From the IMG/VR virus record IMGVR_UViG_3300042397_001164: a DNA stretch of 64,000 nt. One strand, 5' to 3'. This stretch comes from an uncultured virus (IMG/VR IMGVR_UViG_3300042397_001164). Lineage: Duplodnaviria; Heunggongvirae; Uroviricota; Caudoviricetes; Crassvirales. The notes under the pieces are model-generated. The model was given only the letters and a program-made list of their open reading frames with translations. It was not told the origin of the DNA and did not search any database. The position numbers and the translations under genes were made by a program. This document shows, piece by piece, positions 1-64,000 of this stretch. Numbering within the stretch: the first letter of the stretch is position 1; the number at the start of each line of letters is the position of its first letter.

Positions 1-93
1 TTTCGTTGGGCTTGGGCTTGGCTCGGTTGGTCTTGCAATTGGTTGCGGTGTGGTGTGGTTGGTTGGGCTTTACTTAGCTTTGATTTAAGGTAA

Positions 94-113
94 GGGAGAG
101 GGGTAGGGTTGGG
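94..113 (+). other. Potential G-quadruplex motif in G/T-rich non-coding leader
   Basis: GGG-AGA-GGGG-TA-GGG-TT-GGG within a strongly G/T-skewed non-coding stretch (1-140). Confidence 0.5.
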
Positions 114-335
114 CTTGGTTTGTCTTGGTAACTTAGGGGGCTTTCCTTGTGTTATATATATATTAGAATAACGGGGCAAAAAAGCTAATTTGCTCAAATT
201 TAAACTATCTACCTTCGCCCCTTATGATTGTATCAAAAGAAAATTGAGGGGCTAGAAACGGCTAAAAATGGCCTTTAAATTGATTTGGTCTAAAATGTGA
301 ACGATTTGTTAAATATCAACTTTTTTTATTTTTAT

Positions 336-370
336 TTTGCTTAAATACAAATCAAATACCCTTATATTTG
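336..370 (+). promoter_or_regulatory. Bacteroidota-type sigma70 promoter for the early region
   Basis: TATATTTG (TAnnTTTG -7 element) at 363-370; TTTG at 336-339 is a possible -33 element with slightly long spacing; lies upstream of the first + strand gene. Confidence 0.65.
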
Positions 371-397
371 CTTACGAATTAACCAACAAATAAAACC

Positions 398-718
398 ATG
401 AAAAAAATTCCCGCCGCTATAGAGCGAAAAATTAACCTTATTAACTCTCTAATTGATGAGGTAAACAATGCAGAACAAATGCCGGTAACTTATGCCAATA
501 GTACATGGCCTGCCTATGTTCTTATTAAGCCTATAGAGGTAAAAAATCAGTTCGTAACCATTACTAGCAATATATCCTTTGAATCATTTATTAATGGTAG
601 AGAGCGTTACAATATCAATAAATCATCAACTTTCGGCGATGAATACTGCGCAAAACATTTAAATTATACATTAAACCTAATTTTAAAAGCATTTAAAAAC
701 ACCCTTAAAAACCTATAA
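398..718 (+). CDS. Hypothetical early protein
   Basis: 106-aa ORF, AAACCATG start context, first gene of a tightly packed array. Confidence 0.75.
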   Translation: MKKIPAAIERKINLINSLIDEVNNAEQMPVTYANSTWPAYVLIKPIEVKNQFVTITSNISFESFINGRERYNINKSSTFGDEYCAKHLNYTLNLILKAFKNTLKNL

Positions 719-720
719 AC

Positions 721-960
721 ATGAAACTAAAATTTAAAAGCGAGGACGGGTATAAATACCTAACTTTTGGCCCGTTTGAATTTTTCGCAAATAGACAAGG
801 TAAAGAAGGCTACACACTAGAGGTCCACGAATGGTACAAAGTGCCGGACGAGTACCAATCTAACAAGCATTTTTCTAGACGCGTGAATATAGCCTATGAG
901 CCACCATGTAGCCTAGATAAAATCAGAGAGCGAATCATTAATTTTTTAAAAACCTATTAA
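721..960 (+). CDS. Hypothetical early protein
   Basis: 79-aa ORF, starts 2 nt after the previous stop. Confidence 0.7.
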   Translation: MKLKFKSEDGYKYLTFGPFEFFANRQGKEGYTLEVHEWYKVPDEYQSNKHFSRRVNIAYEPPCSLDKIRERIINFLKTY

Positions 961-971
961 TACTATACACA

Positions 972-1154
972 ATGCAAAAGCTAGATTTAACCAACTACCC
1001 GAATATTCAAAAACTAGATGAAGCCTATAAAATAAAAAATGGCCTTTGGTACGTTTCAGGCTCAAAAAATGGCTATAATACTGACGCCATGGGCCGCACT
1101 AAAAAAGACGCCCTTGAAACCTTAGAACTTCACCTCTCGTATGTAACCGAATAA
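972..1154 (+). CDS. Hypothetical early protein
   Basis: 60-aa ORF in packed array. Confidence 0.65.
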   Translation: MQKLDLTNYPNIQKLDEAYKIKNGLWYVSGSKNGYNTDAMGRTKKDALETLELHLSYVTE

Positions 1155-1162
1155 AAAACCCC

Positions 1163-1237
1163 ATGAAAAAATCAACACAAACCGCCCTTTTAATTGTCCT
1201 TTTATTTTTATTAATCACTTTAGCCGATAACCTTTAA
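1163..1237 (+). CDS. Small membrane peptide (24 aa, not in ORF track)
   Basis: Translated by hand: MKKSTQTALLIVLLFLLITLADNL; AAAACCCCATG context; fills a gap in the array. Confidence 0.55.
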   Translation: MKKSTQTALLIVLLFLLITLADNL

Positions 1238-1248
1238 AAATCAAACAC

Positions 1249-1380
1249 ATGAACACGATTAACGCACTTATTCCGGTCCTTTACATTGTTACGCTTACCC
1301 TTTGCGGCCTATCCTTTATGGCCCTATTTTTAACGATTTTTTACAATGGCTTAAAGGCCGTTAAAAACTTTTTATTCTAA
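1249..1380 (+). CDS. Small membrane protein (43 aa, not in ORF track)
   Basis: Translated by hand: MNTINALIPVLYIVTLTLCGLSFMALFLTIFYNGLKAVKNFLF; one hydrophobic helix. Confidence 0.6.
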   Translation: MNTINALIPVLYIVTLTLCGLSFMALFLTIFYNGLKAVKNFLF

Positions 1381-1416
1381 TTTGCTAAAATATTAATTAA
1401 ACACAAAATTTAAACC

Positions 1417-2268
1417 ATGAAAAAAGTATTTACCGACATTTCAACAATCGCGCACTTATGGGCTAACCAATTACAAGAGGAGGCCCGAAATAGTGGAAAC
1501 TTTTATTTTGACGGCAAAACCATTTATAGTTACGGCGGCCATTTTCCAATTGCAAAGCACATAGAAAAAGACGGCGAAAGGGCCGTTTTATTTACAACGC
1601 GCGGCTATAGTAACACAACCGCCCGACATATTGCAGTGGTAAGACACGCAGCAAGTCATTTGAACGTAATTAAGTGCTACAACCCCAACACAACACACGA
1701 AGAAAATTTTAATAGGTGGAAAGTAGACGCGGAGTTAGTGGCCGCAAAATTACCAAAGGCAAAAAAGCCTGAAAAATACCTAAACGAGCTAGAGTACATC
1801 AATAGTCAGGCTAACAAATACGCCCAATTTTTTGGGCTTGAATTACCGGCCATTTTAACCACTATTTTAAGCATTAAAGACAAAAACGAGTGGACCGCTT
1901 ACCACGATCAAAAAACGGCAATTTTAGAGGCGGAAAGGCTCAAAAGGGAGGCGGAATTAAAAAAGCAACATAAAAAGGCTCTTGCTGAATGGAAAGCCGG
2001 TAAAACTCATAGATTATACACACGAATAGAAACCGACTTTTTAAGAGTTAACGAGGAGGCCGCGCGAATAGAAACTACACAAGCGGTCCAAATACCCATG
2101 GAGCTAGGAAAACGCCTTTACAATAGCATTAAGGAAAACACGTTAAAAGTCGGCGATAAGGTCCTGAATTTTGAGGTTAACGAGGTAGGCGCAAAAGTAA
2201 AAATTGGTTGCCACACGTTCACAAAAAAGTATCTTTTACAATTCGGCTCAAAAGTATTCGCAAACTAA
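1417..2268 (+). CDS. Hypothetical early protein (YSxTTxxH motif, coiled-coil middle)
   Basis: 283-aa ORF, TTTAAACCATG start; GYSNTTARH motif of a kind common in phage early proteins. Confidence 0.85.
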   Translation: MKKVFTDISTIAHLWANQLQEEARNSGNFYFDGKTIYSYGGHFPIAKHIEKDGERAVLFTTRGYSNTTARHIAVVRHAASHLNVIKCYNPNTTHEENFNRWKVDAELVAAKLPKAKKPEKYLNELEYINSQANKYAQFFGLELPAILTTILSIKDKNEWTAYHDQKTAILEAERLKREAELKKQHKKALAEWKAGKTHRLYTRIETDFLRVNEEAARIETTQAVQIPMELGKRLYNSIKENTLKVGDKVLNFEVNEVGAKVKIGCHTFTKKYLLQFGSKVFAN

Positions 2269-2295
2269 TTAAACACATAAAAAAAAATCAATACC

Positions 2296-2535
2296 ATGAA
2301 AGCAAATAAATATAACTACTACCTTGTTATACAACAAAATTACGGCTTCGGGTGGGAGGATAATTCCTCCTATTTATGCAGTAGTTCCGGCCTACCAATT
2401 GAAAAAAGCGACAAATTTAGAGAAACAAAAAGCGGCCTTAAAATACCTATTTCGCTATATAGCCACGATTTAGCAGAATACAACCGCACAGGCTACGCAA
2501 CACGCACGATAAAACGCAAAGAAATAAACCAATAA
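2296..2535 (+). CDS. Hypothetical early protein
   Basis: 79-aa ORF. Confidence 0.7.
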   Translation: MKANKYNYYLVIQQNYGFGWEDNSSYLCSSSGLPIEKSDKFRETKSGLKIPISLYSHDLAEYNRTGYATRTIKRKEINQ

Positions 2536-2546
2536 AACTCTATAAA

Positions 2547-2945
2547 ATGAAAATAGTATTTACACCAACGGAGGCGGAAAATTTATTTTATGACGCGTTA
2601 TGTAATGCGCTTAATTACATGGAGTCCGGCTATGATTTAGAGCTAGTATATAGCGATACCGACTACAATACCGCAAAATCTAATTTTAAGGCCCAAAACG
2701 GCCCTAATGTGTCGGCATGTTACGAAGATATACTAATGCAGATTTTAAAGGACGGAAACCGCCTTAAAATCGTGGACCATGGAGGCGATAGTTACACGCG
2801 CTCAATTACCCTAGCAGACGTACACGAAAAAGTGGCCCTTACCCCCTTTCAACATTTACTAGACGCCATAAACGAAAACGGGGACGCGTCCACCGGCGAT
2901 TGTATCTTACAAAGCGTATTTTTTGGCGCGGTTATTTTCGGTTAA
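2547..2945 (+). CDS. Hypothetical early protein
   Basis: 132-aa ORF ending DAxxxDxILQxxxFGxVIFG, a recurrent phage-protein C-terminus. Confidence 0.8.
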   Translation: MKIVFTPTEAENLFYDALCNALNYMESGYDLELVYSDTDYNTAKSNFKAQNGPNVSACYEDILMQILKDGNRLKIVDHGGDSYTRSITLADVHEKVALTPFQHLLDAINENGDASTGDCILQSVFFGAVIFG

Positions 2946-2973
2946 TATTTTAAAAAATCAAAAAAATAAAACA

Positions 2974-3273
2974 ATGGAAAACCTAACAAAAACCTTTAAA
3001 GATTTAAGAAAAAAAGGCTACTTCGCGCGCCAAAACTTTACTTGTTGTCAAAGTTGCGGCTGGGCCGCCGTTCCCGATGAATACTCACAAAAGGCCGTCT
3101 TTTACCATGCACAAGATAAGGAAAGCATGAAACGAAACGGCGATTTATATCTAGCATGGAGCGGGGACGGGCGCGAAATAGTGGAAATATTTGAAAAAAA
3201 CGGCTTTTTTGTAGATTGGAACGGCGAAAACAATACCCGAATTTTAGTAAAAACACAACCAATAAAACCCTAA
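2974..3273 (+). CDS. DUF6891-like protein
   Basis: ARQNFTCCQSCG and FYHAQD motifs; start moved to the ATG at 2974 (A-rich context, no overlap with previous gene). Confidence 0.65.
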   Translation: MENLTKTFKDLRKKGYFARQNFTCCQSCGWAAVPDEYSQKAVFYHAQDKESMKRNGDLYLAWSGDGREIVEIFEKNGFFVDWNGENNTRILVKTQPIKP

Positions 3274-3276
3274 CCA

Positions 3277-3483
3277 ATGACATACGAGCAATACTTATTC
3301 AGCCAATTATTAGCCCTTTACGATTTTGATTTTGCGGAGTTGCCATACGATTATCAATTTGCGGACGCTTTAGTAATGTATAAAGATTTTGAGCAAAGCC
3401 CCTTCAATGTTGATAATATAGGCCTTTATGAGTGTATTATTAACTATTTGCAAAACAAATACCCCCAAACAAACAACCAATAA
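3277..3483 (+). CDS. Hypothetical early protein
   Basis: 68-aa ORF. Confidence 0.7.
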   Translation: MTYEQYLFSQLLALYDFDFAELPYDYQFADALVMYKDFEQSPFNVDNIGLYECIINYLQNKYPQTNNQ

Positions 3484-3494
3484 AACCTAATAAA

Positions 3495-3671
3495 ATGAAA
3501 AAATTCACATTAACCATGTCGCGTACTTATCAAACTATTTTTGAAATAGAGGCCGAAAACGAATCGGAGGCCCTAAATAAGCTAGAACAAATGGAGGATA
3601 GATACGCGGTTGAACTAGAGCAATGCTGCGTAATTAACGAGCAAATAGAATGTACGGAAGAAAACGCGTGA
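3495..3671 (+). CDS. Small acidic protein (58 aa, DpnD/PcfM-like IEAENESEA motif; not in ORF track)
   Basis: Translated by hand: MKKFTLTMSRTYQTIFEIEAENESEALNKLEQ... Confidence 0.65.
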   Translation: MKKFTLTMSRTYQTIFEIEAENESEALNKLEQMEDRYAVELEQCCVINEQIECTEENA

Positions 3672-3749
3672 ACTTACCAATAAAATCAACAAGCAGTGGC
3701 CGTCCGGCTGCAAACCTTACCAAATTAAAAACCATACAAAACACAAACC

Positions 3750-3917
3750 ATGTCAAAGATTAACAAACTAAAAGCCCAAATCTTAGCCCTTAATAACCGA
3801 ATTAAGACCGGCAAAGTAAAAAACGTGTATTCTATTCAAAACAAGATTAAGCAGCTAAAAAACGACCTTAAAATTGAAATGGATAACTATAATTGGGAGA
3901 ACTATTTGTCTAATTAA
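3750..3917 (+). CDS. Small basic coiled-coil protein (55 aa, not in ORF track)
   Basis: Translated by hand: MSKINKLKAQILALNNRIKTGK...; CAAACCATG start. Confidence 0.6.
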   Translation: MSKINKLKAQILALNNRIKTGKVKNVYSIQNKIKQLKNDLKIEMDNYNWENYLSN

Positions 3918-3927
3918 ACCAACCCCC

Positions 3928-4041
3928 ATGGAAGCAGCCATTTTACTTACCACCCTATTAACCTTATTTGTAGGCGCGGACCTTAGCACTAAGGAAACCG
4001 GCTACATCAACAACAATTTTGAAGAAACAAATAACCAATAA
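3928..4041 (+). CDS. Small peptide with hydrophobic N-terminus (37 aa, not in ORF track)
   Basis: Translated by hand: MEAAILLTTLLTLFVGADLSTKETGYINNNFEETNNQ. Confidence 0.4.
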   Translation: MEAAILLTTLLTLFVGADLSTKETGYINNNFEETNNQ

Positions 4042-4066
4042 TCAACAACCAATTAAATTAAATTTT

Positions 4067-4270
4067 ATGACACAAGAGCAAACTTTTTACATTGTTAAAT
4101 ACAATGACACTTACGGCAACGGAGATGAAACAAGCATTGAAGCCCTTTTAAAGTCCGAAAAAGATTTTAAGAAGTGGCTCAAAGAACACAACAAAGAACG
4201 CAAAGAAAACGGGGAGCAACGCGAATTAGCGGAGGAATTTGATGTAATACCGGTACAATTATTTAATTAA
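4067..4270 (+). CDS. Hypothetical early protein
   Basis: Track ORF 4019..4270; the ATG at 4067 (MTQEQ) is the more plausible start. Confidence 0.7.
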   Translation: MTQEQTFYIVKYNDTYGNGDETSIEALLKSEKDFKKWLKEHNKERKENGEQRELAEEFDVIPVQLFN

Positions 4271-4288
4271 CCAAAAAACAATTAAACC

Positions 4289-4579
4289 ATGAATAACTTA
4301 AAAACCTTAGCCCAAATGGGTTGCGGAAAAGAAATATTGAATAGCGTTATTGAAAGAGGTAATATACAAGCGGCAATTAATAATTGCAATAAATTTTTGA
4401 AGTATTACAAGTACGCAGTAAAAAGCGACCTCTATACTAAGGAACAAGCAATAAATGGGTTATATAAATACTATGATGAATTAATATCCATTGAACATAT
4501 TGCTAATAAATACGATTATTTATGGCAAGAAAAGTTTTACAAATGTAAATTATTGACTGAAAAATTTATGGAAATATAA
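4289..4579 (+). CDS. Hypothetical early protein
   Basis: 96-aa ORF starting in the repeated spacer. Confidence 0.75.
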   Translation: MNNLKTLAQMGCGKEILNSVIERGNIQAAINNCNKFLKYYKYAVKSDLYTKEQAINGLYKYYDELISIEHIANKYDYLWQEKFYKCKLLTEKFMEI

Positions 4580-4607
4580 TTATTAATAAATTAAAACCAA
4601 TTAAACC

Positions 4608-4820
4608 ATGAAAACACCACTTACCGCCCTACAATTATGGGAATTTTTAACCTCTTTACACGAGGAAGGCCATGACCTAGAAAACATCAAAGTATTATAC
4701 CGATATGATAGGGATAGCGATGATGTATTTGTATACGCAGCCGAGGAGGACCTATACGATATGAAAACCAATAGCGTACTAGAAACAATCATGTTATTAA
4801 CTAACCCCGAAGAACTATAA
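4608..4820 (+). CDS. Hypothetical acidic early protein
   Basis: 70-aa ORF starting in the repeated spacer. Confidence 0.75.
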   Translation: MKTPLTALQLWEFLTSLHEEGHDLENIKVLYRYDRDSDDVFVYAAEEDLYDMKTNSVLETIMLLTNPEEL

Positions 4821-4823
4821 GCC

Positions 4824-5081
4824 ATGAAAAATTATCAACTACACCATGAATCTACAATTAGAATTTACTACCTATTTAGATGTGATGACCCAAATAGACC
4901 TCCCACCATGCAAACTGATGAAAGTTACTCCCTAGATAGACAGGAGGAGGCATATAAATTAAAAGATGAATTAGATAAGCTAGGAGTTAACTACGATTTT
5001 TTAATTGAGAGGTGGGATTCGGGCGCTGAAGAAATTTTAAGTAACGACTATGTAGTTCAAAACAATTATAAAAACAATTAA
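4824..5081 (+). CDS. Hypothetical early protein
   Basis: 85-aa ORF. Confidence 0.7.
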   Translation: MKNYQLHHESTIRIYYLFRCDDPNRPPTMQTDESYSLDRQEEAYKLKDELDKLGVNYDFLIERWDSGAEEILSNDYVVQNNYKNN

Positions 5082-5094
5082 AACCAATTAAACC

Positions 5095-5286
5095 ATGACA
5101 AAATATAAAGCTATAAGAAATAAAGACGCCGACTATATTATAGACAACCAAAAAATGTATGCAGTTGAATATGCGTCAATAGATAAGCATGAAAATGTTA
5201 TAGATTATGGAATTGACTATGATAGTTTTGAAAGTGAAGAAGAAGCAGAAAACCACATTAAAAAATATAATAACCCATTAAATTAA
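5095..5286 (+). CDS. Hypothetical early protein
   Basis: 63-aa ORF bounded on both sides by the repeated spacer; FESEEEAE motif. Confidence 0.75.
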   Translation: MTKYKAIRNKDADYIIDNQKMYAVEYASIDKHENVIDYGIDYDSFESEEEAENHIKKYNNPLN

Positions 5287-5298
5287 ACCAATTAAACC

Positions 5299-5568
5299 AT
5301 GAAAACATTATTAATAGATAGAGAGGCTTTTTGCGATTGGTATTTTGATCATGACATTTGTAAGGACTTTTTTTATAACCATAAAATTTTAGATTCATTA
5401 ATAACCAATGGCGTATTTAAGATAGACGCACAACAACTTTTAGATAGTTGCGGTTATTTACCTTTTCATGTTGTCGCAGAAGGGCAAGAGCCTATTCTTG
5501 ATGATGGTGAAGAAGTTGAAATGTCAGCTTACGATACTATAACATTTGCTACCCCAACGGGAAATTAA
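5299..5568 (+). CDS. Hypothetical acidic early protein
   Basis: 89-aa ORF starting in the repeated spacer. Confidence 0.75.
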   Translation: MKTLLIDREAFCDWYFDHDICKDFFYNHKILDSLITNGVFKIDAQQLLDSCGYLPFHVVAEGQEPILDDGEEVEMSAYDTITFATPTGN

Positions 5569-5573
5569 TTTGT

Positions 5574-5600
5574 TTAATTAAATTAATTATCTAATTTTAC
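5574..5600 (+). promoter_or_regulatory. TTAATTAAATTAA box plus variant -7 element
   Basis: Exact 13-mer at 5574-5586 followed by TAATTTTAC (one mismatch to TAnnTTTG) upstream of the ORF at 5623. Confidence 0.5.
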
Positions 5601-5622
5601 TTTCCACAAAAACAAACAACCA

Positions 5623-5853
5623 ATGACAAAGAAAGAAATGTTACGCGATACCATGTTCCGAATGTTTAAGGGGGACACTATACCCTTTGCAGACATGGAC
5701 GATTTTATAGAAATGTGGAGGGCTTTAGCTGATAAGTGGGGAATATACCTACCTGATGAGGAATGGGAGCAATTTGCCGAGGAAATCAATAGCGAGGCCT
5801 CCAATAGACAAAGCGTATTTAACGAGATTTTTGACAAACATTTTAACCAATAA
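5623..5853 (+). CDS. Hypothetical protein
   Basis: 76-aa ORF. Confidence 0.75.
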   Translation: MTKKEMLRDTMFRMFKGDTIPFADMDDFIEMWRALADKWGIYLPDEEWEQFAEEINSEASNRQSVFNEIFDKHFNQ

Positions 5854-5865
5854 AACCAATTAACC

Positions 5866-6075
5866 ATGACAAAGTATGAACTAATGAAAATTACAAACCC
5901 TGATGAAACTATTGTATATTTCATAAGAAAAAATGGTGATTCAGTATCAGGCTCATTCACCACAAAATTAAATGAAGCCGAAGAAATGTTAAAAGAATTT
6001 GAGAAGGGCAAACCCAGTGAGCCTATTTATGAAACTCTTAAAACAATAAAAGTAGAGGAGGGCGGGAATGATTAA
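5866..6075 (+). CDS. Hypothetical protein
   Basis: 69-aa ORF starting in a spacer variant. Confidence 0.75.
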   Translation: MTKYELMKITNPDETIVYFIRKNGDSVSGSFTTKLNEAEEMLKEFEKGKPSEPIYETLKTIKVEEGGND

Positions 6076-6235
6076 ATGGCTTAATAGCTATTTTTCACAA
6101 AAAGAAAAGATAAAACGAGCAAAACTCCGAGAGATAGATAGGAGAATAGCTAAGAGTGATGATTATGACGAGCTAGTCAACCTAACCCGATTATATAACC
6201 GAATAAAACAAGATGAAGAAAACCAAACAAATTAG
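6068..6235 (+). CDS. Hypothetical protein (55 aa, not in ORF track)
   Basis: Translated by hand: MIKWLNSYFSQKEKIKRAKLREIDRR...; short overlaps with both neighbours. Confidence 0.55.
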   Translation: MIKWLNSYFSQKEKIKRAKLREIDRRIAKSDDYDELVNLTRLYNRIKQDEENQTN

Positions 6236-6419
6236 TGTCCTTGAATACGCAAGTAAGGTAAACCCCGACCTATTTAGACCAAATAGAAAAGACCCTTCTG
6301 CTCCCATGACACAACAAGCAATTAAATATAGAATCAAACACAACCTACAATTACCGGAAGTTATCAAGTATAACCGCGTAGGTAAGGTCCATGTATTGAC
6401 CGTAGATGCAAATTTTTAG
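6213..6419 (+). CDS. Putative HTH-like DNA-binding protein
   Basis: SVLEYA...MTQQAIKYRIK pattern typical of small phage HTH/excisionase-like proteins. Confidence 0.5.
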   Translation: MKKTKQISVLEYASKVNPDLFRPNRKDPSAPMTQQAIKYRIKHNLQLPEVIKYNRVGKVHVLTVDANF

Positions 6420-6442
6420 TAACAAATAAACCAAAAAATCAA

Positions 6443-6640
6443 ATGAAAACAAACTTAGAATGGGTAATCAATTGTATTAACTCATGTACCAACCTAGAGC
6501 AATTAAAAACCTGTGAAGTTATTATTGGACTTTATAAATTTAGATTAGCTAAAGACGGAATGGCTGAGGCTGATATATATGGGGAAGAAAGCCAGTTACT
6601 AACCGCTTACTTAGATAAGGAGGCTATGTTATTAATCTAA
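6443..6640 (+). CDS. Hypothetical protein
   Basis: 65-aa ORF. Confidence 0.7.
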   Translation: MKTNLEWVINCINSCTNLEQLKTCEVIIGLYKFRLAKDGMAEADIYGEESQLLTAYLDKEAMLLI

Positions 6641-6834
6641 TGGGAAACAGATACCAGATATCCGAGTCCGCCATGATCCAAATGGAGAATGACTACCTAA
6701 AGGAGAGGATAGAATTGTTAAAAAATGAAGTTAGATACTTAAAGGAAAAGTTATTGTCTTATGAGGAAACCAGCACCGGAGAAGGATATAATGCAAAGCA
6801 AACGTCAGGAACTCAAATCATCAGGGGTAATTGA
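6640..6834 (+). CDS. Hypothetical coiled-coil protein
   Basis: 64-aa ORF, TAATG coupling to the previous gene. Confidence 0.6.
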   Translation: MGNRYQISESAMIQMENDYLKERIELLKNEVRYLKEKLLSYEETSTGEGYNAKQTSGTQIIRGN

Positions 6835-6982
6835 GATATGGGTAAATGATAGCTTGTATGCAACGAAACAATTTAAGGGTAAAAGCCACCGCAGTAAAAT
6901 CATTCAGGAATGGCTGCAAATGATAGGCAAACCCTTTGAACCAAGAAAAATTTATTTAGTAGTAAAACCAATGCACCTATGA
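6761..6982 (+). CDS. Hypothetical protein
   Basis: 73-aa ORF, ATGA coupling to the next gene; start uncertain. Confidence 0.55.
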   Translation: MRKPAPEKDIMQSKRQELKSSGVIEIWVNDSLYATKQFKGKSHRSKIIQEWLQMIGKPFEPRKIYLVVKPMHL

Positions 6983-7191
6983 CAAACATGACACCAATTA
7001 GACAAGTAATGGAAGCTAGAAGTTTTCGTAACCAAAATGACTTTGATTCATGGCTTTTAGATAACTTTGATAGGCTATTCAATGAAGAAAAACAAATGAT
7101 CGCAGAGGCAATGGAATATGCTTTTGATGACGGGGATAATAAACATGTAATTGAAAAGTATTATTTGGAAAAATACATTGAAAAAAAATAA
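6979..7191 (+). CDS. Hypothetical protein
   Basis: 70-aa ORF with EEKQMIAEA...Y motif typical of Bacteroidota phage small proteins. Confidence 0.7.
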   Translation: MTNMTPIRQVMEARSFRNQNDFDSWLLDNFDRLFNEEKQMIAEAMEYAFDDGDNKHVIEKYYLEKYIEKK

Positions 7192-7196
7192 AAACC

Positions 7197-7409
7197 ATGA
7201 CCGACTTACAAAAGCAATACATAGACAACAACCATAAGCATGAGCCAATATCCATGATGATACCCAATATCAACCTAACTTATTTGCAGATATTGACATA
7301 CTATAAATCAATGGGATATGAGCCATTAAAGAAGCGAGGTAGAAGGCATGAGTATAAAACACCTTCCGGCTACTTTGATATTGATAACTACAAACCGGAA
7401 ACAATATGA
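7197..7409 (+). CDS. Hypothetical protein
   Basis: 70-aa ORF, AAAACCATG start. Confidence 0.7.
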   Translation: MTDLQKQYIDNNHKHEPISMMIPNINLTYLQILTYYKSMGYEPLKKRGRRHEYKTPSGYFDIDNYKPETI

Positions 7410-8029
7410 AATTAAATTCAAGCATACCAAATTTCAAAGCCTTAGTAAAGAAATCATTTTTTACAAAAGATGAGAACGATAGCAACGAATACTACAATGT
7501 TTATGTATTCGGCATACAATCATTTGCCGGTAAGATACTTACGTTCCATGTTATTACGGACTCCGGTATGCTAAGAAGTAGAGTTCCAATATCAGAAATA
7601 TATACGAAAGTTCCGACAAACGATATACCATTCTATTACAAACAATTATGGGATTGTTTTAGTGAGAATGTAGCAGTTGTTGAGTACGAGTTTTTAGCCT
7701 TCCATAAGGCACAAGTAGTATTAAGAGATGGCAGTAAGGTATGGGCAACATATATACTAACTATTGACTGGTATAATAATCCATATAGCAAAGAGCCTTC
7801 CGACTACAAATGCGGCCATTTGCTTGAATCTGATGATGGATATTTGTTGTGCATGCCTAACAATAGGATCTTTTGGAAGGACTCTAATTTTGTAACCAAG
7901 CCCCTACCAGATGATTTAAAGCAGTTTAAGGTAGACACTGAACTTCCTTCCGTAGAAAACCAATCGGATAGATGGGTAGCAGAAGATACCAATTCATTTT
8001 ATTATGATATAATAGAAACAAACAAATAA
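7406..8029 (+). CDS. Conserved phage protein of unknown function
   Basis: 207-aa ORF with QLWDCFS, YILTIDW and PNNRIFW motifs; ATGA coupling. Confidence 0.8.
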   Translation: MKLNSSIPNFKALVKKSFFTKDENDSNEYYNVYVFGIQSFAGKILTFHVITDSGMLRSRVPISEIYTKVPTNDIPFYYKQLWDCFSENVAVVEYEFLAFHKAQVVLRDGSKVWATYILTIDWYNNPYSKEPSDYKCGHLLESDDGYLLCMPNNRIFWKDSNFVTKPLPDDLKQFKVDTELPSVENQSDRWVAEDTNSFYYDIIETNK

Positions 8030-8119
8030 AGGTAGTAATACTACTACAATGTGCGATAAAATGCACATAAATTCGGAATTTTATCCTATATAAAACAACT
8101 TAACCTAAAACAAAAAAAC

Positions 8120-8281
8120 ATGAAAAAATTAATTGGGATTTTTCAGGTAATCTTTTTCTTTTTAGTTGGCATACCAACTTTTATTTTAATCTATGGCACG
8201 ATTATTATTTCCTTTGCAATAAAGGAGTTAATCCTCATCATTATCTTCTGGAGGCGCAAGGTCAATCTGGACAACAGATAG
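8120..8281 (+). CDS. Small membrane protein (53 aa, not in ORF track)
   Basis: Translated by hand: MKKLIGIFQVIFFFLVGIPTFILIYGTIIISFAIKELILIIIFWRRKVNLDNR; A-rich leader; overlaps the convergent gene. Confidence 0.55.
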   Translation: MKKLIGIFQVIFFFLVGIPTFILIYGTIIISFAIKELILIIIFWRRKVNLDNR

Positions 8282-8389
8282 TATCTTTAGATCCTTGTAT
8301 TTTTGTAGCACATCAGACATTGAAACGGCATAAACTAACTTGGTCATTTTAGTTCCGTCCTTATCAAAGAATATGCGGTACGTTTTCAT
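8228..8389 (-). CDS. Hypothetical protein
   Basis: Track ORF 8228..8416; probable start MKTYR at 8389, coupled (TGATG) to the upstream gene. Confidence 0.55.
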   Translation of the reverse strand: MKTYRIFFDKDGTKMTKLVYAVSMSDVLQKYKDLKILSVVQIDLAPPEDNDED

Positions 8390-8613
8390 CAGTTTTGCCA
8401 TTTGCCTTTTGGACAAGCATCTGCCCCCTTTGGTGAGAAAACTTTTTTACTTGTTGTGCAGCCACATACTTCACAATAGTCCCTGACTTTACCCTGAACC
8501 CAGTGTTCACAATCAAAACAAATTAAGAGCCTTTCTTGCGCAAGCTGACTTTCTTCCTCTGTTGGATTAAGGGCAGCTGCGTAGGATAGGAATATTTCTT
8601 TTAACTTGTTCAT
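8389..8613 (-). CDS. Small Cys-rich (CxxC...CxxCxC...CP) protein
   Basis: RLLICFDCEH, CEVCGC and CPKGKW; probable metal-binding domain. Confidence 0.75.
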   Translation of the reverse strand: MNKLKEIFLSYAAALNPTEEESQLAQERLLICFDCEHWVQGKVRDYCEVCGCTTSKKVFSPKGADACPKGKWQN

Positions 8614-9470
8614 ACGAATAAATTGGTATAATCGGAGTGGTTACCCCAATAATCATGAGTTAAAGATAAATTATCTTTGCGATATATTGAGTTATGGCTG
8701 GTAAAATGTATGCCATGATTGATATGGATAGCTTGATTTTGGCATTTCCATTGGGTTCTATTCATGGTTTGCGTTTCAATCATACCGCTATTAGTACGCA
8801 ATGCATTGGGTAAAATATTCAAGCAATGCTCAATGGCATCATCAAATCTCATAGTCATTTGGTGGAACGGCTCATCATTTTGGCCTCTCTCTTGCCATCC
8901 ATTGATACAAACGCCCCCGTAATTCATATTGGTAAGCACGCTGCCTCTGTTAAAATCAGGGAAATCAAAGTAACCTTCGGGGTACATTACATCATGCTCT
9001 AAAAATGAAACGTAATCATAATCTCCGGTTTCTTTGGCTGCATAAAGACACTGCATAATTTGGAGCAACTGATTAAGATGAGATTGGGATTGGTACCAGC
9101 TTCTAACTTGATGAAAAGGATTTTCCGGCATAGGCTCCCACATACAAGTTACAATGTCTGCCACGCCATTGCTGGCTTTCTTAATTGTATCTAATGATTT
9201 GTAGATTGAAGGCCATATCTTTTTATTGTTGTTATTGGAATAAAATATGCCCAATTTTCTATTCTTAGATTTTGGGTATACAAATATACTACCTTCCCTT
9301 ACACTGAATAAATTGCCGTCTATATCCAACTCCAAGTACTTTACCTGACCAACGGCGGGATCACCTATAATATCATTATTACACCTTACTATAAGCTTGT
9401 CTGATACTACTTTATCTCTAATTAATTGAGTACAATCTTGACCTCCGTATGTTGCTTTATTTATGATCAT
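8610..9470 (-). CDS. Lectin-like (SUEL/Gal-lectin-type) N-terminus fused to a GT-A glycosyltransferase-like domain
   Basis: N-terminal IINKATYG...NNDIIGDPAVGQVKYL resembles the GDPCPGxxKYL signature; C-terminal YVSFLEHDVMYP resembles a GT-A DxD region. Confidence 0.55.
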   Translation of the reverse strand: MIINKATYGGQDCTQLIRDKVVSDKLIVRCNNDIIGDPAVGQVKYLELDIDGNLFSVREGSIFVYPKSKNRKLGIFYSNNNNKKIWPSIYKSLDTIKKASNGVADIVTCMWEPMPENPFHQVRSWYQSQSHLNQLLQIMQCLYAAKETGDYDYVSFLEHDVMYPEGYFDFPDFNRGSVLTNMNYGGVCINGWQERGQNDEPFHQMTMRFDDAIEHCLNILPNALRTNSGMIETQTMNRTQWKCQNQAIHINHGIHFTSHNSIYRKDNLSLTHDYWGNHSDYTNLFV

Positions 9471-9471
9471 A

Positions 9472-9984
9472 TTATCTTTTTGCGTGCATTATGCCCATTT
9501 CATTAATATCTGTACAGAACCAACCAAATTTGTTAGTTGCAAATATATCAAACCCTAATTCAGTTAATTTCTTTTCTAGTATTTCTTTGCATGTAGGATT
9601 GTGGTATTCAACCGCTATCTCCTTTACTGATTCAAATTGTTCAGCAGTAATATCCTTCATGTGTTGCTCATGTCCTTCTATGTCCATCTTGATTAGCTCT
9701 GGCTTATAATCTGTAATCAAGCCCAGTAAATCATCAAAATTAGAAATAGTTTTACAAACAAAAGTATGCTCAGGGAAAGTTGCATTTAGCTTTTCAATTT
9801 CTTGGCATGATGCGTCTACGCCAATTACTTTTTTAGCTCCTCTATTTATAAAGTATTGAGGCGTTGATTCAAATGGCTGGAACAACCAACCACAACCTAA
9901 ATCTAACACTACCTTACCTTCTACATTTTGAATGTCATTCCAATGTTCTAATGGATTTTCCGACTCTACTACTTTTGTTGTCAT
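9472..9984 (-). CDS. SAM-dependent methyltransferase (FkbM-like)
   Basis: VLDLGCG SAM-binding motif, VIGVDAS, IKMDIEGHE, IAVEYH. Confidence 0.8.
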   Translation of the reverse strand: MTTKVVESENPLEHWNDIQNVEGKVVLDLGCGWLFQPFESTPQYFINRGAKKVIGVDASCQEIEKLNATFPEHTFVCKTISNFDDLLGLITDYKPELIKMDIEGHEQHMKDITAEQFESVKEIAVEYHNPTCKEILEKKLTELGFDIFATNKFGWFCTDINEMGIMHAKR

Positions 9985-10910
9985 AATAAAACTGATTTTT
10001 TAGCTGTTTCTTGTATAATATCCCAGTACTTCTTGCTGGCTGTTCCTTCGTTTATATTCAATGTTGCACTATAGGGCAACTGATTCATGTATTCTGCTTT
10101 GTAGAATAATCCACCGGCAGATGTAACAACACCGGCATTGTGGAATATATTTAACCTATCCCAATCTGCTTCTGTACTTGTACCCCATGAAAATTCTAAT
10201 TCTGGATGGCATATTGTTTCTGCTCCACGCTTCCAACCATTCCATAACACTGCCCACATATCTGCACACCATATCTGTAATTCATGATGTGTTGGGTCTA
10301 ATTGTTTCTTCTCATTATTCAGGTGAGTTACTTCATTGAATAATCTTTCGCAATCTTTTTCAACATCTGCCCAAAACTGAGCATTGATACCCTTCATTAA
10401 ATATTGCGCACCAATTGAGTTAAGCTCATTATCTTTTATTAATGATTCTGGTATGTCTACTATCTCACACATCTTATCCATTACGTCTTGGCCTTTACCT
10501 ATAATATAGCTATGGGCTATGTACCAACGGCAGTCAGATCCATACCACTTATCATCTTCAAGGAACTGCTCCCAGTTTATCTTTTTGGTAAAAGCTATGT
10601 CGCAATCATGATAAAGAACTGCTTCTTGCTCTATGGATTTATTTTGTTCAAAGTGTTGCTTCAATATGTTAGGACGTATTGAAGATATGTAGTGCCTAGT
10701 TTCTCTGGTATCAGAATAAAAAAAGAACCTTGCAGGGTAATTGGCAGCTAACTTGGTCCACTCCTCCGGAATAACATCATTCACCTTCCAGCAAACAATA
10801 TCTATCATATCAGGATTGATACCCATTTCAATAAAGTTATTTATCATAACTTCTACTTGCCACGCGTAATAAAGGGAGGTTGGTTGAGCGCAGATGAATC
10901 TTAACTTCAT
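9981..10910 (-). CDS. Putative protein O-glycosyltransferase, HPAT/SGT1 (GT95/GT96)-like
   Basis: YYAWQ, YISSIRP, VLYHDCDIAF (DxD) and WCADMWA match in order the YxxWQ, NRP/NKP, DxD and WxxEMY motifs of plant HPAT/SGT1; start set at MKLRF (10910), downstream of the promoter. Confidence 0.6.
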   Translation of the reverse strand: MKLRFICAQPTSLYYAWQVEVMINNFIEMGINPDMIDIVCWKVNDVIPEEWTKLAANYPARFFFYSDTRETRHYISSIRPNILKQHFEQNKSIEQEAVLYHDCDIAFTKKINWEQFLEDDKWYGSDCRWYIAHSYIIGKGQDVMDKMCEIVDIPESLIKDNELNSIGAQYLMKGINAQFWADVEKDCERLFNEVTHLNNEKKQLDPTHHELQIWCADMWAVLWNGWKRGAETICHPELEFSWGTSTEADWDRLNIFHNAGVVTSAGGLFYKAEYMNQLPYSATLNINEGTASKKYWDIIQETAKKSVLL

Positions 10911-10922
10911 GTATTTTTTTTC

Positions 10923-10949
10923 CAAAGTTAAACGAGTTAATTAAATTAA
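10923..10949 (-). promoter_or_regulatory. Bacteroidota -7 promoter element with TTAATTAAATTAA box
   Basis: CAAAGTTA (TAACTTTG on - strand) at 10923-10930; box at 10937-10949. Confidence 0.7.
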
Positions 10950-10960
10950 AAAATTATTTT

Positions 10961-11317
10961 TTAGTGTTTAACTATTAGCTGCTTCTTGTCTATGAATTTG
11001 TAAATAAACTCAGCTATGTGACCTGATAACCATGCTCCAGCTTCATCATCTACAATACCTCTGTCACTTTTTATTACATTAACCATGTGGTAATTTTCAT
11101 GTGATAGGGTATTGTGGCTCAAATACTTTTGCTCTATAATCATGTAATAGACATCTATGTCTGGGGTGATAACTGTACCTTCTGCATCTCCTTCAAACAT
11201 CTGCTCCATTTTATGCTTTTTGTATACTTTATTAGCTTCATTGATTAATGAATCTGTAATAATAAGTACCACCTTGCAACCATAGGTAGATATTTTCAAT
11301 GTAGAAGTTAGTTTCAT
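10961..11317 (-). CDS. Putative zincin-like HExxH protein
   Basis: TLSHENYH...DDEAGAW. Confidence 0.55.
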   Translation of the reverse strand: MKLTSTLKISTYGCKVVLIITDSLINEANKVYKKHKMEQMFEGDAEGTVITPDIDVYYMIIEQKYLSHNTLSHENYHMVNVIKSDRGIVDDEAGAWLSGHIAEFIYKFIDKKQLIVKH

Positions 11318-11526
11318 TGGTCATTATTTATTATTCTATTAATATACCAAACTGCCTTTTTTAAATCTTCCTTACCACCTTTTCGTTTCCACCTCCACAA
11401 ATACTTTATAGCATTGCCAGTAGCAAATGCTTCATCTCCTTCCAACCCCTTTACTGCTTCCTCAATTGCATCTATGCACTCTATCTTTCCAGCATTGTAA
11501 TGTGCTGGGTGATCAACCTTTTCCAT
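11314..11526 (-). CDS. DUF3310 protein (T7 gp1.7-like nucleotide kinase family)
   Basis: VDHPAHY, IECIDAI, GNAIKYLWR, EDLKKAVWY. Confidence 0.85.
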   Translation of the reverse strand: MEKVDHPAHYNAGKIECIDAIEEAVKGLEGDEAFATGNAIKYLWRWKRKGGKEDLKKAVWYINRIINNDQ

Positions 11527-12509
11527 TATAATATTTTACCCTGAAATATACGCTTATTCTTAAATTCAAAATCCTCTCCGTTTTCATCTAAATCTACTTC
11601 TGCAAAGCCATGATTCCATTTGTTTAATGGCATGTATGCAGGGTGAAGTTCCGACAAACAGCCAAGACTCCAAGTAGTAACCATTTTACCAGAAAGGGTA
11701 GGTTCAGTATGCTCACTTGTTTGGTGATTATGCCCCTGAAAACAACTAACTTTAGATTTAAGGAACAGGCCTCGCGCCGGATTTACTGGGGCAGATATAC
11801 CGCCAATATATTCGTGACCATGAATACCCCACAAGTTATTCAACTTCATAGGTCTTTTATCTGCTATGACTTCAATACCTCTGGCTCTTGCCTTGATGAT
11901 ATTTTGAAATTCAAACTCCTCAATACCTACCAGCTCTGCTGCTTTCTCATAAAGAAAATGCTCATATCTCTCCTCGTGATTTCCAAGTTTAAAATAGATT
12001 TTACATTTTAATTCCTTTTCAAACACATCAAACAAAGCCTTGAATGTATCAAGTTCTAATTTGAAGTTACGTTTCTTTGGATCTTTAATAAATCTACTTA
12101 GCCTATGGCAGTCTATTGTATCTCCGTTTAATAACAAGGCATCTGGCTTACTTTTCTTTAAGTAATCAAGTGCAGCAGTTATGCTTGAAATGTTGTGGTA
12201 TGGTACATGAATATCAGACAATATAGCTACTCGCTTATGTCCTTTTATTTCATAGGGAATGAAATCCGTTTCATCGCTATCAGGCAAATTGTAAGGGTTC
12301 TTTGGTCTTTCTGGCATTTGTATTATAGTTTTGAATTTTCTATTTTCAGGCCCATGTTTTCCCTCTATGTATCTTAAAACCAATCTTGCATCTTCTACGT
12401 TTTTAAAGGTAAGATTGTTTTCAGCATACATTATTCTAGCTAGTTTCAGAGTCGGCATTTCCCAGCCATGCTTCTCTCTGTACTCTCTTGCTATGTCTGA
12501 TTTGTTCAT
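11526..12509 (-). CDS. Calcineurin-like metallophosphoesterase
   Basis: SDIH, NGD, GNHE, HGH and GHNH metal-binding motifs. Confidence 0.85.
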   Translation of the reverse strand: MNKSDIAREYREKHGWEMPTLKLARIMYAENNLTFKNVEDARLVLRYIEGKHGPENRKFKTIIQMPERPKNPYNLPDSDETDFIPYEIKGHKRVAILSDIHVPYHNISSITAALDYLKKSKPDALLLNGDTIDCHRLSRFIKDPKKRNFKLELDTFKALFDVFEKELKCKIYFKLGNHEERYEHFLYEKAAELVGIEEFEFQNIIKARARGIEVIADKRPMKLNNLWGIHGHEYIGGISAPVNPARGLFLKSKVSCFQGHNHQTSEHTEPTLSGKMVTTWSLGCLSELHPAYMPLNKWNHGFAEVDLDENGEDFEFKNKRIFQGKIL

Positions 12510-13108
12510 TATGCTAGGGTGCTATGAAATAAGCTAAATTTATCCTTTCTATCATCAAGACCATGAGTTCCTCCGTTCACACGCTTTGTTACTGCTACAA
12601 CTACATCATGGCTATGTCCTTTGTCGCATACGTCCCATAGATTATTCTTATGGAAAAAGAAAGCTGCTGAAGTAAGTGGGTATTTGGTAGCCACTAAATC
12701 TGGATCAGCCATAATATCATCATCTACAAACTTATCAAACGCTGCGTAATTATCCTTACCAGTAAGCTGAATATAACCACGACCTCTGAATTTAAAACCA
12801 TCTCCTGAAGCTTCATCACCATTACCCATACGTCCGCCATAAACTTTGTTGGCAATCTTTTCTGGTTGTCTTGCATACTTTTCTGCTATTTCTGTAGTTG
12901 GGAAATATTTAGGAAATATCTTACGAAGCCCATCAGCAGAATAGTTTAAGTTTTCTTTTACGAACTTAAAGTTACCGCTTTCATGAGCGCATTGAGATAA
13001 AAAATGAGATAACCTCAATGGACCATCAATACCAAACTTTTCAATAATTAAAGGTATTTCCTCCATTACGTTTGCAGGAAGTTTCTTGGATAATGCTTCT
13101 AGTTTCAT
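12509..13108 (-). CDS. Endolysin, glycoside hydrolase family 19
   Basis: FLSQCAHESG, ENLNYS, FRGRGYIQLTGKDNY, VTKRVNGGTHGLDDR. Confidence 0.92.
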   Translation of the reverse strand: MKLEALSKKLPANVMEEIPLIIEKFGIDGPLRLSHFLSQCAHESGNFKFVKENLNYSADGLRKIFPKYFPTTEIAEKYARQPEKIANKVYGGRMGNGDEASGDGFKFRGRGYIQLTGKDNYAAFDKFVDDDIMADPDLVATKYPLTSAAFFFHKNNLWDVCDKGHSHDVVVAVTKRVNGGTHGLDDRKDKFSLFHSTLA

Positions 13109-13109
13109 T

Positions 13110-13544
13110 TTATTTTATTTTAAAATCTTTATTAATACCAATTGAATATGCTCCAAAAGTTCCACCAAAGGCACTTTGCGCTCCATAACTCAAAACAAAG
13201 GAATATTCTTTCTTCATTGGGATAGTATAATTGAAGTCATACTCCATTGTTATATCTTTATGGTAATAAAAGTAACCAATAGCAGCGCTTACGCTAAATT
13301 TATCATAAATAGGAAAAGTTACCATTAGTTCTTGGTAAAAATCCTTGCTATCATAGGTCCACCAGCCACTATTTATTCCAATGGCAGTATTTCCAAAATA
13401 CTTACCCACCTCAATAGTTCCGCCCAATAAATTTTTAGTATCATTCAATGGTGTATTAAATGCTACGTTGGGAGCTGCCATAACATAGTATTGGGCCTTT
13501 CCCTTTAACGCAAAACATAAACATATTATTGCTATAAATCTCAT
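13110..13544 (-). CDS. Exported protein, probable small outer-membrane beta-barrel
   Basis: Signal peptide ending GKA-Q, then amphipathic aromatic-rich beta-strand pattern. Confidence 0.5.
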   Translation of the reverse strand: MRFIAIICLCFALKGKAQYYVMAAPNVAFNTPLNDTKNLLGGTIEVGKYFGNTAIGINSGWWTYDSKDFYQELMVTFPIYDKFSVSAAIGYFYYHKDITMEYDFNYTIPMKKEYSFVLSYGAQSAFGGTFGAYSIGINKDFKIK

Positions 13545-14197
13545 TTCTTTTTATTTTTAACGGCAGCTTTCTTAATTGGTTTTTTAACAGCTCTTTTGGT
13601 TGTCTTTTTCTCCAACTTTGGATTCTTAAACATATCATATATAATAGATCCTAAAAGCGCAATGGCTAGAGCAATAGCTCCTATCATGAAGTTGGAAAAC
13701 TTATTAAGAAGGGTTATCATTCCTTTGGTTTCTTTAGCCCCTATTGTTGTTTGAATGTCTATTAGGTCATTTACATACTCTAAAACAGGATAAATTCTTA
13801 TATCCATTTCTCTGGCTTCATCATCTGTAACTATGCCATCTGCTGATATTTGAGCAAAATAATTGTCGGCAGAATCTATATACTTTTGAGCTTTGTCGCT
13901 TACTTCTTTTTCTTCTCCAGTCTGGTATGTCTTTAGATAGGCAGCCCACATTGTATCTGTGATTTCTTTTTCCTTTTGAATAGAAACTAAATCAATCTTA
14001 CCGCCCTTTATAACTTTAATTTGGTCTTGTATTGCTGAGCCGTAATAATCAAACTTTCGGCTCAAATAAGGCTGCGGTACTAATCTATCTTCATAAACAC
14101 TAGTCGCAGTATTTTTTATGGTGTATTCTACATATTTACCAAACCCAGCAATAGCTAGAATTATGGCAGTTAATATGATTAATAGCGTATTTTTCAT
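13541..14197 (-). CDS. Membrane protein with chemoreceptor-type four-helix-bundle (4HB_MCP-like) periplasmic domain
   Basis: TM helix, then SVYEDRLVP, WAAYLKTYQTGEEKE and LIDIQ, then a second TM helix and a Lys-rich tail. Confidence 0.7.
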   Translation of the reverse strand: MKNTLLIILTAIILAIAGFGKYVEYTIKNTATSVYEDRLVPQPYLSRKFDYYGSAIQDQIKVIKGGKIDLVSIQKEKEITDTMWAAYLKTYQTGEEKEVSDKAQKYIDSADNYFAQISADGIVTDDEAREMDIRIYPVLEYVNDLIDIQTTIGAKETKGMITLLNKFSNFMIGAIALAIALLGSIIYDMFKNPKLEKKTTKRAVKKPIKKAAVKNKKK

Positions 14198-14529
14198 CGT
14201 TTTCTTTTAGCTTTTGGTTGTTCTTTTTTCATAAATGACATAGGATCGGATGCAAATTGACCACTTATCTTTAATACTCCTTGTATTATTTCTGGACTAT
14301 TCAACCCGACTAAACCATATGCAATAGCTTTATACATAGAATTAACCTCAAACTGCTCCATAACAAACCAAGCAATAAGCGAGGCTATCATAGAACTTAT
14401 CATTTTTTTAGCAACATCCTTACCCGACTGCTCTTCATTAGTGGTAACAAGTCGAGCTACCATACCGGCAGCCCCAATGAGTAATACAACCCATCCACCA
14501 TCTAAAAAATGTGCTATAAAATTATCCAA
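14194..14529 (-). CDS. Putative holin
   Basis: Three hydrophobic helices, basic C-terminus, located in the lysis cassette; TTG start. Confidence 0.55.
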   Translation of the reverse strand: MDNFIAHFLDGGWVVLLIGAAGMVARLVTTNEEQSGKDVAKKMISSMIASLIAWFVMEQFEVNSMYKAIAYGLVGLNSPEIIQGVLKISGQFASDPMSFMKKEQPKAKRKR

Positions 14530-14539
14530 CTAAATTAAA

Positions 14540-14800
14540 TTACTTACGATCTTCTTTATTTTGTAACAAAATTAAAATCTGCTCGTTGCTTCTCTTGATG
14601 TCTTTAATATCATCTCTAATTTCTTTCTTATCTGCCTCTAATTGACCGATACGCACTTCATGGTTTTCGTACTTTTTGCCATCATCTTCAAACTTACCGG
14701 TTAACGCAAAGTAGCCACCCATTATTGTGAGAGCAACTAATATTACCGAAGTTTTTGATTGCCAACTTCTTTCAACTTGCTTTTGAATTGTTGCTTCCAT
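14540..14800 (-). CDS. Membrane-anchored coiled-coil protein (lysis cassette)
   Basis: One TM helix followed by a coiled coil. Confidence 0.6.
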   Translation of the reverse strand: MEATIQKQVERSWQSKTSVILVALTIMGGYFALTGKFEDDGKKYENHEVRIGQLEADKKEIRDDIKDIKRSNEQILILLQNKEDRK

Positions 14801-14802
14801 TT

Positions 14803-15063
14803 TTATTCAGATGTTTTATTGCCTTTAAAATTACCAATTAAATCTCCTATCTCCTTTACAGAAGCTAATCCTAAAGAAGTACATACCAAAGTTACAGTAC
14901 CCCATACCAATGATTCGGCTGGAGCTATATGATTTTCGCTATGTGAATTTGAATAAAGTGTCCAGTATAAAAAACCGGCACCTACAATACCTACAAGTCT
15001 TTTGCTTGAATTTGGGCTATCTGCTGAGAAAAATCCAGCTACCCAGTTGAATAATTTTTTCAT
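14803..15063 (-). CDS. Small two-TM membrane protein (holin-like)
   Basis: SSKRL followed by two hydrophobic helices. Confidence 0.55.
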   Translation of the reverse strand: MKKLFNWVAGFFSADSPNSSKRLVGIVGAGFLYWTLYSNSHSENHIAPAESLVWGTVTLVCTSLGLASVKEIGDLIGNFKGNKTSE

Positions 15064-15146
15064 ATAAATAATAATATTAAGAGTACTAAAATAGCGTAAA
15101 CAATAGCGAATACATACCCCTTGATATTATGATTTATACGTTTCAT
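15060..15146 (-). CDS. 28-aa single-TM peptide (not in ORF track)
   Basis: MKRINHNIKGYVFAIVYAILVLLILLFI; ATGA overlaps with both flanking genes. Confidence 0.65.
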   Translation of the reverse strand: MKRINHNIKGYVFAIVYAILVLLILLFI

Positions 15147-15580
15147 TTTTTGAGCTTGGTATAAATGTAAATAACAAGTAGGGCAATAAGAATAAATAGC
15201 AAGAACTTATAAAAGTTATTAGCCATTTTCTTTTTATCTTTTTCAACTATAGTTTTTGTGATTGTTTCTGCCTTTGAAATATTGGCAGAGTCTTTTTTGG
15301 TTAGCTTGGATTCAGATTGCTTCTCGCGGCTGCCAGAAGTCCAAGTTTCTGTATACTTTGGAATGGTTATCATACTATCTTTGGTTACCCATAGGGTATC
15401 GTAGTATGTTATTGTTTTAGTAAAATATTGTTCTTTTTCTATAACCTTTGTAACGCTGTCATAAAACGTAACTCTCACACTATCAATGCTTCTGGTTACG
15501 GTGCTGTCCATTCTCCTTTCGGTTTTCTTAACCGAAGCGCAGCTACAGAAAAAAATCATTATGATAGCGAGTCTATTCAT
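15143..15580 (-). CDS. Putative unimolecular spanin
   Basis: N-terminal lipoprotein signal (MNRLAIIMIFFCS-C), beta-rich middle, C-terminal TM helix followed by Lys residues. Confidence 0.6.
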   Translation of the reverse strand: MNRLAIIMIFFCSCASVKKTERRMDSTVTRSIDSVRVTFYDSVTKVIEKEQYFTKTITYYDTLWVTKDSMITIPKYTETWTSGSREKQSESKLTKKDSANISKAETITKTIVEKDKKKMANNFYKFLLFILIALLVIYIYTKLKK

Positions 15581-15584
15581 CTAT

Positions 15585-15592
15585 CAAAAATA
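15585..15592 (-). promoter_or_regulatory. Bacteroidota -7 promoter element (lysis cassette)
   Basis: TATTTTTG on - strand, 4 nt before the ATG at 15580; a second TAAATTTG at 15605-15612. Confidence 0.5.
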
Positions 15593-15628
15593 ACTTTTTT
15601 CTGTCAAATTTAGCGCAAAAAATATAAA

Positions 15629-16006
15629 TTAATAAGCGTTATACGACTTCTCCTCCACAATGTTGGACTTGTACTTTATGTTGATTTGTTTCTTGATGTC
15701 TGCTCTCTGGTCATTTAGCCTGTAAACCTGCCTTGCCAAAAAGACAAACAACTTATCAAACTCCCTGTCATTTTCGCAATCCCTAAGTGAATCTTCCACC
15801 ACCCATAATTGCCTGTTTATATCCAGAAGCCTATGTGTTAATGGATCTGCTGCTAAATCAGGGAAGATTTCCTTTATCACACTATTGATGTACTTCCATT
15901 CTTTTTTAATGTTAATTTGCTTTTGCTCGTCTAAAATTTCAAATGATTTGATGGTTAAGATGGTGTACTTATCGGCTATTTCGCCAATGCTTACTTCTAT
16001 TTTCAT
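15629..16006 (-). CDS. DUF6165-like protein
   Basis: MKIEVSIGEIADKYTILTIK, INRQLWVVED, NDQRADIK, IVEEKSY; start set at 16006, downstream of the promoter. Confidence 0.75.
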   Translation of the reverse strand: MKIEVSIGEIADKYTILTIKSFEILDEQKQINIKKEWKYINSVIKEIFPDLAADPLTHRLLDINRQLWVVEDSLRDCENDREFDKLFVFLARQVYRLNDQRADIKKQINIKYKSNIVEEKSYNAY

Positions 16007-16021
16007 AATAATTATTTTAGG

Positions 16022-16072
16022 CAAAGATATATTTATTTAATTAAATTAATTACTTTTGCTTAATTAAATTAA
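16022..16072. promoter_or_regulatory. Divergent promoter pair with two TTAATTAAATTAA boxes
   Basis: TATCTTTG (- strand, 16022-16029) and TACTTTTG (+ strand, 16051-16058); boxes at 16037-16049 and 16060-16072. Confidence 0.75.
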
Positions 16073-16076
16073 TTTT

Positions 16077-17417
16077 ATGCCAACTAGCTTTCAATTTTTC
16101 AAACAAGAAGTCAGGGATTACATTGTAGATAATGTAGACATAAACAAAAGAATATTAGATGTAGGGCCCGGCGTTGGAACGTACTCTGATTTACTTAAAA
16201 ACTATGGTTACTACATGGATTGCGTAGAGATATACGAACCCTATGTTGTTAATTATCAATTGGAAAAGAAGTATAACTATGTCTTTATGCAAAGTGTAGT
16301 TGGCTTTAATTTTGATTATTACGAGTTTATTATCATGGGTGATGTGCTGGAGCATTTGTCTGTGGAAGATGCCCAAAGCATAATCAAAAAGATAGTAACC
16401 AGTGGTAAGCAGTGCTTGGTGGCAGTTCCTTATCTTATGGAACAGGGGGAGCATGAAGGCAATGCCCATGAAACCCATTTGCAGCCTGATTTAACTCCGG
16501 AGGTTATGGAAACCAGATACCCAGAACTTCAATTACTTTATGCTAACCAGTACTATGGCTACTATGTAAACAAGAAACAAAAGCATAAGAAAGCTTATTT
16601 GTTATATGCAGATGAATCTTATGCCGACTTGGTTCAAGTATGCGTTGAATCAATCCGTAAGTTCAGTGAGATACCAATCCTAGTTTACATGCTTAACTCT
16701 GATAAAAAGATTAATGATACGGAAACAATAAGATGGGATTGTGATGTAAAGCACCTGAAACAAAGGTCCGACTACATTGATAGATCCAATAAAAGCATCT
16801 ACAAATTACTTATACAAAGACCTTTAATAACCAAACATGCACTTGAAAACTATGCTGAAACGATTGCGTATGTGGATTCTGACTCTGTGGCTAGTCCATT
16901 TGTTGACAACATCTTTACTTTCTATAATGAAGAATCTAGTCACCCCTATTTTACAGAAGGTATCTATGAATATCTTATGGTCAATGGTAGAGGCGGCGCT
17001 GAAAGTAGGGCGGATTTAAGCACTACATTAGAAGCACCAGCCTGTGAGCTATTTAACATAAACCAGTATGTCCGTAACAGATATAGGCAAACAGGATATT
17101 ATGTTGCAGGCCAAAATACTATTGAATTTTTAGATGAATGGTATTGGATGTGCAACCACCCTAAAGTATTAAAGAACCACAATTATTACGCACCCTTCCA
17201 TGAAGAAACCATACTTCAAGCCCTTCTATATAAGCGTATGACGTTTTCCGGATTACCATACTGCTACATCAATGGACTACATAAAGACCTAGAATTTACT
17301 GGTCGTGATAACTTAATAGGACCATGGATTAAAGTACCTTCACATAAAGAACATCTCCTGTTCTATCATGGAGAAAAGAACATTGAAAAGATTAAAGAAT
17401 TTATAGAAACACTATGA
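16077..17417 (+). CDS. Class I SAM methyltransferase fused to a GT-A glycosyltransferase
   Basis: ILDVGPGVG and GDVLEHL in the N-half; IAYVDSDS (DxD), EFLDEWY and HEETIL in the C-half. Confidence 0.75.
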   Translation: MPTSFQFFKQEVRDYIVDNVDINKRILDVGPGVGTYSDLLKNYGYYMDCVEIYEPYVVNYQLEKKYNYVFMQSVVGFNFDYYEFIIMGDVLEHLSVEDAQSIIKKIVTSGKQCLVAVPYLMEQGEHEGNAHETHLQPDLTPEVMETRYPELQLLYANQYYGYYVNKKQKHKKAYLLYADESYADLVQVCVESIRKFSEIPILVYMLNSDKKINDTETIRWDCDVKHLKQRSDYIDRSNKSIYKLLIQRPLITKHALENYAETIAYVDSDSVASPFVDNIFTFYNEESSHPYFTEGIYEYLMVNGRGGAESRADLSTTLEAPACELFNINQYVRNRYRQTGYYVAGQNTIEFLDEWYWMCNHPKVLKNHNYYAPFHEETILQALLYKRMTFSGLPYCYINGLHKDLEFTGRDNLIGPWIKVPSHKEHLLFYHGEKNIEKIKEFIETL

Positions 17418-19465
17418 GAATATTATTTTTAGCTCCGCATCTTAGCACAGGAGGTATGCCCCAGTTCCTATTGAAAAGACTTCAAGGACTGAGAAACCAT
17501 ACTAATAATGAATATTATGTGGTAGAGTATCAATGCCATAGCCTAGATTATGTGGTTCAACGTAATGCCATAAAGGATTTAGTTGGTAGTAATTTTACTA
17601 CCTTTTATGAGAATAAGATGGAGCTATTTGATGTAATAGAAAGTTTCCAACCTGATATAATCCATATAGATGAAATGTCTGAAAGATTAGATAGGGAGAT
17701 GGTAAAGAAGCTTTACAACCCAGATAGAAAGTATCGCATTGTAGAAACCTGCCATGACATTTCCTTTGATCCGAATAGCAAGTTATTCCACCCAGACCTA
17801 TATTCATTCTGTACTCCGTATCATGAAGAAACTTTTGCAGACTTGGAATCCAAGTATGTTACAATACTTTATCCAATAGAAGAAATGAATCTTACCAAGT
17901 TCAAGACTATCTGGCAAGATGAATTAGGCTTTGATAGAAACAAAAAGCATGTGTTGAATGTTGGCTTATGGACTCCGGGAAAAAATCAAGCTGAAGGAAT
18001 AGAAATAGCTCGTAAATATCCTGATATGATGTTTCACTTTGTTGGTAATCAAGCTGGGAACTTTAAGCACTATTGGGAACCATTGATGCAGAACTTACCG
18101 CCAAATGTAAAGGTATGGGGAGAACGAACAGATATTGATCACTTCATGATAGCATCAGATGTATTTATGTTTAATAGTACATGGGAATGTAACCCAATTG
18201 TACTTCGTGAAGCCATAGGTTATGGACTACCTATTGTTGCGCGAAATCTTCCGCAATATGCCGGAATGTATAATGATTATATTTACTCAATAGATACGAA
18301 CTTTGAATTAGCATCTAGCTATCCTTCTTTATACAAAATACCAACAGACAATACTACAGGTGATTTTGCAAGAGCGCATCAAGTAGCTTATGAAAAAATA
18401 TTAGAACTCCCAGCACAAGTACAAAAGGTCCGCATCTTACAAAACTTCATCAACCACCCTTACCTTGAAATAAAAGGAGAAAGTGATAGTGACTTTGATG
18501 TTAGATTATATGATGAGAATGATGTATGCCAATACCGAAATGTAATCAAAAGCAATAGCTGGGTAAGGCTCAATAGACAATACTATACCAAATGGAAAAC
18601 GTATGTATATCAAGATGGTGAGTTGATTTATGAAAACATATTAGACCTGCATGGTAAAAAAGTATTCATATCAATAGAAAGTAAAGCTTTGGGAGATACG
18701 ATTGCATGGGTTCCGTATGCTTTAGAGTTCCAAAAGGAGCATGGATGTAAAGTTGTATTGTCCACTTTTTATAATAAAATACTGGACTATCCTGAACTTG
18801 AATTATTAGAACCCGGCAGCTCTGTTAATTGTTATGCCATGTATAAGATTGGGTGGCACTATGATACCAGTAGAGAGCCAGAACTTCCAAACACAATACC
18901 ATTACAAAAGGCAGCGTCTAATATTTTGGGCTTAAAGTATACCGAAATTCGCCCCAAATTATTTACCAAGAGGAATTGCCCAGAGCATAATAAATACATC
19001 ACTATTGCCACTAATTCTACCACAGGATGTAAGTTTTGGATAAGGGATGAATGGCAGAAACTAATTAACTATTATACCGAACAAGGCTATAAGGTATACA
19101 ATGTTTCTAAAGAAATTAATCCATTTGACAATTGCCCACAGATACCAGATACATCAATGGAATCTACAATGGATTGGATATACCATAGCACTTTCTTTGT
19201 AGGGCTTAGTTCTGGACTTAGCTGGTTGGCATGGGCTTTAGGTAAGCAAGTTGTACTAATAAGCAACTTTACTGAATTTGACCATGAGTTCCTTACCAAC
19301 TGCATACGAATCACAAATGAAAAAGTATGTCATGGATGCTGGAACAAGCCAGAAATAAAATTTGATAAAGGCAATTGGAATTGGTGTCCTTACAATAAAA
19401 ACTTTGAGTGCCAGACTTCAATCACCGCAGAGATGGTAATCAATAGAATTAATCGTTATTTTTAA
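17414..19465 (+). CDS. GT4-like glycosyltransferase fused to an autotransporter heptosyltransferase (TibC/AAH, BAHT)-like domain
   Basis: N-half HLSTGG...NVG...KNQ...ECNPIVLREA (GT4); C-half ALGDTIAW, FVGLSSGLSWLAW, CHGCWN, WCP and FEC (BAHT signature with four Cys). Confidence 0.8.
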   Translation: MRILFLAPHLSTGGMPQFLLKRLQGLRNHTNNEYYVVEYQCHSLDYVVQRNAIKDLVGSNFTTFYENKMELFDVIESFQPDIIHIDEMSERLDREMVKKLYNPDRKYRIVETCHDISFDPNSKLFHPDLYSFCTPYHEETFADLESKYVTILYPIEEMNLTKFKTIWQDELGFDRNKKHVLNVGLWTPGKNQAEGIEIARKYPDMMFHFVGNQAGNFKHYWEPLMQNLPPNVKVWGERTDIDHFMIASDVFMFNSTWECNPIVLREAIGYGLPIVARNLPQYAGMYNDYIYSIDTNFELASSYPSLYKIPTDNTTGDFARAHQVAYEKILELPAQVQKVRILQNFINHPYLEIKGESDSDFDVRLYDENDVCQYRNVIKSNSWVRLNRQYYTKWKTYVYQDGELIYENILDLHGKKVFISIESKALGDTIAWVPYALEFQKEHGCKVVLSTFYNKILDYPELELLEPGSSVNCYAMYKIGWHYDTSREPELPNTIPLQKAASNILGLKYTEIRPKLFTKRNCPEHNKYITIATNSTTGCKFWIRDEWQKLINYYTEQGYKVYNVSKEINPFDNCPQIPDTSMESTMDWIYHSTFFVGLSSGLSWLAWALGKQVVLISNFTEFDHEFLTNCIRITNEKVCHGCWNKPEIKFDKGNWNWCPYNKNFECQTSITAEMVINRINRYF

Positions 19466-19661
19466 GTCCGTATTTAATCCACTTATACCATATACGCTCA
19501 TGGACGTAGTACTGAATTGGCTTATAAACCAGTTCAGCTACTCCAAAGGCTGCGCCTACTTTTACAGATCCGCTTATACCCCACATGATACCGAATCCAA
19601 TGGCAGTACTTAGTATTCTATAACTTATTGTTTTAGCTATGTGTCTTTTGGCTTGTACCAT
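19449..19661 (-). CDS. DUF2061 small membrane protein
   Basis: KTISYRILST and YYVHERIW. Confidence 0.8.
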   Translation of the reverse strand: MVQAKRHIAKTISYRILSTAIGFGIMWGISGSVKVGAAFGVAELVYKPIQYYVHERIWYKWIKYGLKNND

Positions 19662-20031
19662 ACATTTCTTCTCTTATCTTGGTTGCTGAAATTTGTGCTA
19701 CTTCTGGTGGTGGTATATGCTCTATGATGTCATAGCCAACTCCTCTACCAAAGTTGACTGAAGAAATATCAGGAACAATAATAACTTGAACATTTTCATT
19801 ATCCCAATATTCTTTTGATATGTTTTCAAACACCTCTTTTGTAGTAAATGGATTTTTTTCATTAACTTCACCATCTCTAACAGCAATACACACGCGCCCT
19901 CCCTCATCTAATATTTGCTTAAACATTTGCTTATGCGCCTCATGAAGCGGCTGCCAACGTCCTATAAACAATGACCATTGACTATCCTTTCGTTCCATTG
20001 AGCTTTTAACATGTACTTTTTTATCCCACAT
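19633..20031 (-). CDS. Cytidylyltransferase-like (HxGH-superfamily) nucleotidyltransferase
   Basis: GRWQPLHEAH, NPFT, ISATKIRE. Confidence 0.8.
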   Translation of the reverse strand: MWDKKVHVKSSMERKDSQWSLFIGRWQPLHEAHKQMFKQILDEGGRVCIAVRDGEVNEKNPFTTKEVFENISKEYWDNENVQVIIVPDISSVNFGRGVGYDIIEHIPPPEVAQISATKIREEMYGTSQKTHS

Positions 20032-20440
20032 ATTGAATTATTTTAGTTATTGTTTCTTTGATAGTTAAATTATCAGTATTGATTTGCATGAAATTTTCCA
20101 ATTCTGGTTCATCAAAATCAGTAACATGGAACTCTTCTCTGCCTCTTGGCTCTGTGTATGTAAGGTATATCCATTTGACATCCGACACTAAGCTATTCAA
20201 ATAATCTCTTGCTTCTTTGTATGGATAAACTAAAGACAATACCACATCATTACCATTGTAATGTAAGTATGTTGCAATGTCACTAGCTCTGTTAAGATTA
20301 TTGATTCTACCTTGTTTACTATAATCTTTATTCTTGAACATAGTTCTCAAATGATCGCCATCAATATAATAATCAGCAGTAATTGAATTTGCTAGTGTTG
20401 TCTTGCCAGAATGTGGCTGCCCAAATAATACTATAATCAT
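20021..20440 (-). CDS. cysC: Adenylyl-sulfate (APS) kinase
   Basis: P-loop GQPHSGKTT, IDGDHLR, DYSKQGRINN, FDEP. Confidence 0.8.
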   Translation of the reverse strand: MIIVLFGQPHSGKTTLANSITADYYIDGDHLRTMFKNKDYSKQGRINNLNRASDIATYLHYNGNDVVLSLVYPYKEARDYLNSLVSDVKWIYLTYTEPRGREEFHVTDFDEPELENFMQINTDNLTIKETITKIIQYVG

Positions 20441-21255
20441 TTTGAATATCTAAATTGTTGAAAGAACCATTGATAATTATCCCATATCCAACCTGTAACA
20501 TCTTTACCTAGCAATTGCTTTGCTCTTGATGGAACTGGCTCTAACTTTGTACGAATAGTGTGGTCACCGAAGCTACCATACACTTCATCATCTTCTTTTG
20601 TTATCTGTTGGATATTATCCCAGTCATGTTGGAAATACGGAATCTCTAGGTACTGATATATTCTTTGCATCTCTGTATCAGGGTAAAGACATAAATCTTC
20701 AAACTTTACAAATAATACATGCTTATCTATACCTAATCTAAATAGTTCTTGTAATCTTTCAATAGCCAATCCTACTGGTTGTGATTGCGCCCACATATCC
20801 ACACGCTTCGGGACTGTTGTTCCTTGCATTTGAGGCCAATTAAGAATAGGATTAGCTTTGTCTGGATTCTTCCTATAATTACTTTCCATTGATGCAAATA
20901 CATCTCTTAAATCCCTAACCATGCAAATAATCTTTGGATTAGGCTGGATGAAGTTTAAGAAGTCATAATGTATGCCCCAACCTCTACTCTTATCTACTAC
21001 ATACTTTTTATCTGTGATGGCATTGTAATAAGCGTCCATACCATTTTTACAAAAGGCTTGGAAGGCTGTTTTCATTACCTCTGGATCTTGTGCTTGGAAC
21101 TCAGGAGAGTCTGTGTAATTACCTCTTGCGGCAAATACTAGCTCCAACACCCCACTCGTTGGAGTGGCATATATATCTGTATTCTGTGCTAGTATGTTTT
21201 GTAAAAGAGTTGAACCGGAACGAGGTAAGGAGCTTTGATAAAATATCTTATCCAT
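20437..21255 (-). CDS. PAPS-dependent sulfotransferase
   Basis: 5'-PSB motif LPRSGSTLL, 3'-PB motif VRDLRDVFAS, KFEDL; start set at MDKIFY (21255). Confidence 0.85.
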   Translation of the reverse strand: MDKIFYQSSLPRSGSTLLQNILAQNTDIYATPTSGVLELVFAARGNYTDSPEFQAQDPEVMKTAFQAFCKNGMDAYYNAITDKKYVVDKSRGWGIHYDFLNFIQPNPKIICMVRDLRDVFASMESNYRKNPDKANPILNWPQMQGTTVPKRVDMWAQSQPVGLAIERLQELFRLGIDKHVLFVKFEDLCLYPDTEMQRIYQYLEIPYFQHDWDNIQQITKEDDEVYGSFGDHTIRTKLEPVPSRAKQLLGKDVTGWIWDNYQWFFQQFRYSK

Positions 21256-22138
21256 TCTGTTTTTTAATTGATTCAATAATAGTGTCAATATTAAAAATTT
21301 CCTCTTCGTTATTGTATGGGAACTCTAATAAATTACCGCTGATGTCATACTTCTGTAAATAAGAATTGCGTAATTCTGGTTTCTTGGTTTCTGGATTAGC
21401 CAAGATGTTATCATGCAAATCATGACCAAATACTACAGGAGTGTTAGCTACCCAGCAAACTGTACTTGGTTTACCCATAGCCGCTGCCGCATGATGCCCA
21501 AAACTATCCATGAACAATCTCTTGCTACTTAACTCAATTAATACTGCTAATGCTCTAAAATTATCTGTTACAGGGAATGTAAAGTCATAAGATGGCTGGT
21601 CCTCCCTTTTGATGTGAATGATATTGTATTCATCCTTGAACTCTTCAATAACCTTTGTTACAACACCTGCTGGAATATCTCTAGCCCAAGAATACTTTAA
21701 CTCTTGACCTTGAGCACCTCCGTTAGTCTGTAATAAAAATATAGGTCTATCTGAAACAAACTTCTTACCAAAGAATGTTTTCTCTCTATCTGTTAAAAAT
21801 AATTCTGGAGTGGTAGATTCTGGAACATCAAAGCCAAACATCTTGCACCATGTATGTGTCAAATGTTCTGTTTGCATTAAGTGACCTGCTTCTAAATATG
21901 GATCATGTCCAAGAAACTTGAAGTCTTTATTTTCAATATAATCTTGATAGAAATAACTGGTTTGACCAAAGCCAAAGGCTCTGTCAACATAAGGATTATC
22001 CAAAAAAACTTCAGGATAACCGCTTACAACTACCAACTGGCAGTCAGGATTTTGTTTCTTGATTTGACGGCAAACAGTAGTTGCCATAACGCATTTGCCT
22101 ATGCCACCATTAATGGATAGAATTAAATTTTGCTTCAT
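21248..22138 (-). CDS. GT-B glycosyltransferase, GT9-like
   Basis: GGIGKCVMAT, EVFLDNPYVD, DSFGHHAAAAMGKPSTVCW. Confidence 0.7.
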   Translation of the reverse strand: MKQNLILSINGGIGKCVMATTVCRQIKKQNPDCQLVVVSGYPEVFLDNPYVDRAFGFGQTSYFYQDYIENKDFKFLGHDPYLEAGHLMQTEHLTHTWCKMFGFDVPESTTPELFLTDREKTFFGKKFVSDRPIFLLQTNGGAQGQELKYSWARDIPAGVVTKVIEEFKDEYNIIHIKREDQPSYDFTFPVTDNFRALAVLIELSSKRLFMDSFGHHAAAAMGKPSTVCWVANTPVVFGHDLHDNILANPETKKPELRNSYLQKYDISGNLLEFPYNNEEEIFNIDTIIESIKKQNG

Positions 22139-22163
22139 ACTTTTAGATAGTTTTTATACCACC

Positions 22164-22209
22164 CAAAAGTATGAAGTATTTATTAAATTAAAAAAATTAA
22201 TTTAATAAA
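22164..22209 (-). promoter_or_regulatory. -7 promoter element with an inverted pair of box-like sites
   Basis: TACTTTTG on - strand (22164-22171); perfect 13-bp inverted repeat TTTATTAAATTAA (22179-22191) / TTAATTTAATAAA (22197-22209). Confidence 0.65.
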
Positions 22210-22213
22210 ATTA

Positions 22214-22567
22214 TTATAGAGGAGCTACAGTAGTAGTTGTAGTAGTCGTAGTGGTTGTTGAAGCAGCCAAAACAGCAGCAGCAAGATCTAAAAACGCTGT
22301 AGTATCTAAGTCTGCATACTGCACTCTGAAACTTTGCACTCCTTGTTGGCTTGGTAACCAATCAGAGAAAAGGTCATAGAATGTGTTAATTGCATGGTAC
22401 TCTTTAGGGCCAGTATAACCTTCTGGTTTGTTTGCCCATACATCATCTACACAAGCATCTACTAGAGCTTGGAAGTCAGAAACATTTGCCTGTACGTTTT
22501 GGGTATCAGTGATTACTTGTACTGTACCAAAACCGAAAATGTGAAGTGTGTTAAATGGATTTGCCAT
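22214..22567 (-). CDS. Probable virion or fibre-associated protein with poly-Thr C-terminus
   Basis: 117 aa ending in S + poly-T + VAPL; downstream of the tail fibre gene. Confidence 0.7.
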   Translation of the reverse strand: MANPFNTLHIFGFGTVQVITDTQNVQANVSDFQALVDACVDDVWANKPEGYTGPKEYHAINTFYDLFSDWLPSQQGVQSFRVQYADLDTTAFLDLAAAVLAASTTTTTTTTTTVAPL

Positions 22568-22614
22568 TGTTTTTATTTTTTATATTTTGTAAATTTAGTA
22601 TTTTTTATTGAAAT

Positions 22615-23096
<482 letters not shown>

Positions 23097-23100
<4 letters not shown>

Positions 23101-26100
23101 GATTCATATTTTTTAAGTTTCTCCTCTAATTTGGCAAGTCTTTCTTCCATCTTCATCATTTTGTATATGTGAACTTGATGATAGTCTACGTTGTAATAAC
23201 CCTTCTCATCTGTTCTGATTGTATCTGGAAGAATTTCTTTAACATTCTGAGCAGAATATCCTATGTTAATAACACTTGCATCTCCTTCTTTCCAATTGAA
23301 ATAGATAGGGTTGATGTTATCAAAAGAACCCACTCTACAATGAATATCCTTAAGTCTTTCATCAGAAGATTCAAAATATGCTTGTGCCCACATACAAGAT
23401 ATAGCACAGAAGTTATTCCAATAGAATGTGCTTGAACAACCTCCTGTAAAACAAACACCACCACCACCTGAATATGCACCTGATACTGTAACATTTTTAC
23501 CACCTAAAATTGCAGAGTAGATTCCTGATACTGTATTGTTATTACCTCCTGCTACTGAAGAAAAACATCCTGAAGCTGTATTTGTATTTCCTCCACTAAC
23601 TGCACTTCTTGGTGCTGATGCTGTATTACTTGAACCACTTCCAACGAAACTCCAACTACCTGAAGCTATATTATTAGCTCCACCTCCTATTGCAGAACAA
23701 GCTCCTGAAGCAGCATTTAAAACACCACTTCCAACAAAAGAAAGTGTTGCACTTGCAGTGTTACTACTACCTGCTACTATTGTTGCATAGTAATTACCTG
23801 ATGCAGTATTTGCTTCTCCACCACCTACAAATCCAAAAGATGCACCACAAGCCTTATTATTAACACCACCTCCAACAAAACCTGCCGCTGCTGTTGCTCT
23901 ATTACACCAACCACCTACAATAGCAGAATGTGCTCCTGATGCAACGTTACCACACGCACCAATTGCTCCACCACCTCCAATGAACGAACAGTTCCCTGAC
24001 GCACAGTTGCAATATCCCCCTGCTATAGCTGCATAACAACCCATAGCTTTATTGCCATCTCCACCACCTACAAAACCTACAAACCCTGTACAGTTATAAT
24101 ATCCTCCACTAATTGCTCCATAACTTGAGCAAGTTGTGTTTCCAATACCTCCTGCTACTGTACTATAATTACAATTTGCTCCATTTGCTAAACCACCTCC
24201 CACAGTAGTCCATGGACCACCTGCATTATTACCTGCACCACCACCAACAGTAGTCCATTGATTTGTAGCTGTATTTACGCACCCTCCACCAACTGTAGAG
24301 AAAATTCCTGATGCTGTGTTAGCATATCCTCCACCTACAATAGAAGTACAACCACTTGCAATGTTAGCCCTACCACCGCTCACAGTTGAACAAGCCCCAA
24401 CCACAGTGTTATTTCTACCACCACCAATAGTAGCAACATAGCCACTTGCTGTGTTTTGATAACCACCACTAACAGTTGTATAAGCGTTTGTTATTGCACA
24501 GTTTTGTGCTCCTCCTGCTACTACAGAAGCTGTAAAATTCGCTGTATTAGCAGTACCTCCACTAACTACTGAATATGCCCCTGAAGCACTGTTACCACTA
24601 CCACCTGATACTGTTGCTCTATTGTTTGTAGCAGAGTTGTTATTACCTCCTCCAATAGCAGAGAGTAATGCTGAAGCCACGTTACTTATACCACCACCAA
24701 CTCTTGAAGCACAGCCTGAAGCAGTATTACTTAATCCACCACCTACAGAAGTATGTCTGAAGGTAGCAGTGTTCCCACTACCACCACTTACAGTGCTATG
24801 ATAAGCACTTGCTGTATTTCCTGCTCCTCCACCTACAGTGGAAGCATCTCCTGATGATACGTTACCCAATCCACCTGCAACTGTAGCCCAAAAGAAACAA
24901 GCTGTATTACCATTACCACCACCAACAGTTGTATTGTTACATGAAGCTACATTATTACAACCACCTCCAACTGTTGAACATGAGCCTGAAGCTGTATTGC
25001 CAAGACCACCTCCAATTGCAGAAAATCCTCCTGAAGAAGTATTTGATTGACCACCTCCTACGGTTGCTCTATCAATTGAAGCAGTGTTTAAATATCCTCC
25101 TGCTATTGTTGCTAATTTTCCGCTTACATTATTTTGAAGTCCTCCACCCAAGAATCCATATTGATTACTTACTGTGTTACATAGACCACCCACCAAAGTA
25201 GCTCCATATTGACTTACTTGGTTTGATTGTCCACCACCCAAAAATGCTATAGTTCCATTTGGATTTATAATATTACTATTACCACCTAACAAAATTGAAA
25301 AGTATCCACAGTTGATATTATTATAACCACTAAATGTTCCTGAAAATGCACAAATTGTTCTGTTTAGCTGACCACCGCCCACTACAGAACAAGCTCCTGA
25401 TGCTGTATTAGCTTCACCTCCTGCCACAGTAGAAATTTGACCTGATGCCACATTACCACTGCCACCACCTGCTGTAGCCCATGCTCCTGATGCACCATTT
25501 GATTGACCGCCCAAAGTTGCAGCACGACATCCTGTTGCACTGCTTCCATAACCACCTGCCACTACTGATATTTGACCACTTGCAAGGTTGCCATATCCAC
25601 CTGAAATTGTAGACCAAGGTGCACAAGCTGTATGTGTTCTACCACCACCTATAAAAGCATAATTTGCTGAAGCAGTACTACAATTACCGCCAACAACAAC
25701 AGAAAATCCTCCTGATGCTATGTTATTAATTCCACCTACTGCAACTGCAAATCCATTACTTACTGTGTTTGCTTGACCTCCACCAAGAAATGAACAAGCT
25801 CCTGAATTAGTGTTTTGAAAACCTCCTGTTACAACAGAACGATATGCTGATGCAGTGTTACTATCTCCACCTCCTATAAAAGACCTTGGTCCTGAAGCAG
25901 TGTTAAAATATCCACCTGAAACAGTTGAAAAGTATGCTCCTGATGCAGTGTTACACTTACCACCTCCTACAGTATTAACTCCTGAACCTGTTGCTCTGTT
26001 ACATATACCACCCGACACTATTGAAAATCCTGTTGTTGCACAGTTTGTTTGACCTCCTCCCACAAATGAACAACCACCTGAAGCTGTATTAGTTGAACCA

Positions 26101-29100
26101 CCAACAACAGCTGATTGCTGTCCTGATGCTGTGTTTGCATATCCTGCTCCGACAAATGTATCGTCTGCACAAGTGGCATTATATCTACCACTAAATGTAC
26201 CACTAGCATATCCTATTGCTCTGTTATTTTGTCCACCACCAATAGCACTTCTATTTCCTGAAGCAGTATTATTAATACCACCTCCAACAAATGCAACATA
26301 AGCAGACGCTGTGTTTATCCAACCACCAACTACTGATGAAGCACATCCTGAAGCTGTTTGACTATACCCTGCTCCTATAAAAGAAATGTTTCCTGAACCT
26401 GTATGATTAACACCACCTGTTATTGTTGCATAAGGAGCAGATGCGGTACTATTTTTACCACCTCCCACAAATGACCAACTTCCTGTAGCTCTATTCTGAA
26501 ATCCTCCTCCTATAAAAGAAAGACATCCTACATTTACTTTAGTAGGAGCTACTGTCCATCCATTTGAACCATTCCAAGTTCCACCACAAGTGTTATTTCC
26601 AAGACCTCCTGCTATAACAGAATACCCTGCACAGTTTTGTGCTGTTGAATGACAAATACTATTGCAATAACCACCTGATATTGTAGAATACCAAGAAGAA
26701 GCTGAATTAACAGCACCACCACCAACTGTAGAAGATGCTTGTGAAGATGTGTTATATACACCACCTCCTATAGTTGATTGTACACCTGAAGCTGTGTTAT
26801 TACTGCCACCCACCACAGTTGAACAATTAGCTGAAGCTGTGTTAGATACACCACCTCCTACAAAAGAACGACCACCTGATGCTATATTACTTTGTCCACC
26901 TGCTACTGTAGAATTAGTAGCACTTGAAACGTTATATGAACCGCTTACTGTTGAAGCACCACCTGACGCTGTATTATTTCTACCACCGCCAACAAAGTTG
27001 AAATTGCTTGTACTTAAATTAGCATAACCACCTGTTATATTAGCATAATATCCATTACTTATTGTGTTGCTTTGACCACCACCAATAGTGCTTATAAGAC
27101 CATTTGAGCAAATTAAGTTTCCTGAACCACCTGCTATTGTATTAAATATTGCTAAAGCTCTATTGTTTTCACCACCTCCCACTGTAGAACAAGCTCCTGA
27201 TGCTGTATTAGTTAAGCCACCACTTACAGTTGCTCTTGCTCCTGAAGCAGTGTTTTGTTGACCACCACCTACCGTAGACATATAGCCACTAGCTGTATGT
27301 AAATAACCACCACTTACTGTAGAGCAGTTACCTGATGCTGTATTGCACCTACCTCCACCTACTGTTGAGGAATATCCTGAAGCTGTGTTTATATTACCAC
27401 CTGATGCGGTTGCAAAAGGTTTAGATGCTGCATTAGAACCACCACCACCTATAAAAGTATAACATCCTGAAGCATTATTTCCACCACCACCACCTACAAT
27501 TGCACCTTCTCCTGTAGCTCTACTATTATTACCGCCTAATACACTTGCATAGATAACTGTAGCACAGTTAAGTCTACCTCCTGCCACTGTTGAGTTTTGT
27601 GCGGTAGCACAGTTTAGATACCCTCCACTTACTGTACTTGTTATACCTGTTGCCCTATTGCTTACACCTCCTCCAATAGAAGAATAAGTGCTACTTGAAG
27701 TATTACCTTGACCACCAGCTATTACAGAAGCATACCCTGACGCTGTATTTGTTCTACCGCCTCCTATTGTACTCCACAATCCTGATGATGTATTTAATTG
27801 ACCTCCTCCAACAAATGAACAATTGCCTTGTGCAGTATTTGACAATCCACCACCTATTGCTGAATGAGCTCCTGATGCTGCGTTTCCACAACCAACACCA
27901 CCTCCTCCTCCAATAAATGAACAGTTCCCTGTTGCTAAATTGACATAACCACCTGCTATAGCTGCATAGCTACCCATAGCCTTATTACCATCACCTCCAC
28001 CAACAAAACTTACAAAGCAAGTGCAGTTGTAATAACCTCCACCTATAGAACCATAAGAAGCCAAAGCACAGTTTCCAATACCTCCACCTACTGTTGCATA
28101 ATAATTACCACTTGCTGAATTAGAAAGACCTCCACCTACTGTATTATACAAACCTAATGCAGTGTTAGTTTGACCACCACCTACAAAAGAACAAGCTCCT
28201 GAAGCTGTATTTGAGCATCCTCCACCAACAAAAGAACGAGCACCTGAAGCAGTATTACCTGCACCATTACCTACAAAAGAATAATCTCCTGAAGCAACAT
28301 TATTTACACCTGTTCCTATAAAAGATACGTTACCATTTGCTGTATTTGCACCACCATTACCTATGAAAGCATAATATGTTCCACTTGCTGTGTTATTATT
28401 ACCTCCAACAACTATATTATAAGCAGTTCCACCAATTGTATTGCTTAAACCTGCAAGATTACCCGTATATGTTCCTGTTGCACTATTACTTACACCACAA
28501 CGAACAGAAGAACAACCCCCTGCTCCTAAAACGACTACAGCACTAGACCCAACATTTATACCACTTGAACCACTAGAACCTGATGTTCCTGAAGTTCCAG
28601 AAGTACCGCTTGTTCCTGAAGTAGCCGAAGTTCCAGAAGTACCAGACGTTCCCCCTGTACCATTTGTTGCTGATGTACCTGATGTACCCGAAGATCCACT
28701 TGTACCTGAAATTCCACTTGAACCTGACGTACCTCCCGTACCATTTGTACCACTAGTACCAGACGTTGCTGATGTACCAGAACTTCCAGACGTACCTGTT
28801 GTTCCGCTAGTACCGCTTGTAGCAGATGTACCACTTGAACCACTTGTTCCTGTTGTACCACTAGTACCAGATGTACCAGAAACTCCACTTGAACCAGATG
28901 TGCCATTAGTTCCATTTACACCACTTGTACCAGAAGTTCCGCTAGTTGCAGAAGTTCCAGATGTCCCACTAGAACCTGAAGTTCCAGCAGTTCCGCTACT
29001 ACCACTTACACCACTAGTTCCAGAACTCCCTGAAGAACCACTAGAACCAGAAGATCCACTAGTTGCAGATGTACCACTTGTTCCAGAAGTACCACTTGGT

Positions 29101-30647
29101 GGATTGAATGTTGTTTGAGCGTATGAGTAGTTACTCGTACCCTCTGTATAAAAAGTTATATCATGATTAGCACCACCGCCACTAAATTCAGCATAAATTT
29201 GACAATAAAGCCTATCTGTTGCGTTTAATGCGGTTTGACCTAAAAACAAATCTGTAAAAAACTCTCTGATAACATTTGTTGACATAGACTCGGTATCTAG
29301 GTTTGTAGTACCTAGAAGTGTTGAAACACCACCCGTTGTGTATTTATAAAGCTCTACATCTACTGCTACGTTTCTATTTGTATTAATAGAAAAGTGCGTT
29401 ACCCAAGCCCAGTTGCCAGCAGGTATGCTTGTTAGATTAGGCACACCTGAATCAGTTGCAAAAGTTGCAATTAATGTTCTTGTGTTTGGCGCTACATTTG
29501 TAACTACAGTTTGCTCTGCTCCTACTACTGCTGTAGGTGACCATTGCTTATATGTCGGAGTACCAAAAGCAGTATTTGTATTTAAAGATTGATTTAGATA
29601 GTATACAAGACCACCTGCAACACCATTAATACCATTTATACCTGAAGTACCTGCCGTTCCGCTAGTACCAGAAGTTCCTGTTGTTCCAGAAGTACCTGTT
29701 GTACCGCTTGAACCAGAAGTGCCTGATGTACCTGTTGTCCCACTTGTACCACTTGAACCAGACGTTCCTGAAGTTCCAGACGTACCCGAAGTACCACCAG
29801 TTCCATCTGTGCCACTAGTTCCACTAGAGCCAGAAGTACCCGAAGTACCTGACGTACCGGTTGTTCCAGAAGTGCCAGAACTTCCGCTAGTTCCACTACT
29901 TCCACTTGTTCCAGTTGTACCAGAAGAACCAGAAGAACCAGTGGTTCCTGAAGTTCCGCTTGTACCACCTGTGCCATCTGTACCAGAACTACCACTAGTC
30001 GCAGAAGTGCCTGAAGTACCTGACGTACCGCTTGTACCTCCTGTACCATCTGTTCCTGATGTACCACTTGTGCCTGATGTGCCACTCGTAGCGCTTGAAC
30101 CAGAAGTACCTGATGTTCCAGATGTGCCTGATGTACCATCTGTACCTGACGTACCTGATGTACCTGTAGTGCCTGAAGTTCCATTTGTACCTGAAGTACC
30201 TGATGTAGCCGAAGTACCGGAGGTTCCAGAAGTACCTGTCGTACCTGAAGTTCCAGTTGTTCCTGATGTACCCGAAGTACCAGAGGTAGACGAGCTACCC
30301 GAAGATCCACTTGTTCCAGCTGTTGCTGAAGTTCCACTAGTGCCAGAAGTACCGCCAGAACCATCGGTTCCCGAAGTACCAGATGTACCAGTAGTTCCTG
30401 AAGTACCAGTTGTACCACTTGTTCCGGCAGTGGCTGAAGTTCCGGATGTACCAGAAGTTCCAGTTGTACCCGAAGTACCACTACTACCAGCAGTACCTGA
30501 TGTACCACTAGTGCCACTTGTTCCACTGCTTCCAGATGTACCTATAGTTCCTGAAGTATCGGCAAATACAATACCATCTACTGCAACTAATATACCATTT
30601 TCATCTCTAAGCTTTAAGTCACCGCTGATTAAATTCTGTATTGCCAC
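23097..30647 (-). CDS. Giant tail fibre/spike: Gly-Thr-Ser repeats, Cys-rich beta-helix repeats, C-terminal intramolecular chaperone (peptidase S74-like)
   Basis: Two (GTS)n blocks; many NTASGxxSxVGGG repeats; C-terminal SSDERLKDI...GYSAQNV...VDY and coiled coil; GTG start. Confidence 0.85.
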
Positions 30648-30659
30648 CTTTGATTATTT

Positions 30660-31187
30660 TTATTGTTGAACGACTACGCGTACAAATTCATTACTATAAA
30701 AAGCCACTGCTACTGTTAATGATCCAGTTGTTTTATCCCATACAACTTGGTTTCCTGTTGGAGTACCTGCTGTAAGTATTGTTCCAATATTATTACCTTG
30801 TCTAAATGCGTTTATACATCTCTTACCAATTGCTTCTGGGAAATAAATTGTAAATGAACCAAGAGTTGCATTACTAGAATATTCGTACACACTAAAGTTA
30901 CCACCACCGCCGGGGATAACACCACCACCACCAGTTCCAGTTCCTAATATTTCAATTGCTAATTGTAGCTTAGAACCACATAGTGCATAAACATAATTAG
31001 ATGTTCCGGGTAGTCCACTTAACTGCTGGTCAATGCCATATTGCAAAGCTTTTCTTTCTAGGTAAAGCTGCTGAGCCTTACGCGGATCAATACTTCCATT
31101 GAAGAAAGCATTTTGCTTTGGTATTGCGTCATTCCATAAGTATTGCGAAATCTCCGCTATTGATACTGTTGTTTGTGGATCTAACAT
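30660..31187 (-). CDS. Probable tail protein
   Basis: 175 aa, Gly-rich hinge followed by a beta domain; directly upstream of the fibre gene. Confidence 0.6.
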   Translation of the reverse strand: MLDPQTTVSIAEISQYLWNDAIPKQNAFFNGSIDPRKAQQLYLERKALQYGIDQQLSGLPGTSNYVYALCGSKLQLAIEILGTGTGGGGVIPGGGGNFSVYEYSSNATLGSFTIYFPEAIGKRCINAFRQGNNIGTILTAGTPTGNQVVWDKTTGSLTVAVAFYSNEFVRVVVQQ

Positions 31188-31189
31188 AT

Positions 31190-31708
31190 TTAGAAAAATA
31201 AAGCTTGGTTAGTAGATATGTATGTTGCTCTGTTTAATGCAGCTTGTGCTGAATAAATATCAGAAGCAAATGTAATTGCCTGATCTGCACTATCAATTTC
31301 AACTCGTAATACTAGTTTCGTTTGGTACCAGTTGGTGCTTGCAGACAAATTAGAATTTGCAACTTGACTTTCAGTTAAGCCGTAATAAAAGGTTTCATTA
31401 TATGCCGTAAATGCGAATGAAATTGTTTTAGATGTAACAACAGTATTTCCAGCTGTTAACCACTGTACCGTAATACTTAATGCAGAATCTTGAGATAATA
31501 CATCTAAACTAATACTTGTATTTGCTAAAGGCCATTCAATATAAGTAGTTAGTGTACCAGCTGGCACCAACATAGTACCATTTGCTTGCAATAGATATAT
31601 TCTACGCTTTGCTATAGTTACATCAGAACCAGTACTTGTATCTGTTAATGTAATAACTGATGGGGTGCCACTAAACTGACTGGCCGTAAAATTTGGAGTT
31701 AAAGGCAT
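31190..31708 (-). CDS. Probable tail/hub protein (Ig/PKD-like N-terminus)
   Basis: PNFTAS...ITLTDTSTG beta-rich N-terminus; position in the tail module. Confidence 0.55.
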   Translation of the reverse strand: MPLTPNFTASQFSGTPSVITLTDTSTGSDVTIAKRRIYLLQANGTMLVPAGTLTTYIEWPLANTSISLDVLSQDSALSITVQWLTAGNTVVTSKTISFAFTAYNETFYYGLTESQVANSNLSASTNWYQTKLVLRVEIDSADQAITFASDIYSAQAALNRATYISTNQALFF

Positions 31709-31726
31709 TTGCTTTAAATTTTACAC

Positions 31727-31734
31727 CAAATATA
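31727..31734 (-). promoter_or_regulatory. Bacteroidota -7 promoter element (tail fibre operon)
   Basis: TATATTTG on - strand, 18 nt before the ATG at 31708. Confidence 0.65.
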
Positions 31735-31761
31735 AGAAAAATATGGCTATATTAAGCAAAT

Positions 31762-34700
31762 TTATTCATCATCGTCCTTACCTATACCTCGCCTTGCCCT
31801 ATCTTGTCTTAAATCGTATTGAACATCTGGATCTTGTGCCTGTTTTTGACCAAATTTCTCTATTTTTTTTACACTAGTTGCATATTTTTGTAACCTACTA
31901 AGCTCGTCAGCAAGTTCCTGCTTGGTGGCAACATTTGGACCTTCTCCTTCAACTATCTTTTCAATTAATTTACCTTTTTCATTAGGAACAGAAAAACCAT
32001 TTTTATGTATTTCTTCAATAAGTCCTTTTAAAAATGCATCTCTTTCTTTAACAAATTCATCAAACTCGCTTTTTGTTATTCTCCTACCTTTATTAATTTT
32101 ATCTTTATAATTGAAAATGCTATTTCTATCCATTGAAGATGATGATACATTATTATCTAATAATGATTTTAAATCTCTTTCATCAAAGGTTTTTTCATTT
32201 TGAACTTTTAATCCATAAAAAGTAGGAATAGCGTATAAAATAGCCTCAGCACCAGAAGCTTGATAAGACTTTCTAAAATCTTGCAAAAACAATGGTTCAA
32301 ATAAATCACTTGTTAATTCTTTTTTAATATCGTATGGTTTACCAGAAAAACCTTTACCGGTAGCAATATCAGCAGCAATACCAACTAAAGGATTTGCTTT
32401 ACCTCTAATAAATTTATAGGACTCCCTCACTACATCAACTTTTTTAGGCTCACCATCAGCACCAATTTTTTTGGCAGGCCCTAATGCACCCCCAGATAAA
32501 GTACTAGCGATAGAAGAACCTAACATTACCAATTGTTTAACTACAGAACCGTATGGTCCCAATAGATTAATTGACCAACCTGTTTTAGTATTTTTTATTT
32601 GACCAAATGTAACGCTTTCTGGATCTGCATCTACTTCTACATCATCTTGCAAAGATGCAGCTGCCATAATTAAGAATACAGTTGATAAACTTCTTACCGT
32701 TGCTTGAACGGCTTTTTCTCTACCTTCTTTGTTCATAGCACTGTAATATCCCATTGGTCTACCTTTGCTATCTTTTTTACCCCATAACTTATTAGAAATA
32801 AGGTCACTCAACCCTAATTTATTTAATGTTGATGCCAACAATTTAGGTGACCACAATACAGCACTTTGAATAGATTTAGAGCTTTTAAACATAGTTTCAC
32901 CTCTACCCGTAAGGTTATTTACCTTACTTGCCAAGTCCTGATAGTCCTTTAAACTATTTTCAATTGTTTTACCTTGGTCCATTAATTCTTGCGAACCCTG
33001 TATAAAAAGAGAAAGTCTTATTTCATTACTAAATCCAGAAAACAATCTTTCAAATGGAGCTGTTATGTATTTATCAGCACCAACTCTCTCTAATAAATTT
33101 CTTTTACCAAATGACTCTTCTTTTAATTTAGTCTTAAAACCTTTTGGATCTAATATATCAAGCCCAGATTTTTCAATCATATTCCATAAAGGCTTATTAT
33201 CATATATTTCAAGTAATCTTCTTCTAAGTGCAGCCTCACTCGCAAATGCCATTTTTTGGAATTTAAGAGCTTGTAGAGCTGGTTTTTCTTTAGTTATATT
33301 AATCTTATAAGCAAAAGGATTTAATGCAGATCTTCCTTTTTGTTTCCTAATTTTTATTCCCCATGACTCTGGATCTAGCATAACAGAGGAATTTTGAACG
33401 AATACAACAGAGTTATCTATACCAGACTTTAAAGCCATAATGGTATTTAAAAATTCTTTACCTAATTGCTTAGCCTTACCAAGCTTACCTTCTTTTTCTA
33501 ATTTATCTTTTTCTGCGGCCATTAAAAACTGATGCTTCATCTCATCAATCTTATTTAATCCGTCTAAATATTTATTGTATGAATAAGGATATTTCTTTTT
33601 TAATTCAGGATTTTCTATAAATGATTCAGGTCTTGGAGTAGGCTCAAATTCCTTATTTTCTATCTTTCTTTTTATTTCATTAGCCTTAGCTTCATTTCTA
33701 GCAATTAATGACTTTAACTTAGATTCATCATAATAACCAGATTCCTTTCTTAACTCTCTAAGTTCTTTTTCTTTCGCTGATATTTCAGCATTTTTCTCAA
33801 TCTGCTTCTTCTCGGTCAACTCTTGTTTTGGACCATATTTTAAATCATATATTGCGGAAGCCAATTTAGCTTCTTTGTTTATATTTGCTAGATTCGCTTT
33901 TGCCTCATTCAAGGCTTTCTTTTCTTTCTCTTTATATTTACCAGCAATAATATCTACAATATCCTTCTTTGTTATCCCTTCAATTCCATCTTTCAATAAG
34001 TCATAGATATTATTAACAACATCATCTAATTTACTAACCCCATCTTCAGCATAAATTTTAACTAATTTTGCTACATCAGGAGATATAGCATATAATTGAG
34101 CAGAAAATGGTAATGGAACTGCTGTTAATCCCTCAGATCCTTTTGATGCCCTATTCCATTTTTCTTTTATGCTTTTAAATATATCTTCCCTTTCTTTTTT
34201 ATAATCTCTTTTAGGAGCCTTTTCTTTCTTTTCTTTTTTTACTTCAGTATTAATTTTAGCCATTTCTTGCTCGGCTAACATCTTTGCATTTAATTCTTCT
34301 AGCTCCTGCTTTTCTTTTTTTAGTTTTTCAACCTCTTTTTGAATCTTTTCATAATCCTCAATAACCTTTTTCATTTGGTTATCAGTCAACTCATCTACAC
34401 CATTAGCTTCTCTTACTACTGTAACATAATCACTAAGTGTTTGTAATTGTTCTAATGGAGCATAAGCAGTGCCCTGCAATGCTCTAAAATCTCTACCCAT
34501 AGTAGCAGCAGAAATCAATTTAGCTTCAGTGAATCTAGCTAAATCCCTTTGTATTTTTTTATTGAACGGATCTTTAACTAATGCGTTATCTAAGGTAGCT
34601 GCATAAATTTTTAATATTTCAGACTCAACAGCGCTTGTTCCTTGTCCCTGTTCCATTCTCTGAATCAAAGCATCAAAATCATATCCATTTTCTATTTGCT

Positions 34701-35076
34701 CAGCAGCTTGTTGCTTAATTTCAGCATCAGTAATAACCTTACCTTCTACTACCGGTAATCCATTTTCTAATCTTCTTTGCTCAATTTCTGCTTTGGTAAT
34801 ACCTCTTATGGCTTCTTCATTGCTTTGAGCTTCTTCGGTAGCTTCAGCCCTTTGCTGGCTTGATCGTATTCCTTCACTACTTTCGGTGATATTTTTCCTT
34901 GCTCCAGTAGGACGTGAAACTTTTTCCTCTGCGCTTCGCTCTTGTATGGCATCTTGGATAGGTTTTAAGTTAGATAAATCTTGGTTTAAAAGATAGTCTT
35001 TAAGCTCCGGTTCGGTCATTTCTTTGAACTCGCCGGGCTTAACTTCAATAATATATTTACAAGGGTTTTTTGCCAT
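31762..35076 (-). CDS. Large internal virion/ejection-type protein
   Basis: 1104 aa, alpha-helical and coiled-coil; DPESVTFGQIK and ANPLVGIAADIATGKGFSG segments typical of podovirus ejection proteins. Confidence 0.65.
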   Translation of the reverse strand: MAKNPCKYIIEVKPGEFKEMTEPELKDYLLNQDLSNLKPIQDAIQERSAEEKVSRPTGARKNITESSEGIRSSQQRAEATEEAQSNEEAIRGITKAEIEQRRLENGLPVVEGKVITDAEIKQQAAEQIENGYDFDALIQRMEQGQGTSAVESEILKIYAATLDNALVKDPFNKKIQRDLARFTEAKLISAATMGRDFRALQGTAYAPLEQLQTLSDYVTVVREANGVDELTDNQMKKVIEDYEKIQKEVEKLKKEKQELEELNAKMLAEQEMAKINTEVKKEKKEKAPKRDYKKEREDIFKSIKEKWNRASKGSEGLTAVPLPFSAQLYAISPDVAKLVKIYAEDGVSKLDDVVNNIYDLLKDGIEGITKKDIVDIIAGKYKEKEKKALNEAKANLANINKEAKLASAIYDLKYGPKQELTEKKQIEKNAEISAKEKELRELRKESGYYDESKLKSLIARNEAKANEIKRKIENKEFEPTPRPESFIENPELKKKYPYSYNKYLDGLNKIDEMKHQFLMAAEKDKLEKEGKLGKAKQLGKEFLNTIMALKSGIDNSVVFVQNSSVMLDPESWGIKIRKQKGRSALNPFAYKINITKEKPALQALKFQKMAFASEAALRRRLLEIYDNKPLWNMIEKSGLDILDPKGFKTKLKEESFGKRNLLERVGADKYITAPFERLFSGFSNEIRLSLFIQGSQELMDQGKTIENSLKDYQDLASKVNNLTGRGETMFKSSKSIQSAVLWSPKLLASTLNKLGLSDLISNKLWGKKDSKGRPMGYYSAMNKEGREKAVQATVRSLSTVFLIMAAASLQDDVEVDADPESVTFGQIKNTKTGWSINLLGPYGSVVKQLVMLGSSIASTLSGGALGPAKKIGADGEPKKVDVVRESYKFIRGKANPLVGIAADIATGKGFSGKPYDIKKELTSDLFEPLFLQDFRKSYQASGAEAILYAIPTFYGLKVQNEKTFDERDLKSLLDNNVSSSSMDRNSIFNYKDKINKGRRITKSEFDEFVKERDAFLKGLIEEIHKNGFSVPNEKGKLIEKIVEGEGPNVATKQELADELSRLQKYATSVKKIEKFGQKQAQDPDVQYDLRQDRARRGIGKDDDE

Positions 35077-35573
35077 TATAAGTCAGATATATGTTCGTCA
35101 AATTCAAGGATTTCTTTAGTTTGCTCTGCTATTTTATATTTAGCAAGTAAATCACCATAATGGCCTACCGCTTTTCTTTGAATTTCAATGAATTGTAAAA
35201 TGTACTGAGCTACAGAAACATCTTCATCTGCCGCCTTCTCATAAAAATCTTTATATTGATTATATACGTCCAATTCAGTATTGTAGCCAATCTCTAACGC
35301 ATCACCAATATCCGTTACTTTATCAGTAACTGCATCAATTTTTGGAAGGTCAGCGCAGTCACCCATATCATTCATGAACTCAACGTGCATTTGATAATGG
35401 GTTAATTCCTCAGCACTTTCTGCTAAGAAGTATTTTTGGCTACCAAATAGACCTAACCTCTGTAATTGATTAGCTAGGCTTTTCCATAGGTTAGATTGAT
35501 ACAGTTCTATATATACCGCATCTTGCATGCCCTTTTTCATTGCCGGGCTTAATAATGATTTTAGGTTGGACAT
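35076..35573 (-). CDS. Ferritin-like protein (FtnA type)
   Basis: IELYQSNL, SAEELTH, YNTELDV and FIEIQ align with the FtnA ferroxidase helices. Confidence 0.8.
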   Translation of the reverse strand: MSNLKSLLSPAMKKGMQDAVYIELYQSNLWKSLANQLQRLGLFGSQKYFLAESAEELTHYQMHVEFMNDMGDCADLPKIDAVTDKVTDIGDALEIGYNTELDVYNQYKDFYEKAADEDVSVAQYILQFIEIQRKAVGHYGDLLAKYKIAEQTKEILEFDEHISDL

Positions 35574-38320
35574 ATTTTCTCTATTTTAAGTGCTTTTATT
35601 AATTCGTCAAATTTACTATTTATTATTTGTCTTTTTTCATTTCTGGTCAAGTCTTTATAGGCTTCTGCTAATTTTTCCTCCTTTGAAGGCTCTTTCTCTA
35701 TTTTAGGTTCTTCAGCCTTTTTACCCTCTTCTTTTACTTCTTTACCAGATTTAATAGGTACTTCCTTTTCAACTTGGGTAATTATCTCCTCAAACTCAGC
35801 ATCAGAAAACTCACCTACTTGTTCTGCTCTTAACTGAATAGCATAATCAAGAGCTTTTTCTGGATCTTTAAAATCAATAGTAATTAATCTATCCGGAACT
35901 AAACCAGTTTCTTTATCTACTTTTCGTAATTGAAATGTTATAGATTTAATGTTTCCATTATTATCTAATGTAATTGGATTAGGAACTAATTCAGTTGAAG
36001 GCAATGTAACGTCCCTGTCTGTAATCTGTTTTTCTCCTATTGACGCGACTTTGTTTCCATCTGAATTATATAAAACATATTTACCACCTTCTGATTTTAT
36101 ATATCCATTTACCGTTTTGCCATCTGGGGATTTGATTGTTGCTTTGCTTCCTTCAAATTGCCCGATTGATTTGCTGACTTCTTTTTTTCTAACATCAACT
36201 CCAGCACGCGTAACTGCTCCTTTTTGGGTAATTGTGCTAACCTCAGTCTTTGATTGATTTTCATAAGTTAATATTTTATCTATTATTGGATTTATTAAAT
36301 TATTTAAAGATTCATTATTTGTTTTAGATTTTAAATCTTCTAGTACCTTAGCTGCATCATACAAATCATTTTCATTAACTATTTCGTTATTTTTTATTTT
36401 TTCAATTACAGGTTCAAATTTTTCTCTACCTTCAACTACATACGGTAAAACATCTTCTATTTTTTCAGTTACTTTAACTTCTTTAGGAGCAATTTCAGCA
36501 ACTGATAATTCAGTTACAGGTATTCCTGTATCACTACCTTCTACAAAAGCATATTTACCATCTTCAGATATAGATTTTATTTTTTTAGGTTCAACAAACT
36601 GATCTGCTCCCTGTGATGTCCATTGAACGCTATCACCAATTTTAACTTCAGTAGGAGTAACTTCTTCTGTAACTATCTCTTCTGCTGGTGTAATCTTTCC
36701 ATCATCAAAAGATGTTTCTTCATCTTTTTGAGATTTCTTTGATAAATTATCATAATAAGAGATTGTTTCACTTCTCTCTTTATTCAATTCATTTAATTTA
36801 TCATTATATAATCTATCTCTTTTATCTAATGAATTTATATATTCATCTATATCAGCTAACTTTGTTTCTTTTTCATTTTCAATCTCTAAACTAGATGGCT
36901 TTGATATATTTTCATCAACCATTGATTTAAAAACTTGTGCATCATTTTCAGAAATAACACCTTCTTGAACACTTTGATTTATCTCATTAACAATATTATC
37001 TATATCTTCTTGAGTTTTAGCATTCTTTACTTCATCTTCTATATGTTGCTGAACATTTTTTGTTCTTGAGCTAATAGATCCTACGGTACCACCAAAAATA
37101 CCACCCATTGCAGCAGCGTTTAAATACCTAGATGCTGCTGTATTTTTTAATTCTTCTTCGTCAAATATTTCACTACCTTCTAATTGATTTGCAGCTAACT
37201 TCATTAAATCCATAGCACCTTCCTGAGTAGCTTCAGTAGCTCCTTCAACTAATGCAGATTTAGCACCAGCTTTTACAGTATTTTTTAATGCTGTTTTAGT
37301 AAGCATTTGAGTTGCTTTATTAGCAACAGCTTTTTCAAATTGTTCTGCTGTAACTTTTACTCCTTTTTTAGCTAATTCACCTGCTGTTTCTTTTAATATC
37401 TTAGATGTAACATACTTAGTAACTGTACCGCTTTTAAGTATGTTATCCATACCAAGCTTTTCTAAAACACCAGCTACAATAGCGCCACCAAAACCAAATG
37501 CAGTTCTAGTTGTTTCGCTCATGTATTTAGCTTCTGGAATATTATCTAGTGTAGACAATGCATCATCATATCCTTGAATAGCAAAACTACTACCTGCCGT
37601 TGGAGCAGCAATTGCAATATCAGCAAGCATTGATGGTAAAACAGCTCCAAGACCTTTTAAATCATCTAATCCTATACCATTTGTAATATCAAATCCTTCG
37701 GCCAAACCTTGCTCATATTCTCTTGAAGAAGCTGATGTTCTAGCCTTACCAATAAAACTCTTAACTTTATCTGCTATTTCTTTTTCTCTTTGTGCTTCAT
37801 AATTAATACCAGTAACACTAGAAGCCGCTTTATCTACAGATTCCTGTATCATTGAAACAGGGCTAGTATCAAATTTTTGAGCTAACCTAGCTGCACCACC
37901 TGCTAATCTTTCAGCACTTGCTACTACGTTATTCCACATAGCACCTAAGTAGCTATTGTTATTATTCTTATCTTTTATTACAGCCTCTTTCAGTGTCGTT
38001 TTTGGAACGGACGCACTAATATCTTTAAAAATTTCTCCAGAAGCCATTTTTTGGCCCTGCTGTAAAAAGTTAGGTTCGTTTGGTAATCTTGATGGTATAC
38101 CCGAAGATGGTAAATTCCCGGCTTTTTTTTTTAAACCAAATGTATTCGCAAAAGAATCATAAGTATCTGGTACGTCAAATTGGTTTTCTTTTAAATATGA
38201 ATAATATTTAGAAGCCTTGTTGGAATCAGATAATGTATTCTTAAATGAATTAAAATCAGGAGCTACATCAGCTCCATTAGCTTTTAAATACTTATAATAT
38301 TGTTCAAATTTATCTGGCAT
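35561..38320 (-). CDS. Large internal virion/ejection-type protein
   Basis: 919 aa; Ala/Gly-rich helices with EGATEATQE motif; duplicated N-terminal YYxYLK...PxxxxSF motif. Confidence 0.7.
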   Translation of the reverse strand: MPDKFEQYYKYLKANGADVAPDFNSFKNTLSDSNKASKYYSYLKENQFDVPDTYDSFANTFGLKKKAGNLPSSGIPSRLPNEPNFLQQGQKMASGEIFKDISASVPKTTLKEAVIKDKNNNNSYLGAMWNNVVASAERLAGGAARLAQKFDTSPVSMIQESVDKAASSVTGINYEAQREKEIADKVKSFIGKARTSASSREYEQGLAEGFDITNGIGLDDLKGLGAVLPSMLADIAIAAPTAGSSFAIQGYDDALSTLDNIPEAKYMSETTRTAFGFGGAIVAGVLEKLGMDNILKSGTVTKYVTSKILKETAGELAKKGVKVTAEQFEKAVANKATQMLTKTALKNTVKAGAKSALVEGATEATQEGAMDLMKLAANQLEGSEIFDEEELKNTAASRYLNAAAMGGIFGGTVGSISSRTKNVQQHIEDEVKNAKTQEDIDNIVNEINQSVQEGVISENDAQVFKSMVDENISKPSSLEIENEKETKLADIDEYINSLDKRDRLYNDKLNELNKERSETISYYDNLSKKSQKDEETSFDDGKITPAEEIVTEEVTPTEVKIGDSVQWTSQGADQFVEPKKIKSISEDGKYAFVEGSDTGIPVTELSVAEIAPKEVKVTEKIEDVLPYVVEGREKFEPVIEKIKNNEIVNENDLYDAAKVLEDLKSKTNNESLNNLINPIIDKILTYENQSKTEVSTITQKGAVTRAGVDVRKKEVSKSIGQFEGSKATIKSPDGKTVNGYIKSEGGKYVLYNSDGNKVASIGEKQITDRDVTLPSTELVPNPITLDNNGNIKSITFQLRKVDKETGLVPDRLITIDFKDPEKALDYAIQLRAEQVGEFSDAEFEEIITQVEKEVPIKSGKEVKEEGKKAEEPKIEKEPSKEEKLAEAYKDLTRNEKRQIINSKFDELIKALKIEKICPT

Positions 38321-38338
38321 TATTAATAATTTTATTTT

Positions 38339-39691
38339 TTATTCTTCCCAAATAATACCTGAGCTACCTTTACGTCCGGGTTTAGGTTTCGGTTTAGGCT
38401 TAGGACCTCCTCCATAATCAGGCTGTTCTCCTCTTCTTGGCTCTGTATTATATTTCAATTGATAATTATACATTCCTCTTCTATCAATAACACCTGTTTT
38501 TTCATTTACAAATTTGACAGGAGTACCATTTTCAAATGTAACATCAAAATCTTGTACACCTTTTGCAAGTGGACCTAAAACACTAAATATTTCTGATGGT
38601 AAATTTTGCTTTTGTATAAACATCTTACCATTAAAAAGAGTACCGTCTTTGTCAAAAGCTTGACCATTTTTTATTGAACGTCCATCAACAGTTGTAACAT
38701 CTGGTATTACATCAAAAAGATTTGCATTTTCTTCACTTGATCCCGTATTTACAGCAGCTCTATTTAAAGCAGATCTTATGTCTTGCCTTCTTTGCCCTTC
38801 AGTAAAATACCATTCTTTTGTAAAATCATATCCAGTTTTATCTTCTCTTTTTGGTTGTTTAGTAGCTAGACCATAAGCAACTGCTAAATCTGCTGGAGTC
38901 TTTATATCTACGCCAAAATATTCCTTATATTTAGGATTCAATTGATTAACAAAATTCTTGTCTTTAAATAAATTACCATATTGTTCTTGTGTACCTAAAT
39001 TATCTCTAAAATAACCTCTAACTCTTTGAGAATAAGTATTAGCAACTTCTGGAGTAATTGATTCAACTTTAACTTCCTTAACACGACCAGTTGGTTTGTT
39101 ATTAAAAACTTGCTCTTCAACTTCAATTTTACTAGGCAAATTTATGCCTTTCCATGTTTTATCTGAAAATACTAAATCATCATGAGGATCGTATATATCT
39201 ACCTGCATCATATCTGGAGGTGTATAACCAGCTCCTACAGGCAACATTGATTTATTTAATACATCTAAATAGTTATCAGAAACATGTTTACCAGATTTGA
39301 TAGCCTGATTAATATAATCTTTAAATGCTTTTCTTTCAGCTGTAGCTTGCTTCCCTTGCTCAATATAACCTTGCAAATCTTTAAATCCAGCCATTAATGT
39401 TGACTGAGCATCATAACCATACTTTGAAGGGTTATTAATTGCTTGTTTATTTTTAATGCCGTATTCTTGAACTTCTCTTAATTTCTTAGCAAAAATATCA
39501 AGCTCTGCTTTAGATAAACCAGCAGGATTTATACTTTTCTCCCAATCTTTAAAATATTTATCTGTAGCTTCAGCTTGCGCGCGCTGCTTTTGGATAAGAC
39601 CAATAGCTAATTGAGTTGGCTTAGATGTAAAATCTATTGCCACATTGCCTCCTCTATATGGGTTAATCCCCAGTAATCCTGTACTTGCCAT
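38339..39691 (-). CDS. Probable ejection/internal virion protein
   Basis: 450 aa, in the ejection-protein block. Confidence 0.6.
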   Translation of the reverse strand: MASTGLLGINPYRGGNVAIDFTSKPTQLAIGLIQKQRAQAEATDKYFKDWEKSINPAGLSKAELDIFAKKLREVQEYGIKNKQAINNPSKYGYDAQSTLMAGFKDLQGYIEQGKQATAERKAFKDYINQAIKSGKHVSDNYLDVLNKSMLPVGAGYTPPDMMQVDIYDPHDDLVFSDKTWKGINLPSKIEVEEQVFNNKPTGRVKEVKVESITPEVANTYSQRVRGYFRDNLGTQEQYGNLFKDKNFVNQLNPKYKEYFGVDIKTPADLAVAYGLATKQPKREDKTGYDFTKEWYFTEGQRRQDIRSALNRAAVNTGSSEENANLFDVIPDVTTVDGRSIKNGQAFDKDGTLFNGKMFIQKQNLPSEIFSVLGPLAKGVQDFDVTFENGTPVKFVNEKTGVIDRRGMYNYQLKYNTEPRRGEQPDYGGGPKPKPKPKPGRKGSSGIIWEE

Positions 39692-39692
39692 T

Positions 39693-40457
39693 TTAATTTT
39701 TTCTTGGGTTTGCTTTTACAAGAGGTACGTTACGTCCGGTATTTATTCTTCTACTATTAAAAGGAACGTAAGATTGATTTATTTTAGCACCAGAATGAAC
39801 ATCGGCCATAACTTGACTTAAATCTCTTTGCTGATTAACACTTTGAGGTTTTACTGGATTATCCATATATGTAGCATAAGAAAGGGCATTACTTAATCCT
39901 TGCCCTACCATTTGCATACCTGCATTATATCTTTCACCAGCAGCAGCACCTTTCATTTGTTCTAATTGAAGCTTACGCTGATAAGGAGTCATTTCGTTAA
40001 TATCAAACAATTCATCTTCATTTGCTTTTTTCATTTGAGTAGCTCTACCTAATTCAGAAAATCTTTGAGCTTGCATTTGTTCTCCTTGAGCAACTGCACC
40101 TTGAGAAGCGCGACTTTCTAATCCACCAAGCCTAGATATACCACCAATTGCAGATCTTCTATCTTGTAATGCACTTAAGCCTGAAGCAGTTGTTCTCCTA
40201 GCATTTTGCATAGCTTGCTGATAAGCAGCTGATTGATACGGGCTTTCCTTAAATCTATTCAAGGCTTGCTGATAGTAATCATTTAATGATTTGCTTTCCT
40301 TTCTTAATGGGCTGTTTGCAGCTTGCCTTTCAAGTTCAGCTTGCGCTCTTTTTTGCTGCTTGTTTGCATTTGCCATCTGAATACCGCCCATAGCAAGCGA
40401 ACCAGCTGTCCCTACTGCTGCAATTGTACCAGCAACCCCTAATGCCGCAAAACTCAT
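39693..40457 (-). CDS. Probable ejection (pilot-type) protein
   Basis: Gly/Ala-rich hydrophobic N-terminus followed by Gln/Ala-rich helices. Confidence 0.65.
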   Translation of the reverse strand: MSFAALGVAGTIAAVGTAGSLAMGGIQMANANKQQKRAQAELERQAANSPLRKESKSLNDYYQQALNRFKESPYQSAAYQQAMQNARRTTASGLSALQDRRSAIGGISRLGGLESRASQGAVAQGEQMQAQRFSELGRATQMKKANEDELFDINEMTPYQRKLQLEQMKGAAAGERYNAGMQMVGQGLSNALSYATYMDNPVKPQSVNQQRDLSQVMADVHSGAKINQSYVPFNSRRINTGRNVPLVKANPRKN

Positions 40458-40951
40458 AATTCTAAATTTTTAGTATTATTCAATATTTTTTTATATTCTT
40501 TACCAATATCAGTGCCTGTTATAAGATTTATATGCGGCTCTAATATTTTATCTTCAATCTTTTCTACTATCTTCACTATTTCTTCATCACTTAAATCATT
40601 GTAATCAGATTTCATTCCATCTATTCTATGAAATGTAGTCCAAATACAATCTTCCAATATAAATAAAACTCTCCTTGTTCCCGGCTTTGTAATTCCAGTA
40701 TAAGGAGCAGTTATTTCATACCACTCTTGCGCGTCTACTGATACAGCCACTTTACCATAAGATACAACATACGGATGCTCCGTTTTATGTATCTTACTTG
40801 TCCATAAAGAACCTGCTGGCATAAAGATTTCTCTTATATACATACCATCAGTAAATTTATGAACTAGTGGCGCATCTATTAATTCATTAGGGTGTTCCAT
40901 TATAGCTGCTTCTAAATTATCAACTATATTGTCATTTTCCCTAATAATCAT
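40454..40951 (-). CDS. Cupin-like protein
   Basis: HKFTDGMYIREIFMPAG, KIHKTEH, PGTRR, WTTFH. Confidence 0.7.
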   Translation of the reverse strand: MIIRENDNIVDNLEAAIMEHPNELIDAPLVHKFTDGMYIREIFMPAGSLWTSKIHKTEHPYVVSYGKVAVSVDAQEWYEITAPYTGITKPGTRRVLFILEDCIWTTFHRIDGMKSDYNDLSDEEIVKIVEKIEDKILEPHINLITGTDIGKEYKKILNNTKNLEL

Positions 40952-41496
40952 TACCTGTTATTTAATGGCGAATTAATATATTTAGTCGTTGCGCTGTTCA
41001 AATATACGAAAGAATTTGCACTTGCTTTCTCAAATTTTATAACCATATAATTGCCCTTCAGGCTATCCCCTTCAATCAGGCCTCCCGGACTATTTGAGTC
41101 CCTTAAAAATGAGGCATGATACTCGGATTCTAGGTCTTGGAAATCTGTTGCTAAAAGCTCACTATCTTGTCTAGTGCCAGCACTTTCCATCTGGGTATAT
41201 ATATCTGGGCAAGCCCATACTGTGTTCCCCGTTTCCATAACAGAAACCCAAGTCTTTTTATCCAATGAATTTGAGTTAAATACCGGAGTTATTGATGCAT
41301 TATATTGAACTCCATAGAAATTACAATAAGGACTCGTTCCATGCTTCCAGATACCGCCATTCTTAAACGTAAACATGGTAGTATTTACCTCACCCATAAA
41401 TTCAGGGTGATAAGAGTAAAATGACTCAAAAGCATTATCAGGCTCTGAAAAACATATTGTAAATGGATCTTGATGAAAATATAATGTATTTGCCAT
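40951..41496 (-). CDS. C-terminal part of the muzzle/tail-stabilisation protein encoded as a separate gene
   Basis: TICFSE..NAFESFYSYHPE, FKNG, NFYGVQY and LKGNYM are motifs that normally end this protein family. Confidence 0.6.
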   Translation of the reverse strand: MANTLYFHQDPFTICFSEPDNAFESFYSYHPEFMGEVNTTMFTFKNGGIWKHGTSPYCNFYGVQYNASITPVFNSNSLDKKTWVSVMETGNTVWACPDIYTQMESAGTRQDSELLATDFQDLESEYHASFLRDSNSPGGLIEGDSLKGNYMVIKFEKASANSFVYLNSATTKYINSPLNNR

Positions 41497-41514
41497 TTAA
41501 TTTAATTTATTTAA

Positions 41515-44500
41515 TTAACAAGATGTTTCATTTGTTAATGTACCATTACCTCCTGTAACTAACCAGTTATTTACTCCATTAGAATAATAATTATTAGGCA
41601 CAACAGTAGTTAGTGCAGAATCTTGATAAACTACCACCCCATTAGTTAACACTGAAGATGCTGAATAATACGTTAACGGTCCAACAGAAAAATCAACACA
41701 AGCTAAAGCGCCGCTACTTGAATCCACTCCTAATAAGAAAGAATAAAAAGAAGCAGTTGTTGTTGTTGTTGTTGTCGGTGCAGCGGTTGTCGTAGTACTT
41801 GTTGTAGTACTTGTTGTAGTACTAGTCGTAGTAGTAGTCGGAGCAGCTGTTGTAGTTGTTGAGGTAGTCGTTGTACTAGTCGTTGTAGTCGGAGCAGCTG
41901 TTGTAGTTGTCGTAGTACTAGTGGTAGTTGTAGTTGTAGTTGTTGGCGCAGGCGAACAAGGAGCACAAGCACTTGTGACAGTTGCAACAGGATTACCATT
42001 TATAACTGAAACGCTAACATATTGACCGCCAAAACTAACAAACCACAGACCTGTTGGTGCAGCTGAGAATATTGCACCCGTAAAGGTAGTGCAGCTACAG
42101 AAATCAGGATTATCACCTGTTACAGTTCCTGATGCTACAAATCCACAAGCATCTGTAGAATCTCCACCAAAACCTATTAAAAATGATAGGGTTGTTGTTG
42201 TAGTTGTTGTTGGTGCAGCAGTTGTTGTTGTGGTAGGAGCAGCAGTCGTTGTCGTTGTTGGTGCTGCGGTTGTCGTTGTACTTGTAGTTGTAGTAGTCGG
42301 CGCAGCAGTTGTGGTCGTTGTTGTTGTGGTAGGACCTGACGTTGTTGTCGTTGTAGAAGCAGGTAAATACCTGTTAATTTCCTCCATTGCAATAATATAC
42401 TTATTAGTATTTGCATCAAATACACCATAAATACAAGGATTACCAGTATAAACTTGACCAGTTGCAGGAACTCCATTATTTAAATCTTGTCTATATGCGG
42501 CTAATGTAGCCACAAAGAAAGCATTTGTATTATTAGTAATACTGATTGGAGTTATTCCATCTTGAGCCAATCTACAAACCACACCCCTAAAATTATCTAC
42601 AAAGTAGTCTGCAAAGTTATTCCATGCAAGACTTGTAGCGGCATCACCAATTCCATAATCACCAGCATAATACTGAATCTTATTAATTAATTGATTGCTA
42701 TTAGCTTGTAGTGGGTTCCCAGTTACATCTTTTACAATCTGAGTTAAAATAGGAACATTACCTACTTTAAAGTTCTGGTAAACCTTTAAATATCTATCTC
42801 TTACATGCAATCTCAATACATCACCAAAAGACCTATCGTATTCATCAAAATCTTCATAAATAAATCTATTTGTAGCATTAAGATTAGTATTTGATTGATA
42901 TGCCTGTCCAAATCTAATTAATGTAGGAAAATATGTTTGAATAGCATTTTCATCTATTACTGAAGCTCTACCATTGCTATTTGTAATCAAATTATATGTA
43001 TCATTAAAACTACTTTCTATAATTTCAATTTCAGAACCTTTTAAAACTTGAAAATCAAATGTCATTGGTTCAACAATTATATTATTAGAACCAATACTGT
43101 CATTTGTAGATTTAGCTACTATATATACTTTACCTGTTGGTGGTACACTAATTCTTTTGTCAATTGTAAATGTTGTAGGCGTATTTTGAACTATGTCATT
43201 TACTTCTATAGGAAGTAATGAAACCGTAAATTTAGAAGCGAATGGTATTAAATTCGTACAAATAAGCGCATACACTGAAAATGTAGAACCACCATCAGAT
43301 GACATGATAAAAGAGCCTTTTATTGATACAACCTTATCAGTTCCTAAAACGCTTGATTTATTATAGAAAAAATAACCAGTGTCACTCCAAACTGGATAAC
43401 CTGCTCCAGTTAAAGCAACATTAACATTTGGTTGTGTTTGTATTCTATATGATATATTATCAATAGTTGTATTAACAGTTATTGGGAATGATACACTTCT
43501 TGATACAAAAGCACCGGTTACTCCAATAGTAAATACTCCAGACCTGTATTCGTATTTATCACTATATGGTACATTTCTAAGTCTATAAAATAAATCTCCA
43601 TTATTAATAGCAAGAGTAGCTCCGCCGTTAGGGAGTTTTGTTAAACCAAAATGATATCTTGTTGGCAAACCTACATCACCAATACCATATTGCTTTCCAA
43701 ACTCATAGAAAAATCTTTGAGTTGAAGCAGCATTATTTGTGTAATTATATAATAATATTTCGTAGTGCTGAAAATTTTCTGTACCCGGAAATTGAAATGT
43801 TGCATCAATGTCATTAGTTGGGTATCTTAATTTTAAGAAATTACCAACTGCTGTGTTAGTATTGTTATTATTTGTTGTAATATATTCAATTGTAGAAACA
43901 GTACCAACTATTTCATAATCAAATTGACTAGTAATATCTTGAGGAGCGCCAGCAACATCATATCTTCTTATAAATTTAATTCTATCGCCCTCTGTATAAT
44001 TATAAGAAACAACATTTTGTGTTGAACTAATTTGTTCATTATATTCTTGGATATTACCAATACCTATGTAAATAAATTTTGTACTATCTACTCCAATAGG
44101 CAATGATGTATAAGCTGATTCACTTACCCAACAAAGACGCTTATTGTAAGTTGTGTTATTTGATCTTACTACTTGATAATAAGAAGCATATAGTGGAGGT
44201 CTATTTAATATAGATAAATTAACCAAAGGGAAATCATCAGCAAGAACTCTTGATGGAGTATTAATTACGGCGTTTTCTGACGTTTGGGTTCCAATAGTCC
44301 TACCCTGTGCATCAAAATATTGAATACCATATTGGTAACCACCATTCCAAACATTTGCAAATCTTGTATTATCATTATCCAATGCAGGAATAGTAGCAAA
44401 AGCTGTTGATGTCAATACAAATCCACCTGCTAAAGACATAGTAAGCTTATTACCAACTAATGAAACTTGAGTATATCCTTCTAAAACCATAGCGGCAGAT

Positions 44501-45837
44501 ATGCCAGCTAAAATATCACTTACTAAATAATTAGTAGTAAGTCCTGTAGTTGCATAAGATGTACTTAAATCAGTTCCGCTTGAGCTAAATGAATTAATAA
44601 AATATGTGCCTGCCGCATTGTTTAATTCTGTAACATTTCCATTTACACCATTAGTACCAGTACCATAAAGATATATATTCATCGTGGTTCCAGCTCCACT
44701 ATCGTTACCATTTACAGAAGCAAAAAAAGATATACCACATTGATCATAATAATAACTTGATGCGGTTGAATATGTAGTTGCTTCTAAATTAACGTCTGTT
44801 TTATCATAACCTTCTAAAATACCAGCATATAATAACACATTGCCATTAGCAAGTTCAGCTGCATTTGCTCTTTGAGGAACCCAGTCCTGCAATTGATCTG
44901 CTTCAAGAACATCAATTTGTGTATATATTGTATCATTATAGAATCTAAAATAATAAATATCATTATGATTTATTTGAAGAGCATCCTTATCAAAAGATTG
45001 TATCAAAAACCAATCACTAGTTCCACTACTAGATGTTTCTCTAAAACAAAGTTCAATAGCCTTTACATCAGGCCCACCTGTTGAAAAATTAACAGCAATT
45101 CTTGAGTTATAAGTGTCTGCTGGTGTTGGAGGATTAGGACTTATATCATTTGTCAGCGTTAATGATGGCTGTTGAGGCAACGGAACTATACTCTTTGAAC
45201 TCCATACAGACTTTTCAAGATTATCGTAAACATATCTGTATGAAAACTGAAATAACTTGTTTCTTAAATTATTAATAGTAATTGTAGTATCATTCTCATA
45301 AGTAACTTGTGGTGGCATTACTGGAGGAGCCTTTGCTACAAGCAAATATTCAGCAACCCAGTCAGTACCATACAAATCATTTACGTTCAAATTTCTTGGA
45401 GGATTATACCCATCATTAAAGAATATTAAATCTCCCTCTAAATCCCTATAATATATATTAATAGATAAAACTTTATAAGAAGGATTAAAATTTAAAATAT
45501 CAATCCCATTACTATCTGTTTTACTCTGAAGAACCGTTACAATTGATTGTGTATTTAAATCATAATAAGCAATAGTATGAAAACCATCACTATTCCATAT
45601 AAAATAATAAGCTCTATTTCTTACCTTATCCCCATAAAATCCAATAACCTTACTTACTCCACTTGGTAAACTGTAGTTTATTATAGTATTCCCTAAAATA
45701 TTAGAAACTACTCTATCTTGCCCACGACCTTGTGCGTCTTTTGTGACGTTTAATGCATCTATATAATCATTATTACTGACTCTATACTCTGCATCATCTA
45801 GGTTTAATTTTCCACTAAAAGGAGTATTTATTATCAT
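41515..45837 (-). CDS. Muzzle/tail-stabilisation protein (P22 gp10/crAss muzzle-like) with mucin-like Thr-rich C-terminus
   Basis: N-terminal LNLD...YIDALN, FFNDGYNPPR, FQFSYRYVY, YYAGDYGI and YFVD; C-terminal (TTTTTAAP)n blocks and two small domains. Confidence 0.75.
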   Translation of the reverse strand: MIINTPFSGKLNLDDAEYRVSNNDYIDALNVTKDAQGRGQDRVVSNILGNTIINYSLPSGVSKVIGFYGDKVRNRAYYFIWNSDGFHTIAYYDLNTQSIVTVLQSKTDSNGIDILNFNPSYKVLSINIYYRDLEGDLIFFNDGYNPPRNLNVNDLYGTDWVAEYLLVAKAPPVMPPQVTYENDTTITINNLRNKLFQFSYRYVYDNLEKSVWSSKSIVPLPQQPSLTLTNDISPNPPTPADTYNSRIAVNFSTGGPDVKAIELCFRETSSSGTSDWFLIQSFDKDALQINHNDIYYFRFYNDTIYTQIDVLEADQLQDWVPQRANAAELANGNVLLYAGILEGYDKTDVNLEATTYSTASSYYYDQCGISFFASVNGNDSGAGTTMNIYLYGTGTNGVNGNVTELNNAAGTYFINSFSSSGTDLSTSYATTGLTTNYLVSDILAGISAAMVLEGYTQVSLVGNKLTMSLAGGFVLTSTAFATIPALDNDNTRFANVWNGGYQYGIQYFDAQGRTIGTQTSENAVINTPSRVLADDFPLVNLSILNRPPLYASYYQVVRSNNTTYNKRLCWVSESAYTSLPIGVDSTKFIYIGIGNIQEYNEQISSTQNVVSYNYTEGDRIKFIRRYDVAGAPQDITSQFDYEIVGTVSTIEYITTNNNNTNTAVGNFLKLRYPTNDIDATFQFPGTENFQHYEILLYNYTNNAASTQRFFYEFGKQYGIGDVGLPTRYHFGLTKLPNGGATLAINNGDLFYRLRNVPYSDKYEYRSGVFTIGVTGAFVSRSVSFPITVNTTIDNISYRIQTQPNVNVALTGAGYPVWSDTGYFFYNKSSVLGTDKVVSIKGSFIMSSDGGSTFSVYALICTNLIPFASKFTVSLLPIEVNDIVQNTPTTFTIDKRISVPPTGKVYIVAKSTNDSIGSNNIIVEPMTFDFQVLKGSEIEIIESSFNDTYNLITNSNGRASVIDENAIQTYFPTLIRFGQAYQSNTNLNATNRFIYEDFDEYDRSFGDVLRLHVRDRYLKVYQNFKVGNVPILTQIVKDVTGNPLQANSNQLINKIQYYAGDYGIGDAATSLAWNNFADYFVDNFRGVVCRLAQDGITPISITNNTNAFFVATLAAYRQDLNNGVPATGQVYTGNPCIYGVFDANTNKYIIAMEEINRYLPASTTTTTSGPTTTTTTTTAAPTTTTTSTTTTAAPTTTTTAAPTTTTTAAPTTTTTTTLSFLIGFGGDSTDACGFVASGTVTGDNPDFCSCTTFTGAIFSAAPTGLWFVSFGGQYVSVSVINGNPVATVTSACAPCSPAPTTTTTTTTSTTTTTTAAPTTTTSTTTTSTTTTAAPTTTTTSTTTSTTTSTTTTAAPTTTTTTTASFYSFLLGVDSSSGALACVDFSVGPLTYYSASSVLTNGVVVYQDSALTTVVPNNYYSNGVNNWLVTGGNGTLTNETSC

Positions 45838-45840
45838 ATC

Positions 45841-46611
45841 TTATGCCTTAACAGTCATTCTTTGAGTATCTAAATTCCATTCGTAAGCATCCATAATGTA
45901 TAATGGTTTGAATTGAGCATTTGCCAATCTTCTTTGATTGTAAAACTCTTGCTTTCTATCTCTTTTATCTCCTAAATTACCTCTTCTAGTAGAAGGCATA
46001 GATGCAATATCTCTCCAAGCAATCCATGCAAGCATAGCTTCTCTAAACTGAATAGGTATAGAAAATGTTTCTTCAGGATTTCCGCTTGATAAATATTCAA
46101 TCATTAAATAAGAATAATAAAAATACTGATTTAAAAGAACAACACCATTTGAATCATCAATATTAAATTGACCCACAAACGGAGATCCACTCGGTAATCC
46201 ATAAATATTTTGGAAACCATATCCATCCCAATAATTAAACCATAAAGGTAAATCTGTCTGATACCATGTTGCCAAAGTATCATCCTGAGTCAAAGCCAAT
46301 CTATTTGGCTGTTGATCTCCATAAAATGTCATTTTATTATTAAACTTCAATGGAATAATTTCTCCTACTGAGTTTAACACACCTATCTTAGTATAGCTTA
46401 TATAATCATTAGGTAACTGTGCAGTATAATTAGTAGTGTCTACAGGAACCTTAACTGTTCTTATTTTATAAAAAAAGTCAAGACCAAGTTTCTCCATACC
46501 ACGCACAGCAATATTATATAACTTAGCGTATTTGTGTACTGACTGTTCACTTTCATCAATGTAATCATTGATAACTGAATCTAATGTTATGTAATTTCTT
46601 ACTTGGGACAT
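45841..46611 (-). CDS. Tail ring/adaptor protein
   Basis: LPNDYISYTKIG motif; position between capsid and muzzle genes. Confidence 0.65.
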   Translation of the reverse strand: MSQVRNYITLDSVINDYIDESEQSVHKYAKLYNIAVRGMEKLGLDFFYKIRTVKVPVDTTNYTAQLPNDYISYTKIGVLNSVGEIIPLKFNNKMTFYGDQQPNRLALTQDDTLATWYQTDLPLWFNYWDGYGFQNIYGLPSGSPFVGQFNIDDSNGVVLLNQYFYYSYLMIEYLSSGNPEETFSIPIQFREAMLAWIAWRDIASMPSTRRGNLGDKRDRKQEFYNQRRLANAQFKPLYIMDAYEWNLDTQRMTVKA

Positions 46612-46613
46612 TT

Positions 46614-46886
46614 TTAATTATTTGAAAAATAAGCTAATATATCGTTATGACGAATCAAAAAATGCAATTCATTATCTACAATAACAGGTTCCCCTGCACC
46701 TTTGATATGAAAAATGCAATCATCTTTTTTTGCTTCCATTTTTACTTTAGCAGTTCCGCGACCAACAGAAATTACTTTAGCCTTACTACTTCTTTCCCTA
46801 AATCCTTCAGGGATAAATAATCCTCCTTCTGTAATTTCATCAGCCATAAATGGTTTTACTAAAACAAAATCTCTAATTGGTTTCAT
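46614..46886 (-). CDS. groES: Co-chaperonin GroES-like protein
   Basis: MKPIRDFVLVKP, TEGGLFIP mobile loop, KVISVGRG, IRHNDILA. Confidence 0.85.
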   Translation of the reverse strand: MKPIRDFVLVKPFMADEITEGGLFIPEGFRERSSKAKVISVGRGTAKVKMEAKKDDCIFHIKGAGEPVIVDNELHFLIRHNDILAYFSNN

Positions 46887-46898
46887 TGGTTATTATTT

Positions 46899-47531
46899 TT
46901 AGTTATTATTGTCTACTCCATCATTACTTTGATCTATAGGTCTTGATTTTTCAAATGCCAATTGCCCTTTAATATACTCAACCACTACTGGCATATAATC
47001 ATCAGGAACTATTAATGTTGAATCTAAATCTGTTGAATCACCTCCACTAACCATTCTTAAAGTTGCTTTATATGATGTTAAAGGTATTGAACTTTTTACA
47101 TAAATATTCTCACCTTCAATCCAGTAGGCTATTTTATTTTGGATAGGTCTTAATTGCTCCTGATAAGCTACCTGATTCATACTTAAAGGTATTGCTGTTT
47201 GTGAGGTTTTTTTATCTCCTACGAACTGTAATGTAGCAACACCTTCATTCCTTCCTAGTGCAACAGGTATAGACGGTAAATCAACTCTGTAAGTAACATT
47301 GTCTACCGTTTCAGCATAAATATCTAAATTCTTAAAAGTAGTATAAAATGAATTATTTATGTAAGACACCCCATCCAACTGGATATTGTCTGTATAATTC
47401 TTTTTAGCTGCTGCTCCAATAGCATCATTTAGCCACTGGTTAACTAATCCGTATGTGATATTAGAATCATCAGACGGCTGCCCGTTATATATTTGCCTTA
47501 ATACTCTTTCTATTAATTGATACCTAGTCAT
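46899..47531 (-). CDS. Tail ring/adaptor protein
   Basis: SDDSNI motif; size and position match crAss-like ring proteins. Confidence 0.6.
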   Translation of the reverse strand: MTRYQLIERVLRQIYNGQPSDDSNITYGLVNQWLNDAIGAAAKKNYTDNIQLDGVSYINNSFYTTFKNLDIYAETVDNVTYRVDLPSIPVALGRNEGVATLQFVGDKKTSQTAIPLSMNQVAYQEQLRPIQNKIAYWIEGENIYVKSSIPLTSYKATLRMVSGGDSTDLDSTLIVPDDYMPVVVEYIKGQLAFEKSRPIDQSNDGVDNNN

Positions 47532-48199
47532 TATTGTCCAGTTTGGTTTATTTGATTAGCATACTGCATTACTGCACCATCCTGTAAATTTAATCCAACT
47601 AATTTCAATGCTCTTGTAATAATTTCAAGAATATCTATTTCAGCCCAAACAGGTTGAACACTTGTACCAGCATTATAAACAGGTCTGCCACTTACAGTGG
47701 TATATCCCCATACAATATCTGGAGCAGATTTTACATAAGACAAAACAGCTGTACCTAATGTCTTAGGATAAAACTGAAATTGATTATTTTCTAATAAGTA
47801 TATTGGATTATCCGCAATTGGATCAATTTGACTATTGTAATAAGAATACAATTTATCTTGAGAAACAAATTTAACTCTATGCAATCCGTCAGACTTCCAC
47901 ATAGCATCAACTTGCAAAAAATCATTTGGCGCAGGAGCAACTCCAGTTCCGCTATTTATAGTCAAAGTAGATTCTGCAATCAAAGGAGTTAACCTTTGTC
48001 TAGTGTTTTCATTTTGGCTATAATTAATTCTAGCTTGTGGCCTTCCGTATTGATACTGCTGAAATTCACCCAATAGATAATCTTGATATGAAATCTGCGC
48101 TTGATTTATAGTCAGATTAAACTCCGATGGAGTCAAATAGCCATTCTGCGCTTTATTAACCGCATATTGGCAAATACGATACATATCATTAACATTCAT
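47531..48199 (-). CDS. Tail ring/head-tail adaptor protein
   Basis: NKAQNGYLTPSEFN..NQAQ, YVKSAP..WGY. Confidence 0.7.
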   Translation of the reverse strand: MNVNDMYRICQYAVNKAQNGYLTPSEFNLTINQAQISYQDYLLGEFQQYQYGRPQARINYSQNENTRQRLTPLIAESTLTINSGTGVAPAPNDFLQVDAMWKSDGLHRVKFVSQDKLYSYYNSQIDPIADNPIYLLENNQFQFYPKTLGTAVLSYVKSAPDIVWGYTTVSGRPVYNAGTSVQPVWAEIDILEIITRALKLVGLNLQDGAVMQYANQINQTGQ

Positions 48200-48216
48200 T
48201 GAAATAAGTTATACAA

Positions 48217-48224
48217 CAAATATA
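48217..48224 (-). promoter_or_regulatory. Bacteroidota -7 promoter element (tail operon)
   Basis: TATATTTG on - strand, 17 nt before the ATG at 48199, just downstream of a terminator. Confidence 0.65.
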
Positions 48225-48235
48225 CGAAAAACTAA

Positions 48236-48277
48236 TAAAAAAGCCCCGTAATTTTTAGGCTACGGGGACTTCTTTTA
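48236..48277 (-). terminator. Intrinsic terminator
   Basis: CCCCGTA/TACGGGG stem flanked by an A-tract (T-tract on - strand) and a T-tract. Confidence 0.8.
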
Positions 48278-48292
48278 TTAAGGGGGATAGTA

Positions 48293-49183
48293 TTAAACTA
48301 GCTTTTTTAATTGCTCTAAAAAGGCCTTACTTTCATCTTGAGGGAACATTGCAAACTCAACCAAGTAATTCTGTGGTTTTTTATCAGCAGGTATTTTGCA
48401 GATAAATCCACCATCACCTGACCAGTAAGCTGATCCTCTCTTAGTAGTAGTGTCTATTTTATTGTCAATCAATGCCTTTTTAACAATGAAAGCAATTTCA
48501 ACTTCTTTAGAACCAGCGCTTTGCATAAACTTATTAGGTTGTGCTTCAGCGTAAAGCTCATAGTCATTTCTTAATGCTTCTAGTGATTTAGGCATTCCTA
48601 ATTCATCCACAAATGAAATTCCAAGATAATTACAGTGCTTACGCATATCTTCGTCAGAAGCTAATGAAGCGTACTTAATAGCTTCAACCTTAGCAACTCT
48701 CTTAGCGCGTTCAAGCTCTGCTGTTCTTTGAGGATTCCATTGGAAAAATGTAACTTTTCTTGTACCTTTTCTATGAGGATTATCAAGGTTTGCATTACAA
48801 AGACTTAAAAACTCAAGAGCTTCTACATCATATTCTGCTACCCTTAAAACCCTTCTATCAAAAATAAGACTTCTTCTATTTTGTTCAACAAATGACTTTT
48901 CTAGCCCTTTTTGATCTTCTACCCAAATGCTAGGATAACCTCTCAAAAGTCTAATTCTCTCCATTCTACCCTTCTTTTCATTCCAAACATCATCAATACC
49001 TTCCATGTGGTATTTACCATTTTTCTTAGTATCTGATAATTTGAAAATTTTAAAAGTGTTACCGGTAGCTACGGGAGCATCATTAAGTGCTGCTGTAGAT
49101 TCTTCGTATTGTCTTGATTGTACTGATTCACTTTGTTGTGAAAAATTGGCTTCTTGTATGCCAACTGCCTTTAAACGAGCCAT
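48293..49183 (-). CDS. Conserved morphogenesis-module protein following MCP
   Basis: 296 aa; SIWVEDQ and IFDRRVLRV; same position as the conserved post-MCP gene of crAss-like phages. Confidence 0.65.
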   Translation of the reverse strand: MARLKAVGIQEANFSQQSESVQSRQYEESTAALNDAPVATGNTFKIFKLSDTKKNGKYHMEGIDDVWNEKKGRMERIRLLRGYPSIWVEDQKGLEKSFVEQNRRSLIFDRRVLRVAEYDVEALEFLSLCNANLDNPHRKGTRKVTFFQWNPQRTAELERAKRVAKVEAIKYASLASDEDMRKHCNYLGISFVDELGMPKSLEALRNDYELYAEAQPNKFMQSAGSKEVEIAFIVKKALIDNKIDTTTKRGSAYWSGDGGFICKIPADKKPQNYLVEFAMFPQDESKAFLEQLKKLV

Positions 49184-49202
49184 AAAATGGTTTTTATATG
49201 TT

Positions 49203-49240
49203 TAAAATAGGTAGCGACAATCAATAAAGTTGCCGCTACC
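49203..49240 (-). terminator. Intrinsic terminator after the major capsid gene
   Basis: - strand GGTAGCGGCAA-loop-TTGTCGCTACC followed by TATTTT. Confidence 0.75.
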
Positions 49241-49264
49241 CGATTAATTAAAGGTAATTAATTA

Positions 49265-50677
49265 TTAGTTACCTTGAAGGATGATAAACTGATTTGCTGC
49301 ACAAACGCGAGTACCACGATAAGTGATCATTGCGATTTGATTAGTCATTGTACCATCTGTAGGATTAGGAGATCCACCACCAAATTGCCATACACGAATA
49401 CCGTTACCAACAGTACCGCCCACAGGAGGCTGCTGATACATGATAGTAATGTTCTTGTAAGCTTGAGCGGTTTTTGCATCCTTAGTTTCACCCATTGGGT
49501 AGATTAAACCAAAATTACGGAAGTAATCTACGTTAGGAGTTAAACCAGTTGTAACCTCAGTGTTGAATTGAGAGTACTTCTTAACAGATAATAAGTAACC
49601 GTCAATGAAGATTTCTTGGAAGCCATAAGCAACAGAAGCTTCTTTTGACTTTTCGCCTTGACCATAAACGAAAGCACCAGCAGGGTATGCAGCGAAGATA
49701 CCATCACTGAAGTCTTGTCTTTGGAAGATATCACACAACCAAGCAGATTGCTTAGCACAACCATTAACGTCCATGATACGAGTAATTTCATGAAGTTTAG
49801 CGATATCAAGAGTACCCGGAGTGTAACCAACAGTTTCACCATCAGCAACTACTTTAGGAATGATACCAACAGAACCTTGAGAATTAGAATCAATAGCGTT
49901 ATTGTTTTGTAAGTTACCACGCATTAATTTAGCTTCTACGTTGTTTTTGAAACGTACAAGTGTTTTGTACATACCTTTGTATGTAAATGCGGTAGCACCA
50001 TTTGCAGCCATATCAGGAGATACAGGGAACTCATAATATGTTTCAGCCATTTGTGCTAAGTCGGTATTGCTCCAACCATCACGAATTTCTGTTACATAGT
50101 TATCATATCTTTGATCCAATTGGATTAAAGGATTGATTTGAGTTGAAGCTTCACCAGCATCAGCGTCACCGCCAAATAATAAAACTTCACCAGCAAGTAA
50201 TGAGTTAACACCAGCTGAAGCAAAACGCTGACTAGTTTGCTTAGGAGCAACTTCAAATGTGAAAGCATAAGGAGTTGTATCATCAATTGAGATAATAACA
50301 CCCTCTACGTTTGAAGAAGCAACACGCAATGTTTCTTTTAATCTAAGTGGAGATTGAGTACCATTGTTATAGTACGCTTCTTGACCAAGAGTTAAAGTTA
50401 AAGTTGAGCCAACACCTGCTGCTACTGTATTTTCGTTTGTAACACCCGGCATTAATTTACCGCGGTTTTCAAACCAGAAGTAGTTTAAGTTTTTAACTTC
50501 TTCCATGCCGCTATGAGCTGCTAACCACCAAGTAAAATCTTCGTTACCGTACTTTTGAGTGTACTGCTTGTAGTACTGTGGGGTTAATAATTGTAAGTCA
50601 ACCATCAGTTGACGATTCTGTGACTGGAGCGATATTGCACCCGGTTGCAGAATATTAGAGGTAGGTATTCCTGCCAT
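49265..50677 (-). CDS. Major capsid protein
   Basis: 470 aa; YFWFE...; follows portal and scaffold; followed by a terminator; codon usage of a highly expressed gene. Confidence 0.8.
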   Translation of the reverse strand: MAGIPTSNILQPGAISLQSQNRQLMVDLQLLTPQYYKQYTQKYGNEDFTWWLAAHSGMEEVKNLNYFWFENRGKLMPGVTNENTVAAGVGSTLTLTLGQEAYYNNGTQSPLRLKETLRVASSNVEGVIISIDDTTPYAFTFEVAPKQTSQRFASAGVNSLLAGEVLLFGGDADAGEASTQINPLIQLDQRYDNYVTEIRDGWSNTDLAQMAETYYEFPVSPDMAANGATAFTYKGMYKTLVRFKNNVEAKLMRGNLQNNNAIDSNSQGSVGIIPKVVADGETVGYTPGTLDIAKLHEITRIMDVNGCAKQSAWLCDIFQRQDFSDGIFAAYPAGAFVYGQGEKSKEASVAYGFQEIFIDGYLLSVKKYSQFNTEVTTGLTPNVDYFRNFGLIYPMGETKDAKTAQAYKNITIMYQQPPVGGTVGNGIRVWQFGGGSPNPTDGTMTNQIAMITYRGTRVCAANQFIILQGN

Positions 50678-50725
50678 AATATTTAGTTTTTAATCTTAAC
50701 ACCTTCTCCAAGGGCAATATTTAAG

Positions 50726-51919
50726 TTACGAACTAAAAGCCCAGTTAGCCAATTGCTCCTGAATAGCAGCATTTGGATTTAGACTTGGAGCCGTTCCTTG
50801 CGGAGTGGGGGTTTGGTTAAGGTTAATGTTACCACTTTTCTTTAAATGAGCAAGCAATCTTTGAGATGCTGCTTCATTTGCTACCTTTTGCAAAATTCTA
50901 GGCAAATTCTCAAGAACATATTTGTCGGCCATTATTTGTCTTACATTTGGCTTTCCTTCCTCGTTAAACCATCTGTTTTCTAAATAAGCTTCGCCATCAA
51001 AATCTGATAGTTCTTGCTTCAATGCTAATCTCTCATCTTCCGCTACATTAAATGAAATCGGTATTTCAACATCATCGTCTTTTACCGAAACATTAAACCC
51101 ATTGAAAGATTGAAATTCAGAATCCAGCGTTCTTTCATAAACAGACCTAGCTTGTTGCAAATATTCAAATTCCTCTTGATATTCCGCTTCTCTACCGGCC
51201 TCATTATAAATATCTGGTAGTTTTATTTCACTTTTTAATTTCTCTATTTCTGGTCTAAGCACTTTTGCTTCAATCATCAGACGTTTCTCTGTGTAATCAG
51301 CTTGTGCCTGCCATGTCTTTAACTTATCAGCATAATCCTCATCAGTTTCATCATAACCTTGTTCAGGTTTCAAAGGTACGAAAAATTGGTCATAAAATAA
51401 AAGATCAACTTCATCAGCACTTAAATCCTTAAACTTGTTTTGAATATTTGTTTTCACAATTTCAGCCGCTATTTCAGTTGTTAGTTCTGATGTAGTAAGT
51501 TTTTCAAGTTTTTTTTGCTCATTTAGAATTTGGTAAACATCATCTGTTTTACCTTCTCTAATTGCATCAAACAAAGTTCTACTAACATCATCAGAAAAAT
51601 CAAAACTAGGAGCTTGCTCCCTTTCTTCAATTAATCTCATGAACTCTTTCTCTGCTTCATCTACTGTATCAAATCCAAATCTTTCTTTTATAAAAGAATC
51701 TGGATTAAAAGTAGAATAATCGGCCTGTTGTGTTTGTTGATTATCACTAACAATTGAATCCGGAGATGTGTTAGGTGAATTATCAACGATTTGTTGTTCA
51801 TTTGCAGTAGGGGCTACTTCTACTTGCGGTTGCACTTGAGGCACAACATCTTCATCCGAAAACGGATTGTAACCTTCTGCCAGCTTTATTGGAGCTGACA
51901 TGTCTTGATTTTCTAGCAT
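50726..51919 (-). CDS. Probable capsid scaffolding protein
   Basis: Highly acidic helical protein directly upstream of MCP. Confidence 0.6.
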   Translation of the reverse strand: MLENQDMSAPIKLAEGYNPFSDEDVVPQVQPQVEVAPTANEQQIVDNSPNTSPDSIVSDNQQTQQADYSTFNPDSFIKERFGFDTVDEAEKEFMRLIEEREQAPSFDFSDDVSRTLFDAIREGKTDDVYQILNEQKKLEKLTTSELTTEIAAEIVKTNIQNKFKDLSADEVDLLFYDQFFVPLKPEQGYDETDEDYADKLKTWQAQADYTEKRLMIEAKVLRPEIEKLKSEIKLPDIYNEAGREAEYQEEFEYLQQARSVYERTLDSEFQSFNGFNVSVKDDDVEIPISFNVAEDERLALKQELSDFDGEAYLENRWFNEEGKPNVRQIMADKYVLENLPRILQKVANEAASQRLLAHLKKSGNINLNQTPTPQGTAPSLNPNAAIQEQLANWAFSS

Positions 51920-51943
51920 AAATGCTTATTTTGTTTTTCGTTA

Positions 51944-52207
51944 TTAATCTATAACTATAGAGCCATCTACATCAATTGTAATGGCATACTTAACACCAGT
52001 ATTTGTTAACAACTGAACACCATACCAATCGGAACCGTTTCCATATACTGGTTGTATTAAGTCACTTTCAGTATATAGAATATTAGCACTACTCAAAGTT
52101 GCGGTAGTTGCATAAACTATTCTGGTTCCTTGTAAAACACCAACATTATATGCTTCTGAAGCTGTTGGGTATGTATTTTTAGATAAAACGTATGCGTAAC
52201 TTGCCAT
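51944..52207 (-). CDS. Small beta-domain virion protein
   Basis: Stand-alone copy of the Y...L....LY....L..PV.G...WY...ID..G.I domain also found after Thr stalks. Confidence 0.6.
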   Translation of the reverse strand: MASYAYVLSKNTYPTASEAYNVGVLQGTRIVYATTATLSSANILYTESDLIQPVYGNGSDWYGVQLLTNTGVKYAITIDVDGSIVID

Positions 52208-52218
52208 TTTATTTTATT

Positions 52219-52566
52219 TTAAGCTATTTTTAAATATTTACCAATAATGCCAAATGCCACGATGCCACTTGCATTAATTGATGATACGTCTGTTTTAGTA
52301 GCTAAATTAACACCTAAAACAGTAACCCAGTTAATAGGAACTTGTGGAGCTGGTAATAACTGACCTTCAATTGAACCATCATCATTCGTTGTGGTAAAAT
52401 TTATTGCGCCAGAAGGAGTTACTACTTGAACTACAGCTGAGTCCCAACCAGATAAATCTTGATAAAAACTACTATTAGCATTAAAAGAATCAGTTGCATC
52501 TACAACTGTGCTAATTTTAGAACTAAATTTTTGAAGTCTTATTAAGAGCTTGTTTACCGTTGCCAT
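52219..52566 (-). CDS. Probable virion protein
   Basis: 115-aa beta-rich ORF between portal and scaffold. Confidence 0.6.
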   Translation of the reverse strand: MATVNKLLIRLQKFSSKISTVVDATDSFNANSSFYQDLSGWDSAVVQVVTPSGAINFTTTNDDGSIEGQLLPAPQVPINWVTVLGVNLATKTDVSSINASGIVAFGIIGKYLKIA

Positions 52567-52588
52567 TTTATTTTTATTTTAAGTTTAT

Positions 52589-54985
52589 TTATTCTTGTGT
52601 TACCATTTCTTCTTGTAATTGCATTTCTTCTTGAGGTGGCATTGCACCTTCTTCCATTTGCTGCTGTTCCATTTGTTGTTGTTCAGCCATCCTTTGTTGT
52701 TCTAAAGCTTGCTGCTGCTGCTCATTTTGAACCGATATAGGAACAATTACATTCTGCAACATACTTGCTACTAACGTCTGAAGCTCAGAAGGAACAGGAA
52801 TATTTGCTTTTGCTAAATCAAATACTCCTTGTAAAATAATTTCTTTTTCTTTCGTTAAAGCTTTTTGTTGCTCAATAGAACTATCTGCTTGCATTTTTGC
52901 TTGTATACTAGCCTGCTGAGCTTCTGCATTTTGCTGAGAATTAATCATAGCCTTTTCTTGCTCGGCTTTTATATATCTTTTTTGAGCTTGTCTAAAATAC
53001 AATTCACCCAATTCTACATTTTCTTTAGCCATTCTCATTGCCTTAAATGGATCTAAATAAATAACCAATTGAGGATTAGATGCAACAGCATTATTCATCA
53101 TTGCCTGTAATGTTGCAACCTGAACATCATCAGGCATCATCTTTATAGAAGCAACAAAATTTCTATCTTTTACATCTTCCTCATTTAATAAATCTCTATA
53201 TTTTTTAGAACCATGAGTAACACTTTTATTAATTAAACATGCCACTTTTTTGGCTGTTTCTTCCATAACATAAATATATGCATCATACATATACTCTGTT
53301 GCATTATTAGCAAGAACTCTTGAAGCTTCAATATTAGAAGCAGCAACTCTTGGTTGCGCAGCCTGATTCATTAAATTAGGATCTTCACCTAACTCATCTT
53401 TTAGAACTTGATAATGGAATTGATATAACTGAATTAACGCCTGTAATTGAGGTGAAAAACCTGTATTAGCCAACTCAGTAATAGGAACCGGAATACGATT
53501 ACCTTCAGCATCTCTACCGCGATAATAAAGCTTACCTGTTTGTTCCCATATTTTTTGAACGTCAATTGGCTTAACAGAATCACCTAGACCTAAGTCAAGT
53601 TCCTGAAGCGCATCAACATCAATTGCTGCACCTGCTGGTACCATTTTAGCTACAAGTTGTTGTATCTTTAATCTAGCTAAAATCATTTGCTCAATAGGCT
53701 CTTCAATTTTTTCGGGTACAGCTACGTTACGCATGTCATAAGGATCATACATATAAAAGCTATAAGAAAACTCAGCGTTACCTATTTCTTTTGGATCTTG
53801 TGGACGGATCATGTTTTTCTTGATACCCCAATGAAGCATTGTTTGCGTTACTGGGCAATAAACTCCATGATAAATGTTCCACTTCTTTTCCTCTAAATAT
53901 TCTTGATTTTCATCTAACTTCTCTGGCTTACCTTTCTTAATAATAGTACTACCGTTCTTTTTTGTTTTAGTTACAGTATAACCATCAGAATCAAGTGTAC
54001 GAATTTCAAAATTAACTAAATCAATATTCCACTCATCGTAAGGTCTTAGCCAAGAAACATTCCAATCTTGCATCCACTTAATCTTATCTGTAAGTTGATA
54101 CTCTTTTGATGATTGAGCTAATTGGAAAATATCTTCTTCAGAAAGTATTCCTCCTGCTGCTTTACTATACCTTGCTCTTATTTCACTAATTTTCATTGAA
54201 AGGACATGTCCTCTATAAGTAGTATCTCTAAAATCAGGAAAATCAGAATATGAATAAATTGCGTTTTCAGGTCTAATCCATTGAACATGAACTTCTCCTT
54301 CTTCATCCATCCAAGTATATGTACACACTAATCCAACTTCTGCTGAATCATGTAACAGTCTTTGTTTTAAAACATCATTCCAACCATTAGCTTCAAAAAC
54401 ATTGTTACAACCAATGCTGTACAATATTTCTTCAGGTAAATGATTAAACTCCATTATCCATTGATCTAACTCATCCCTATCTTCTGCAACAAATTTATCT
54501 TTTGGAATAATCTCAACACCAGACTCTTGCTGAAGCTGAGCAAGTGTTTCTTTATTTTTGTATAAAAATTCAGCTTCATCTGCTTGTCTTTGTTTTAGCA
54601 TTGCAGATGCGGAATCATTAGCAGAAACTGTGATTTTTTCTTTGCGACTCATCCATGAACCAACTAATCTAGCAACAATAGTATTACCAATGATAATTGA
54701 TTTCCAGTTAATATTTACAAAATTGGCTTTAGCATTCATTTCCAATCGGTCCATAAACACGCTCATGTCTACCTTACCGTTAGCAATTTGTCTGTTTTTT
54801 CTAAATCTATTGTTTCTTAACCAAAAATAAGTTTGGTTACCATAAATTGTAGAATAGATATTTTGGGCAACATTTTTACCGTATAAATAATCTTTTTTAG
54901 ACGCTATATCAGTAGTAATTTGGAAGTCTTTAAGTGACTGCCCACTACTATTTGCCGAGGATATGTATAAAGGACTCTCTGCCAA
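52589..54985 (-). CDS. Portal protein
   Basis: ~800 aa directly downstream of TerL; Gln-rich C-terminus; probable start is the in-frame TTG at 54985 because the track start overlaps the promoter. Confidence 0.8.
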   Translation of the reverse strand: MAESPLYISSANSSGQSLKDFQITTDIASKKDYLYGKNVAQNIYSTIYGNQTYFWLRNNRFRKNRQIANGKVDMSVFMDRLEMNAKANFVNINWKSIIIGNTIVARLVGSWMSRKEKITVSANDSASAMLKQRQADEAEFLYKNKETLAQLQQESGVEIIPKDKFVAEDRDELDQWIMEFNHLPEEILYSIGCNNVFEANGWNDVLKQRLLHDSAEVGLVCTYTWMDEEGEVHVQWIRPENAIYSYSDFPDFRDTTYRGHVLSMKISEIRARYSKAAGGILSEEDIFQLAQSSKEYQLTDKIKWMQDWNVSWLRPYDEWNIDLVNFEIRTLDSDGYTVTKTKKNGSTIIKKGKPEKLDENQEYLEEKKWNIYHGVYCPVTQTMLHWGIKKNMIRPQDPKEIGNAEFSYSFYMYDPYDMRNVAVPEKIEEPIEQMILARLKIQQLVAKMVPAGAAIDVDALQELDLGLGDSVKPIDVQKIWEQTGKLYYRGRDAEGNRIPVPITELANTGFSPQLQALIQLYQFHYQVLKDELGEDPNLMNQAAQPRVAASNIEASRVLANNATEYMYDAYIYVMEETAKKVACLINKSVTHGSKKYRDLLNEEDVKDRNFVASIKMMPDDVQVATLQAMMNNAVASNPQLVIYLDPFKAMRMAKENVELGELYFRQAQKRYIKAEQEKAMINSQQNAEAQQASIQAKMQADSSIEQQKALTKEKEIILQGVFDLAKANIPVPSELQTLVASMLQNVIVPISVQNEQQQQALEQQRMAEQQQMEQQQMEEGAMPPQEEMQLQEEMVTQE

Positions 54986-55003
54986 TTTGAATATATTTTG
55001 TGT

Positions 55004-55011
55004 CAAATATA
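55004..55011 (-). promoter_or_regulatory. Bacteroidota -7 promoter element (head operon)
   Basis: TATATTTG on - strand, between TerL and portal. Confidence 0.6.
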
Positions 55012-55042
55012 CTAAATCTCCAGAATTTAATAAAAATTTTAA

Positions 55043-57091
55043 TTAATTAAAAGAAGGAACGTAGCTTTTTACCAATGGTTCTCTCTTTGGCTGTTTTATA
55101 ATAGGCTCCATTAAACAAACTATAAGCATCAAAAATGACACAGTTATGTCATAGTCTGTTCTATTATTTGGATCAAATTTTTTGGCATCTTCTAGTAAAT
55201 TCTCAAAATCTATAGAATTTATATGAGATTCAAAGTACATAATACCAACATCCGCTTGTTTTGTTAAACTAAATGGAGTAGTAGGGAATCCCTTGTATCT
55301 TTCTGCTGTTTCTCTTTTTGATGGATCTATTGTAGAAATAGGGTAAGAACCTAAATACCCAACTCTGCCTCTTTCCCTAAAATAAGATAAATAATCATCA
55401 CTATTATGCTCATACCAAGCTTGATAACCATAATATTCAGCAGCCAAAAGTACCTGTTCGTGCAATGTTTCTTTGATATGCGGCCTTCCATACAAATGCC
55501 CTATAGCCTTACCAGTATTAGATGGATCTAACAAATTGTACCTTCTGCCAATCCAAGCTGATGCCTTAGATCCATATTTACCTCCTTGACTATTACTATA
55601 TCCGTCAATTGCGATAGCGCCATCATCTGTCCTTCCGGGCTTTTTTGTTCTAATATCAAACACATGGCTGTTCTCTTTTCCAACAGGTGGGAATTGAGTA
55701 ATAACCCAATGAAAATCTTCTTCTTTTTCATTGATATTTCTCCATTTGACAGTTTGGTCAATATCTCTGTAAAATACAATATGACGCTTTAATACAGGGT
55801 TTTCTTTTAAATAAGACTCTCTTGCGCTAATATTCATTACATTAAATATACAGCCGTCAGCATCTGTACTAAATGCCTCATCAATCGTTAGTGGCTCTTT
55901 TCTAATACGAGCCGATAATGCTCTTGGGTTATTTTTAACTGTTTCCCTATCTGCTTCAATTTGCAATAAAGTTTTTTCTTCATCTGGAAATCCAAAATCA
56001 TCAAAGTTTCTTGTTCTTTTAGCAGACATAAAAAATCTATACAAACCACTTGATGTAGCTCCATTTTGTTGTCTTTTCTCCTGATTACTTTCTTCCCATA
56101 ACAACTTAAATGCATCCTGAACTCCATCTTTTTCAGATGTAAGCTTTTCTACAGTAGTAGTATAAAGAGCTTTACCAATGATTTTACCTTCATCATCTAA
56201 TAAGCAATAACGAACAACCTCGTGTCTATCATATACGTTTACTTCAGTTGTTTTACCACACTCGTCCGCTACATATCTATGCAACTTCTGTCCATCATAA
56301 GCTACTGTATCAGCAGACTGATGGTCAATAACTGAACCTAATTCATCTTTATCTACATTCTCCTCTGCCTTCTTTCCTCTTACGTTTGTTTTCTGAAATC
56401 TCATTTCAGACTTTGGATTAACCCCCAAAGACATATCATATTCAGGTCTAAAAAACTTAGGAAGCCTCCTAAATGGATTCACAACTGTCTTAGCAAAGAA
56501 CTTCTTAGCATCAGAACCTGTTTTAGATTGAATACCACCATTTGTCATTTTAGTTCTGGTAGTATATTCTGTAACAAACAAACCAGCCACAAAAGACTTA
56601 CCAAAACGTCTTTTTGTAACCTCAAGCATGCCCATACAAAGCGGATCCTGTATGCAATAATCCATAAAATAGAACTTTTCTAGGTCTGGCATCCTGAATT
56701 TAGGATATCCAATATCTATACTCCACCATTGCAAATACAAATAGTGCATGCCAGTTAAATAAGTCGGCTTGCCATTATTCATGTACCAAAAACCATTTAA
56801 TCTTCTATCCCACTCTTGCTTCTTAAATTCTTCCAGCTTCTCATCATAGAACTCCGGAGCCTCATCTTTTTTCTTTTTATCATACTCATCCCATTCTTTC
56901 ATAGTATCTGCATACCAAGATGGTAGCGGTATTCTTTTCCAGTATTGCTCTGATTGAACATCTGACCTTTGATAAACACCTCTAAACTCAACCTGCTTAG
57001 TCAATATATTGAATACATATCCTTCAGGTGGAAGATTACAATCTAACCCCTGAATGTGAATCGTGGAACCTTTTTCAATTTTTTCGTACAT
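55043..57091 (-). CDS. terL: Terminase large subunit
   Basis: YLTGMHYLYLQW, Walker A KRRFGKS, Walker B YVADECGK, RNase H-like AIDGY...YD. Confidence 0.9.
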   Translation of the reverse strand: MYEKIEKGSTIHIQGLDCNLPPEGYVFNILTKQVEFRGVYQRSDVQSEQYWKRIPLPSWYADTMKEWDEYDKKKKDEAPEFYDEKLEEFKKQEWDRRLNGFWYMNNGKPTYLTGMHYLYLQWWSIDIGYPKFRMPDLEKFYFMDYCIQDPLCMGMLEVTKRRFGKSFVAGLFVTEYTTRTKMTNGGIQSKTGSDAKKFFAKTVVNPFRRLPKFFRPEYDMSLGVNPKSEMRFQKTNVRGKKAEENVDKDELGSVIDHQSADTVAYDGQKLHRYVADECGKTTEVNVYDRHEVVRYCLLDDEGKIIGKALYTTTVEKLTSEKDGVQDAFKLLWEESNQEKRQQNGATSSGLYRFFMSAKRTRNFDDFGFPDEEKTLLQIEADRETVKNNPRALSARIRKEPLTIDEAFSTDADGCIFNVMNISARESYLKENPVLKRHIVFYRDIDQTVKWRNINEKEEDFHWVITQFPPVGKENSHVFDIRTKKPGRTDDGAIAIDGYSNSQGGKYGSKASAWIGRRYNLLDPSNTGKAIGHLYGRPHIKETLHEQVLLAAEYYGYQAWYEHNSDDYLSYFRERGRVGYLGSYPISTIDPSKRETAERYKGFPTTPFSLTKQADVGIMYFESHINSIDFENLLEDAKKFDPNNRTDYDITVSFLMLIVCLMEPIIKQPKREPLVKSYVPSFN

Positions 57092-57092
57092 A

Positions 57093-57479
57093 TTATGAGC
57101 GTTTGCCTGCTAATTCACCAATTTCATCAGCAACACTTTCTGGTGAAAAAGGTCTTTTATTTATTACAACAGCCTCTTTTTTACTTTCTTTTCCTTCCTG
57201 ATTAATCCCAGCGGATATTTCTAATGCTCTAATAGATTCAGTAATTGTACCAGCTTCAGACCAAAGTTTCTGAAGTCTTTCAAATGATTTATCTTTTGGA
57301 TCAATTAATTCAATATCCAATAAATTAATCCTATTCAATAACTCAGCCATTTCATTTGCCTTCCTTTGCAAACTATAATAAAGCTTAATTGCACCATCTT
57401 GTTCATAATAAGCTAGTTTACCCATTAAATAGGCATTTGATTTTTCTAACTCTTTTATTTTTTGCTCTAATTCAGACAT
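57093..57479 (-). CDS. Hypothetical helical protein (possible small terminase)
   Basis: 128 aa, directly upstream of TerL. Confidence 0.5.
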   Translation of the reverse strand: MSELEQKIKELEKSNAYLMGKLAYYEQDGAIKLYYSLQRKANEMAELLNRINLLDIELIDPKDKSFERLQKLWSEAGTITESIRALEISAGINQEGKESKKEAVVINKRPFSPESVADEIGELAGKRS

Positions 57480-58162
57480 ATTACGTCAGGGGTTGTTATT
57501 ACTAATCTTGATGCATCAGAAATTCCATATCCAATTAAAACTTCATTGTTAATTACTCTTGATGTTAAATTATGATCAATAGCAATTACCTCATTCCTTT
57601 CATGGCCTTCTGGATAATATCTTAATCTAATTATTTTACCTTCAGTGCCATCATCATTTTGATAAATAATTTCATAATCACTTGATATTAATGTAGTTAC
57701 AACCTTCCCGATTAAATCTCCACTTGTAACATATATTTTATTTTTAATCAAAGTAGGTGGTATGCCTTCTAAAAATCCATTATACGGCTCAAAAACTCTT
57801 AACCCTGTAACAAAATTATTAAGTGGCTGCCAAGCTTGATTTTGACCATTTCTCCATAAGAAACATTCTTCAATAGGTATTGAGAAATACTGAATATCTG
57901 AAGATGCCTCAGCTGTTGGTCTTAAATAATTAAAAAGCTTGTATGTGTCGTGCGTAGCATTATGATGTATCAGTATTTCAGCACCTTCAGGAATATCCTT
58001 AGCTGCCACAACTGTTGCGTTTACTGGTTTAACGTAACGCATATTAAAATTATCATAAACTCTTTCAAGCTTAATTTTAGTACCATCCTTGAAAGTATGG
58101 CTGTTTTTACTTTCTAAATCAACTTTAATAATAACTCTATTTGACGGAGCGATTAATTTCAT
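57467..58162 (-). CDS. GroES-like domain protein
   Basis: IAPSNRVIIKV...GTKIKL...ATVVA...GAEILIHHN, a GroES-like topology, apparently duplicated. Confidence 0.55.
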   Translation of the reverse strand: MKLIAPSNRVIIKVDLESKNSHTFKDGTKIKLERVYDNFNMRYVKPVNATVVAAKDIPEGAEILIHHNATHDTYKLFNYLRPTAEASSDIQYFSIPIEECFLWRNGQNQAWQPLNNFVTGLRVFEPYNGFLEGIPPTLIKNKIYVTSGDLIGKVVTTLISSDYEIIYQNDDGTEGKIIRLRYYPEGHERNEVIAIDHNLTSRVINNEVLIGYGISDASRLVITTPDVICLN

Positions 58163-58168
58163 ATTTAA

Positions 58169-58239
58169 TTAATTTAATTCAAAGGTAGTGATTTTATTAA
58201 CTTAATCAATTTTTAATTGCATAAAATGCATTATATTTG
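58169..58239. promoter_or_regulatory. Divergent promoter pair
   Basis: TACCTTTG (- strand, 58180-58187) and TATATTTG (+ strand, 58232-58239); box-like TTAATTTAATTCA at 58169-58181. Confidence 0.7.
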
Positions 58240-58283
58240 TATTGCCCAAAAAAAAATTCATAACAATAAAAACAATTTAAAAA

Positions 58284-58661
58284 ATGGCAAATCATTTATC
58301 AGTTTATGTTTATCGTAGAAATCAATACGATTTAACAAATCCTAACGGTACTGCTGCAACTAGCGGTGTTTTATTTTCTTTACCAACAGCCGACTTACAG
58401 GTTCAACCATCTACAGTTGTAGCAAATGGTGTACAGATGAACTCTTTAATTCTCATCTATCCTAGTGGTTTAAATCAACCAGCTGAAAAATTATACAGCA
58501 ATGCAACTGTTGCTGGATTAATTGCAGCTATTAACGGTAGTGGTATTGCTACAACAACAACTACGACTACAACAACATCTACCACAACAACAACCACAGC
58601 GGCTCCAACCACAACAACAACCACAGCGGCTCCAACCACAACAACAACCACAGCAGCTTAA
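58284..58661 (+). CDS. Small probable virion protein with mucin-like Thr tail
   Basis: Paralog of the next gene; C-terminal TTTTTAAP repeats. Confidence 0.75.
   Translation: MANHLSVYVYRRNQYDLTNPNGTAATSGVLFSLPTADLQVQPSTVVANGVQMNSLILIYPSGLNQPAEKLYSNATVAGLIAAINGSGIATTTTTTTTTSTTTTTTAAPTTTTTTAAPTTTTTTAA
58581..58654 (+). repeat. Perfect 27-bp tandem repeat (2.7 copies)
   Basis: ACCACAACAACAACCACAGCGGCTCCA at 58581 and 58608, partial copy at 58635. Confidence 0.9.
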
Positions 58662-58697
58662 TAAAAACAATTAAAAAACAAATAAAAACATTATAAA

Positions 58698-58961
58698 ATG
58701 GCACAAATAGTATCAATAACCGCATATCGCAGAAATCAATACGATTTATTAAACCCTAACGGAACTCCAGCAACGTCTGGTATTGCTTACGGATTCCCAG
58801 TTGAAGGATTTGTAGCTTACCCAGCTCCTTCTGGAACAGTAGCAAACGGAGTAACTATGAACTCAATAGTTGAAGTATCACCTACTGGCTTAAATCAAGT
58901 ACCAGTATTGTTTTATACAACTTCTACTGTAGCACAAATTAATTCAGCTGCAAACGCTTAA
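58698..58961 (+). CDS. Small probable virion protein (paralog of 58284..58661 without the Thr tail)
   Basis: Shared YRRNQYDLxNPNGTxATSG, VANGVxMNS and PxGLNQ. Confidence 0.75.
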   Translation: MAQIVSITAYRRNQYDLLNPNGTPATSGIAYGFPVEGFVAYPAPSGTVANGVTMNSIVEVSPTGLNQVPVLFYTTSTVAQINSAANA

Positions 58962-58968
58962 ATAAATT

Positions 58969-58996
58969 AGGCCCCTATTTTTTAGGGGCTTTTTTA
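58969..58996 (+). terminator. Intrinsic terminator between convergent genes
   Basis: GCCCCTA/TAGGGGC stem followed by a T-tract. Confidence 0.75.
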
Positions 58997-59118
58997 TTTT
59001 CTTTATATACTGTTTTTAGATTTTTGTAGATTCTTTCTGCATCATCAATAGTCTTGCCTGAACCGGCAGCTAGGGCAACAGATAATCTTCTTAGTTTTTT
59101 GGCGGCTTTGTTATTCAT
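58975..59118 (-). CDS. Small basic protein
   Basis: MNNKAAKKLRRL...; start moved to the ATG at 59118. Confidence 0.6.
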   Translation of the reverse strand: MNNKAAKKLRRLSVALAAGSGKTIDDAERIYKNLKTVYKENKKAPKK

Positions 59119-59120
59119 AG

Positions 59121-59387
59121 TTAGTATTGATTTACAAAAATTGGTGTTTGTTCTCCAACGTAAGCATTGAAGCAATTGTATTCTAAAAATTCCCAAGCAT
59201 CTTCTTCAGTCATTTCGGGATCCATATTCAATAATAAATCAACCATAATTTCTTTAGAGTACACAAGCTGACCATTATCCGTTAATCCAAGAATAGCTTT
59301 ATCATAACCGTCTGTGCTTCCATCAAACCCATCAGGTTTTAATGCCAAACATTCTTCGGCCATTTGTAAAATTAATTCCAAATCCAT
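59121..59387 (-). CDS. Conserved acidic phage protein
   Basis: DGYDKAILG, LVYS, EDAWEFLEYN...YVGEQTPIFV. Confidence 0.75.
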   Translation of the reverse strand: MDLELILQMAEECLALKPDGFDGSTDGYDKAILGLTDNGQLVYSKEIMVDLLLNMDPEMTEEDAWEFLEYNCFNAYVGEQTPIFVNQY

Positions 59388-59397
59388 ATTTTAATTT

Positions 59398-59520
59398 TTA
59401 TCTCCCCTGACCTCTGTATTCTTTAGGCTTAGGAGTGTGTTTGTTATAAGTTTTTTTCGCACTTCCTGTTTTTCTTTTACCAAATGTAATTTTTCTAGGA
59501 TCTGATTTGATTTTCGCCAT
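59398..59520 (-). CDS. 40-aa basic peptide ending YRGQGR (not in ORF track)
   Basis: Translated by hand: MAKIKSDPRKITFGKRKTGSAKKTYNKHTPKPKEYRGQGR. Confidence 0.7.
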   Translation of the reverse strand: MAKIKSDPRKITFGKRKTGSAKKTYNKHTPKPKEYRGQGR

Positions 59521-59794
59521 TTTGCTCTTTTTTAAGGATTAATTGGTACGAATATAAACCATTTTTTTCATATCTTTTATTCAGAGAATGACCCCCAAAC
59601 TTTTCTTTCCTAAAATCCCTTAACCCAGCAGATACTGAAGCTTCAGGAATACCGGTAAAATGAGATATTTCCCCAAGAGTCCTATAAACAGAGTCTTTCA
59701 TTAACTCTCTTAATTTATAATGGTTATTTGCCAATCTTTGGTAATCCCTTTCTTTTACATAATCAGCACCATCAAATTGTAGTTCTTGTTGCAT
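59495..59794 (-). CDS. Winged-HTH DNA-binding protein
   Basis: RTLGEISHFTGIPEASVSAGLRDFRK. Confidence 0.7.
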   Translation of the reverse strand: MQQELQFDGADYVKERDYQRLANNHYKLRELMKDSVYRTLGEISHFTGIPEASVSAGLRDFRKEKFGGHSLNKRYEKNGLYSYQLILKKEQNGENQIRS

Positions 59795-59798
59795 AATA

Positions 59799-60020
59799 CT
59801 ATTTATTTTTAAAGTAATCTAAGTCAATACTTCCGCCGTCCATCTTATTTGGGTAGACGATAATGTCGGTGTCGTAAAAGTTCCGCACGATACCACTGTC
59901 GTGTAATATAACTTTCCAAACGGTGTTGACTTCGCTTCCGTAATCAATCCATGCGATTGCTTTTCCTTTTCCGAGTGGGGTATGGACATCTATTATATTT
60001 TTAAGTTCATGAATATACAT
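59799..60020 (-). CDS. Hypothetical protein
   Basis: 73 aa; VHTPLGKG.A...IDYG. Confidence 0.7.
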   Translation of the reverse strand: MYIHELKNIIDVHTPLGKGKAIAWIDYGSEVNTVWKVILHDSGIVRNFYDTDIIVYPNKMDGGSIDLDYFKNK

Positions 60021-60358
60021 TAAAATGGAGCTTCTTCTTGTTTACCAGATAGTAATTGAAGGCTTGCCACTCTTGCGTGCAATTGAGCAATAGTTTCATT
60101 TGTACTATTATTCAAATAAGTTTTAGCTTCTGGTTTGCCTTCCATATAAATCAAGGTACCTTTTTTTAAATAATTTGCAACATTTATTTTTTCTGTCCAA
60201 TAAGCACAAGAAATCCAAGTCGTTTTATCAACCTCTTGACCATCTTGTTTTTTAAATTTTTCACTGTAAGCCATTGAGAAATTAATCACCGTCTTACCAT
60301 TCACATTGTTTACGATTGCATCTTGTCCTAATCTTCCGATTACTGAAATTCTAATCAT
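60020..60358 (-). CDS. ssb: Single-stranded DNA-binding protein
   Basis: IGRLGQDA, TTWISC, YLKKGTLIYMEG, acidic C-terminal EEAPF. Confidence 0.92.
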   Translation of the reverse strand: MIRISVIGRLGQDAIVNNVNGKTVINFSMAYSEKFKKQDGQEVDKTTWISCAYWTEKINVANYLKKGTLIYMEGKPEAKTYLNNSTNETIAQLHARVASLQLLSGKQEEAPF

Positions 60359-60378
60359 TGTTTTGTTTTTTATAGTTA

Positions 60379-62244
60379 TTAAAATATTACTTCTTCGCCA
60401 TCATCATTTTTGTACGGAAGCCAAGCCTGACTTGCTTCTTTACGCTTCCAAAAATCATAACTTTTTTTATTTAACATATCTTGTATAAAATCTTTCCCTT
60501 CAATAAAAAATCTTCTCCTTTCCCATAAATATTCAACTAGCATAAAACCTTTTCTACCAACACTTTTCTTTTTAATTTTTTTAGAATGAAATTCTGCTAA
60601 AGGATTATTTGGATCTGTTTGCGCAAACGGTCTATGATAAACAGTTATATTATCCATTTTATTATTCCACATTGCACCGTCTGCAATATCAAATACATCT
60701 GGACATTTATAGTTGCCTGACCTATCTCTTTCCATTAATTTAGGATGTGCTACAATCCAAAAATACACATCATTTTTTTTTGCAAATCTTGAGAAATCTG
60801 ATAACAATGTTTCAAGATATTTATCAGTTCTACCACCAAAACCTTTATAGTCATTTGTCATTTGGTTGAATGGATCAATACAACAGAAGTCAACCTTTTC
60901 TTGAACAATCAACTCAAGAAACTTCTCTTTGATATACTGAGGAGTAGGAGAAAGCATTTCTGCGCTGATGTAAAAAATATGCTTTGATATAAAATCATAG
61001 GCAGCTTCGTATATTTCATTTGATGGTCTATTTGGATTAAAAGGTGTACACTCACATCCCAATAACATCTCCACATAATCATGAAAATATTCTTCAGCTG
61101 GAGTATCTTCTGGTGAAAATGTAGCTACCTTTTCGCCGTACATAATGATTCTTGATAAAATCTGTGATTTCTGCCAAGCGGTTTTACCGTAGTTACCAAT
61201 ACCAGTCAAAAGGGTAATTTCCCCTCTTTTTGGTTTAAATAAATAATCCATTTCAGGTACACCTATACCCATAATCTTCTCAAAACCCTTTTCATTGATT
61301 GATAAAGCCCTATCTTTTACATCAATACCATACACAACATCTTCAATCCTGTAATTTTCACCATTTTCTTCTGTAAATTCCTTCTTTACATCAATCTCAT
61401 AATTGGTTGTTTTATTAACAAGCTTTTCTTTCTGGATAGAAGCTGTTCCAAAATTGCCTCTATTTGCCCTATATCCGCTCTTTACGGCACTTTTCATCTC
61501 CGACATAGTAAAGTCATTACTTACGGTATATTCTGCCGAAATAAGGCCTAATGCGGCGTTTTCTTCAATACCGAACCTGCAACATGCTGATGCCAACTTA
61601 AAAATATAGGTATTTCGCTCACCAGTTACGAATGCATCGTTCTTGTTGGTAAGCCATTTAAGTATTCTACGAAAGTTTTCGGAATCATCTAAGTTCTGAG
61701 TTTCAGAAACAATGATTTTTTCAATTTTCTTAGCTTTTGCAAATACAGTAGCCTTATCGTTTATGTAAATATCAGCATCAAAACTCTCATAGCAAACTCT
61801 ACTTACGTTAATTCCGCTCCTATCAATCTCCGGGAAAACCTCTTGTAATGACTGGAAATGTTCTCTATGCTTTGAACCATCGGCTATCTTTACCAATGCT
61901 TTTAGGCCATTACCAGATGGGCTTACCCAACATGCATAAACAAAATCATTAGAAATAATTTCTGTTTGCTTATCCCTTAAATCAGAAATATCATCAAAGT
62001 CAAGCACAATAAATCCGCTATGCTCAATAAGTTGCTCATCCTTTCTATCTGCTCCAAACTTTCCACTGAAACATACTGAAGGTAAATTTAATTTAATTTT
62101 ATTAGCCTTTTCCTTATCAAGTGTATTTCTAATTTCAGTAACCAGTTCTTTACTTGAACCAGTTTTAATTCTTTCTAAAGCTTTTTCAATCGTTATAAAA
62201 TGTGGTTCCTTGCTAAAAATGTTTTTAAAAATAGTAGCTATCAT
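60379..62244 (-). CDS. Primase-helicase (BT4734/VirE-N-like, PriCT, SF4 DnaB/Twinkle-like helicase)
   Basis: KLNLPSVCFSGKF, LDFD, SPSGNGLK; GERN; Walker A GIGNYGKT, IDPFN, IVAHP. Confidence 0.85.
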   Translation of the reverse strand: MIATIFKNIFSKEPHFITIEKALERIKTGSSKELVTEIRNTLDKEKANKIKLNLPSVCFSGKFGADRKDEQLIEHSGFIVLDFDDISDLRDKQTEIISNDFVYACWVSPSGNGLKALVKIADGSKHREHFQSLQEVFPEIDRSGINVSRVCYESFDADIYINDKATVFAKAKKIEKIIVSETQNLDDSENFRRILKWLTNKNDAFVTGERNTYIFKLASACCRFGIEENAALGLISAEYTVSNDFTMSEMKSAVKSGYRANRGNFGTASIQKEKLVNKTTNYEIDVKKEFTEENGENYRIEDVVYGIDVKDRALSINEKGFEKIMGIGVPEMDYLFKPKRGEITLLTGIGNYGKTAWQKSQILSRIIMYGEKVATFSPEDTPAEEYFHDYVEMLLGCECTPFNPNRPSNEIYEAAYDFISKHIFYISAEMLSPTPQYIKEKFLELIVQEKVDFCCIDPFNQMTNDYKGFGGRTDKYLETLLSDFSRFAKKNDVYFWIVAHPKLMERDRSGNYKCPDVFDIADGAMWNNKMDNITVYHRPFAQTDPNNPLAEFHSKKIKKKSVGRKGFMLVEYLWERRRFFIEGKDFIQDMLNKKSYDFWKRKEASQAWLPYKNDDGEEVIF

Positions 62245-62248
62245 CGTA

Positions 62249-62980
62249 TTAATTTAAAGTTTTTCCTAATTCCTGTTGTCTTTTTTTGTAAGCCTCAAAA
62301 TCTCCATTTTTGTAAATCTGTGTTTTTGGTATATCAGAAGAACCAATCAATTCATCATTCCAAGAACTGTTGTTAAAGAAAGTCTGAGGATCTTTTCTAA
62401 ACTTCTTTTCTGGCTGAATCAATTTATACTTTGGGATATACTCAATTATTGAACTTCTATCATCATCCTTCATTGAATCCCATTTCTTTTTTAACTTCTC
62501 CTTATCACCAACCTTCTTGTCATATAAATCCCAAAAAATATCAAACGATATATTTATTTCTTTTATTTCCTTTCCTTTTATTTCCTTTCCTTTCCTTTCC
62601 TTTTTAGCATTGCTATCGGATTGCGTTTGCATTGCGTTCGCATTATCCCATCTATAACTTGCTGATTTTCTTGCTTTTGCGCTTTTGTCATTTCTTTGTT
62701 CTAGTCTTTCTTGAACAGAATTACTACCAAAATAATCACCATTAAAAATGAATAAATCAAAGTCATTTACTACGCTCGCTACAAGTTCGCAATCCGACCT
62801 TAAATCATACGCAATGCCTTCGTAATCCGTTCGCAATGCGTTCGCATTGTTATATAAATCTTCAACTATTGACCAAAAAACACCATACCCTTGCATACCA
62901 TGTTTCCTAATCAGCCTTTTTATCTTCTCATCATTACGAGCATTATAGTCGTGTGAGAAGTAGAATGTATCTTTTGGCAT
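62249..62980 (-). CDS. Replication initiator-like protein (DUF4373/Lin1244 N-terminus)
   Basis: YFSHDYNARNDEKI, GYGVFW, FDIFWDLY.KK, KDPQTFFN. Confidence 0.8.
   Translation of the reverse strand: MPKDTFYFSHDYNARNDEKIKRLIRKHGMQGYGVFWSIVEDLYNNANALRTDYEGIAYDLRSDCELVASVVNDFDLFIFNGDYFGSNSVQERLEQRNDKSAKARKSASYRWDNANAMQTQSDSNAKKERKGKEIKGKEIKEINISFDIFWDLYDKKVGDKEKLKKKWDSMKDDDRSSIIEYIPKYKLIQPEKKFRKDPQTFFNNSSWNDELIGSSDIPKTQIYKNGDFEAYKKRQQELGKTLN
62551..62848. other. Candidate replication origin inside the initiator gene
   Basis: TGCGTTCGCATT at 62633 and 62837; CGCAATCCGA at 62788 inverted to 62616; adjacent (TTTCC)n/AT-rich tract at 62551-62605. Confidence 0.5.
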
Positions 62981-62989
62981 TTTAAAATC

Positions 62990-63187
62990 TTAATCGTTTA
63001 TTAAATCGGTTTTTAAAGCTTCATTTATGCGCGTAATCTCACTATCCGTAAATAGTAATTTACCCTGCATTTTGCGCGATAATTCCGATTCTGGTATCTT
63101 GGCATTTAATGAAAGCCAACGCTGAGTGCGACCATCCATAGCTTCCTTGATTCGTTCATGAAGCTTCATTGTTTTGATTTCTTCCAT
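62990..63187 (-). CDS. Cro/XRE-like HTH transcriptional regulator
   Basis: GRTQRWLS..AKIPESELSRKMQG. Confidence 0.75.
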   Translation of the reverse strand: MEEIKTMKLHERIKEAMDGRTQRWLSLNAKIPESELSRKMQGKLLFTDSEITRINEALKTDLIND

Positions 63188-63206
63188 AAAGTTTATTGTT
63201 GAATAG

Positions 63207-63293
63207 CAAAAGTAGTATTAATTTTTAAATTCCCAATTATTTTTAATTTTTTTTAAAAATAATTTTGTGGTTTAATTAATTTAATTAAATTTG
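63207..63293. promoter_or_regulatory. Divergent promoter pair with box
   Basis: TACTTTTG (- strand, 63207-63214), TAAATTTG (+ strand, 63286-63293), TTAATTTAATTAA at 63276-63288. Confidence 0.7.
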
Positions 63294-63296
63294 CAA

Positions 63297-63467
63297 ATGA
63301 AAAATAGAGAATTAATATATGATTTGGCTAAAAAATTGGATTTGATAATAGAGGTTACCAAAGACGGTAAATATGCTGGTAAATATAAATTTATTAATAA
63401 AAAACTACATAAACTAAAAGAAGATGAGAAACTCAACGATAATAGTAAAGAAAAAGAGATGCGTTAG
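63297..63467 (+). CDS. Hypothetical protein (56 aa, not in ORF track)
   Basis: Translated by hand: MKNRELIYDLAKKLDLIIEVTKDGKYAGKYKFINKK...; ATG 3 nt after the -7 element. Confidence 0.55.
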   Translation: MKNRELIYDLAKKLDLIIEVTKDGKYAGKYKFINKKLHKLKEDEKLNDNSKEKEMR

Positions 63468-63960
63468 ATGCGGAAACATTGATTACCATTTTTCAAAAAA
63501 GATGTGTAAACAATGCGCTACTATTGAATCTACACAAAAAAGAATGGAAGAATTTGAAGATGATGGAGAAAGCTTTCAAAATTTAGTTTCAGATTTGGAT
63601 CATGTATTTAGCCAATACATAAGATGTAAATATGCAGATAAACAAGGTATGGTAGAATGTTATACATCTGGCAAAAAGATGAAATGGCAGGAAATACAAT
63701 GCGGTCACTTTATTCCCAGAGCAAATCTTGGCACCAGATGGTTAGAGGCTAATTGTAGACCACAATCTATGGAAGAAAATTACTTTAAAATGGGTAATTT
63801 AGAAGAATTTGAATACAAACTTGATGCAGAAAACAATGGGGTAGTAGAGTATTTGAGAGAGTTGGCCAGACAGGTTGCTAAGCCTACAAAAGAAGAGTTA
63901 AAGTCTTTAATTATTGAGTATAGATCAAAGCTGAATCTAATAAAGAAGAAATTTAATTAA
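63424..63960 (+). CDS. ninG: NinG/Rap-like HNH junction endonuclease
   Basis: LDHVFSQYIR, CYTSG, QCGHFIPR, TRW..ANCRPQ; N-terminal CxxC zinc ribbon. Confidence 0.8.
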   Translation: MRNSTIIVKKKRCVRCGNIDYHFSKKMCKQCATIESTQKRMEEFEDDGESFQNLVSDLDHVFSQYIRCKYADKQGMVECYTSGKKMKWQEIQCGHFIPRANLGTRWLEANCRPQSMEENYFKMGNLEEFEYKLDAENNGVVEYLRELARQVAKPTKEELKSLIIEYRSKLNLIKKKFN

Positions 63961-63998
63961 ATTTATTTTTTTTAATTAAATTAATTAAATTAATTTTG
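63953..63998 (+). promoter_or_regulatory. -7 promoter element with tandem TTAATTAAATTAA boxes
   Basis: Boxes at 63972-63984 and 63981-63993; TAATTTTG at 63991-63998. Confidence 0.6.
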
Positions 63999-64000
63999 TA

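Follow-up and report, generated by a model that had tools for sequence, protein, structure and literature searches.

A candidate phage operon for sulfation, with a putative minimal ATP sulfurylase, in a crAss-like freshwater phage

Lake phages carry genes for APS kinase (cysC), and the locus described here raises the question of whether such a gene serves the sulfur assimilation of the host or a sulfation pathway of the phage. The available text of a COBRA study describes 62 cysC genes in freshwater phages, with transcripts in lake metatranscriptomes, and reads them as genes of assimilatory sulfate reduction; the words sulfotransferase and sulfurylase are absent from that available main text (PMC10914622). 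The window analyzed here, a stretch of 64,000 nucleotides from a crAss-like freshwater (lake) phage, likewise holds a cysC gene. Unlike the genes as presented in that text, it shares its operon with genes for a sulfotransferase and a candidate sulfurylase, cysH being absent, and sulfation is therefore indicated. The original prediction had assigned this cysC to glycan sulfation rather than assimilation; the sulfation half is supported by the operonic sulfotransferase and by a Pfam scan of the window, which found neither cysH nor sulfite reductase.

The operon consists of five minus-strand open reading frames between 19449 and 22138, co-directional and overlapping at every junction (by 41, 4, 11, and 29 nt in the 5′ to 3′ order of the operon), as had been predicted. 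Gene 1 (21248–22138) encodes a GT9-like putative glycosyltransferase of 296 aa; it is followed by a PAPS-dependent sulfotransferase of 283 aa with a TTG start (20437–21288), a trimmed, CysC-like APS kinase of 139 aa (20021–20440), an HxxH nucleotidyltransferase (NT) of 132 aa that is the candidate minimal ATP sulfurylase (19633–20031), and, last, a DUF2061 membrane protein of 70 aa (19449–19661). The names originally given to the last four genes stand above their Pfam cut-offs, and the GT9-like name is weakly supported. Because the same gene order recurs in dozens of viral contigs, the arrangement is not a matter of chance. A promoter had also been proposed at 22164. The Bacteroidota-type −7 box has the consensus TAnnTTTG, and a candidate box, TACTTTTG, is suitably placed at 22164–22171 on the minus strand, 25 nt before the first ATG of the operon and inside a 75-nt AT-rich gap; the same octamer precedes the convergent operon at 16051–16058 on the plus strand. 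However, across the window as a whole the motif shows no enrichment (100 occurrences against 99 expected) and a sigma-70 scan found no promoter at this site, so the promoter is plausible from its position.

The NT matched Pfam CTP_transf_like (PF01467; 27.3 bits, cut-off 21; E = 4.7e-6), and its family signature reads GR[WYF]QPxHxGH, [AG][VI]RD, NP, PD, GRxVG[YW], and IS[AG]TxIR, with HxxH and ISxTxxR being the motifs of alpha-phosphate nucleotidyl transfer. A fold search with the AF2 model (pLDDT 90) retrieved PPAT (Z 9.8), NMNAT (Z 9.5), and Thermus thermophilus ATP sulfurylase (Sat 1v47, of the same fold class; VIA Z 7.6, with 22% of 113 aligned residues identical), with HldC (5x9q, Z 6.3) below all three. 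The closest relatives in sequence and fold are NadM-type and archaeal NMNATs (NF002243, TIGR01527; 1f9a, 1ej2, 2qjt). The best NCBIfam match was the archaeal NMNAT NF002243 (9.8e-10; 38 bits against a cut-off of 127); in the PDB, the single sequence matched NMNAT 1f9a (2.4e-4), with the GRxQPxH motif common to both, and the profile matched archaeal NMNAT at 2e-12, with ATP sulfurylase absent among the matches listed (60 of 70). What they share is the N-terminal GRxQPxHxxH motif together with ~75 residues at the start of the Rossmann-like core. The NMNAT alignments reach only profile position 79 of 121. What follows, GRxVGY included, is not NMNAT-like; the C-terminal third of the NT is instead a short segment with an invariant GRxVG[YW] that ends just past ISxTxxR. 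The motifs QxRN and GRDHAG, as read from a real Sat, are also absent from the NT, which has GRWQP and GRGVGY instead, and hhalign aligned the ISxT helix alone with that Sat (E 0.098). The original placement of Sat in the same HxGH superfamily is thus correct for the fold class, but this class is generic, the nearest relatives of the NT are NMNAT and PPAT, and the sulfate-binding motifs of Sat are missing.

The genomic context of the NT differs from that of an NMNAT, for an APS kinase accompanies it almost always and NAD genes never do in the loci scanned. We compared 84 NT loci, comprising 80 viral loci (the best of 277 matches) and 4 cellular ones. A kinase homologue lay beside the NT in 81 of them, and in the other three the NT sat at a contig edge, at position 1, 2, or 20. 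The kinase was upstream on the same strand in 79 loci and within 30 nt in 71 (median −3 nt). No NAD-salvage or heptose-pathway genes were found in the window or in seven scanned loci. Longer homologues, namely the 62 of the 150 best phmmer matches that measured 188–432 aa, were scanned for fusions, and 46 of the 62 joined the NT to a full-length APS_kinase domain (PF01583; E down to 1e-69) in both orders, the NT being N-terminal in 17 and C-terminal in 29. The same kinase and NT fusion constitutes phrog_10255, and single proteins fuse the NT to DUF2061 (P0182) or to a DHHA1 domain (P0223). Within the fusions the NT domain retains the signature: H30 and H33 in 50/50, R120 in 49/50, and R52 and R96 in 48/50 each.

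Cellular genomes gave a further line of evidence. Five of the six that bear the NT (G002, G003, G004, G168, and G200, of which G004 is a 969-kb chromosome) have no match to Sat (PF01747) and no CysD, and the single APS kinase in each is the one adjoining the NT; the sixth, G005, encodes a Sat-APS kinase fusion in addition to the NT. Weak PF01507 matches (E 8e-5 to 6.5e-4, in frames of 440–514 aa) occurred in four of the five, and polysaccharide genes surround the cellular NT-kinase pairs. In a phylum sample of 151 genomes, three of them NT genomes of about 1 Mb each that may be one lineage, 98 carried an APS kinase and 11 of these 98 had neither Sat nor CysD. All three NT genomes are among these 11, and the NT occurs in none of the other 87 (Fisher p = 0.0011). 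The other eight of the 11 lack the NT as well as Sat and CysD, so incomplete assemblies can mimic this orphan-kinase pattern. Taken together, the kinase adjacency, the fusions, the NT genomes free of Sat and CysD, and the sulfotransferase and glycan genes around the NT-kinase pair support, at the level of sequence comparison, the proposal that the 132-aa NT is a minimal non-canonical ATP sulfurylase.

The partner kinase matched Pfam APS_kinase (PF01583; 39.4 bits, cut-off 21.1; E = 7.8e-10) and, in the PDB, 2yvu (5.7e-8), but it is far under the NCBIfam equivalog cut-off (43.8 bits against 127). An alignment of 33 sequences, two canonical CysC among them, showed invariant P-loop residues G7, G12, and K13, the D27-G28-D29-x-x-R32 stretch, R45, N48, P73, and R78; the phage kinase retains the residues invariant in canonical CysC, and its lid region is shorter by ~14 residues. 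The DUF2061 protein (PF09834; 58.4 bits, cut-off 23.1; E = 9.7e-16) has a homologue in 76 of the 84 loci (best 80 of 277 viral plus 4 cellular). DUF2061 adjoins CysC in two chromosomal sulfate-assimilation loci (L094 and L095) and two metagenome loci (L127 and L147), and two of 89 longer homologues (P0385 and P0386) join it to APS kinase; of five copies on Bacteroidota chromosomes, three have unrelated genomic surroundings. Its suspected role as a sulfate-related accessory is supported by the four CysC-adjacent loci and by the fusions to APS kinase and the NT.

The sulfotransferase is of the PAPS type by family and motifs: it matched Sulfotransfer_3 (71.8 bits, cut-off 27; E = 1.2e-19), Sulfotransfer_1 (7.7e-15), and phrog_27463 (5.7e-42), and it also matched NoeE at 2.9e-9, far under the NoeE cut-off. 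Its closest PDB entry is the protein-tyrosine sulfotransferase TPST1 (6.6e-5), in an alignment that takes in the PRSGST and VRDxRD stretches. In the same best-match set of 84, a sulfotransferase of the window type occurs in 64 loci and a GT9-like homologue in 57. Of the 61 loci whose flanks extend 3 kb or more in both directions, 10 lack the window type; where it is absent, Sulfotransfer_5 occurs in L003 and Sulfotransfer_2 in L049, and a Pfam scan that left out L021 and L022 found no sulfotransferase family of any kind in L015, L023, L052, and L084. The GT9-like protein had no Pfam match even at E 10 and no PDB match by single sequence or profile. Its family profile aligned with the C-terminal half of the neighboring TibC-like domain at an hhalign E of 0.006 with a probability of 5.9%, and PF01075 is found on 15% of the members of its ESM-Atlas neighbor cluster. 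The glycan acceptor of the original prediction remains a candidate; among solved structures, the one nearest to this sulfotransferase is an enzyme that acts on protein tyrosine.

A tail fiber is another candidate target of the modification genes. The 2516-aa fiber gene (23097–30647, minus strand) encodes collagen-like repeats (Collagen, 2.4e-47), a long YadA/UspA1-head-like beta-roll (residues 1006–1250 against the UspA1 head 3pr7, 6.3e-17), and a C-terminal S74 chaperone (Peptidase_S74). Such a beta-roll fiber lies within 6 kb of the NT in 33 of the 84 loci (best 80 of 277 viral plus 4 cellular), and all 33 also have the sulfotransferase and the GT9-like gene. Between the fiber gene and the operon lie two small minus-strand ORFs (22214–23100; 117 aa and 161 aa) that contain poly-Thr tracts and match no Pfam family; in the same set, a homologue of the 117-aa ORF precedes the cassette in 11 loci at E ≤ 1e-4, and the 9 loci at E ≤ 1e-6 all have the beta-roll fiber. 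On the other side, outside the operon and convergent with it, a 683-aa protein (17414–19465, plus strand) fuses a GT1/GT4 glycosyltransferase (Glycos_transf_1, 5.5e-12; Glyco_transf_9, 2.7e-7) to a TibC/Aah-type protein O-heptosyltransferase domain (TIGR04414, 1.3e-67; 228 bits, cut-off 200). The TibC-like gene occurs in 15 of these 84 best-match loci, 13 of which have the fiber. A TibC/Aah-family domain beside a huge repeat-rich beta-roll fiber recalls the O-heptosylation of beta-helical adhesins by TibC-TibA and Aah-AIDA-I and suggests that enzymes decorate a surface protein made of beta-solenoid repeats. The presumed target here is a trimeric, YadA/UspA1-head-like phage fiber rather than an autotransporter, the TibC-like enzyme carries a fused GT1 domain, and a sulfation module lies alongside.

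Other readings of the NT were weighed against this evidence. An ordinary NMN/NaMN adenylyltransferase of NAD salvage, paired with a ribosylnicotinamide-type kinase as a split NadR, would account for the top NCBIfam and PDB matches, for the shared GRxQPxH motif, and for the names assigned automatically in public databases, which are often NMNAT. We consider this very improbable: every NMNAT score is far under its curated cut-off, the alignments stop before the GRxVGY part, the partner is an APS kinase by Pfam, unambiguously so in the fusions and with CysC-invariant residues kept, the window and the loci scanned yielded no NadV, Nudix, or NadE, and sulfotransferases are a recurring context. Alternatively, the NT could be a sugar-phosphate nucleotidyltransferase, such as an HldC-like heptose-1-phosphate adenylyltransferase, feeding the GT9-like and TibC-like enzymes; HldC shares its fold, the O-heptosyltransferase gene is convergent at 0 nt, and gene 1 is GT9-like. 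Since the NT tracks the APS kinase rather than the TibC-like or GT9-like genes, none of the 62 scanned proteins is fused to a heptose kinase, HldC scores below NMNAT, PPAT, and Sat in fold, and GmhA, GmhB, and HldE-like genes are absent from the window, this reading is improbable.

Two further readings concern what the NT and kinase make. In the MeOPN pathway, APS-kinase homologues use non-sulfate nucleotides as substrates, and the Campylobacter Cj1416/Cj1415 route yields 3′-phospho-cytidine diphosphoramidate. By analogy, the pair might produce a PAPS-like 3′-phosphonucleotide donor of another group, or the NT might run another APS reaction such as phosphorolysis, which would suit the divergent kinase with its shortened lid and the NT loci that have no recognizable sulfotransferase. 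We give this a low probability, because the operon transferase carries the stretches with which sulfotransferases bind PAPS, the kinase in many of the fusions is a full-length APS kinase of canonical type, Pfam found neither a glutamine-kinase nor an amidohydrolase-like gene within the operon, and the missing ATP sulfurylase of the five cellular genomes is explained by sulfate activation only. Least probable is an inactive or regulatory NT that serves as a scaffold for the kinase, with APS coming from host CysDN or Sat. CysDN is frequent in the likely Bacteroidota hosts (as in the operon at L095) and some canonical ATP sulfurylase-like domains are regulators, but the family hardly varies at the catalytic HxxH and ISxTxxR residues and at several others, and the same five genomes carry the NT with no known APS source.

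The operon is thus probably a self-contained phage sulfation module, as judged from its genes. The NT would be a minimal ATP sulfurylase that arose within the NMNAT-like branch of HxGH nucleotidyltransferases, converting ATP and sulfate to APS and PPi; the trimmed kinase, encoded directly upstream and with its CysC-invariant residues conserved, would convert APS to PAPS and so pull the unfavorable NT reaction forward. DUF2061, a two-helix membrane protein, would partner the kinase and NT at the membrane, and the sulfotransferase would spend the PAPS, likely on a glycan built by the GT9-like enzyme or on a residue of the adjacent beta-roll fiber. Among the closest known parallels are the bifunctional PAPS synthases and the Sat-CysC and CysN-CysC pairs (for example, human PAPSS1 1x6v and Aquifex SAT/APS kinase 2gks), which couple a sulfate-activating nucleotidyltransferase of the same fold class to an APS kinase of the same fold class, either as a fusion or within an operon. 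PAPSS has the order kinase then transferase, as do this operon and 29 of the fusions. The NT differs from Sat in its size of only 105–132 aa and in lacking the PUA-like N-terminal domain, QxRN, and GRDHAG, and it is not a GTPase-coupled CysD/CysN enzyme; the phage version also differs from PAPS synthases in the ~14 missing lid residues and the conserved DUF2061 partner. A literature search found no description of a phage sulfation operon with a mini ATP sulfurylase. The NT may represent a third kind of ATP sulfurylase, and because the NT, kinase, and sulfotransferase form one self-contained module, the phage cysC would feed sulfation rather than host cysteine synthesis.

The window carries genes that mark a phage, namely those for a large terminase, a portal protein and a primase/helicase, together with crAss-type muzzle and ring proteins, an SU10-type adaptor, lysis genes and a collagen/S74 tail fibre. 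Its GC content is ~35%, and no tRNAs were found in it. A ferritin/rubrerythrin-like gene (35076-35573, minus strand) and a Cpn10 (GroES) gene (46614-46886, minus strand) also lie among the structural genes of the phage, which is crAss-like. The operon itself (19449-22138, minus strand) consists of five ORFs, each overlapping the next (by 41, 4, 11 and 29 nt), and four of the five were identified above the curated Pfam cut-offs: a sulfotransferase, an APS kinase, a cytidylyltransferase-like nucleotidyltransferase (NT; 132 aa, 19633-20031, minus strand) and DUF2061. The 75-nt gap upstream of the operon contains the octamer TACTTTTG at 22164-22171 as a candidate -7 box of the Bacteroidota type. 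The same octamer also precedes the convergent operon, at 16051. As the motif has no overall enrichment, position is the sole argument for the box at 22164-22171; scans for sigma-70 promoters and terminators gave results at chance level only.

The operon region had no blastn match among GenBank phages, and the stretch was found in lake and freshwater metagenomes from many studies. The nearest assembly record (G001), a 37.5-kb fragment, has no PF01747 or PF01467 match and is uninformative. One Sediminibacterium MAG contig of 132 kb (L001), from a Bacteroidota bin, carries the entire cassette and a beta-roll fibre, and could represent either a prophage or phage DNA placed in the wrong bin. The binning of this contig, the crAss-like genes and the TAnnTTTG boxes hint at a Bacteroidota host. 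Short contigs from one freshwater metatranscriptome run (X22), matching the region (19000-23200) over 41-266 nt and mostly 90-95% alike, overlap portions of the sulfotransferase, GT9-like and NT genes; as they derive from relatives, and as DNA carry-over is possible, they were not counted as expression.

From its sequence, the operon is predicted to be, in function, a split PAPS synthase together with a sulfotransferase. The NT, which the original prediction put forward as a possible minimal ATP sulfurylase, probably activates sulfate, as argued from its fusions, the missing Sat and CysD in cellular genomes, the sulfotransferases as consumers and the CysC-invariant residues of the neighbouring kinase.

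The fusions were sought among the relatives of the NT. Searching 1.84 billion representatives with phmmer gave 1,035 relatives, of which the best 150 were considered; 64 of these were at least 188 aa long, and 62 were scanned, with P0234 and P0269 left out. Fusion with a PF01583 APS kinase was found in 46 of the 62 longer homologues, with many kinase domains being full-length (E down to 1e-69), and the NT came first in 17 of them and the kinase in 29. Fusion in both orders to an APS-consuming enzyme is a classic signature of an APS-making enzyme. Because the NT is fused both ways round to APS kinase, which consumes APS, it is likely to activate sulfate. One fused cluster includes proteins from cultured Halalkalicoccus species, one of them 286 aa long, whose annotation is simply adenylyl-sulfate kinase. 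The other 16 consisted of 12 proteins with PF01467 alone or with nothing recognised and four joining the NT to other domains: DUF2061 (P0182), DHHA1 (P0223), a methyltransferase and DUF6717. DHH/DHHA1 phosphoesterases include pAp phosphatases, and a fusion such as P0223 (432 aa) would couple sulfate activation to clearance of the sulfotransferase by-product. When metagenomes were scanned with the fused protein P0155, only ordinary APS kinases were recovered (residues 113-284 matched), with an NT in 0 of 80 loci.

The 139-aa kinase of the operon (20021-20440, minus strand) matches PF01583 above the cut-off (39.4 vs 21.1 bits) and has the P-loop, DGDxxR and R/N + PxxxxR motifs in common with canonical CysC. 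Residues G12, K13, D27, G28, D29, R32, R45, N48, P73 and R78 are invariant across 33 sequences that include two canonical CysC proteins. The kinase falls below the NCBIfam equivalog level (best 43.8 vs 127 bits) and does not have about 14 lid residues that are present in the CysC proteins of loci L094 and L095.

Conservation of the cassette was assessed by tblastn with the window proteins in 84 loci taken from around relatives of the NT, 80 of them viral (the best of 277 matches) and 4 cellular. An APS kinase accompanied the NT in 81 of the 84; it lay upstream on the same strand in 79 and within 30 nt of the NT in 71, and in each of the three loci without it the NT is at the very edge of the contig. 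DUF2061 was found in 76 loci, the sulfotransferase of the window type in 64, the GT9-like gene in 57 and GT1-TibC, the convergent neighbour of the operon, in 15. These counts indicate that kinase, NT and DUF2061 form the core of the cassette and that the remaining genes are variable cargo. Among the loci lacking the window-type sulfotransferase, a Sulfotransfer_5 gene is present in L003 and a Sulfotransfer_2 gene in L049, and L015, L023, L052 and L084 have glycan genes or nothing recognisable. Three Pfam sulfotransferase families were found accompanying the kinase/NT pair, which in L002 and L003 lies within polysaccharide-synthesis clusters. The viral locus L049 also has a 117-aa HAD-like (Hydrolase_3) ORF (5655-6008) between the APS kinase and the NT.

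Neither Sat nor CysD was found in five NT-bearing cellular genomes (G002, G003, G004, G168 and G200; G004 is a 969-kb chromosome record), and each has a single APS kinase, which adjoins the NT. Matches to PF01507 in these genomes were weak only, occurring in four of the five in open frames of 440-514 aa. In a phylum sample of 151 genomes, APS kinase was present in 98, Sat in 48, CysD in 52 and the NT in 3, and the 11 kinase-positive genomes without Sat and CysD include all 3 NT genomes (Fisher p = 0.0011), which may represent one lineage. Eight further kinase-positive genomes with neither Sat nor CysD are also without the NT, and another genome (G005) carries the NT alongside a Sat-kinase fusion.

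The NT matches PF01467 above the cut-off (27.3 vs 21 bits), which places it in the HxGH (HIGH) nucleotidyltransferase superfamily, and its homologues of similar length fall into 7,743 clusters. The signature shared by the family reads GR[WYF]QPxHxGH, [AG][VI]RD, NP, PD, GRxVG[YW] and IS[AG]TxIR, with H30 and H33 invariant and S115, T117 and R120 invariant or near-invariant. The single-sequence AF2 model was poor (pLDDT 55), and an alignment-based model (pLDDT 90) was used in its place. Foldseek gave no PDB match at E <= 0.001, and fold comparison was performed using VIA-align. The best matches were PPAT (Z 9.8) and NMNAT (Z 9.5), both over about 110 residues, followed by NadM (Z 8.8), the Thermus thermophilus ATP sulfurylase (Z 7.6, 22% identity over 113 residues) and HldC (Z 6.3); the comparison puts the model, with its Rossmann-like fold, among the HxGH nucleotidyltransferases. 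The fold by itself does not reveal the substrate.

Two known enzyme families were considered for the NT. The HxxH and the C-terminal ISGTxxR-type motif correspond to those of a real Sat (from locus L085), and at the latter motif two fused homologues gave sub-threshold PF01747 matches (1.6e-4 and 1.8e-4). The PF01747 (Sat) profile did not match the window NT, no ATP sulfurylase was among the 60 of 70 PDB matches shown for the family profile (A1), and hhalign of the NT profile against the real Sat aligned solely the ISxT helix (19 columns, E 0.098). Compared with the L085 Sat, the NT has neither QxRN nor GRDHAG, which we take to be the sulfate/phosphosulfate-binding motifs of Sat: it reads GRWQP where the Sat reads QTRNP, and GRGVGY where the Sat reads GRDHAG, with the G-R pair alone in common. 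Membership of the Sat family was therefore rejected at the level of profile and motifs, and any sulfate binding by the NT must work in another way, for which two invariant residues are candidates: R52, which follows strand 2, and R96, which lies in the GRxVGY loop. By sequence, the nearest relatives are archaeal and NadM NMNATs, over the first ~75 residues only. These matches span profile positions 5-79 of 121, without the region completing the NMN site, and score below the NMNAT cut-offs (NF002243, 38.3 vs 127 bits; TIGR01527, 29.2 vs 181.2 bits). The NT is also shorter, at 125-132 aa vs 168-181 aa for solved NMNATs, and no NAD salvage genes were found in the window or in seven scanned loci. 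NMNAT membership was rejected on the cut-offs, the C-terminal region and the genomic context.

The 70-aa DUF2061 protein, originally suggested to be a sulfate-related membrane accessory, matches PF09834 over 51 of 52 profile positions (58.4 vs 23.1 bits). DUF2061 occurs in 6 of 121 Bacteroidota genomes, and one of these six occurrences is the phage-like cassette itself. Among the five chromosomal loci, one has the order CysQ-like, DUF2061 (tandem), CysC; one places DUF2061 in a full sulfate-assimilation operon, directly before CysC-CysD-CysN-CysQ; and the contexts of the other three are unrelated. DUF2061 also lies directly downstream of CysC in 2 of 80 ordinary metagenome CysC loci, and is fused to APS kinase in 2 of 89 longer DUF2061 proteins and to the NT in P0182. 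These CysC neighbourhoods and fusions tie DUF2061 to APS kinase and to the formation of PAPS, whether or not an NT is present; membrane tethering, regulation or something transport-related are candidate roles. In twelve loci (L053, L055, L058-L060, L064, L073-L075, L078, L083 and L084), the DUF2061 ORF is ~144-154 aa long, and its N-terminal extension of ~80 residues, of no known family, begins right after the NT.

The sulfotransferase, of the PAPS-dependent type, exceeds the Pfam cut-offs (Sulfotransfer_3, 71.8 bits; Sulfotransfer_1, 55.4 bits). Two stretches, PRSGST and VRDLRD...S, which bind the 5'-phosphosulfate and the 3'-phosphate, can be aligned with their counterparts in TPST1. Among solved structures the closest relative is a protein-tyrosine sulfotransferase, and the best curated match is to NoeE, a Nod-factor fucose sulfotransferase, at a score far under the cut-off. 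The 296-aa GT9-like ORF has no Pfam or PDB match. Its label has a weak basis in sequence, formed by an hhalign match to the C-terminal half of the neighbouring TibC-like domain (E 0.006, probability 5.9%), a DSxxxHxAAAxGxP stretch visible in that alignment, and an Atlas neighbour cluster with PF01075 on 15% of its members. An apparent GT9-like/sulfotransferase fusion in L010 was rejected due to an internal stop.

A 2516-aa tail fibre (23097-30647, minus strand) lies 1 kb from the operon and is composed of two collagen-like G-x-y tracts, ~1,600 residues of UspA1/YadA-head-like beta-roll repeats and an S74 intramolecular chaperone; the repeats have the head architecture of bacterial trimeric autotransporters, found here in a phage fibre. 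Between fibre and operon are two small ORFs (22214-22567 and 22615-23100, minus strand) of no known family with runs of 11-12 threonines, possibly mucin-like O-glycosylation linkers or fibre accessories. The first gene of the convergent operon (16077-17417, plus strand) encodes a 446-aa protein whose N-terminal domain is methyltransferase-like at a score below the Pfam cut-off. The second encodes the 683-aa GT1-TibC (17414-19465, plus strand), which joins GT1 to a TibC/Aah-type protein O-heptosyltransferase, exceeds the TIGR04414 equivalog cut-off (228 vs 200 bits), and has a stop overlapping the end of the DUF2061 gene by 17 nt.

In 33 of the 84 loci a beta-roll fibre was found no more than 6 kb away, and all 33 have both the sulfotransferase and the GT9-like gene; it was found in 0 of 20 loci without the sulfotransferase and in 0 of 27 without the GT9-like gene. 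As the contigs are related and the flanks short, this link is an association only. GT1-TibC occurs with the fibre in 13 of its 15 loci. The acceptor may possibly be a host envelope glycan instead of the fibre. The fibre co-occurrence and the neighbouring TibC/Aah-type domain make self-decoration, with the phage modifying its own fibre, the most attractive reading.

In the proposed mechanism, the NT (105-132 aa), the trimmed APS kinase and the DUF2061 membrane protein would form a compact PAPS synthase, which many phages, some bacteria and haloarchaea would use. Self-decoration would involve sulfation of the fibre either directly or via a GT9-built glycan. The joint claim, that the NT represents a third, minimal class of ATP sulfurylase and that the phage sulfates its own YadA-like beta-roll fibre with it, is tentative, and we consider it possible and rather less than probable.

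No description of the NT family or of phage PAPS synthesis was found in the open-access full-text literature, and the words PAPS, sulfurylase and adenylyl are absent from PMC11980604. In PMC10914622, a study of freshwater phages, phage cysC is interpreted as an assimilatory sulfate reduction gene and its transcripts are reported from lake metatranscriptomes; the main text does not mention sulfotransferases. The viral cysC described here looks like part of a sulfation pathway rather than an assimilatory gene.

NT-type proteins now bear the database names NMNAT, PPAT, FAD synthase and 'adenylylsulfate kinase'. Two forms of ATP sulfurylase are known, Sat and CysDN. If the NT is a third, a form of 105-132 residues with ~7,700 database clusters, the way in which sulfate activation is annotated would change, and the gap of 'APS kinase without ATP sulfurylase' in several small-genome bacteria would be filled. 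Sulfation of the fibre, if true, would be the first case of a sulfated phage virion component, and the link with the beta-roll fibre raises the possibility that phages sulfate adhesins of their own, which would have a bearing on host recognition.
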